Below, one piece after another: positions 1-28,756 of a DNA stretch of 28,756 nucleotides (positions are counted from its first letter, which is position 1; each line of letters starts with the position of its first letter). The DNA is from a virus (lineage: Duplodnaviria > Heunggongvirae > Uroviricota > Caudoviricetes). The position numbers and the translations under genes were made by a program. The notes beneath the pieces were generated by a model. The model had not been told where the DNA came from. It worked only from the letters and a program-made list of their open reading frames with translations, and did no database searches. The stretch covers positions 1 through 28,756 of IMG/VR virus record IMGVR_UViG_2537561604_000016; one strand, 5' to 3'.

Positions 1-1158
1 ATGCTCACCGTTAAGCAGATTGAAGCAGCAAAGCCGAAAGAAAAACCATACCGCCTACTCGATGGTAATGGCCTGTACCTTTATGTCCCTGTGTCAGGGA
101 AAAAGGTATGGCAGCTTCGCTACAAGATTGACGGTAAGGAGAAAATCCTGACTGTCGGAAAATATCCGCTTATGACTTTGCAGGAGGCAAGGGATAAAGC
201 ATGGACTGCGAGGAAAGACATCTCGGTTGGCATCGATCCGGTAAAGGCGAAAAAGGCTTCGTCTAACAACAATTCCTTTAGTGCAATTTACAAGGAATGG
301 TACGAACACAAGAAGCAAGTCTGGTCAGTAGGGTATGCGACTGAACTTGCAAAAATGTTTGATGACGACATTTTACCCATCATCGGCGGCCTTGAAATTC
401 AGGATATTGAGCCGATGCAACTGCTGGAAGTAATCCGCAGATTTGAAGATCGCGGTGCAATGGAGCGAGCCAACAAAGCACGTAGAAGATGCGGCGAGGT
501 TTTCCGTTACGCTATTGTCACCGGAAGGGCTAAATATAACCCGGCACCTGACCTTGCAGACGCCATGAAAGGATACCGCAAGAAGAACTTCCCGTTTTTA
601 CCTGCCGACCAGATCCCGGCATTCAACAAAGCACTGGCAACATTTTCAGGAAGTATCGTATCGCTCATTGCGACCAAAGTTTTACGCTACACAGCCCTCA
701 GAACAAAAGAGCTTCGTTCCATGCTATGGAAGAACGTCGATTTTGAAAACAGGATTATCACCATCGACGCCAATGTGATGAAGGGACGCAAGATTCATGT
801 GGTTCCGATGTCGGACCAGGTGGTTGAACTTCTCACTACGCTAAGCTCCATCACTAAACCAGTATCAGAGTTTGTTTTTGCCGGACGCAACGATAAGAAG
901 AAGCCAATCTGCGAGAACGCGGTATTGCTTGTGATCAAACAAATCGGCTATGAAGGTCTGGAAAGCGGTCACGGATTCAGGCATGAATTCAGCACGATTA
1001 TGAACGAGCACGAATGGCCTGCTGACGCGATTGAGGTGCAACTAGCACATGCCAACGGCGGATCTGTGCGCGGGATTTACAACCATGCTCAGTATCTCGA
1101 TAAGCGCAGAGAAATGATGCAATGGTGGGCGGACTGGCTTGATGAGAAGGTAGAGTGA
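1..1158 (+). CDS. int: Tyrosine integrase, P4-like family; N-terminus may be cut by the window edge
   Basis: 385-aa ORF with the AKPKEKPYRL..DG.GLYL N-terminal signature of P4-type integrases and a C-terminal catalytic region (GHGFRHEF, LAHANG, RGIYNHAQY) carrying the R/H-x-x-R/H/Y residues of tyrosine recombinases. Stop is TGA at 1156-1158. Confidence 0.85.
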   Translation: MLTVKQIEAAKPKEKPYRLLDGNGLYLYVPVSGKKVWQLRYKIDGKEKILTVGKYPLMTLQEARDKAWTARKDISVGIDPVKAKKASSNNNSFSAIYKEWYEHKKQVWSVGYATELAKMFDDDILPIIGGLEIQDIEPMQLLEVIRRFEDRGAMERANKARRRCGEVFRYAIVTGRAKYNPAPDLADAMKGYRKKNFPFLPADQIPAFNKALATFSGSIVSLIATKVLRYTALRTKELRSMLWKNVDFENRIITIDANVMKGRKIHVVPMSDQVVELLTTLSSITKPVSEFVFAGRNDKKKPICENAVLLVIKQIGYEGLESGHGFRHEFSTIMNEHEWPADAIEVQLAHANGGSVRGIYNHAQYLDKRREMMQWWADWLDEKVE

Positions 1159-1390
1159 CCCACCTTAACTATCGAATGACATAAATCCTTGCAATCCAGT
1201 GCAAAGATTTGTGTGTCTCAGTTTTGTCTAATTGTTCTACTAAAAACATAGTAAAATCGGTAACGGCTGGAAATCGTTCAATACCCGTACTATTGAAGTT
1301 ATCTAAGACAGGAGGTTTATTTAATAAATCACTTTATATAAAGAAGCAATTAATTTAACAATTATAGCTATAAAAAATAAATCTTTCTAA

Positions 1391-1420
1391 AGCCGGAAAC
1401 ACCGGCTATTTTTTGTTAAA
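1391..1420. terminator. Candidate bidirectional intrinsic terminator hairpin at the 3' end of the membrane-protein gene
   Basis: Inverted repeat agccgg-aaac-accggct at 1391-1407 followed by a T-run (attttttgtt) on the plus strand. It overlaps the stop codon of the minus-strand gene ending at 1406. The minus-strand reading is less U-rich. Confidence 0.4.
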
Positions 1421-2440
1421 GAAATAAAACAAACCTGTGGTTGATATAAATATTAAAATAGCCGACATGCCTATTTTAATATAGGGCCAAACAATCATTG
1501 TATTTTTATCACTAACGAATACCATTGCCAAAAAAGCCATCAAACATAACAATCCAAACATAATAGCACTTTTTAAATTAAGTCTCAGACATAGTTCTTG
1601 TGCCACTGTATACATATCAAAGTCAACATTTTTACCCACCCCATTCCCTTTAATTTCACCATTAGAACTCCCACTAGTGCTGTCACTTTCTACATTAATT
1701 ACTTTATATGATAAAAAGTTTGAGTGTTTAAAAAAAGGCAACGTTTTGATATTAAGTGGAATATAAATATCATCATAATCAACAGATGATTCTATAGGAT
1801 TACAATGTGCAATCACAACATCATCAGGACTACAATTTATAAGTAATTTTTTAGAAGCTCCATCAAGATTCGCTACTTTTATATTTATAGTGTACCTATC
1901 ACCATGATATACTTCATAGAAACACCCTTTACTTTGAGGGTTGTATTTCGGAATAACCCTTCTTCCTAGAGAGTCAAGGATACCATCAATAGAAAAAAAC
2001 ATCATATCAGGAAATGCGCACCTAACTTCTTCCACCCTACTTTTCCAGTTGCTATAATAATCAGAATCATTACACTCTATATATTTTAAGAAAAGCCCAT
2101 CATCTCCCTGATTACAAATTTCAGCATTAATAAAATCCCCAAGAATCATCCGAACATGATAAAGTTCGGTCATATCACTCCAGTCAAACGAAATTATTTT
2201 CGCCTTCCTAATTGATTTATGGATCAATTTTTTATTTTCATTCATTGTATTTCCTTGCGAAAAATAAATGAATACATCACTACCAACTATCGCTTGCCGT
2301 TGTTGATAAATGCAAGCCTCAACATATTTCTTTTTGTATCTAAAATGAATGACATCACCTTTTGGCAAACTTAACACCTTGAATATATCAGCTTTATATT
2401 GTTCTCTGGAATCAGAGCTAAACGCTGCCATAACTCTCAT
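1406..2440 (-). CDS. Hypothetical membrane-anchored protein; about 290-aa soluble N-terminal domain plus two C-terminal transmembrane helices; AT-rich cargo gene
   Basis: Long minus-strand ORF. The likely true start is the ATG at 2440-2438, preceded by GGGGAGG at 8 nt, and it overlaps the upstream stop as ATGA (translational coupling). The C-terminus carries two hydrophobic stretches (AIMFGLLCLMAFLAMVFV and MIVWPYIKIGMSAILIFISTTGLFYFF). I recognise no catalytic motif. Visibly AT-rich compared with the tail genes. Confidence 0.6.
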   Translation of the reverse strand: MRVMAAFSSDSREQYKADIFKVLSLPKGDVIHFRYKKKYVEACIYQQRQAIVGSDVFIYFSQGNTMNENKKLIHKSIRKAKIISFDWSDMTELYHVRMILGDFINAEICNQGDDGLFLKYIECNDSDYYSNWKSRVEEVRCAFPDMMFFSIDGILDSLGRRVIPKYNPQSKGCFYEVYHGDRYTINIKVANLDGASKKLLINCSPDDVVIAHCNPIESSVDYDDIYIPLNIKTLPFFKHSNFLSYKVINVESDSTSGSSNGEIKGNGVGKNVDFDMYTVAQELCLRLNLKSAIMFGLLCLMAFLAMVFVSDKNTMIVWPYIKIGMSAILIFISTTGLFYFFNKK

Positions 2441-3141
2441 ATTAGAACCTCCCCGAGTAAACATTCCCAACGAAATTTCTTCAGTTTATATATTTCTAAA
2501 TTATCCCTAATTATTCCATCCTGCTTTGCTTTATCGGCCCAACGATTATGAGGATGTACAGTCCCAACTAACTGCCACCCAGCACCTTTTAAAGATGCGC
2601 CTGTTTCACTGCTTAGAGTATAGGTAATAATTTTTTCTCCTCCCATCATTTTCCAGATTGTGCTACATCTACTAATCAGAAAGGAGCAAGTTCCTTTTGG
2701 AGATTTGTCACTGACACATAATCGTGTAATCTCTGCCGTCACACCATCCATGTACGTTGCAGATACGGGATTTCCAACTATCGCTACACCAACCAATTCA
2801 TCAGAATCTATGTGGTAGGCAGCTATAGCCCATCTGCCCGAATTCCTTGACGTTGGTCGATGGTGTCGATGATAAATAGAAACAAATTCATTTGCTTTTT
2901 TTATCGTTATAGGTTTTACATATAGTAACTTCGCCAAAATCCACACCTTGTAACATGATGGTAATATCATCACAACAATACAAAACTTATTGATTTTTAA
3001 CAACCAATTATAATGCCTAACCCCCATAGCACTACTTATCTTGTCTTCAAAAATCAGCTCGCATCCTGCACAGTTCAGTGCATTACGTTGTAGATCTGTG
3101 TTCTGGTCATTTGTTGACACGCGTACATAGCCAATAAGCAT
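2437..3141 (-). CDS. Chimeric ORF: about 37 N-terminal codons of a Gin/Pin-type serine invertase fused in frame to a roughly 197-aa foreign domain, tentatively GNAT-fold / Mom-like (XF1762-family)
   Basis: ATG at 3141-3139 has a strong SD (AGGGGAG about 7 nt upstream). The first residues MLIGYVRVSTNDQNTDLQRNAL..CAGCE..IFEDK are near-identical to the N-termini of Gin/Hin/Pin as I recall them, after which the sequence is unrelated to invertases. The C-terminal part has the pattern ..HRHH..P....G...........LVGVA.VG.PVS........EI.RL............ITYT...E.G.SL..AGW that I associate with Mom-like acyltransferase-fold proteins; this is a recollection, not a search result. Confidence 0.5.
   Translation of the reverse strand: MLIGYVRVSTNDQNTDLQRNALNCAGCELIFEDKISSAMGVRHYNWLLKINKFCIVVMILPSCYKVWILAKLLYVKPITIKKANEFVSIYHRHHRPTSRNSGRWAIAAYHIDSDELVGVAIVGNPVSATYMDGVTAEITRLCVSDKSPKGTCSFLISRCSTIWKMMGGEKIITYTLSSETGASLKGAGWQLVGTVHPHNRWADKAKQDGIIRDNLEIYKLKKFRWECLLGEVLI
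3031..3141 (-). pseudogene. pin: 5' remnant of a DNA invertase gene (gin/pin/cin family), truncated after about codon 37
   Basis: Only the N-terminal approximately 37 codons, including the catalytic Ser of the YVRVST motif, are invertase-like. No continuation of an invertase reading frame of 60 aa or more exists in any frame downstream. It sits about 56 bp from the left crossover site, as gin does relative to the Mu G segment. Confidence 0.6.
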
Positions 3142-3196
3142 GATCACTCCCCTGAATAAAAACCTGGGATGATGCCAGTTAGCCATTATCTCTGCA

Positions 3197-3223
3197 TTTT
3201 CATAAACGTTGGTTTGGGAGAAG
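3197..3223. repeat. Left recombination site of the invertible tail-fibre segment (gix/pix-like), inverted-repeat partner of 5066-5092
   Basis: ttttcataaacgTTggtttgggagaa resembles the 26-bp gix/hix architecture (two 12-bp half sites around a 2-bp core). The 15-nt core ttggtttgggagaag is exactly repeated in inverse orientation at 5066-5080. Confidence 0.7.
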
Positions 3224-3582
3224 CGGCAAAACGGGATGTGGGAACAGGGGAAAATCAGATACCGGACATGGCCTCTTTTGCCAGTGGTGATGGATGGATG
3301 AAATTACCCAACGGGAAAATCCTGCAATATGGTCGTGGTGCGGTTACGCCGACATTATCGACGCAAACAATGAGAATTACATTCAGCATCCCTTTCCCCA
3401 AAAAAGCGGACTGCGCCATGCTTACTCATTCTGGTGATGGCGGTGCGCCTTTAGGCGCTGGGCGGGGATTCATGATGACCGCAGAAGGCCCAACGTTAAC
3501 CGGCTTTAATTCTGCTTACAGAACGTCATCAACCAGCGACACGGTATCGATGAATTACAGTTGGTGGGCTGTTGGTGAGTAA
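3209..3582 (+). CDS. Alternative tail-fibre C-terminal cassette (silent in this orientation); becomes fused to the constant N-terminal part on inversion
   Basis: The plus-strand reading frame runs through the left crossover site (..FINVGLGE..) without a credible own start and with the same GLGE junction as the expressed fibre. A different C-terminal domain follows, ending at the TAA at 3580-3582. Confidence 0.6.
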
Positions 3583-3602
3583 TTTTATTCAGGGTGATTT
3601 AT

Positions 3603-4046
3603 ATGAACGAATATGTTTATAGCGCAAGGCATAATGCTTTTTTCCCTGTGGATATGATTGATAAATATAAATCAGAGGGATGGGATTTATCAGACGCTAA
3701 GGAAGTAAATCAAAATATTATCAGTGAGTTTATGGCTGAACCGCCACAAGGAAAAATCCGTATTGCCGGAGATGATGGGCTGCCTGCGTGGGCAGATATT
3801 CCTCCACCCACGCATGAAGAACTTATTGAAATTACTGAATCAGAAAGACAGCTACTAATTAACCAGGCCAACGAATACATGAACAGTAAACAATGGCCTG
3901 GTAAAGCCGCTATTGGTCGTCTGAAAGGTGACGAACTGGCGCAATATAATTTGTGGCTGGATTATCTGGACGCACTGGAACTGGTTGATACCTCCAGTGC
4001 TCCAGATATTGAATGGCCTACGCATCCGGCAGTTCAGGCCAGATGA
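3603..4046 (+). CDS. Tail fibre assembly protein (alternative copy, Tfa')
   Basis: ATG at 3603 with GGTGA upstream. The C-terminal region (..LWLDYLDALELVDTSSAPDIEWP..) is homologous to the C-terminus of the convergent Tfa at 4018-4620, the conserved Tfa chaperone domain. It converges on and overlaps the other tfa by 29 bp. Confidence 0.75.
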   Translation: MNEYVYSARHNAFFPVDMIDKYKSEGWDLSDAKEVNQNIISEFMAEPPQGKIRIAGDDGLPAWADIPPPTHEELIEITESERQLLINQANEYMNSKQWPGKAAIGRLKGDELAQYNLWLDYLDALELVDTSSAPDIEWPTHPAVQAR

Positions 4047-4620
4047 CATCCGGCGCGGTGCTGGTATCTGTTGCCGTCACCGCGTCAATGTAATCCAGCA
4101 CGGCGTTAAGTCGGGTGGTTTCTGCCTGCGTCAACTTCCGCCCGGCCTGCAATTTCAGCTGAATCAGACTGATGGAAGCCATTGCAGCATCAATCAGTGA
4201 CTGGCGCTGTGCTTCTGCCGCGTCTACTGCGGCGCTATGCTGTGCCTCAGTATCGGTCACCCATTTCTCACCATCCCATTTATCGTATGGAGATAAAGGG
4301 GCGATAGTGGTTGTATTTTCAGGGTAATCACCCGGAGCTTTGATTTCTTTTGATTCTCCTGTTTCTGTGCTAAAGACGATTTCACCACGATGGTCTGGCA
4401 CATATTCCCATGAGTTAAAATCTGCAGAACGGCAGATTGCATAACCAGTTTTGTATGAGCCAGGAGCATCTAAACAGGAACATGCCGGAATGCCGACACC
4501 CACAGCAAGATATTCAGTTGATGTGAAAATATATTCTCGTGTTTCACCATCATAGTTATAAACCGTAATATTTCCTGCCTGGGTGGCGATAAATTCGTTA
4601 TTTAATACAGCGTAATCCAT
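4018..4620 (-). CDS. Tail fibre assembly protein (Tfa)
   Basis: 200-aa ORF whose ATG overlaps the tail-fibre stop (TAATG). The conserved C-terminus ..LDYIDAVTATDTSTAPDVIWP.. is typical of TfaE/U-type chaperones. Confidence 0.8.
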   Translation of the reverse strand: MDYAVLNNEFIATQAGNITVYNYDGETREYIFTSTEYLAVGVGIPACSCLDAPGSYKTGYAICRSADFNSWEYVPDHRGEIVFSTETGESKEIKAPGDYPENTTTIAPLSPYDKWDGEKWVTDTEAQHSAAVDAAEAQRQSLIDAAMASISLIQLKLQAGRKLTQAETTRLNAVLDYIDAVTATDTSTAPDVIWPELPDA

Positions 4621-5435
4621 TATGCAGCCCTCACGATATAATTAAAGGCAATGTTTCGAGGACGGTTTTCGTTTGCAGTTGGAACAACTCTGGAAGCATC
4701 AAATGTTACTCGCTTTGCATAACCACCTTTAATTGAATCAGATGAAGCATCTCCGATGACGCTGGTTGTAAAAACGCCAGAATCAGAAGGGTAGGTATTA
4801 AACCTGACATCCACTAATGCACCAATTATATTTCGAATGGCATCGCCCTGTGATGAAAGCAAGCTACGGTTAGTATCTATTCCTCTTCCGTCATCCCAGC
4901 CACGAATGAACTCACCACGTAAATCAGGCAATTTATTTGTCGGGTAAGCCTTTGCCAGTTCCGGGTATTCTTCAGCAGAAAAAGCCGCACCGTTGCATTT
5001 CAGCCAGCCTGTTGGCGGAGTGGCTGAAGGCCACGGAACAGGGACACCAACAGGTAATGCAGAGCCTTCTCCCAAACCAAGGTTTTCGAGAGCCGTTCGC
5101 ACAGTGCCATCCGATTTGATATCGCCAAACGGATTCTTGCGGCTCAGGTATTCAACAGCAAACCCCGATTCCAGCAATTCAACAAAACCGGGCAGATCAC
5201 CATTATCAAGCACATCCCGTTGCGTTTTATCACTTACAAACTGGGCCAGAGCTGCAGCAATAAAGCTGGCCTGCCGAATAACCTTATTGACTTGCGCACT
5301 GGATGCTTTCCCTGCTGTAAATCCGGATATAAGCGCAGGCAACGTTTCCCATTCCTCCTGCGACATAACATTGGCATTTCGATCAGTTGCAAACGCTTTA
5401 AAGTCATTTTTCGCCATCAGAGTAATACTCCCCAT
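4620..5435 (-). CDS. Tail fibre protein: constant N-terminal part (5093-5435) plus variable C-terminal part inside the invertible segment (4620-5065)
   Basis: The C-terminal region ..[22 protein letters not shown]...[19 protein letters not shown].. is the classic phage tail-fibre/tail-collar receptor-binding signature. The gene is crossed by the right recombination site. The start may instead be the ATG at 5417, which forms an ATGA overlap with the upstream gene. Confidence 0.8.
5066..5092. repeat. Right recombination site of the invertible tail-fibre segment, inside the tail-fibre gene
   Basis: The reverse complement of 5066-5092 is ctctcgaaaaccTTggtttgggagaag, matching the left site exactly in the core and partially in the flank. 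It encodes the shared ..LGLGE.. junction of the tail-fibre protein. Confidence 0.7.
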
Positions 5436-6097
5436 GCCCCTACATCAAAACCACTGATGAATTCGTTATCCATATCAAAACCAAAAAATTTAGAGCCTTC
5501 CGATGGAGTTTCCACCGAAGGTGTTTCAATGCCCCCCGCCCATACCCCGGCGGCTTTTACTGTTAGATACCCCTGTTTAATTGCCGCAATTAACTCACGC
5601 GATACATCTGAAATATCAGTATCAGGAAAGACCCAGACCGATATCGTCATGTCCTGGTTATCGACTATCTGCATTCGCAGCCCGGATCCTGCTGTTGCAG
5701 CGTCAAGAATTGCTGGAAGCGAATCATTCCGTCCGTCCCAGTTATTAATCGCAATCTTCGCTTTAAGGATGACACGATAAGTTTCATCGCTGAGGTACAT
5801 GTATCCGGAATCAGGATCGTATGGCCCCTGCCATACACCATGATCATATCCAAGCCCGTCGGTATCCCAGCTGAAATAGACACCTGAGATAGGCTGGCTG
5901 ACAACACGGCTACGTCCGATCCACAATCCCAGAATGTCAAGTTGCACACCAACCGCAGAGTCAATATCAAATGCAGTAATCAGCCCTCTGGTGGCCGCCG
6001 CAACATCAATAAGCGGCCGGGTCATCAGATCAACATGTGCAAGAAATTTAGGTTTGGTGGCGTGGTAGTTCGTGATTAGTTCGGTATATTTGCTCAT
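5417..6097 (-). CDS. Tail/baseplate protein, YmfQ-like (DUF2612-type), upstream partner of the tail fibre
   Basis: 226-aa ORF immediately upstream of the fibre gene in the late operon. Position and general sequence character recall e14 ymfQ / Mu gp48-type proteins. Assignment is by synteny and recollection. Confidence 0.5.
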
Positions 6098-7293
6098 GAC
6101 TCCACCGTTATAACGATATTTTCCGGTGTACAGGACGCAGATTCGTTGTATCTGATATCAATGTTTGATGACGACAAAGCCCCCGGGGATTTCCCAATCG
6201 TCAGTTCCTGAATATCGTAATAGCGTGCATTCCCGCCACTCACCACACCAAGATTCGCCGGTGAGTAAATGCGACTTAAAAGGACCGAATCACCAATCAT
6301 CAGACTATTGATATAGTCGGAAATAGCCTGCTGGATCTGCTGCCCTATCTGTGAGGTATAACCCGTAAAAACTTTTAATTTAATCCGGGCATAAACAGGC
6401 ACATCACTAGAGCGCGAGAATTTGATTACATGGGGATTGCCGTATTTATCCGGAACCGTAACGGATGTTGTACCGTGAGTGGATGTCCCCTGGCCTTTAT
6501 TCCCTCTGATAGCCTGAGCAATATCCGTCACATCACCGCCATCCACAATTACAGCAACAGAGTGTGGCGGTAACCCGTTACCGTCCTCCGAACCAGTATC
6601 GTTTTCATAGAGTTTGTGGCGGGTTACACCGGTAACATTAGAAACAGCACCATCCAGTGCTTCAAATGGGGTTATTGATGGCAACGCAACACTTTGCGAC
6701 TGGCGGATACGTAACTCAGCGTCAGTTTCTGCCGGAGTGCCCACAGTGGCTGCAGCAGGATTGGTTACCGAAACCCAGCCACGGGTTGGCGTATTAATTT
6801 CAGTGATAGTTCCAGCCAGCGCCGCCACTGCACCACTGACGGAACATGTTGCGGTCACCATCACTGTACCATCCACGCCTACCACCACTGAAGCAGGCAA
6901 ACGCCATATCACATTATTACTGTCTTTCACGCTGCCATTAATGATGGTTGTTCCGGCAGTTCCTGTAAGAAGCAAATCAACCGTAGAGTTCGTCGCGCCT
7001 TTACGTGAAATACCATTTATTTTCACGTTACTGGTCAGTGCAGCCCCATAGCCGGTTGCCGGTGAAAAACAGTTGTAGACAGTTATCGCCGTATTATTGG
7101 CATCATGAATCGCCAGCGCCATCAGAGCCACCATCTGGCCGTCTTTGCTGTCCGGTTCGAGGTAGGCATCACTACCATAAATCTGCTGAAAATAGCTAAT
7201 CAGGGTGCTGAGTATCGTCTGATAATCAGGCGCACTGATCCCCTCCGCGGTTACCTTTGCAGATAAACCGAGAGAATCAAGGTTCAGAGCCAT
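6094..7293 (-). CDS. Baseplate J-like protein (gpJ / Mu gp47 family)
   Basis: 399-aa ORF in the canonical position between the W-like and fibre-proximal genes. Start and stop overlap the neighbours (coupled operon). Confidence 0.65.
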   Translation of the reverse strand: MALNLDSLGLSAKVTAEGISAPDYQTILSTLISYFQQIYGSDAYLEPDSKDGQMVALMALAIHDANNTAITVYNCFSPATGYGAALTSNVKINGISRKGATNSTVDLLLTGTAGTTIINGSVKDSNNVIWRLPASVVVGVDGTVMVTATCSVSGAVAALAGTITEINTPTRGWVSVTNPAAATVGTPAETDAELRIRQSQSVALPSITPFEALDGAVSNVTGVTRHKLYENDTGSEDGNGLPPHSVAVIVDGGDVTDIAQAIRGNKGQGTSTHGTTSVTVPDKYGNPHVIKFSRSSDVPVYARIKLKVFTGYTSQIGQQIQQAISDYINSLMIGDSVLLSRIYSPANLGVVSGGNARYYDIQELTIGKSPGALSSSNIDIRYNESASCTPENIVITVES

Positions 7294-7646
7294 TACGCCT
7301 CCGATGTAACAGTCGTTATTCCATAAAGAGTGTCGATTTCAGCGGAAAACATGACACGTCGGGTCGTGGTATCCACCGTCGTATTGAAAGAGAGGATTGA
7401 TTTAACGCCCTGCGTTTCCAGAATGCGCTTACGGATCGCCAGGTTGTAGGTTTCCGGCTTCTGCCTGCCCAGCACGGACTGGATCCATGGAGTCCCTTCG
7501 GTGGTGTCGAGAAACCATTGCCCATACCACAATTCGAATCGCGTTTTTACCGCCTGCGCCACGGCCTCCGGTGAGTTAATCAGCCAGGTGTCATCACCGC
7601 TGCCAAAGGTGTAATCACCATCGGCGTCTTCACGTCTGTATCGCAT
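7293..7646 (-). CDS. Baseplate wedge protein (gpW / gp25-like)
   Basis: 117-aa ORF between the spike and the J-like gene, the usual size and position for W/gp25 lysozyme-like baseplate proteins. Confidence 0.5.
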   Translation of the reverse strand: MRYRREDADGDYTFGSGDDTWLINSPEAVAQAVKTRFELWYGQWFLDTTEGTPWIQSVLGRQKPETYNLAIRKRILETQGVKSILSFNTTVDTTTRRVMFSAEIDTLYGITTVTSEA

Positions 7647-8398
7647 CAGTTTACCCCATCGGTATTGCTTCCACCGCGCTGAACACCGCCATGAGTGTGC
7701 GTATCATCGATTGGCTTGCCGTTAGCCTTAACGCTCCCCAAGAACTCAACAGCACCAGTGATTTTTGAAGCCACACCAGAAACAACAGACCCCACCATGC
7801 CCCCCATCCAGGTTAACAGGCCATGAATGGTTACTTTCTCAGAAAAATCAGCCAGAGGGGCAACCACATCAAGGCCCCCCGGAGCGACAATTTTAATTTT
7901 CCTGGTATCAGGATTAAGCTCAAAATAGGTGCTGCCGTCATCACTACGCAACTGTGTGGCACTGGTATTAATACCGCTAATCTTCCTTGCCTGCGACTGG
8001 GGACCGACAATACAAAACGCATCCGATAAATCATGCATTCTGTCATCGACCGGCTCCTGTATCCCGCCACTCTGCCACCAGAAATCAATACAACGATCGG
8101 CAAAAATCACCAGGCATTCATCGCCGGCTTCCACCGGGAAAGTTAACGTGCAGCCGCCGCCGCGCGGGAATACCACTGGTACATCCACCAGCAATGGGTA
8201 ATTTTGGGTAATGCGGTTGCCGTCATTATCCTTTTCAACCGAACGGATCGCAGGCTGCACAACCGCTGTCACCGCATCAGGATCGAATGACTGGACGATG
8301 CCAGGCAAAGCAACACGTATCTGGTTCTTTGTTGTTTCCCGTTCAGATTTGAATGTTTCGGCAAGGTCGCCGCTGCGGGTCTGGTCAGATACTGCCAT
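7646..8398 (-). CDS. Baseplate central spike protein (gpV / Mu gp45-like)
   Basis: 250-aa ORF with a Gly-rich C-terminus, located upstream of the W and J homologues. Confidence 0.5.
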   Translation of the reverse strand: MAVSDQTRSGDLAETFKSERETTKNQIRVALPGIVQSFDPDAVTAVVQPAIRSVEKDNDGNRITQNYPLLVDVPVVFPRGGGCTLTFPVEAGDECLVIFADRCIDFWWQSGGIQEPVDDRMHDLSDAFCIVGPQSQARKISGINTSATQLRSDDGSTYFELNPDTRKIKIVAPGGLDVVAPLADFSEKVTIHGLLTWMGGMVGSVVSGVASKITGAVEFLGSVKANGKPIDDTHTHGGVQRGGSNTDGVN

Positions 8399-8412
8399 TT
8401 AGTAGGCTCCAG

Positions 8413-8440
8413 AAAGCAAAAAACCCGCCGAAGCGGGTTT
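8413..8440 (-). terminator. Rho-independent terminator downstream of the membrane-protein moron
   Basis: Minus-strand reading: stem acccgc / loop ttcg / stem gcgggt, followed by TTTTTTGCTTTCT. It lies 15 bp after the stop of the 8456-9028 gene and before the spike gene. Confidence 0.65.
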
Positions 8441-8455
8441 GAAAGGATGTATGGA

Positions 8456-9028
8456 TTATTTAGGTTTCTTCCTACCATAAACAAACACTGTAGTTAATCC
8501 TACGAGATCTAAAGTAGCAAGAGTACCTGCGAACCAAGTGTTACCGCGATTAGCAAAAAACGCAGCCATTATAAGCACTACCATTGCAATGCAAAATCCC
8601 ATCCATTGCCCACGTTTGTCGCGTGAAACCGCACCAAGTAATGCATCACTTTGCGTCTTATGCCTATGCTCTTGCTCTTTTTCGGTTAGCCTGAAAATTC
8701 TCTCAGCGCCGCCGGGTAATATTTGATTATATTGTAAGAGCATAGCAGGAGGTGGGAGTGGTCCCTGAAAAGACTCCTGCTGAAACATGGCAATAACCTT
8801 CGGGTTCTTAGAAACTCTCTCAAGAAGTTCAGGTGTTAACTTCGATTTTAGCTCAGGATCAAGGTTGGCAACTGCAGACAGCTTTTCCACTACTTCCTGA
8901 GACTCATCATATTCCGAGGAATCAATATCTTCGTCGATACCATCCGAATCAGGAACGGCTTTTTGCGACGCTTTGTTTTCCTGATGCTTTTTGAGAACGG
9001 CCGCCTGCTTGCGGGGTTTTGAACTCAT
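8456..9028 (-). CDS. Hypothetical membrane protein (moron): acidic, disordered N-terminal half and two C-terminal TM helices
   Basis: 190-aa ORF inserted between tail-hub and spike genes. Hydrophobic stretches are GFCIAMVVLIMAAFFA and LATLDLVGLTTVFVYG. It has its own downstream terminator. The start context is weak (AGG directly before the ATG). Confidence 0.5.
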   Translation of the reverse strand: MSSKPRKQAAVLKKHQENKASQKAVPDSDGIDEDIDSSEYDESQEVVEKLSAVANLDPELKSKLTPELLERVSKNPKVIAMFQQESFQGPLPPPAMLLQYNQILPGGAERIFRLTEKEQEHRHKTQSDALLGAVSRDKRGQWMGFCIAMVVLIMAAFFANRGNTWFAGTLATLDLVGLTTVFVYGRKKPK

Positions 9029-9353
9029 ACCTGATAACTCTGTTCATGTCACTTGCAATGACTTTAACATCACTTCTTATTGCCCGACAATCAGATCCAG
9101 AAGCAGCATATTGCCAGTAATCTGTAGTCGGCATAATGTCCATAACACTACCGGCAGCGGCTAAGTAACGATTAACGATTTTCCTCATATCCCCTCCCAT
9201 AGTGAACATCAGTGGAGCGCAGAGTTTACCTTTAAGGTAAAGTGTAGACAACTACTGTGTACAGATGGTTCAAAAAATGCGTTAACCAGTATTAATTTGT
9301 TAAAATTAGCGCAATTGGCAACAGTTCATCCATAATATTATGGACGTCAAAAA

Positions 9354-9698
9354 TCATCGCCCAGCCACTTTTTTACACGGGAAAGATCCGATGATTTTCG
9401 GTGCATCCATGCTGTTCTGCAGAAGCTGGACGTTCAGGAAACGCGTTTCGGTGCCAGGGCGACGAATGTATTCAAAGCCGTAGTTGTTACCGTCTTTGGC
9501 AGGCATAAGCCCCATATCAATCTTAATGCCATCAGCACCAAGATTTGTAATTTTCTGAGATGTGACGCGTTCACCGTTAATCATGTCCATTTCCCCCAAC
9601 CTTGCAGTGATGGTGTAAGGTCCACAATAAGCGGTGTAACCGCTTGCAGATGCCCCAAATGACATAAAGGCAACAATTAAAATGGCTAAGGCTTTCAC
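9354..9698 (-). CDS. Hypothetical secreted/periplasmic protein (moron) with N-terminal signal peptide
   Basis: 114-aa ORF. The N-terminus MKALAILIVAFMSFGASASG has a signal-peptide shape (basic residue, hydrophobic core, A-x-A cleavage motif). There are two Cys residues (positions 25 and 108). It is embedded in the tail module but is not a recognisable structural protein. Confidence 0.5.
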   Translation of the reverse strand: MKALAILIVAFMSFGASASGYTAYCGPYTITARLGEMDMINGERVTSQKITNLGADGIKIDMGLMPAKDGNNYGFEYIRRPGTETRFLNVQLLQNSMDAPKIIGSFPCKKVAGR

Positions 9699-9700
9699 AT

Positions 9701-10762
9701 TTACCCCCGGTTAAGCGAGTCCTGAGTGCGGAGATCCGCCGCGCCACGCGCTTCGCACATCATATCCATGTACCACGCCTGGCCCCTTGTATCGCCAGTG
9801 TACATAATCCCGCGCACAATATAAACGCCATCCGTTGCGATGCTGGCAGGTTGTGCTGTGGTGCCGCTTAGCGTGATATTTCCGTCCGTGTTCTGGTCGG
9901 TGATCTGACCACCAGCCATCGCAATATCGTTGTTCGACAACGCGGTACGATAGACGGAAGCCTGATCCAGCTGAATGAGCCCGTTAACCCGGATGTTCGG
10001 ATTAATAAGAGCGCGGACGTTTACGCCGTTGCCGATGGTCTGCTGCGGCATGCCGATAAGCCCGGTGGCGCTGCTGAGCACAATCGCGTCGTGAACATAC
10101 TCGTTATTCGCCACCATCTGGCGCTGACCGTCCACAAATTGCCATGTTGCGCCACATTGTCCGGCCACGTTATCCATAAGATGCCGTGTCATGCCGAACA
10201 GCACCCGCCCTCGAGGGAATACGGTAGCAGGCATTTCAGGCGTCAGTCCTTCGGTCGCGCCTTTGGCCTCAAAGTCTTTCATCAGCGCACGGTTCACATC
10301 TGCGACCGTGTAACCGGCCGCCAGCGTCTGCGAGGTTATACTGGTGGCAAATGCCAGATCCGTATCTGCTGCCTGAATCAGGACATAGGAATCAATAGGG
10401 CTGTCTTTTCCTGTGACCGAGTAGCGAATTTCTCCGCTGAAAATCAGCCCGTAGTTGCGGCCATCACTCTGGCCCACATCTGCCGCGTCGACTTCGCGCA
10501 CGGTCACGACGTCGCTTGCCGCCACCTCCGGCGCGATACCGTCGTAACCGGCAATCAGCCGCACTTTCGAAAACTCCTGCCCGGTAATTCGGTTCACAGT
10601 ATCTGCCGAGAGGTTATAAATTTTGATAGTCCCTACCCGGGACGCGCTGCTGATGTTGAACCAGTCGATCGTAAAGGTGACTTTGAAATCACTTAGCTCA
10701 ATTCCCTGACCGTTCCCGTCCACAAGCTGCAGCTCGAAATGTCTCATCCAGTTCTGTGACAT
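9701..10762 (-). CDS. Tail/baseplate hub-type structural protein (function inferred from position)
   Basis: 353-aa ORF downstream of the tape measure and two small tail genes. Typical size and location for a baseplate hub or tail-tip protein; no motif-level confirmation. Confidence 0.4.
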   Translation of the reverse strand: MSQNWMRHFELQLVDGNGQGIELSDFKVTFTIDWFNISSASRVGTIKIYNLSADTVNRITGQEFSKVRLIAGYDGIAPEVAASDVVTVREVDAADVGQSDGRNYGLIFSGEIRYSVTGKDSPIDSYVLIQAADTDLAFATSITSQTLAAGYTVADVNRALMKDFEAKGATEGLTPEMPATVFPRGRVLFGMTRHLMDNVAGQCGATWQFVDGQRQMVANNEYVHDAIVLSSATGLIGMPQQTIGNGVNVRALINPNIRVNGLIQLDQASVYRTALSNNDIAMAGGQITDQNTDGNITLSGTTAQPASIATDGVYIVRGIMYTGDTRGQAWYMDMMCEARGAADLRTQDSLNRG

Positions 10763-10764
10763 GC

Positions 10765-11067
10765 TTACTCCGTTGATACCAGTAAATGACTGCGACCGCC
10801 CAGATCAGTTTTCGTGGGATAATCCTGTGTGTTGTCATCGCAGACCACCACCAGCTTAAAACCAAGCCCCATACAGGCGTACTGCGCCAGCAGATCAGCG
10901 CCAGTGACGAGAGGAATACCGGAGATTACCGGCTCTCCTCTGTCGTTCTGCAGGTCCATAATCCAGTAAGGATCGCGCCATATGATGCTAATCTGCCAAG
11001 TGACACCACCCAGGACGATGCTGAACTGCTGGTTGTCCGCTGTCAGCGGAATTTCCTGAATTGTCAT
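10765..11067 (-). CDS. Hypothetical tail protein
   Basis: 100-aa ORF tightly packed between tail genes (3-bp and 1-bp intergenic distances). Confidence 0.4.
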   Translation of the reverse strand: MTIQEIPLTADNQQFSIVLGGVTWQISIIWRDPYWIMDLQNDRGEPVISGIPLVTGADLLAQYACMGLGFKLVVVCDDNTQDYPTKTDLGGRSHLLVSTE

Positions 11068-11654
11068 TAGCCGCCTCCCAGTAATGACGCCACGTTACCC
11101 GTAATGCTTTTCAGCAGTGAAGTATCTGGAGGCTTTGTGGTTTTGTTGCCGCTGTTCTGTACCGCCGACGTGCTGGCCCCTTCCTTCATGTTGGTTTTAT
11201 CCGCGACGGTAATCTGCTGTGTCCGGGAGATAATGACCTCCCTCAGGGTGAGGACGGCGGACAGGACGTTTTCGGTTGTCTTGTCCGTCGTCACTTCCAG
11301 CGCCCGGATCAACATGTTGCTGTACAGCCGTTTACCGGTTACCACATCGAAGGGGATACGGCTTTCCTGCAGATCCAGTAGCTCCTGATACGTCTGCTGA
11401 GGACTCAGGCCGAGCAGGCTGGTAGCCGTCAGATTACTGGCAAAATCCAGCAATGCGCCGCCACCGGCGAAACCAACCTCCATCACCACTTCTGACGGTT
11501 TTTTATAGGCATGATCAGCGACAGCGGCCCCGACCTCTACCGGATGCTCTGTTATTTCAAGCATATCTGTATGCTTCTCTGAAATAACAATACTGGGAAC
11601 AATCATTCCTATTTTTCTGCTCTGCTGATGAAAAAGTGTAGAGAGAATATCCAC
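11067..11654 (-). CDS. Hypothetical tail protein downstream of the tape measure
   Basis: 195-aa ORF whose start overlaps the tape-measure stop. Confidence 0.4.
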   Translation of the reverse strand: MDILSTLFHQQSRKIGMIVPSIVISEKHTDMLEITEHPVEVGAAVADHAYKKPSEVVMEVGFAGGGALLDFASNLTATSLLGLSPQQTYQELLDLQESRIPFDVVTGKRLYSNMLIRALEVTTDKTTENVLSAVLTLREVIISRTQQITVADKTNMKEGASTSAVQNSGNKTTKPPDTSLLKSITGNVASLLGGG

Positions 11655-13642
11655 TAACCCACCCTCACCTGATTACTTCGCATGACCTGAGCATTTGCAG
11701 ACTGTTGCCGACGTGCAACCTCATTACCGACAGCGTGCGGATCTCCGCCACCGTAAATGTGGTAAGTATTTTGCTGGTTAACCTCTGTCATTTTGCCACT
11801 AATTCCCGCCACGGCAGCCTTATTAATCAGCTCTCGAGAATAGATATTTCTTCCATTTTCATGCTGGATAATGCTGCTCATCAATGCTGACATGGTTTGC
11901 GGATCGCTCATATTCAGGGCAGCCCGGGGATCCACTCCCAGTCGTTGCGATACAGCCCTGATATACGCAGTTGTGTTGTTATTATCAGACGCAGGTGCCC
12001 AGGTAGAGATAATTTTCTCCACACTGTTTATTCCCCGTCCGGCGTACAGCATTAACTGACGAGCAAGAGCCCGTAATCCATCAAAAGCAGTTTCAAATCT
12101 GGCAAATCGCCCGCCCGGGCGTTCAAGAGAAGCCCCTGCCTGACCAGCAAAATTAAGGTTTCCCGGATTGTTATTCCGTTCTCCTCGTTTCGTAGCCTGT
12201 GCATATTGTTCCGGCTCATCATCACCAAACCAGCCGCGTACCGTCCGGCCCACACTGCGGGGATCGAATCCCCAGTGCTCTTTAATCCAGTCGGCAGTAC
12301 TGTTAGCGCTGTCTGTAACCATCGGCATCGCTGACGGATTTTCGCTGCCCTGATTAAGTATCTGTTTGCCGATGCTGACGGCATCAGCCCAGCGGCCATC
12401 TTTGATAGCGTTGAGCAGGTCGGCGATCATGTTCAGCATTTTGCTGAATTCGCCCATCTGGTCGATGAAGTTGCTGAAATCCCACTTCAGGGACCATGAT
12501 TTGGGGTCAATATTGAGCAGTTTCGCCAGCGCTTTCACCAGTTCATTAACAGACCCTTTCAGGTCACGAACCATCTTCAGCGCGGCATCGACCTCCGGCT
12601 TCCACTTGCCCCAGTCAATCAGGCTGTCGCCGCCTTCCTTCCAGGTCTGATAGTCCTCCCACAGAAGGGCAATCCCCGCCGCCAGCGCGGTAATGAGGCC
12701 AATCGGCGACATCCAGAACGTACTGTTCAGAATGCGCAGCGCAATCGTCAGCGCGCCAAACAGCGAGATGAGCTCCCGCGTTTGCTTATCCAGCGATTGC
12801 CACCAGGTGATAAGGCTGGATGTTCCCTCAATTAGCCTGAAGAACAGCCGCCCGATGATGTCTCCGAGCGCCAGAATGCCTTTTATGGCTTTCGTCAGGG
12901 TCTGCTCGATGCGCGGGAAGTTATCGAGGATGTGGCGGCGCAGTGTGTCCAGCGAACCCGCCAGACCACCAGCAAGATTAGAGCCGATTTTGTCACGGGC
13001 CATACCTGCCATCGCGCCGAACTCGCGCAGGGAGGTCATGAATTTGTTGGAGCTTCTGGCCGCCTCGTCAGCATTGAAGCCGATAGCTTTCGCCATTGCG
13101 CTGTACTGCCCGGAGAAATCACCCACACCCCGGCGCATCGCCATGAGGGTATTTTCGTCAATGCCCAGCATCTGCGCATACTGGTTAGCCCGGTAATACG
13201 GCATGCTGCTGAGCTTCTGTCCGACACCCGTAAAAATAGCGGCCATGTCGCGCATGTTGCCGCTGGCGTCACGGGTCTGTACGCCCAGGCGATTCAGAAA
13301 GCCTTCTGCACCGGGATTGTTACGAATAAACCGGGAGAGGCTTTCCAGAGAAGATCGCGCAGCGTCCACGCTGCCGCCAATCTGCGAAACCGCATAGCCA
13401 ATAGACTGAATCCCCTGAACCGTCGCGCCGGTGCGCTGTGACGCCCAGTAGAGATTATCCAGACCGGAGGCGATCTTGGCCGTGAAGGCCACCACGGACA
13501 GCGCAGCTCCTTCAACAGCCAGCCCCATTTTGATGACATTTGTAGTTGTACCGGCGAGGACAGAACCGAATTTTTTCGCGCCTGCATCATCCACACTGAA
13601 GCCAAGCGAGACAAGGAAATCTTTAATAGTTTCAGCGTTCAT
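11654..13642 (-). CDS. Tail tape measure protein
   Basis: Long ORF after the chaperone pair with a helical, Ala/Gly/Leu-rich composition. The probable start is the ATG at 13642 preceded by GGAGAGAGG; the ORF track's TTG at 13663 is less likely. Confidence 0.6.
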   Translation of the reverse strand: MNAETIKDFLVSLGFSVDDAGAKKFGSVLAGTTTNVIKMGLAVEGAALSVVAFTAKIASGLDNLYWASQRTGATVQGIQSIGYAVSQIGGSVDAARSSLESLSRFIRNNPGAEGFLNRLGVQTRDASGNMRDMAAIFTGVGQKLSSMPYYRANQYAQMLGIDENTLMAMRRGVGDFSGQYSAMAKAIGFNADEAARSSNKFMTSLREFGAMAGMARDKIGSNLAGGLAGSLDTLRRHILDNFPRIEQTLTKAIKGILALGDIIGRLFFRLIEGTSSLITWWQSLDKQTRELISLFGALTIALRILNSTFWMSPIGLITALAAGIALLWEDYQTWKEGGDSLIDWGKWKPEVDAALKMVRDLKGSVNELVKALAKLLNIDPKSWSLKWDFSNFIDQMGEFSKMLNMIADLLNAIKDGRWADAVSIGKQILNQGSENPSAMPMVTDSANSTADWIKEHWGFDPRSVGRTVRGWFGDDEPEQYAQATKRGERNNNPGNLNFAGQAGASLERPGGRFARFETAFDGLRALARQLMLYAGRGINSVEKIISTWAPASDNNNTTAYIRAVSQRLGVDPRAALNMSDPQTMSALMSSIIQHENGRNIYSRELINKAAVAGISGKMTEVNQQNTYHIYGGGDPHAVGNEVARRQQSANAQVMRSNQVRVG

Positions 13643-14272
13643 TATCCTCTCTCCATTTCTCAATGCGCCGCTGGTTATCCGCTTTTACCGCCAGATGGTC
13701 ATTCAAGAGAGCAATGTCATACAAATCGACAGAGCCATCTTTAAGTGCTGTATAAGGAATTAACCCGGCGTCAACCGGATTGAGAAGGTAGGACAGCCCG
13801 TCCGGCAGGCTGTTAAACGTCAGCCCTGTTGCAGGCTCTGCGTCGTGCTGGTAAGGGGTGTAGGCAAAAAATTTCCCAGCGAATTGGCGACCACCCGCGC
13901 CACCAGCTGCAGCATGGTTAGCAGGTCGATATCATCGAACATCAGCTGACCGCTGTTGAATACCGGCGTCCATCCGTCCATGTGCTTACGTGACACTACG
14001 GCCAGGCAAGGATGAATAATCGCGTTGGTATCTTCTTCAGTCAGGGAAGACAGTTCCTCAGCGATACGCGGGAGCATGGTTTCAAACACCGGTTTTAACT
14101 GCTCGAATTTCACGGTGTCGATTTTGCCATCAGCAGGCAAACGGGAGCGAATGCTCCCGAAATCTGACATCATTCCTGCCAGCACCGGCAGAAGTTTGCG
14201 GATCACTTTCAGCTGATCAAAAACGCTGAGTTTTGCCGCGCGATATTTCACGCCTTTGATTTCGAATTCCAT
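13632..14272 (-). CDS. Tail assembly chaperone, predicted -1 frameshift long form (GT/E+E'-like)
   Basis: From the slippery heptamer at 13868-13874 the -1 frame stays open for 78 codons and stops at the TGA at 13632-13634, overlapping the tape-measure start. This is the conserved chaperone-frameshift architecture. Confidence 0.5.
13820..14272 (-). CDS. Tail assembly chaperone, short form (G/E-like)
   Basis: 150-aa ORF between the tube and tape-measure genes. It ends just after a slippery A_AAT_TTT / T_TTT_TTG sequence. Confidence 0.55.
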   Translation of the reverse strand: MEFEIKGVKYRAAKLSVFDQLKVIRKLLPVLAGMMSDFGSIRSRLPADGKIDTVKFEQLKPVFETMLPRIAEELSSLTEEDTNAIIHPCLAVVSRKHMDGWTPVFNSGQLMFDDIDLLTMLQLVARVVANSLGNFLPTPLTSTTQSLQQG

Positions 14273-14275
14273 GTA

Positions 14276-14716
14276 TTAAAACTCCCCGAGAACCTGGTCA
14301 ATCTTGCCGCAGTCAAACACCCACGGCATCGTATTACCGGTTTTAGCGTTGGCATTATCCGGTTGTTTCTGGAACGCAACACTACGTGCCGTGATGATGT
14401 CGCCGCTGACCTTGTTTCGGATCACAATAACGTTATTCCCCCATGTGGCCGAAGACTGGCTCTGTGCGTTATACGCCAGCGACAATTTTTTATTTGTCGG
14501 TGATGTCTTCAGAAGGTTAACGGTAATCGTCCCGCTTTTATCTGCATGGAGACTGTGCATCACTTCGCCATCAGCACCGATGGTCATGGTGTTTTTAGGA
14601 CCGCCCATCGCAACCACAATCCCCTCTTCAGAACTTGCAGAACCGTACCCGAGGTCAATCGAACCGGTCGGCCCGGTCAGCGTCGCAGTGACATCCATAA
14701 AAGAATAGGTAGACAT
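14276..14716 (-). CDS. Tail tube protein (contractile tail)
   Basis: 146-aa ORF directly downstream of the sheath gene and upstream of the chaperone; the sheath-tube-chaperone-tape measure order is canonical. Confidence 0.6.
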   Translation of the reverse strand: MSTYSFMDVTATLTGPTGSIDLGYGSASSEEGIVVAMGGPKNTMTIGADGEVMHSLHADKSGTITVNLLKTSPTNKKLSLAYNAQSQSSATWGNNVIVIRNKVSGDIITARSVAFQKQPDNANAKTGNTMPWVFDCGKIDQVLGEF

Positions 14717-14726
14717 TCACTTCCCC

Positions 14727-15872
14727 TTAGCGAACAACGTTAATCTGTACGTCAGCGTAATGAACCGCGCCTGCAAGTTTTATTGCAGCCTGAATCACCG
14801 GAGCCTTACGGGCTTCACGTTCTGATTGTGCCTGTTCATCCAGCGGCTGGGCGTATACGTAATAACCTTTGGGCAGCGTGTCACCTGATGACAACTGGCC
14901 AAGGTCGCCCCCGTTCCATACGCCCGGAGCAATCAGTCCATTCTGAACGGCCTGATCCAGTGATTTTTCAACATTTGATAACAGTCGGGTAATACCGGCT
15001 TCAGTCTGGGGAACTTTCGTGGTGCTGGTATAAAGCAGGTTATAGAGGTTGGTCTGCACATAATTCTGTAACCAGTCCAGGCCGTGGCGTTCATCAAAGA
15101 AATCGCCGTTAGCCATCACTCCCTGCTGGAGGATAGCTGTATCATTCTGGTAGTACACGAACACATTGCAGTTTTTTGCATCAAGTGCCGATGCCTGGCT
15201 GACTGTCAGTGTTTCATACCCGACACCCGGCTCCTGCTTAAACTTGAGCGTAATCGCGGTATTACTGCCATTGAAATTAACCGTGAATGCCCGGCCAAAT
15301 GCAGATAACGCAGCGTATTTATTACCCGATGAATACTGAATAAAACTGCGTGAATATCCGGCGGTTTTCAGTTTTGATGCCAAATCATCTCTGGATGCAG
15401 TCTGCAGGCATTTCTCATCGCTTGTCGTAATCGCCAGAATACGGCTTACAGAAGAGGATTCGATCGCCGCAGCCACTTTCAGCCAGTCTGCATCCGGAAT
15501 ATCTGCATCGTCTGCAATCCCCAGCCCATACCATGAAGTATAATCAAGCATGGCATTCACAGCCTGCTCCAGCGTCTCAGGCGTGGCCTGTTCGCTGTCT
15601 CCATTCGTTTTCATCCAACGACCAACAAAAACCTCCTGAGGTTTCGGTGATTGAGAGAAAAACACCTGCGCAGCCTTATATTCTGGTGATTCCACGCCAA
15701 AATCTTTTCCAATATCTTCCGCGGCAGAATAACGGCGAATGCGCTCACTTACCGGAATGATTGTGGACGGGCCGAGAATGAGTAATGCACCAAAATTTCG
15801 CCCTGATGCTGCACGCGGCGACATGATCACATCAACATTAACAACGTTTGATACAGGCAAGCCCTGTGCCAT
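14727..15872 (-). CDS. Tail sheath protein
   Basis: 381-aa ORF immediately upstream of the tube gene. Size and position fit the short sheath proteins of Mu-like and related myoviruses. Confidence 0.65.
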
Positions 15873-15875
15873 AGC

Positions 15876-16442
15876 TTAATCTCCGAAAAAGATGACTGGT
15901 GCTTCCACCAGCGATTTAATACCGTACTCGCGCACAACCTTCCGGCGCAGACGCACCGTCATATCGTAGCGGCGGACCCATTGCTGATTAATAAGTTCAG
16001 GGAAGGGAGTCAGACCTGTGTAATCGCCAAGAGACAGCCCCAGCGCATTCAGTGCTGCATTGTTCTGCGGCACAGATATACCGTCACGAAACCGGGACGC
16101 ATACACCATCCCCGCCGGTCCATAAAACGAAGCCATACACTCAATCGTTTCATGCCGCCAGAGCTGAGAGCCATTATCGGTCTGTCTGGTGAATGCCGGA
16201 CTGTCATCACCTGACCATCCGATAACCCCAAACGCACACCAGTTCGTTTCAACCGGTAGCAGTGGCGGCTGCTCTTTCTGCCAGCGCGGGCGAACCATCC
16301 CGGCAGACAGGCCGGAAACGTTACGCATCCACTGGCTTAACAGCCTGTCGAGCGCTTCGTCATAATCCGGATCGCCACTGGTTGGTATTAACCATCCGCG
16401 CTCTGTACTGGTGTTATTGCTCAACCGGAGTTCCCCCATCAA
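15876..16442 (-). CDS. Hypothetical head-tail/neck protein
   Basis: 188-aa ORF in the connector region between capsid and sheath genes. Confidence 0.4.
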   Translation of the reverse strand: MMGELRLSNNTSTERGWLIPTSGDPDYDEALDRLLSQWMRNVSGLSAGMVRPRWQKEQPPLLPVETNWCAFGVIGWSGDDSPAFTRQTDNGSQLWRHETIECMASFYGPAGMVYASRFRDGISVPQNNAALNALGLSLGDYTGLTPFPELINQQWVRRYDMTVRLRRKVVREYGIKSLVEAPVIFFGD

Positions 16443-16803
16443 ACGGCATCAACTCACAATGCGCCTGAACGAATCCGGCCCCATAAGCTGTATACGGGTC
16501 GACGAAGGTCACACGATAATCACGACCCTGATACGTCACGATATCGGCATCACGGCCAGTCTGTCCCTGCGTCAGTCGCTCAGTCGTCACAATCAGAATT
16601 GCACCGCTGATTACCTGCCCTGCCTGCATACGGCGGTTTTCCAGAGAGCGATCAACAGTTACGACTCCGGCAAACTGCTTTTTAACTTCACTGTCGCTGC
16701 CGATCCCGTCCTCATCAACCGTTTGCACTCGGCGTGTTACCCACAAATTGAAGTCGCAAAAATCGGGGTCAAAAAGCACATCTGTTACATCAAGAGTCGG
16801 CAT
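16414..16803 (-). CDS. Hypothetical head-tail joining protein
   Basis: 129-aa ORF in the connector region; overlaps its neighbours by short coupled junctions. Confidence 0.4.
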   Translation of the reverse strand: MPTLDVTDVLFDPDFCDFNLWVTRRVQTVDEDGIGSDSEVKKQFAGVVTVDRSLENRRMQAGQVISGAILIVTTERLTQGQTGRDADIVTYQGRDYRVTFVDPYTAYGAGFVQAHCELMPFDGGTPVEQ

Positions 16804-17344
16804 CTTTATCCCTCACTACATGGGTAATCGCTCTGCGATATTGCCCGGTGTCAATTAATGGTTTCGCCAGTTCGGTTCCCGGGGATTCGCCAGCAGCACG
16901 CCGGGTAAGTTCCAGTGTTGCCCCCTTGCGCCCCCGACGAGCCCGGGCTTCAACAGTACTGTCAGCAAGCGGCGTAAAGCCGGTAATGGTCATGTAACGC
17001 CTGACGCCATTAGCGGCCAGCGTTCCGGCACGGTTGAGCGCTCTTTCCGCACCCGCCGCATTACCATCAAGCGCAGCCTGCGCCGCTGCTTTGAGCTGCG
17101 GCACTGTCTGTTCTTCTACCGATTTAACGCCGGGGACCAGGTGAGGTCGTGGCGGGATGTTTTGCGCCGGTGAGCCGTATTCGTTGAGGTAACCGATGCT
17201 CGCATTACCAAACGGAACATCATCCCGCTCGCTGTCTTCCGAAGGGATGCCGACCAGCACATCTTTTTTGGTTAACGACCTGAGCGCATCCAGAATGGCC
17301 TGAGCGTTATCCACCCTCGTTGTTACACCGCTTTTGAAACTCAT
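16790..17344 (-). CDS. Hypothetical head-tail joining protein
   Basis: 184-aa ORF in the connector region. Confidence 0.4.
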
Positions 17345-17748
17345 AGCTGGCGACCGCCTGCACCGAACATCGTGATCAACTGATAAAATTCAGCGCCATA
17401 TCGGGTGTTATTCCAGAAACCTGCATCAGGATTCAGCGTCGCGCTGGTGTCATAACTGACGCTTACCTTATCCACGGACTTTGAGGACTGAACACCATTG
17501 GTTGAACCGCCCGGACCACCAGCCAGCATCGCCCAGCTGTCTGCCGCCCAGAGCGTCATGTAGTGCGCAACGAACAACCCGGCAAAGTACGGAAACAACT
17601 TTTTCCCGGTGACGTTTTCGCTCAGCAGTTCATCGGCCAGATTCAGACGAAACTGGATTTGCGCTTCGGGATATTTGGCAGGGTCAGCAAACTGCGGGAA
17701 GTCGCGGCGAAAATCACTTACCGCTGGCAGACTTTGATTCTTTGGCAT
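17341..17748 (-). CDS. Hypothetical head-tail adaptor protein
   Basis: 135-aa ORF; its stop and the next gene's start overlap by 4 bp. Confidence 0.4.
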
Positions 17749-17935
17749 TTTTTACCTCGTTACGCGCGTCTGTGGCTTTGCCAACGGATACTTCCGCGTG
17801 CGCACGAGTGAACCAGTGCGTGGCAACGTCTTCCTCCACTGCATGACGTCCTTTAACAAACTCGCGCCGCGAACCGTCGGGAAGCGTGAGCACAAACGGG
17901 GTATGTACGTGTATTACTGCATTATTTTTTGCCAT
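17714..17935 (-). CDS. Hypothetical small protein downstream of the major capsid gene
   Basis: 73-aa ORF with ATG at 17935 and AAGGATGA upstream. Confidence 0.35.
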
Positions 17936-17976
17936 CGGGTCATCCTTAATGGCCCCGCCAGGGGGCCATATGGCTG

Positions 17977-28756: not shown

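What the first reader, a model, noticed from the sequence alone, without database searches (positions are those of the whole stretch)
1159..3186. AT-rich two-gene cargo operon at the invertase-adjacent prophage hotspot
Two minus-strand ORFs (2437-3141 and 1406-2440) are translationally coupled through an ATGA stop/start overlap at 2437-2440, with a strong SD (GGGGAGG) before the second gene and a terminator hairpin at the end. The island is markedly AT-rich relative to the flanking tail genes (roughly 30-40% against more than 50% GC by eye), indicating recent horizontal acquisition. It sits exactly where e14 carries mcrA, directly downstream of the tail-fibre invertase, a known prophage cargo/defence hotspot. 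The first product looks like a GNAT-fold/Mom-like protein (DNA modification or acyl transfer); the second is a 344-aa protein with a large novel cytoplasmic domain and two C-terminal TM helices, an architecture shared by many abortive-infection and superinfection-exclusion effectors. I recognise no known defence system in this pair.
Basis: partly seen in the sequence, partly recalled or inferred. Interest (0 to 1): 0.8.

Follow-up and report, generated by a model that had tools for sequence, protein, structure and literature searches.

The report
Mom-like enzyme with membrane reader
A rare AT-rich insert in an E. coli prophage, which destroyed the phage's own tail-fibre invertase gene, carries a gene pair that is conserved across bacterial phyla but unstudied: a Mom-like modifying enzyme and a membrane-anchored protein with a "modified-base reader" fold. 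The pair looks like a new candidate anti-phage system.

The parts
1298..3034 (.). AT-rich island (1,737 bp, GC 0.337). It replaces 497 bp of the sister prophage: pinE codons ~37-184 plus downstream DNA.
   Evidence: blastn of window against L003: window 1-1297 matches L003 4902-6199, and window 3035-4661 matches L003 6697-8322. GC values.
3035..3141 (-). Remnant of the Pin-type serine invertase gene. The ATG at 3141 and about 36-37 codons (MLIGYVRVSTNDQNTDLQRNALNCAGCELIFEDKISS) remain, fused in frame to island sequence.
   Evidence: Pfam Resolvase 2.2e-6 (residues 3-38); phrog_8275 DNA invertase 6e-26 (residues 1-37). Intact pinE in L003.
2437..3141 (-).
2437..2937 (-). Native Mom-like (XF1762-family GNAT) gene: TTG start at 2937-2935, 166 aa, TGA stop at 2439-2437.
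   Evidence: NF045478 5.6e-50 over 143/143 model positions. Homologues of 164-166 aa start at the equivalent codon, which is GTG in K. oxytoca.
2944..2949 (-). AAGGTG Shine-Dalgarno, 6 nt before TTG 2937. It is conserved in the K. oxytoca copy.
2938..3004 (-). Module's own upstream region, which travels with it (a possible native promoter; not demonstrated).
   Evidence: The 74%-identical DNA match to K. oxytoca L004 runs over window 3004-1407.
2448..2454 (-). GGGGAGG Shine-Dalgarno for the second gene, inside the end of the first gene.
1406..2440 (-). Partner gene, 344 aa (WP_001265506.1, annotated 'hypothetical'). Its ATG at 2440 overlaps the upstream TGA.
   Evidence: phrog_30351 (unknown function) 6e-198. 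No Pfam or PADLOC match, and only two insignificant NCBIfam SecD hits (E 0.05-0.09, far below cut-off).
2057..2440 (-). Partner residues 1-128: PUA-like beta-barrel carrying the family's invariant residues (AFSSD 6-10, R12, Y15, D18, HFRY 32-35, R78, H95).
1691..2008 (-). Partner residues ~145-250: Ig-like (MSP/PapD-like) beta-sandwich.
1418..1576 (-). Partner residues 289-341: two long hydrophobic helices (TM hairpin), followed by the conserved C-terminal FNKK.
   Evidence: Helices 289-310 and 318-341 in the model. Hydropathy above 1.6. Conservation.
1391..1407 (.). GC-rich hairpin AGCCGG-n5-CCGGCT overlapping the stop codon; terminator-like.
   Evidence: The scan called it on the + strand; the T-run on the coding strand is weak.
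1..1158 (+). Context: prophage tyrosine integrase IntS. The attachment site is the tRNA-Arg gene just outside the window.
   Evidence: Pfam Phage_integrase 5e-39 and Arm-DNA-bind_3. L001 annotation.

Best explanation
The island carries a self-contained, horizontally mobile two-gene conflict module. Gene 1 (166 aa, TTG 2937) is a Mom-family GNAT-fold transferase of the XF1762 subfamily. It most likely transfers an acyl or aminoacyl group onto a nucleobase, adenine N6 by analogy with Mu Mom, which uses Gly-tRNA(Gly) on dsDNA. Gene 2 (344 aa) is translationally coupled to gene 1. It is held in the inner membrane by a C-terminal helical hairpin and exposes to the cytoplasm a PUA-like barrel, the fold that reads modified bases in EVE, YTH, ASCH and McrB-N proteins and in the Metis sensor MisA, plus an Ig-like domain. 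I propose that the barrel binds the enzyme's product, either modified nucleic acid or the modified mononucleotide released when DNA is degraded. I further propose that ligand binding switches the membrane hairpin into a toxic, membrane-disrupting state, which aborts infection by an incoming phage or excludes it. Shown: gene structure, family membership, folds, strict synteny, mobility and defence-island context. Inferred: the substrate and chemistry of the enzyme, what the barrel binds, membrane toxicity and the anti-phage phenotype. In this E. coli prophage the module arrived by an event that deleted most of pin. It is now probably transcribed from the pin promoter as well as from its own upstream region.
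For: Enzyme. NF045478 XF1762_fam scores 168.9 bits against a cut-off of 50, and phrog_1384 'Mom-like' gives 2.9e-38. Mom residues that are essential or important for activity (PMC13219725) align with invariant XF1762 residues: H58 with H23, R111 with R72, S124 with S85 and W181 with W133. The protein has pI 9.4.

Coupling. In about 25 distinct loci every partner gene has a Mom-family gene directly upstream on the same strand. In the genome scan, XF1762 relatives of >=58% identity had the partner in 12 of 12 loci, and those of <=56% identity had it in 0 of 67.

Context. The module sits in integrase-adjacent cargo slots of e14-like, P2-like, myovirus and corticovirus-like prophages and on an ICE. 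It lies directly upstream of Gabija in one locus (GajA 9e-274, GajB 3e-241), beside an HNH gene and a Dcm/Vsr cluster in another, and near E1/E2-like genes in a third.

Precedent. Metis and PUA-Cal-HAD show that PUA-like domains sense m6dAMP as a danger signal, and type II Metis uses a TM effector.
Confidence: 0.4

Rival explanations
1. Counter-defence or self-protection. As with Mom in phage Mu, the enzyme hypermodifies the mobile element's own DNA so that it escapes restriction in new hosts. The membrane protein only regulates, sequesters or times the otherwise toxic enzyme, for example by tethering it at the membrane until induction.
For: The enzyme belongs to the Mom-like family. In Mu, mom also sits directly downstream of the tail-fibre invertase, in the order gin-com-mom. 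A partner-less XF1762 relative lies between the terminase and portal genes of a phage. The module is carried by several unrelated virus types and an ICE, all of which would benefit from anti-restriction. Mom needs tight control because it is toxic.
Against: The module also sits in chromosomal islands next to defence genes, with no virion genes in the stretches examined. A dedicated 344-aa three-domain membrane protein with a reader-type fold is an elaborate regulator. In Shewanella L012 the enzyme gene survives intact while an IS splits the partner, so the partner is not needed to tolerate the enzyme. The HTH-like DNA-binding insertion is shortened.
Confidence: 0.25
2. RNA- or tRNA-directed module. 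The GNAT acts on aminoacyl-tRNA or another RNA, as the TacT, AtaT and ItaT toxins do or as the tRNA-binding half-reaction of Mom does. The PUA-like domain binds tRNA or RNA rather than DNA-derived ligands. The pair would then work as a translation-targeting toxin-type defence or an addiction module.
Against: There is no small antitoxin-like gene, and no match to GNAT-toxin families in Pfam, NCBIfam or PADLOC. The best fold matches are EVE, YTH and Lon-N rather than classical PUA. The IS-disrupted partner in L012 argues against a toxin-antitoxin dependency.
Confidence: 0.15
3. In this particular E. coli prophage the pair is an inert insertion scar. An illegitimate recombination event destroyed pin and left a chimeric ORF, and the genes are no longer expressed or useful.
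For: The ORF is a chimera and pin is truncated. The enzyme gene has a TTG start. The island is rare: 6 of 5,426 genomes.
Against: Both ORFs are intact in all six genomes, in two different chromosomal sites. The few substitutions between copies are mostly synonymous: the enzyme has 0 nonsynonymous and 1 synonymous change, and the partner has pN/pS about 0.19. The native Shine-Dalgarno and a non-ATG start are also found in K. oxytoca. The family is conserved at full length across phyla.
Confidence: 0.05

Closest known systems
Phage Mu Mom (N6-carbamoylmethyl-adenine DNA modification; GNAT fold, Gly-tRNA(Gly) donor; PMC13219725)
   Same: Both fall in the same broad family (phrog_1384, and a Pfam Mom hit over profile positions 2-131). 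Mom H58, E108, R111, S124 and W181 align with invariant XF1762 residues. In both, the gene sits in the slot just beyond the tail-fibre invertase.
   Different: The window protein is 166 aa against 241. It lacks Mom's first ~36 residues and its basic C-terminal tail, and the HTH-like insertion is about 14 residues shorter. D149 and R151 are not securely matched. There is no com-like regulator. It is always paired with a membrane protein that Mu lacks. Its Pfam score is below the gathering threshold.
NCBIfam NF045478 'XF1762 family protein' (a name only; no paper found)
   Same: Full-length match far above the cut-off; the window protein is a member.
   Different: The family has no assigned function. 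Only the subclade with >=58% identity to the window protein is linked to the 344-aa partner. More distant members sit in other contexts, for example between terminase and portal genes.
Metis / PUA-Cal-HAD defence (bioRxiv 10.1101/2025.11.05.686725; PMC12871103), especially type II Metis (TM effector MisC + MisB)
   Same: Both are two-gene operons that combine a modified-adenine theme with either a PUA-like sensor domain (type I) or a membrane-spanning effector (type II). Metis works by abortive infection.
   Different: The window pair has no calcineurin-like domain and no HAD phosphatase. The second gene here is a Mom-like transferase, a potential writer, rather than a ligand-degrading phosphatase. 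There are 2 TM helices against 3. No sequence relationship was detected. Metis relies on the host Dam, whereas this module brings its own enzyme.
(PIN)-GNAT-EVE proteins of prophages and defence islands (Bell, Wolf & Koonin 2020, PMC7641849)
   Same: Both associate a GNAT-fold enzyme with a PUA-like reader domain in virus-host conflict contexts. Both are uncharacterised.
   Different: There the two domains are fused in one soluble protein, usually with an ASCH partner.
Signal-generating enzyme plus membrane effector systems such as CBASS Cap15 and Pycsar PycTM (from my own knowledge; not tested here)
   Same: The operon logic is the same: a small enzyme followed by a protein that combines a cytoplasmic ligand-binding beta-domain with two TM helices.
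   Different: The families are unrelated. The domain order is reversed (the barrel is N-terminal here), and there is no cyclase.
Cargo slot next to the tail-fibre invertase (Mu gin-com-mom; e14 pin-mcrA, the latter from established knowledge)
   Same: The position at the end of the tail-fibre module is the same, and its content varies among related prophages.
   Different: Here the cargo did not insert beside the invertase gene but replaced most of it.

Membership tests
NCBIfam NF045478 XF1762 family | Whole-protein score above the curated cut-off (50 bits) with full model coverage | tested here: met
   168.9 bits, E 5.6e-50, model positions 2-143 of 143.
Mom family (Pfam PF25680 / Mu Mom) | Score at or above the Pfam gathering threshold (27.1 bits) | tested here: not met
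   23.5 bits, covering profile positions 2-131 of 202. Many close homologues do carry precomputed PF25680 hits, and phrog_1384 'Mom-like' gives 2.9e-38.
Mom family (Pfam PF25680 / Mu Mom) | Residues essential or important for activity: H58, R111, S124, D149, R151, W181 (PMC13219725) | tested here: inconclusive
   H58, R111, S124 and W181 align with invariant H23, R72, S85 and W133. D149 and R151 fall in an ambiguous or gapped part of a weak alignment.
Mom family (Pfam PF25680 / Mu Mom) | HTH-like insertion (~residues 175-209) required for momylation of dsDNA | tested here: inconclusive
   The MAFFT alignment shows a counterpart about 14 residues shorter, and Mom's basic C-terminal tail is absent. 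No structure of the XF1762 protein was predicted.
Mom family (Pfam PF25680 / Mu Mom) | Gly-tRNA-dependent modification of adenine in DNA | not testable with these tools
   Needs LC-MS/MS of nucleosides or an in vitro assay.
Pin/Hin/Gin serine DNA invertase | Complete resolvase catalytic domain plus C-terminal HTH (about 184-190 aa) | tested here: not met
   Only residues 1-37 match (Pfam Resolvase positions 2-45 of 145). The sister prophage has the full 184-aa pinE.
PUA-like superfamily (EVE/YTH/ASCH/Lon-N) | PUA-like pseudo-barrel fold | tested here: met
PUA-like superfamily (EVE/YTH/ASCH/Lon-N) | Sequence-level membership of a named family (Pfam EVE, YTH, ASCH, LON_substr_bdg) | tested here: not met
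   No Pfam hit at E <= 1 and no PDB sequence hit at E <= 10.
PUA-like superfamily (EVE/YTH/ASCH/Lon-N) | Binding of a modified base in an aromatic pocket | not testable with these tools
   Invariant F7, Y15, F33, Y35, Y39 and H95, with R12, R34, K36 and R78, are suggestive only.
Metis (types I and II) | MisB HAD-family phosphatase partnered with MisA (PUA-calcineurin) or MisC (3-TM protein) | tested here: not met
   Neither protein has a HAD or calcineurin domain. System composition taken.
Any system in PADLOC-DB v2.0.0 | Significant match to a defence-protein HMM | tested here: not met
   The partner has 0 hits. The enzyme has only a weak SduA hit, E 0.0089.
Abortive-infection membrane effector | Ligand- or infection-triggered membrane disruption and a population-level protection phenotype | not testable with these tools
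   Only the architecture is shown: a cytoplasmic domain plus a 2-TM hairpin.

The most novel reading that the evidence does not exclude
A 'write-and-sense' immune module. The Mom-like enzyme places a private hypermodification (an N6-acyl or aminoacyl adenine) on the host's own DNA. When a lytic phage degrades the chromosome, the modified mononucleotide is released and bound by the PUA-like barrel of the membrane protein, which then permeabilises the membrane and aborts infection. This would be a Metis-like danger-signal system that brings its own writer instead of depending on Dam. It would also give bacteria a defensive use for Mom-type DNA chemistry, which is so far known only as a phage counter-defence.
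Probability: 0.15. Interest if true: 0.85.

Novelty: new variant of a known kind. Interest (0 to 1): 0.66.

Why it matters
Mom-type adenine hypermodification was only recently explained biochemically (tRNA-dependent, 2026) and is known as a phage anti-restriction device. PUA-like domains were only recently shown to sense modified mononucleotides as danger signals (Metis and PUA-Cal-HAD, 2025-26). This locus joins the two themes in one compact, strictly conserved, cross-phylum operon for which I found no database function or paper. If it defends, it adds a new system and possibly a new logic, in which the cell marks its own DNA and senses the mark. If it protects the element's own DNA, it reveals a membrane-linked control of Mom-like enzymes. 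Either way it gives a function to the NCBIfam 'XF1762 family' and to phrog_30351. The pair is only 1.7 kb and comes from E. coli, so it is easy to test.

Tried and rejected
(1) Known defence system: neither protein gave a significant PADLOC match.

(2) Sequence relatives with solved structures: none for either protein, as single sequence or as profile. The aspartate decarboxylase hits at E about 0.1 are noise.

(3) Literature: no paper holds 'XF1762' or either WP accession. Keyword searches found no described system of this composition. The DefensePredictor paper and its 12 held supplements mention none of the search terms (GNAT, acetyltransferase, acyltransferase, Mom, PUA, XF1762, the two WP accessions).

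(4) Fusions of the N-domain to other effectors: the profile search returned only 8 short fragments, so it was uninformative. The 868-aa relative P0237 has no Pfam domain in its extension.

(5) Plasmids: no homologue of the partner among 72,556 plasmids.

(6) Structured RNA in the island: no Rfam match at E <= 0.1.

(7) Promoter scan: 10 hits against 11 expected by chance, so uninformative.

(8) Neighbourhoods of partner-less XF1762 relatives in high-GC genomes (Streptomyces, Burkholderia): raw ORF lists were too noisy to interpret, and only a few neighbours were identified.

(9) dN/dS between E. coli copies: too few substitutions for more than a weak statement.

(10) Toxin-antitoxin reading, in which the partner neutralises the enzyme: disfavoured because Shewanella L012 keeps the enzyme gene intact while an IS splits the partner.

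(11) Envelope or O-antigen modification, as with gtr genes next to int in SfV-like phages: considered from general knowledge and rejected. The partner has only a hairpin with a loop of about 8 residues outside the cell, and it has a nucleic-acid-reader fold.
Full report
1. What is in the sequence.

The window starts with a tyrosine integrase gene (1-1158, +; Pfam Phage_integrase 5e-39). It continues with minus-strand tail-fibre, baseplate and other myovirus genes. The first 3,223 bases are 100% identical to E. coli strain MEI1A-0323, where the prophage sits at the tRNA-Arg/intS site.

GC is 0.337 for 1298-3034, against 0.478 for the integrase gene and 0.480 for 3035-8000. The following features are all present:
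- the two minus-strand ORFs;
- the ATGA stop/start overlap at 2440-2437;
- the GGGGAGG at 2454-2448;
- a GC-rich hairpin at 1391-1407.

2. The first ORF is a chimera.

Residues 1-37 of ORF 2437-3141 are the N-terminus of a Pin/Hin-type serine invertase (Pfam Resolvase 2.2e-6; phrog_8275 6e-26). Only residues ~75-226 match the Mom-like family.

A sister prophage at the same chromosomal site (L003) has an intact 184-aa pinE. blastn shows that window 1-1297 and 3035-4661 are collinear with it. Window 1298-3034 (1,737 bp) stands in place of 497 bp that hold pinE codons ~37-184. The island therefore replaced most of the invertase gene rather than landing beside it.

Homologues of the Mom-like gene elsewhere are 164-166 aa and start MAKL(I/V)YVKP. 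In the window this corresponds to TTG 2937 (GTG in Klebsiella oxytoca), preceded by a conserved AAGGTG. DNA homology to the K. oxytoca copy runs from 3004 to 1407, so the module brings about 70-100 bp of its own upstream sequence. PGAP nevertheless annotates the 234-aa fusion.

3. The enzyme.

The 166-aa product is a full-length member of NCBIfam NF045478 'XF1762 family' (168.9 bits against a cut-off of 50). It also belongs to PHROG 1384 'Mom-like DNA modification protein' (2.9e-38). Pfam Mom is hit below threshold (23.5 against 27.1 bits).

The recent Mom paper (PMC13219725) shows that Mu Mom is a GNAT-fold enzyme. It transfers glycine from Gly-tRNA(Gly) to adenine N6 in dsDNA. S124, R111, D149 and R151 are essential, H58, Y59 and W181 are important, and an HTH-like insertion at 175-209 is required.

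In profile and MAFFT alignments, which are weak (E about 3e-3), H58, E108, R111, S124 and W181 fall on invariant XF1762 residues: H23, E69, R72, S85 and W133. D149 and R151 are not securely placed. The insertion is about 14 residues shorter, and Mom's N-terminal 36 residues and basic tail are missing.

The family is unusually conserved, at 55-82% identity from Enterobacterales to Bacteroidota and Desulfobacterota. The window protein is basic (pI 9.4).

4. The partner.

The 344-aa protein has no Pfam or PADLOC match and only insignificant NCBIfam hits, and it matches only phrog_30351, of unknown function. An exhaustive profile search of 1.84 billion representatives finds 567 clusters (141 at E <= 1e-30). 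Nearly all are 320-360 aa and matched end to end.

AlphaFold2 with 27 homologues gives pLDDT 86 and pTM 0.83. The model has these parts:
- a beta/alpha N-domain (residues 1-~128);
- a beta-sandwich (~145-250);
- a disordered linker (253-271);
- two long helices (289-310 and 318-341), which are the only strongly hydrophobic segments.

- ASCH;
- McrB N-domains;
- the EVE-HNH enzyme VcaM4I.

Foldseek agrees (Lon-N E 2.4e-4) and assigns the middle domain to MSP/PapD-like Ig folds.

The family's invariant residues are concentrated in the barrel and are aromatic or basic: AFSSD 6-10, R12, Y15, D18, HFRY 32-35, Y39, R78 and H95. There is no signal peptide, there are basic residues before TM1, and the conserved C-terminus is FNKK. 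Together these place the N-terminal 290 residues in the cytoplasm. This topology is an inference.

5. The pair is a conserved mobile module.

Every locus I could examine that encodes the partner has a Mom-family gene immediately upstream on the same strand. The two genes usually overlap or lie fewer than 25 bp apart. The hosts are:
- E. coli, K. oxytoca, Serratia, Morganella and Enterobacter;
- Shewanella, Pseudomonas, Stutzerimonas, Luteimonas and Teredinibacter;
- Hyphococcus;
- Polaribacter, Myroides, Arenibacter and Pedobacter;
- Desulfoluna and a Desulfobacteraceae MAG;
- six IMG/VR contigs;
- a corticovirus-like Vibrio prophage;
- an ICE, where the enzyme is a divergent 472-aa Mom-family protein.

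This makes about 25 distinct loci.

In the species-representative genome scan, XF1762 relatives of >=58% identity had the partner in 12 of 12 cases, and those of <=56% identity had it in 0 of 67. One partner-less relative lies between terminase and portal genes. The enzyme is far more conserved (58-82% identity) than the partner (about 30-70%).

6. Context.

The module occupies accessory slots in several kinds of element:
- between icd and int in e14-like prophages of Klebsiella and Serratia;
- at the end of a P2/HP1-like prophage in Morganella;
- next to int in the Vibrio element;
- in chromosomal islands next to bona fide defence genes. These are a complete Gabija system directly downstream (GajA 9e-274, GajB 3e-241), an HNH gene with a Dcm/Vsr/HATPase cluster, and E1/E2-like genes with ImmA-type genes.

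In E. coli it is rare, in 6 of 5,426 complete genomes, always with the same pin' junction but at two chromosomal sites.

The slot itself is variable. It holds pinE alone in L003 and pin plus a DUF4145 gene in L106. In Mu the same position holds com-mom.

7. Mechanism.

Shown: a Mom-family transferase and a membrane-anchored protein with a reader-type barrel are co-inherited as a translationally coupled, horizontally mobile unit. This unit travels with defence genes and prophage cargo.

Inferred, confidence about 0.4: the enzyme makes a modified base. The barrel binds that product, and the hairpin executes a membrane-level response that blocks phage. Precedents are Metis and PUA-Cal-HAD, in which a PUA-like domain senses m6dAMP released from degraded Dam-methylated DNA, and type II Metis, which uses a TM effector.

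The window pair is not Metis. It has no HAD and no calcineurin domain, and no sequence relationship was detected. Its second component is a candidate writer rather than a ligand-degrading phosphatase.

The main rival (0.25) is a Mom-like anti-restriction function for the element itself, with the membrane protein as regulator. An RNA- or tRNA-directed toxin-like role (0.15) and an inert scar (0.05) are less likely. In Shewanella L012 an IS disrupts the partner while the enzyme gene stays intact, which argues against a simple toxin-antitoxin pair.

8. Novelty and verdict.

No paper in the library mentions XF1762 or either protein accession, and keyword searches found no system of this composition. 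The closest described things are Mom, the uncharacterised (PIN)-GNAT-EVE fusions and Metis.

I rate it a new variant of a known kind: a conflict system built from a modifying enzyme, a PUA-like reader and a membrane effector. Interest is 0.66. The anatomy is solid and the pair is directly testable. The phenotype and the chemistry are unproven.

Noticed in passing
window 3204-5085 (crossover sites 3204-3223 and 5066-5085): The tail-fibre segment is inverted relative to strains MEI1A-0323 and MEI2O1-23 (99.8% identical, with 20-bp overlaps at both ends). It has the same orientation as strain WAT and an IMG/VR contig. The arms AAACGTTGGTTTGGGAGAAG / CTTCTCCCAAACCAAGGTTT form a 95% inverted repeat. 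All carriers share the same truncated pin, so the segment must have flipped after the invertase was destroyed, presumably through a Pin-type invertase supplied in trans by another prophage.
   Followed up: partly
window 3035-3141: The prophage's own invertase is reduced to 37 codons, so this phage can no longer switch its tail-fibre (host-range) variants by itself. Acquiring the cargo cost the phage a function.
   Followed up: partly
L015 (phage Mu NC_000929, 35092-36602): In Mu the order is G segment - gin - com - mom. The classical Mom gene therefore occupies the same slot, just past the tail-fibre invertase, as the Mom-like module in the window.
   Followed up: yes
L012 5495-7631 (Shewanella algae) against L013: A DDE transposase (IS) splits the partner gene into two pieces while the XF1762 gene stays intact. 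The sister strain L013 has the intact pair.
   Followed up: partly
L099 1485-3005 (Vibrio phage 10N.286.55.F1_PE001, PQ189382): A 15-kb corticovirus-like (Vinavirales) temperate element carries the same pair next to its integrase. The XF1762 gene there is split into two CDSs, by a frameshift or a sequencing error.
   Followed up: no
L106 3494-4189 (E. coli QA-1986 630): A related prophage end at the bioA-ybhB site carries a DUF4145-domain gene just beyond an intact invertase gene. This is a different cargo at the same slot.
   Followed up: no
L095 10001-16890 (Teredinibacter/Thalassocella): The pair lies directly upstream of a complete Gabija system (GajA, GajB), followed by a 531-aa protein with no Pfam or PADLOC match.
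   Followed up: partly
L010 4557-7391 (metagenome contig with TrwC relaxase and integrase): On an ICE-like element the partner follows a 472-aa Mom-family protein that has long N- and C-terminal extensions (weak YunG match). A 110-aa ORF follows the pair. This may be a variant architecture of the module.
   Followed up: no
P0237 (868 aa): One family member carries a C-terminal extension of about 530 aa beyond the TM hairpin, with no Pfam domain. It could be a different output domain or a gene-calling fusion.
   Followed up: partly
L011 6669-7352 and L013 6974-7546: In Polaribacter and Shewanella a serine recombinase (Resolvase-family) gene lies just downstream of the pair. In E. coli the pair is fused to the stump of a serine invertase. 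It is unclear whether this reflects a shared mobilisation route or coincidence.
   Followed up: no
window 1159-1297: This integrase-proximal spacer is shared with the sister prophage, where PGAP annotates a 37-aa 'capsid protein' ORF (frameshifted in L106). It is probably a gene remnant or a misannotation.
   Followed up: no

What the first reader, a model, noticed from the sequence alone, without database searches (positions are those of the whole stretch)
3031..3222. Decapitated invertase: only about 37 codons of a Gin/Pin-type recombinase remain, fused in frame to a foreign ORF
The ORF starting at 3141 (strong SD) begins with a textbook serine-invertase N-terminus including the catalytic Ser, but after about 37 residues the sequence becomes unrelated and AT-rich, and no other frame continues the invertase. 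Either the tail-fibre switch is locked in the present orientation unless an invertase is supplied in trans, or the invertase promoter, RBS and first codons have been co-opted to express the incoming cargo gene as a chimera. This marks a recent recombination junction near 3030.
Basis: partly seen in the sequence, partly recalled or inferred. Interest (0 to 1): 0.7.

Follow-up and report, generated by a model that had tools for sequence, protein, structure and literature searches.

The report
Invertase stump fused to Mom-like gene
A prophage tail-fibre switch has lost all but 36 codons of its own invertase gene to an inserted two-gene cassette. The stump still carries the DNA signals the switch needs, so other prophages' invertases can still flip it, which makes this a modest variant of a well-known system.

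Summary
On the minus strand, 3141-3034 encodes the first 36 residues of a Pin/PinE invertase, including Ser9. Homology to intact pin genes stops at 3034-3027, and no other frame continues the invertase.

A 1.73-kb AT-rich cassette (about 1301-3030) replaced the last 447 nt of pin plus 46 nt downstream. It encodes an XF1762-family, Mom-related GNAT acyltransferase and a 344-aa membrane-anchored partner.

The 234-aa "chimera" reads from the pin ATG across the cassette's former leader into XF1762. The native XF1762 start (TTG 2937, SD AAGGTG) is still there; free-standing homologues are 160-166 aa.

The switch is not locked. The stump keeps the proximal pix site (3197-3222) and the whole 72-bp Fis enhancer homologue (3123-3052). 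An essentially identical prophage (E. coli MEI1A-0323) has segment 3210-5079 inverted, with the crossover confined to the pix site. The junction is not recent: it is shared by two prophage lineages at two integration sites and listed in 612 database blocks.

Whether the fusion protein is made cannot be decided. The leader has lost the in-frame stops seen in free-standing cassettes, which favours it.

Verdict: a new variant of a known kind, of moderate interest.

The parts
3034..3141 (-). Stump of a Pin/PinE-type serine invertase gene: ATG 3141-3139 plus 36 codons, including catalytic Ser9. It is a pseudogene remnant.
   Evidence: Identical to PinE residues 1-36. DNA homology to intact pin genes ends at 3034-3027. 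Pfam Resolvase covers profile positions 2-45 of 145 only.
3147..3152 (-). Shine-Dalgarno GGGGAG of the pin stump, 5 nt upstream of the ATG.
   Evidence: Read directly from the sequence.
3052..3123 (.). Homologue of the Fis-dependent recombinational enhancer (nt 19-90 of the invertase ORF). It is fully retained inside the stump, 87-158 bp from the pix core.
   Evidence: The P1 GenBank record annotates 'enhancer of Cin-mediated C-segment inversion' at nt 19-90 of cin. A gapless alignment of cin, gin, pinE and the stump gives 56/72, 54/72 and 70/72 identities over that stretch. PMC3798978 describes a 65-bp enhancer about 100 bp from hixL.
3197..3222 (.). Proximal 26-bp crossover site (pix): TTCTCCCAAACC-AA-CGTTTATGAAAA on the minus strand, core AA at 3210-3209.
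   Evidence: Inverted repeat found. The site is conserved in intact pin loci and alignable with Mu gix. Exchange maps here.
5067..5092 (.). Distal 26-bp crossover site: TTCTCCCAAACC-AA-GGTTTTCGAGAG on the plus strand, core 5079-5080, lying inside the tail-fibre gene.
3210..5079 (.). Invertible tail-fibre segment. It holds two alternative fibre C-termini and two tail-fibre assembly genes.
   Evidence: Pfam hits to Gp53-like_C, Caudo_TAP (twice) and Collar. The segment is inverted in L001, with 1 SNP inside it.
4620..5435 (-). Tail-fibre gene as currently assembled (271 aa): constant N-terminal part outside the segment joined to the 'Collar' C-terminal part inside it.
   Evidence: In L001 the constant part is instead joined to the gp53-like C-terminus.
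4018..4620 (-). Tail-fibre assembly gene that goes with the expressed fibre (200 aa).
   Evidence: Pfam Caudo_TAP, E 1e-32.
3211..4046 (+). Silent alternative cassette: gp53-like fibre C-terminus (to 3582) and its assembly gene (3594/3603-4046).
   Evidence: Pfam Gp53-like_C and Caudo_TAP. These genes are expressed in the opposite orientation in L001.
2938..3033 (-). 32-codon 'linker' of the 234-aa ORF. It is the former 5' leader/promoter region of the inserted cassette and is open only in the frame of the fusion.
   Evidence: From about 3005 onward it is homologous to the non-coding upstream region of free-standing cassettes. The other two frames have 3 stops each, and shuffles give P(open) of about 0.06. 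The in-phase frame is closed by stops in L018-L021.
2437..2937 (-). Native XF1762-family gene (Mom-related GNAT): TTG start at 2937-2935 preceded by SD AAGGTG at 2949-2944; 166 aa.
   Evidence: NCBIfam XF1762_fam scores 168.9 bits (cut-off 50), covering residues 75-226 of the chimera and profile positions 2-143 of 143. 418 homologues were found (120 listed), mostly 160-166 aa, and the aligned free-standing ones start at this position with M/V-AK. The predicted fold is GNAT, with Mu Mom 8bv8 among the top hits.
1406..2440 (-). Partner gene (344 aa), whose start overlaps the XF1762 stop by 4 nt. It has an N-terminal Lon-N/PUA-like barrel, an Ig/MSP-like sandwich and two C-terminal membrane helices.
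   Evidence: phrog_30351, E 6e-198. The gene is conserved next to XF1762 in free-standing cassettes. AlphaFold model pLDDT is 86.
1391..1407 (.). G+C-rich hairpin with T-runs just after the partner gene: the cassette's terminator.
   Evidence: It is conserved in L019 and L020.
1301..3030 (-). The inserted cassette as a whole. It replaces 493 bp of the ancestral locus (447 nt of pin plus 46 nt downstream).
   Evidence: Comparison with the cargo-free argW prophage L003: window 1-1300 matches L003 1902-3203, and window 3035 onward matches L003 3697 onward. The left junction is shown.
1..1158 (+). Prophage integrase IntS (context: the prophage sits at tRNA-Arg argW).
   Evidence: RefSeq annotation of identical DNA in L001.

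Best explanation
What happened (shown). A two-gene AT-rich cassette landed inside the pin locus of a lambdoid-regulated myovirus prophage. It carries an XF1762-family, Mom-related acyltransferase and a membrane-anchored partner. The insertion deleted pin from codon 37 to 46 nt past its stop.

What survives (shown by sequence and homology). The 36-codon stump cannot make a recombinase. However, it preserves every cis-acting part of the tail-fibre switch:
- the proximal 26-bp pix site;
- the native spacing;
- the complete 72-bp Fis-binding enhancer, which in this family lies within codons 7-30 of the invertase gene.

How the switch works now (inferred). The locus is a switch without its own enzyme. 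Pin-family invertases from other prophages in the same cell bind the two pix sites, assemble with Fis on the enhancer in the stump, and invert 3210-5079. This swaps the fibre C-terminus and its assembly protein. The flip itself is shown by comparative genomics: the segment inverted after the truncation. Which enzyme did it, and whether Fis took part, is inferred.

The fusion ORF (partly shown, partly inferred). The pin ATG and strong SD now read in frame across the cassette's former leader into XF1762. Any transcript entering from upstream should therefore yield a 234-aa protein with a 68-residue, probably unstructured, N-terminal extension. Such a transcript could come from the weak pin promoter or from Q-antiterminated late read-through. 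Transcripts from the cassette's own leader would yield the native 166-aa protein from TTG 2937. That the ORF is open in frame is shown; which product dominates is not known.
For: Junctions and truncation:
- Stump identity and breakpoint.
- Replacement of 493 bp relative to the cargo-free sister prophage L003, with pin-downstream sequence resuming on the far side of the cargo.
- No invertase elsewhere in the window.

Native XF1762 start:
- 418 homologues found (120 listed), mostly 160-166 aa; the aligned free-standing ones start at the position of TTG 2937.
- RefSeq also holds a 166-aa version (P0124).
- The leader is homologous to non-coding DNA of free-standing cassettes.

Enhancer:
- The P1 record annotates it at nt 19-90 of cin.
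- A gapless alignment places this at 3123-3052, inside the retained 108 nt.
- Fis sites lie within gin coding DNA (PMC3378877).
- The enhancer is 65 bp and about 100 bp from hixL (PMC3798978).

Inversion after truncation:
- L001 matches the window 3223/3223 on the left and 3433/3435 on the right.
- Its segment is inverted with one internal SNP.
- Outer half-sites stay with their flanks, so exchange lies within 3209-3223 / 5066-5080.
- L009, L011 and L016 are identical to the window in the same orientation.
- Both orientations also occur among torT-site copies.

Supply in trans:
- A composite query gives 2 further places in the MEI chromosomes and 3 in WAT, PK8568 and LH10-b-1.
- 4696 of 5426 E. 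coli genomes match that query, all but the six cargo-bearing genomes necessarily through its pin 3' part.
- LH10-b-1 has an intact recombinase 2.3 kb away.

Fusion ORF:
- Open only in this frame, with a chance estimate of 0.06.
- In-phase stops are present in L018-L021.
- The extension has pLDDT below 50.

Late-operon orientation.
Against: - No read-level data were available, so ongoing switching within one culture is not shown. A single inversion event in the argW lineage suffices to explain the data.
- The extra 'places' could not be inspected, so that they are intact invertase genes is inferred.
- One cargo-bearing chromosome (09A19CPO009) shows none.
- The enhancer is assigned by homology to P1, Mu and Hin, not by any test on this sequence.
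- Any 3' truncation beyond nt 90 would keep the enhancer (about 84% of random breakpoints). Its retention is therefore not in itself evidence of selection.
- No sigma-70-like promoter passed the scan on the minus strand between 2940 and 3260.
- Sequence variation in the stump and leader is too low (0-2 differences) to test for purifying selection on the fusion.
Confidence: 0.72

Rival explanations
1. The stump is an inert pseudogene and the 234-aa ORF is only a gene-calling artefact. XF1762 is made solely as the native 166-aa protein from its own leader and TTG start, and the in-frame continuity with pin is a coincidence.
For: - The native SD and start are intact, and the aligned free-standing homologues start there.
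- The leader is homologous to non-coding DNA.
- Several other XF1762 homologues also carry unrelated N-terminal 'extensions' from over-long gene calls: P0017, P0018 and P0033.
- Two of the rare protein variants, P0129 and P0131, have substitutions in the linker.
- The extension is predicted to be unstructured.
Against: - The pin ATG has a strong SD, so ribosomes on any upstream transcript will read through.
- The leader frame is open over 32 codons, although the composition predicts about a 6% chance.
- The nearest free-standing cassettes have a stop 2 codons before the start and more further up.
- The native start here is TTG, whereas relatives use GTG.
Confidence: 0.4
2. The switch is dead (locked). 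The two orientations seen among genomes arose by homologous recombination with other prophages that swapped the whole segment, not by site-specific inversion.
For: - Tail-fibre segments are mosaic. In torT-site copies the inverted segments are only 95-96% identical while the flanks are 99.2-99.98% identical.
- The pix-to-ATG interval has been exchanged between lineages.
Against: - In the argW pair, the flanks and the segment are essentially identical: 3 SNPs in 8.5 kb.
- The exchange lies within the 15 bp that contain the pix core.
- A donor for homologous replacement would have to be the same prophage in the other orientation. The closest pin-intact relative found is only 94-98% identical.
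- 20-bp repeats are too short for efficient RecA-dependent inversion (established knowledge).
Confidence: 0.08
3. The ancestor had intact pin followed by the XF1762 cassette, as Mu has gin-com-mom. A simple internal deletion then fused them, rather than an insertion into pin.
For: - Mu has the same order and direction: G segment, gin, com, mom (PMC3378877).
- The cassette is co-directional with pin.
Against: - The sequence that follows pin's stop in the cargo-free prophage (L003 3060-3203) lies on the far side of the cassette in the window (1159-1300). It is also present in torT-type copies from 1252. The cassette therefore sits inside the pin locus.
- No genome with intact pin next to this cassette was found. 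All 6 complete E. coli genomes with the cargo have the same truncated junction.
Confidence: 0.07
4. A sequencing or assembly error hides an intact invertase gene.
For: None found.
Against: - No invertase-like coding sequence beyond residue 36-42 exists in any frame.
- The identical junction occurs in independent complete genomes and in 612 database blocks.
- It also occurs in two metagenome contigs.
Confidence: 0.01

Closest known systems
e14 Pin / P segment of E. coli K-12 (pinE) and sister prophages with intact pinE, such as L003 at argW
   Same: - The 26-bp crossover sites and the tail-fibre/assembly-gene cassettes are the same.
- The first 36 codons are identical, and the position next to the fibre genes is the same.
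- L003 is the same prophage type at the same tRNA-Arg site.
- Inversion of the e14 segment in culture is documented (PMC4272514).
   Different: - Codons 37-184 of the invertase are missing. These include most of the catalytic domain, the oligomerisation helix and the HTH domain.
- They are replaced by a foreign two-gene cassette, so the locus depends on an enzyme from elsewhere.
Phage Mu right end: G segment, gin, com, mom
   Same: - The order and direction match: invertible fibre segment, then the invertase start, then a Mom-superfamily GNAT gene at the distal end of the late genes.
- Fis sites lie within the invertase coding DNA, upstream of the modification gene (PMC3378877).
   Different: - Mu gin is intact.
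- There is no com homologue here.
- XF1762 shows no BLASTP similarity to Mom and falls below Pfam's Mom threshold.
- It is 166 aa rather than 241 aa and is paired with a membrane protein that Mu lacks.
Phage P1 Cin / C segment with its enhancer inside cin ('an enhancer with two functions', Hubner and Arber 1989, cited in PMC3378877)
   Same: The enhancer occupies nt 19-90 of the invertase ORF and aligns without gaps to the stump, with 56/72 identities.
   Different: - In P1, cin is intact and reads towards cixL.
- Here the ORF that housed the enhancer is gone apart from the enhancer-bearing part.
Cross-acting Din-family invertases, such as Hin and Fin of Fels-2 in Salmonella (Kutsukake 2006, cited in PMC4272514), and invertible regions with no nearby recombinase (PMC9881135)
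   Same: The concept is the same: an invertible segment can be flipped by an invertase encoded elsewhere in the genome.
   Different: - Those cases have either an intact local gene plus a second enzyme, or no described local remnant.
- Here the local gene is cut just 18-25 bp beyond the enhancer.
XF1762 family (NCBIfam NF045478) / Mom family (PF25680; Mu Mom structure 8BV8; Gly-tRNA-dependent adenine modification, PMC13219725)
   Same: - The protein has a GNAT fold, with 8bv8 among the best structural matches and giving the longest alignment.
- It has a helical insertion between the last two strands in the model.
- It is phage-borne.
   Different: - No activity is known for any XF1762 protein, and no paper mentions the family.
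- Generic acetyltransferases match the fold about as well as Mom does.

Membership tests
Din-family serine DNA invertase (Pin/Gin/Cin/Hin) - the protein | Complete catalytic domain of about 140 aa, with the Ser nucleophile plus the downstream Arg/Asp residues and the oligomerisation helix | tested here: not met
   Only residues 1-36 are present. Pfam Resolvase covers profile positions 2-45 of 145. The alignment with three intact invertases stops at residue 36-42.
Din-family serine DNA invertase (Pin/Gin/Cin/Hin) - the protein | C-terminal helix-turn-helix DNA-binding domain (HTH_7) | tested here: not met
   No HTH_7 hit. tblastn finds no C-terminal part in any frame of the window.
Din-type invertible tail-fibre switch - the DNA element | Two 26-bp crossover sites in inverted orientation with a central AA/TT core, one inside the fibre gene | tested here: met
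   Sites at 3197-3222 and 5067-5092. They are conserved with intact pin loci and alignable with Mu gix.
Din-type invertible tail-fibre switch - the DNA element | Fis-dependent recombinational enhancer in cis, within the 5' part of the invertase gene | tested here: met
   Met at the level of sequence homology only. The P1-annotated enhancer (nt 19-90) maps to 3123-3052 without gaps. Fis binding was not testable.
Din-type invertible tail-fibre switch - the DNA element | The segment is actually found in both orientations, with exchange at the crossover sites | tested here: met
   Window versus L001: identical flanks, inverted segment, and exchange within 3209-3223 / 5066-5080.
XF1762 family (NCBIfam NF045478) | Whole-protein HMM score above the curated cut-off, with full-length profile coverage | tested here: met
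   168.9 bits against a cut-off of 50; profile positions 2-143 of 143.
Mom family (Pfam PF25680) / momylation enzymes | Score above the Pfam gathering threshold | tested here: not met
   23.3 bits against 27.1. BLASTP against Mu Mom finds nothing. PHROG 1384 'Mom-like' matches at E 3e-38, and many homologues carry a precomputed PF25680 hit. This makes it a related family, not a demonstrated member.
Mom family (Pfam PF25680) / momylation enzymes | GNAT fold with the HTH-like insertion that is essential for activity, plus catalytic R111/S124/R151 (PMC13219725) | tested here: inconclusive
   The GNAT fold is confirmed and 8bv8_B ranks 6th (E 3.5e-7, TMq 0.53, 213 columns). The model has helices between the last two strands. 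Residue-by-residue equivalence was not checked.
Known anti-phage defence systems (PADLOC-DB 2.0) | Significant match of either cassette protein to a defence-system model | tested here: not met
   There is only a marginal SduA hit (E 0.009) for the chimera and nothing for the partner.

The most novel reading that the evidence does not exclude
The stump may not be debris but a retained control module.

- Its enhancer would let an enzyme-less tail-fibre switch use invertases of co-resident prophages.
- Its translation start (and perhaps the Fis-bound DNA just upstream) would have been co-opted to drive a fused form of an uncharacterised Mom-superfamily acyltransferase.
- That acyltransferase would work with its membrane-anchored PUA/Lon-N-like partner as a new nucleic-acid-modification ('writer plus reader') or defence module.
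- The module would be expressed at the end of the late operon, as mom is in Mu.
Probability: 0.15. Interest if true: 0.65.

Novelty: new variant of a known kind. Interest (0 to 1): 0.4.

Why it matters
- It is a natural dissection of a classic switch. Everything needed in trans has been deleted, while everything needed in cis (crossover site, spacing, enhancer) has been kept, and the switch has still flipped. Tail-fibre host-range switching in one prophage can therefore depend on the invertase of another, which links the host ranges of co-resident prophages.
- It warns annotators. RefSeq and GenBank name this widespread 234-aa protein either 'recombinase family protein/resolvase' or 'XF1762 family protein', and neither name describes the fusion.
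- It points to an unstudied two-gene cassette. A Mom-related GNAT and a membrane partner occupy the same slot that mom occupies in Mu. The cassette is conserved in several Enterobacterales genera, and XF1762-family proteins alone extend to Vibrio, Shewanella and Bacteroidota. It is a candidate for a new DNA-modification or defence function.

Tried and rejected
- **Promoter scan.** No sigma-70-like site passed on the minus strand between 2940 and 3260. The promoters of pin' and of the cassette remain unassigned. A conserved TTGTTA-17-TATTGT in the leader scores only 8/12.
- **PADLOC and sequence search of the PDB.** Nothing useful came back for either cassette protein.
- **BLASTP of XF1762 against Mu Mom.** No alignment.
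- **Selection test on the fusion.** There are only 0-2 nucleotide differences in the stump and leader between lineages, which is too few.
- **torT-site prophage pairs as further clean inversion cases.** The segments are only 95-96% identical, so orientation change is confounded with segment exchange. Only the argW pair is clean.
- **Search for other invertase stumps in phage records, by tblastn with spread rows.** None surfaced, so no recurrent breakpoint could be shown. phrog_8275, a 51-position 'DNA invertase' profile matched at positions 1-37, hints that short invertase fragments exist. Its members could not be listed.
- **Weak tblastn hit to an invertase HTH at 28047-28112.** It lies in the Q antiterminator/phosphoesterase genes and was rejected as chance.
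- **Classic enhancer papers (PMC400844, PMC146962, PMC2752211, PMC4384473).** These are not held. The P1 GenBank annotation and two open papers were used instead.
- **The afdb50 fold library.** It was unavailable.
- **Locating the other invertase copies in the MEI chromosome.** Only their count could be obtained.
Full report
**What is in the sequence.** On the minus strand an ORF runs from the ATG at 3141 to the stop at 2437-2439, giving 234 aa. It is preceded by GGGGAG 5 nt upstream.
- Residues 1-36 are identical to PinE of a sister prophage and 35/36 identical to another Pin-type recombinase.
- They match Pfam Resolvase, but only profile positions 2-45 of 145.
- They match PHROG invertase families at residues 1-37.
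- Ser9 is the nucleophile in Gin (PMC3575834).
- After residue 36 the similarity stops. DNA homology to intact pin genes ends at 3034 or 3027, depending on the relative.
- tblastn with three full-length invertases finds nothing further in any frame of the 28.7-kb window.

It is the head of the gene that survives.

**What replaced the rest.** A prophage of the same type, at the same tRNA-Arg (argW)/intS site but with intact pinE (L003), aligns to window 1-1300 and again from 3035 onward.
- Between these points L003 has 493 bp: the last 447 nt of pinE plus 46 nt downstream.
- The window instead has about 1.73 kb whose G+C is 27-35% over most of its length, rising to 35-43% towards the stump.
- The sequence that normally follows pin therefore lies on the far side of the insert.
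- This makes the event an insertion with deletion inside the pin locus. It was not a deletion between pin and a pre-existing downstream gene.

**The ORF is a read-through into a gene that has its own start.** NCBIfam XF1762_fam matches residues 75-226 over the whole 143-position profile, at 168.9 bits against a cut-off of 50.
- Of the 418 homologues found (120 listed), most are 160-166 aa. The aligned free-standing ones begin M/V-A-K at the position of Leu69 of the chimera.
- That position is the TTG at 2937-2935, preceded by AAGGTG at 2949-2944.
- RefSeq itself also holds a 166-aa version.
- The 32 'linker' codons (3033-2938) are, from about 3005 onward, homologous to the non-coding upstream region of free-standing cassettes.
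- AlphaFold gives residues 1-66 a pLDDT below 50, while the GNAT domain is confident.

Two observations keep the fusion idea alive.
- This leader is open only in the fusion frame. The other two frames have three stops each, and composition-matched shuffles are open 6% of the time.
- In the three nearest free-standing cassettes the in-phase frame is closed by a stop two codons before the start (AAGGTG-TGA/TAA-GTT-GTG) and by further stops upstream. Here the sequence reads AAGGTG-TGG-ATT-TTG, with TTG instead of GTG as the start.

There is too little variation to test selection.

**The cis elements of the switch are intact.** The proximal crossover site is 3197-3222 (TTCTCCCAAACC-AA-CGTTTATGAAAA). 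The distal one is 5067-5092, inside the fibre gene.
- The GenBank record of phage P1 annotates the 'enhancer of Cin-mediated C-segment inversion' at nt 19-90 of cin.
- cin, Mu gin, pinE and the stump align without gaps over the first 108 nt. Identities over nt 19-90 are 56/72, 54/72 and 70/72.
- This places the enhancer homologue at 3123-3052, 87-158 bp from the pix core.
- That position agrees with the 65-bp Hin enhancer about 100 bp from hixL (PMC3798978) and with Fis sites inside gin coding DNA (PMC3378877).
- The breakpoint lies only 18-25 bp beyond it.

A caution applies. About 84% of random 3' truncations would also keep the enhancer, so its retention shows competence, not selection.

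**The segment has flipped since the truncation.** E. coli MEI1A-0323 (and MEI2O1-23) carries the same prophage.
- It matches the window 3223/3223 on the left and 3433/3435 on the right.
- Segment 3204-5085 is in the opposite orientation.
- Of the three mismatches in that inverted alignment, two (3208 and 5081) are the outer half-sites of the imperfect repeat, which stay with their flanks. Only one (4789) is internal.
- Exchange therefore occurred within 3209-3223 / 5066-5080, the part of the pix sites that contains the core dinucleotide.
- Three other assemblies are identical to the window in the window's orientation.

The junction and the 234-aa protein are shared by these argW prophages and by prophages at torT-torS (WP_000905006.1). 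The cargo differs between the two lineages by 0.7%. So the truncation predates the flip, and the flip needed an enzyme from elsewhere. Both orientations also occur among torT-site copies, but there the segments differ by 4-5%, so those cases are not clean. A contig identical to window 1-3224 appears to end at the repeat; if so, that is what assemblers produce from mixed orientations.

**Where the enzyme could come from.** A query joining the unique cargo to the missing 3' part of pinE was run against complete E. coli genomes.
- It gives two further places in each MEI chromosome.
- It gives three in WAT, PK8568 and LH10-b-1, and none in 09A19CPO009.
- 4696 of 5426 E. coli genomes match the query, all but the six cargo-bearing genomes necessarily through its pin 3' part.
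- LH10-b-1 has an intact 190-aa recombinase 2.3 kb from the chimera.

Interchangeability of Din-family invertases is established knowledge (Hin/Fin: Kutsukake 2006, cited in PMC4272514). Invertible regions without a nearby recombinase have also been noted (PMC9881135). I could not inspect the extra places, so their being intact genes is inferred.

**The cargo.** XF1762 and a 336-349-aa partner, overlapping by 4 nt, form a conserved pair in free-standing form. It occurs in a P2-like phage and next to an integrase in another prophage. The partner's 27 database clusters share contigs with XF1762 homologues down to about 31% identity.
- XF1762 has a GNAT fold. Mu Mom (8bv8) ranks 6th and gives the longest alignment, but generic acetyltransferases score similarly.
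- XF1762 is below Pfam's Mom threshold and shows no BLASTP similarity to Mom.
- There is no defence-system match, and no paper mentions XF1762.
- Mom itself is now known to use Gly-tRNA to modify adenine (PMC13219725).

The function of this cassette is unknown. A Mom-like nucleic-acid modification role is a lead, not a finding.

**Context.** All late genes run on the minus strand, from the Q antiterminator at 27621-28109 through terminase, head, tail and baseplate to the fibre. The stump, XF1762 and its partner follow on the same strand. The cassette thus sits at the distal end of the late unit, as mom does after gin in Mu. Late read-through transcripts would include the pin ATG.

**Comparison and novelty.** The DNA element meets the defining features of a Din-type invertible tail-fibre switch. 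The protein fails those of an invertase.
- Known: trans action, an enhancer inside the invertase gene, and mom next to gin.
- New here: a natural allele in which the gene is cut back almost exactly to the enhancer, has demonstrably inverted since, is widespread in E. coli, and has its start codon fused to a Mom-related gene.

I rate it a new variant of a known kind, with interest 0.4.

Noticed in passing
window 1406-2937 (minus); L018, L019, L020, L021: XF1762 (166 aa) and a 336-349-aa partner form a conserved two-gene cassette with its own leader and terminator, found in different prophage slots. The partner has invariant N-terminal motifs (AFSSDxRxxYxxDI ... HFRY), a Lon-N/PUA-like barrel, an Ig-like domain and two membrane helices. 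Its function is unknown, it is absent from PADLOC, and no literature was found.
   Followed up: partly
L004 7186-10726 (= L013), E. coli LH10-b-1: The chimera is followed by a fibre C-terminus and assembly gene, then two partial tail genes. Next comes an intact 190-aa recombinase facing the opposite way, followed directly by neck genes. This looks like a pix-by-pix rearrangement or deletion between two invertible loci.
   Followed up: no
L005 8730-9100 (= L014), E. coli PK8568: The torT-site prophage is deleted from inside a tail-fibre assembly gene of the segment to lambdoid early genes. The stump, the cassette and half a segment are left as a remnant.
   Followed up: no
window 3142-3196: The interval between pix and the pin ATG differs by about 12% between argW-type and torT-type copies, although both encode the identical chimera. 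The argW version resembles the L007 pin locus and the torT version resembles L003 pinE. This indicates homologous exchange with other pin loci after the truncation.
   Followed up: partly
L025 (contig OAVX01000574.1), end of the stored locus at window position 3224: The stored stretch of a public contig that is 100% identical to window 1-3224 stops at the pix inverted repeat. If that is the contig's end, it is the kind of assembly break expected when both orientations are present in the sample.
   Followed up: no
L003 3139-3252: In the cargo-free sister prophage, RefSeq calls a 37-aa ORF overlapping the pinE terminator region 'capsid protein'. This is probably a spurious annotation.
   Followed up: no
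window 2941-2943 and 2935-2937: Free-standing cassettes have a stop codon (TGA/TAA) two codons before a GTG start. The window has TGG at that position and a TTG start: three substitutions within 8 nt that both open the fusion frame and weaken the native start.
   Followed up: partly
window 27621-28687: A lambdoid Q antiterminator and a calcineurin-like phosphoesterase gene sit at the head of a myovirus (P2/Mu-like baseplate) late operon. The prophage is thus a hybrid of lambdoid regulation and a contractile tail.
   Followed up: no

Follow-up and report, generated by a model that had tools for sequence, protein, structure and literature searches.

The DNA analysed here very probably carries a tail-fibre inversion switch of the Pin type (Gin/Cin/Pin/Hin family), in which the pin gene has been destroyed and the cis-acting parts have been kept, so that it could operate only with an invertase from another locus in the cell. 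The window, that is, the whole 28,756-nt stretch, belongs to a temperate myovirus prophage of the SEN34-like/vB_EcoM-611R5-like type, located at the argW/intS site of E. coli. In the Gin/Cin/Pin/Hin family, inversion is carried out by a serine invertase together with Fis on supercoiled DNA. Briefly, the model proposed for the window starts with the binding of a serine DNA invertase to two 26-bp pix sites; cleavage at their central 2-bp core and rotation of the strands would then invert the 1.87-kb segment lying between them. The constant N-terminus of the fibre (approximately 112-118 aa) would be joined either to cassette A, encoding a Collar-type tip and a 200-aa Tfa protein, or to cassette B, encoding a gp53-like tip and a 147-aa Tfa. 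The late operon would transcribe the joined cassette only, and the progeny phage would carry one of the two receptor-binding tips. With the two sites and the putative enhancer retained and the recombinase gone, the system would come to rely on an invertase supplied from elsewhere in the cell, the candidate suppliers being PinQ/PinR-like or other Pin/Gin-like enzymes of another prophage.

The first piece of evidence comes from the crossover sites. A first-pass annotation of this DNA had claimed a 15-nt inverted repeat embedded in 26-bp gix/hix-like sites, and the re-alignment does place an exact repeat inside two 26-bp sites, with TTGGTTTGGGAGAAG at 3209-3223 and the reverse-complementary copy at 5066-5080; if one mismatch is allowed, both copies lengthen to 20 nt (3204-3223 and 5066-5085). 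In crossover sites of the Gin/Cin/Pin/Hin type, an identical 2-bp core is flanked by two imperfect half-sites of 12 bp each, and this is the layout found in both cases. Site L (3197-3222), beside the remnant of pin, reads TTTTCATAAACG-TT-GGTTTGGGAGAA, with its core at 3209-3210, and site R (5067-5092), within the fibre gene and in inverted orientation, reads TTCTCCCAAACC-AA-GGTTTTCGAGAG, with its core at 5079-5080. As to their identity, the sites match the real hixL in 20 of 26 positions and the Mu gixR in 18 of 26, and are more exactly the pix pair of the e14 element of E. coli K-12, to which each is identical in all 26 positions: site L matches the pinE-proximal pix and site R the one inside e14 stfP. 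On its own the repeat is just slightly unusual (a 15-nt inverted repeat within 2.5 kb turned up in 9 of 200 shuffles), and the assignment is decisive because of the full identity of both sites to e14 pix, not because of the repeat alone. The window contains exactly two copies of the 14-nt pix half-site, inverted with respect to each other, against 0.21 expected when up to two mismatches are allowed; hence, no additional crossover sites, such as those of the Min system of p15B or of shufflons, were found in the window at this threshold.

The segment delimited by these sites (3209-5080, approximately 1.87 kb between the site centres) is the counterpart of the 1797-bp P segment of e14. The constant N-terminal part of the fibre gene lies on the minus strand at 5081-5435, as deduced from the list of open reading frames and their translations. 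The ORF opens at 5435; however, the probable true start is an ATG at 5417, which overlaps the stop codon of the DUF2612 gene upstream, the RefSeq CDS of an identical prophage beginning at the equivalent position. The last 30 residues of this part ahead of the crossover are 90% identical to e14 StfP. In the present orientation it is joined to cassette A, which is therefore the one expressed. Its fibre C-terminus (4620-5066, minus strand) contains a Collar domain (Pfam PF07484, E=2.6e-15), is 61% identical to the C-terminus of e14 stfE', and in a sequence search of the PDB matched short tail fibres and the tip of T4 gp37. The accompanying chaperone gene (4018-4620, minus strand) encodes a 200-aa protein of the TfaE type (Pfam Caudo_TAP, PF02413, E=1.1e-32), 91% identical to e14 TfaE. 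Cassette B, silent in this orientation, lies on the plus strand and is composed of a C-terminus with a Gp53-like_C domain (3224-3582; Pfam PF21882, E=7.3e-13), for which the PDB sequence search gave no match, and a 147-aa Tfa gene (3603-4046; Caudo_TAP, E=2.5e-31) whose product is 54% identical to e14 TfaP. The two Tfa genes are convergent and overlap at 4018-4046.

The initial proposal of two convergent cassettes, each with a distinct fibre C-terminus and its own Tfa, is thus upheld: the C-terminal parts A and B are mutually unrelated (Collar versus Gp53-like_C), and each is followed by one Caudo_TAP gene. The same is true of the proposed exchange in frame and of the reading of the plus-strand cassette through its site. 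The minus-strand fibre ORF (5435 to 4620) is open across site R and reads ..GLGE.. there, the constant part ending in ..ENLGLGE, and the plus-strand frame is open from 3199, crosses site L as ..NVGLGEAAKRD.. and stops at 3582. Inversion of 3209-5080 in silico yields an uninterrupted fibre of 242 aa in place of the current one of 271 aa. By likeness to Mu, P1 and e14, such an exchange may serve to change the host range of the phage.

In Din-type systems a small serine invertase gene lies next to the segment or within it, whereas in the window only codons 1-36 of pin remain (3035-3141, minus strand), as established by tblastn, Pfam and nucleotide comparison. This stub keeps the catalytic Ser9 motif but lacks the DNA-binding domain and the remainder of the catalytic one. 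It is almost identical to pinE of K-12 (105 of 107 nt and 36 of 36 aa), and homology to the intact pinE and gin stops near 3035. In agreement, a tblastn search with Mu Gin matched residues 1-36 only (89%), and the Pfam Resolvase profile was covered only at positions 2-45 of 145. Close relatives possess an intact 184-aa pinE at the same position. No second serine invertase or recombinase was found in the 28.7-kb window by tblastn of Gin. As pin is reduced to a 36-codon stub, the switch is unable to flip on its own. The truncation of pin beside site L had been overlooked in the first-pass annotation.

The 36 codons run in frame into a gene of the XF1762 family, forming a chimeric ORF (2437-3141, minus strand) that matches NCBIfam NF045478 over aa 75-226 (168.9 bits) and Resolvase over aa 3-38, and which appears in RefSeq as a single 234-aa protein (WP_000905006.1). 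The junction marks the event that destroyed pin. Neither for the XF1762-family ORF nor for an ORF of 344 aa was a meaningful PADLOC match obtained that would assign it to a defence system. Kinship between the XF1762-family protein and Mu Mom, suggested by the G-gin-com-mom synteny, was considered and discarded (Pfam score 23.5 against a cutoff of 27.1 bits; BLASTP E=2.1). A plausible, if tentative, extension of the model is that of an orphan switch: the prophage would be functional, its fibre choice would be set by the invertases of other prophages, and the start and promoter region of pin would have been captured, in the event that removed the invertase, to drive a rare two-gene module of the Mom-like XF1762 protein and the 344-aa membrane protein. 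If true, the host range of one phage would be coupled to the prophage content of the cell.

The stub also includes an interval (3055-3120) homologous to the Fis-dependent recombinational enhancer, which in hin, gin and pin is situated near the 5' end of the coding sequence; 64 of 66 positions are identical to pinE, 51 of 66 to Mu gin and 49 of 66 to hin of S. enterica diarizonae. The enhancer of hin comprises 65 bp, is placed about 100 bp from a hix site and has ATTTA and TAATG between two Fis sites (PMC3798978). In the window the interval begins 89.5 bp from the site centre (98.5 bp in hin), TAATG is kept, and two candidate Fis cores (G-N13-C) are found 49 bp apart. The spacing of Fis cores in the literature is 48 bp. 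This homology suggests that the stub may retain enhancer function and bind Fis.

A crucial observation is that the opposite orientation exists in nature. E. coli MEI1A-0323 and MEI2O1-23 carry a near-identical prophage with exactly this segment reversed, and this bears out the invertibility that had been claimed, the breakpoints falling inside the 15-nt repeat. The MEI1A-0323 prophage differs from the window by four SNPs in 25.5 kb plus the inversion: it aligns with 1-3223 at 100%, with 5066-25500 at 99.985% and with 3204-5085 in inverted orientation, and only one SNP (4789) is inside the invertible segment. Moreover, the sequence flipped in silico is identical to NZ_CM149601.1 and NZ_CM149574.1 (100% over 2466 bp). 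The outer half-site bases 3208 and 5081 remain with the flanks in MEI1A-0323, and therefore the exchange took place within 3209-3223. In this genome the constant part continues into cassette B, and the fusion is listed in the annotation as a protein of 236 aa. The difference in orientation could in principle stem from rare illegitimate recombination, RecA-dependent or by replication slippage, at 15-20 nt of inverted identity, or from an assembly artefact, given that segments between inverted repeats can be mis-oriented by assemblers. However, the breakpoints fall on canonical pix sites identical to those with experimentally shown inversion, the two independent MEI assemblies are concordant, and a 15-nt repeat is too short to mislead long-read assembly. 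Repeats of 15-20 nt are also well under the length needed for efficient homologous recombination, and an origin of this sort is considered scarcely credible.

Importantly, MEI1A-0323 has the identical pin truncation junction. Since the truncation is common to the window and to MEI1A-0323, the inversion occurred later than the truncation. For the truncated form, this conclusion is drawn from one clean pair of opposite orientation, the window versus MEI1A/MEI2O1. LH10-b-1 was examined as a second flipped genome with truncated pin and discarded, its locus being rearranged: the cassettes there are different and partial, and an intact recombinase lies at the opposite end. Among homologues with an intact pinE, the clonal isolates MEI1-1023 and MEI2B/MEI3A-1023 are opposite in orientation at the same coordinates, which supports the notion that the switch would be active in them.

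The most likely explanation for the inversion after truncation is an invertase supplied in trans. One pinQ/pinR-like place was detected at the megablast level in each of the six database E. coli genomes that have the truncation junction, these carriers having been ranked to the top with a rare 'tag' sequence and the best place per record being shown. MEI1A-0323 additionally shows two remote matches to the C-terminal portion of pinE, and its pinQ-like and pin-like places are given as counts. For the e14 P segment, inversion by PinQ acting in trans has been reported (PMC12529663). Two other sources were discarded. In MEI1A-0323 the combination of pin 5' end and pix site does not recur in a second close copy, and e14 pinE is thus ruled out in this genome; likewise, the yfhH/tadA site, which in relatives harbours a pinE-positive prophage, is empty.

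These data bear as well on the notion that the locus is a frozen relic, dead since the truncation of pin, with the window and MEI1A-0323 merely preserving two orientations and no inversion taking place at present. The lack of an invertase in the window and of a second close pin 5' copy in MEI1A-0323 would fit such a notion, as would the fact that WAT, PK8568 and 09A19CPO009 match the window at site L, with the gp53-like cassette beside the stub. However, the same junction in opposite orientations with only four SNPs in 25.5 kb demands at least one very recent inversion after the truncation, neither the two sites nor the enhancer-like interval show any damage, and pinQ-like genes are present in every carrier genome. 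A switch that is already dead is consequently regarded as unlikely.

It was also considered that the switch might by now serve chiefly the host, and not the host range of the phage. Here, one orientation would produce a short chimera from the ATG at 3169, an analogue of StfE/StfE2 that blocks the adsorption of other phages. Indeed, the start of the ORF at 3169-3582 (MMPVSHYLCIFINVGLGE...) resembles that of e14 stfE (MPFACYFFIFINVGLGE...), and Kirigo et al. described that StfE2, made by inversion, blocks T2 adsorption (PMC12529663). Against this, the e14 claim comes from one study only, and the prophage, unlike e14, looks complete (its genes include those for terminase, portal, capsid, sheath, tube, tape measure, baseplate and lysis, as well as a Q-like gene), which makes a structural fibre role simpler. 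Furthermore, a scan for promoters and terminators of 2900-5600 gave nothing over the shuffled expectation, with no promoter-like site upstream of 3169. A role in favour of the host is, on balance, rather improbable, even more so than that of a relic, and a phage-borne fibre switch lacking its own recombinase is the reading retained here.

Since the 1980s, the inversion systems of Mu (G), P1 (C) and e14 (P) have served as textbook examples; as a fibre inversion switch, the one in the window offers nothing new in principle, its sites being identical to those of e14. Its value is modest and lies in being a natural case of a switch that has outlived its own recombinase, with a segment that flipped after the loss of pin. 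This flip supports the existence in wild E. coli of the cross-talk between prophage invertases that has been seen experimentally for PinQ on e14. It also calls for caution in annotation: RefSeq lists both the pin-XF1762 chimera and the silent cassette as ordinary genes.

Regarding known systems, the e14 P segment with PinE shares with the window both 26-bp crossover sites (26/26 each), the order of constant fibre N-terminus, cassette, convergent Tfa pair overlapping by 29 bp, cassette and pin promoter region, the TfaE-type chaperone (91%) and the pin 5' end (105/107 nt). A published study places the crossover of the 1797-bp P segment of e14 at the same repeat core (PMC12529663). In contrast to e14, only 36 codons of pin are left in the window and these continue into an ORF of the XF1762 family, the gp53-like tip of cassette B has no relationship to the C-terminus of StfP, the fibre N-terminus differs save for the 30 aa before the crossover, and the segment is slightly longer (about 1.87 kb versus 1797 bp). 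Moreover, the window represents an apparently complete myovirus prophage at argW, whereas e14 is defective and located at icd.

The G segment of Mu has the same architecture and mechanism, with the S/U and S'/U' fibre/Tfa pairs as parallels. The crossover falls within the fibre gene, the invertase gene lies immediately beyond one site, at approximately 67-69 bp from site centre to start codon, and the stub shares 89% identity with residues 1-36 of Gin. However, the sites coincide in only 18 of 26 positions, the G segment is 3 kb long with much larger fibre parts, and Mu gin is intact and followed by com and mom. The H segment of Salmonella, responsible for flagellar phase variation, likewise has 26-bp sites (20/26 to hixL). 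Its enhancer is located within the 5' part of the hin coding sequence (PMC3798978), an interval over which the window is identical in 49 of 66 positions. In contrast, Hin inverts a promoter and not a fibre C-terminus, and hin lies inside its invertible segment. Finally, the P1 C segment with Cin and the Min system of plasmid p15B employ invertases of the same family to swap tail-fibre C-termini; Min does so with six crossover sites and many cassettes, whereas the window has exactly two sites.

The 15-nt inverted repeat claimed in the first-pass annotation is present at its assigned positions, the arm TTGGTTTGGGAGAAG (3209-3223) being the exact complement of 5066-5080, and it grows to 20 nt when one mismatch is allowed. 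On its own, a repeat of this length in a 2.5-kb stretch is just mildly unusual, as 9 of 200 shuffled sequences held one, and therefore it is identity, not length, that decides for the two crossover sites, site L (3197-3222, TTTTCATAAACG-TT-GGTTTGGGAGAA) and site R (5067-5092, TTCTCCCAAACC-AA-GGTTTTCGAGAG). In the proposed alignment to gix- and pix-type sites, both sites match at 26 of 26 positions the two pix sites flanking the P segment of e14 in E. coli K-12, while site R agrees with hixL of Salmonella enterica diarizonae at 20 of 26 positions and with gixR of Mu at 18 of 26. The core common to both sites, TTGGTTTGGGAGAAGG, has been reported as the place of crossover in the P segment of e14, which is 1797 bp long (PMC12529663). 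Within the window there are exactly two copies of the 14-nt half-site, inverted relative to each other; since only two sites are present, a multiple-inversion system is ruled out. A further exact 15-nt inverted repeat, CATTCAAAAACCATC (24330-24344 and 27745-27759, 3.4 kb between), is probably a meaningless chance occurrence, given a random expectation of about 0.35 pairs of this kind per window.

The segment joins a constant fibre part to alternative tips. On the minus strand, the late operon runs from baseplate J through DUF2612 to the fibre ORF (5435..4620), whose probable start, the ATG at 5417, overlaps the DUF2612 stop and is the RefSeq CDS start in an identical prophage. This frame reads ..ENLGLGE/GSALP.. 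through site R into a C-terminal phage tail Collar domain, and is followed by a 200-aa Tfa chaperone (4620..4018, minus strand, Caudo_TAP). On the plus strand, the silent cassette enters at site L as ..NVGLGE/AAKRD.. and encodes a tip with a Gp53-like_C domain, ending at a stop at 3582, and then a 147-aa Tfa chaperone (3603-4046, Caudo_TAP), the two chaperone genes converging with a 29-bp overlap. In silico inversion of 3209-5080 generated an uninterrupted fibre frame of 242 aa that ends in the gp53-like tip. Two convergent cassettes with distinct tips and chaperones, both in frame through the GLGE crossover, are thus borne out as first described. No similarity was found between the two tips; in a sequence search of the PDB, the Collar-type tip matched collar regions of short tail fibres and T4 gp37, and the gp53-like tip gave no match. 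An ATG upstream of the silent cassette creates a 137-aa ORF (3169-3582, plus strand), whose C-terminus is replaced by every inversion. Its counterpart in relatives is named "gp53-like domain-containing protein" in RefSeq, but it is probably not an independent gene and is analogous to the e14 stfE pseudogene.

That the segment is invertible, as had been proposed, is supported directly by its natural occurrence in the opposite orientation. When 3035-5500 was flipped in silico, all 2466 bp were 100% identical to the complete E. coli genomes MEI1A-0323 and MEI2O1-23. Left as it is, this stretch had matches of >99% identity in the collection only in these two genomes, through the inverted interior alone, and no record in the collection was colinear with it at >95% identity. 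Alignment of the whole window to the MEI1A-0323 locus gave three blocks: 1-3223 and 5066-25500 are colinear, the former at 100% and the latter with 3 SNPs, and 3204-5085 is inverted, with a single SNP in the interior (4789). Apart from this SNP, the inverted alignment has mismatches only at 3208 and 5081, the first bases beyond the repeat, which stay with the flanks; the exchange therefore took place within 3209-3223, which fits the expectation for cleavage at the pix central dinucleotide. Separately, a homologous segment with an intact pinE (record positions 3689060-3691175) lies in one orientation in MEI1-1023 and in the other in MEI2B-1023 and MEI3A-1023, soil isolates of equal chromosome length and coordinates that are apparently clonal, an observation consistent with ongoing phase variation of the pinE-intact switch.

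What the first-pass annotation overlooked is the loss of the invertase gene beside site L. In relatives such as TUM1880, an intact 184-aa pinE lies directly left of this site. The pin gene of the window has a normal start (ATG at 3141), and its first 36 codons match K-12 pinE at 36/36 amino acids and 105/107 nt, and Mu Gin at 89%. The homology ends near 3035, and beyond it the frame stays open, leading into a domain of the XF1762 family (NCBIfam, residues 75-226, 168.9 bits), the chimera being a single 234-aa protein in RefSeq. The stub keeps the catalytic serine motif; judging by its sequence, it cannot be a recombinase, because it lacks the DNA-binding domain and, in all, about 80% of the protein. 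No other serine invertase was found by tblastn in the 28.7-kb window.

The stub also retains a putative enhancer. [quoted passage not shown] In the actual hin sequence both motifs lie within codons 17-22, flanked by candidate Fis cores at about codons 8-29. The homologous interval of the window, 66 nt long (3120..3055), falls wholly within the stub. It is identical to pinE at 64/66 positions, to gin at 51/66 and to hin at 49/66, and starts 89.5 bp from the site centre (98.5 bp in hin); the deletion endpoint is some 20 bp past it. With this interval intact, every known cis-acting part of the switch would still be present, if homology is a guide to enhancer function.

Among 5426 complete E. coli genomes, just six share the XF1762-pin junction, two of them being MEI1A-0323 and MEI2O1-23. 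As the window and MEI1A-0323 have this junction in common, the truncation is older than their split; since they also differ by only 4 SNPs in 25.5 kb, the inversion came later than the loss of pin, which implies that a recombinase acting in trans flipped the segment. Gin, Cin, Pin and Hin are classical examples of invertases that can complement one another. With a rare tag sequence used to rank the six carriers at the top of the match table, K-12 pinQ was found at megablast level to have one additional matching place in each (6/6). MEI1A-0323 holds two more places distantly similar to the C-terminal two-thirds of pinE, and has just the one close copy of the pin 5' end with its pix site. PinQ is reported to invert the e14 P segment, which has the same sites, in trans (PMC12529663). 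These pinQ-like and pinE-like places may be regarded as candidates only.

The chimera and a 344-aa ORF, overlapping it by 4 bp, form a two-gene module directly downstream of the pin start (1406-3141, minus strand), which in the six carriers occupies two chromosomal contexts, argW/intS and beside torT. The second product has C-terminal hydrophobic/transmembrane helices and matched nothing in Pfam, NCBIfam or PADLOC. The position of the module mirrors the Mu order G segment-gin-com-mom; the chimera has a weak, sub-threshold Mom-like Pfam match, and BLASTP against Mu Mom was not significant. Beside torT in E. coli LH10-b-1 (3738-7278), the XF1762-pin stub is followed by three fibre cassettes, one full and two partial, and, on their far side, an intact 190-aa recombinase gene, the baseplate genes being deleted; this is apparently an inversion region that has been rearranged or merged. 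In the phage vB_EcoM-611R5 record (ON470588.1, 1-4297), which also holds the host genes tadA, yfhB and yfhH, the "DNA invertase" has only 104 aa, so the family's closest phage record likewise has a partial invertase gene.

The window opens with intS, which in MEI1A-0323 directly follows argW, the CPS-53 attachment site. It further encodes spike, baseplate, tape measure, tube, sheath, head, portal, terminase and lysis genes, with tRNA-Thr (TGT) and tRNA-Asn (GTT) (27374-27529, minus strand) between a Q-like antiterminator gene and the lysis cassette. It is 95.5% identical to Escherichia phage vB_EcoM-611R5 across 74% of its length and is related to Salmonella phage SEN34. For the inversion product of e14 a role in host defence has been proposed (PMC12529663); however, e14 is defective, whereas the window prophage is apparently a complete temperate myovirus, and therefore a structural, host-range role of the switch is the simplest reading.

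By mechanism and sequence, the element belongs to the Gin/Cin/Pin/Hin family as a homologue of the P segment, with the sites, in-frame fusion, paired chaperones and two orientations of that family, a putative enhancer recognized by homology only, and no adjacent invertase gene. Such elements are long known, and annotation of homologous loci extends to thousands of E. coli genomes, 3081 of the 5426 complete ones having a match to the region. The orphaned state, with inversion after the truncation, is a modest wrinkle and not a new mechanism. As in the window, tfaP and tfaE of e14 are convergent with a 29-bp overlap. The minus-strand cassette is of the e14 stfE'/TfaE type (tip 61% and chaperone 91% identical), whereas nothing in e14 corresponds to the plus-strand tip, whose chaperone is 54% identical to TfaP.
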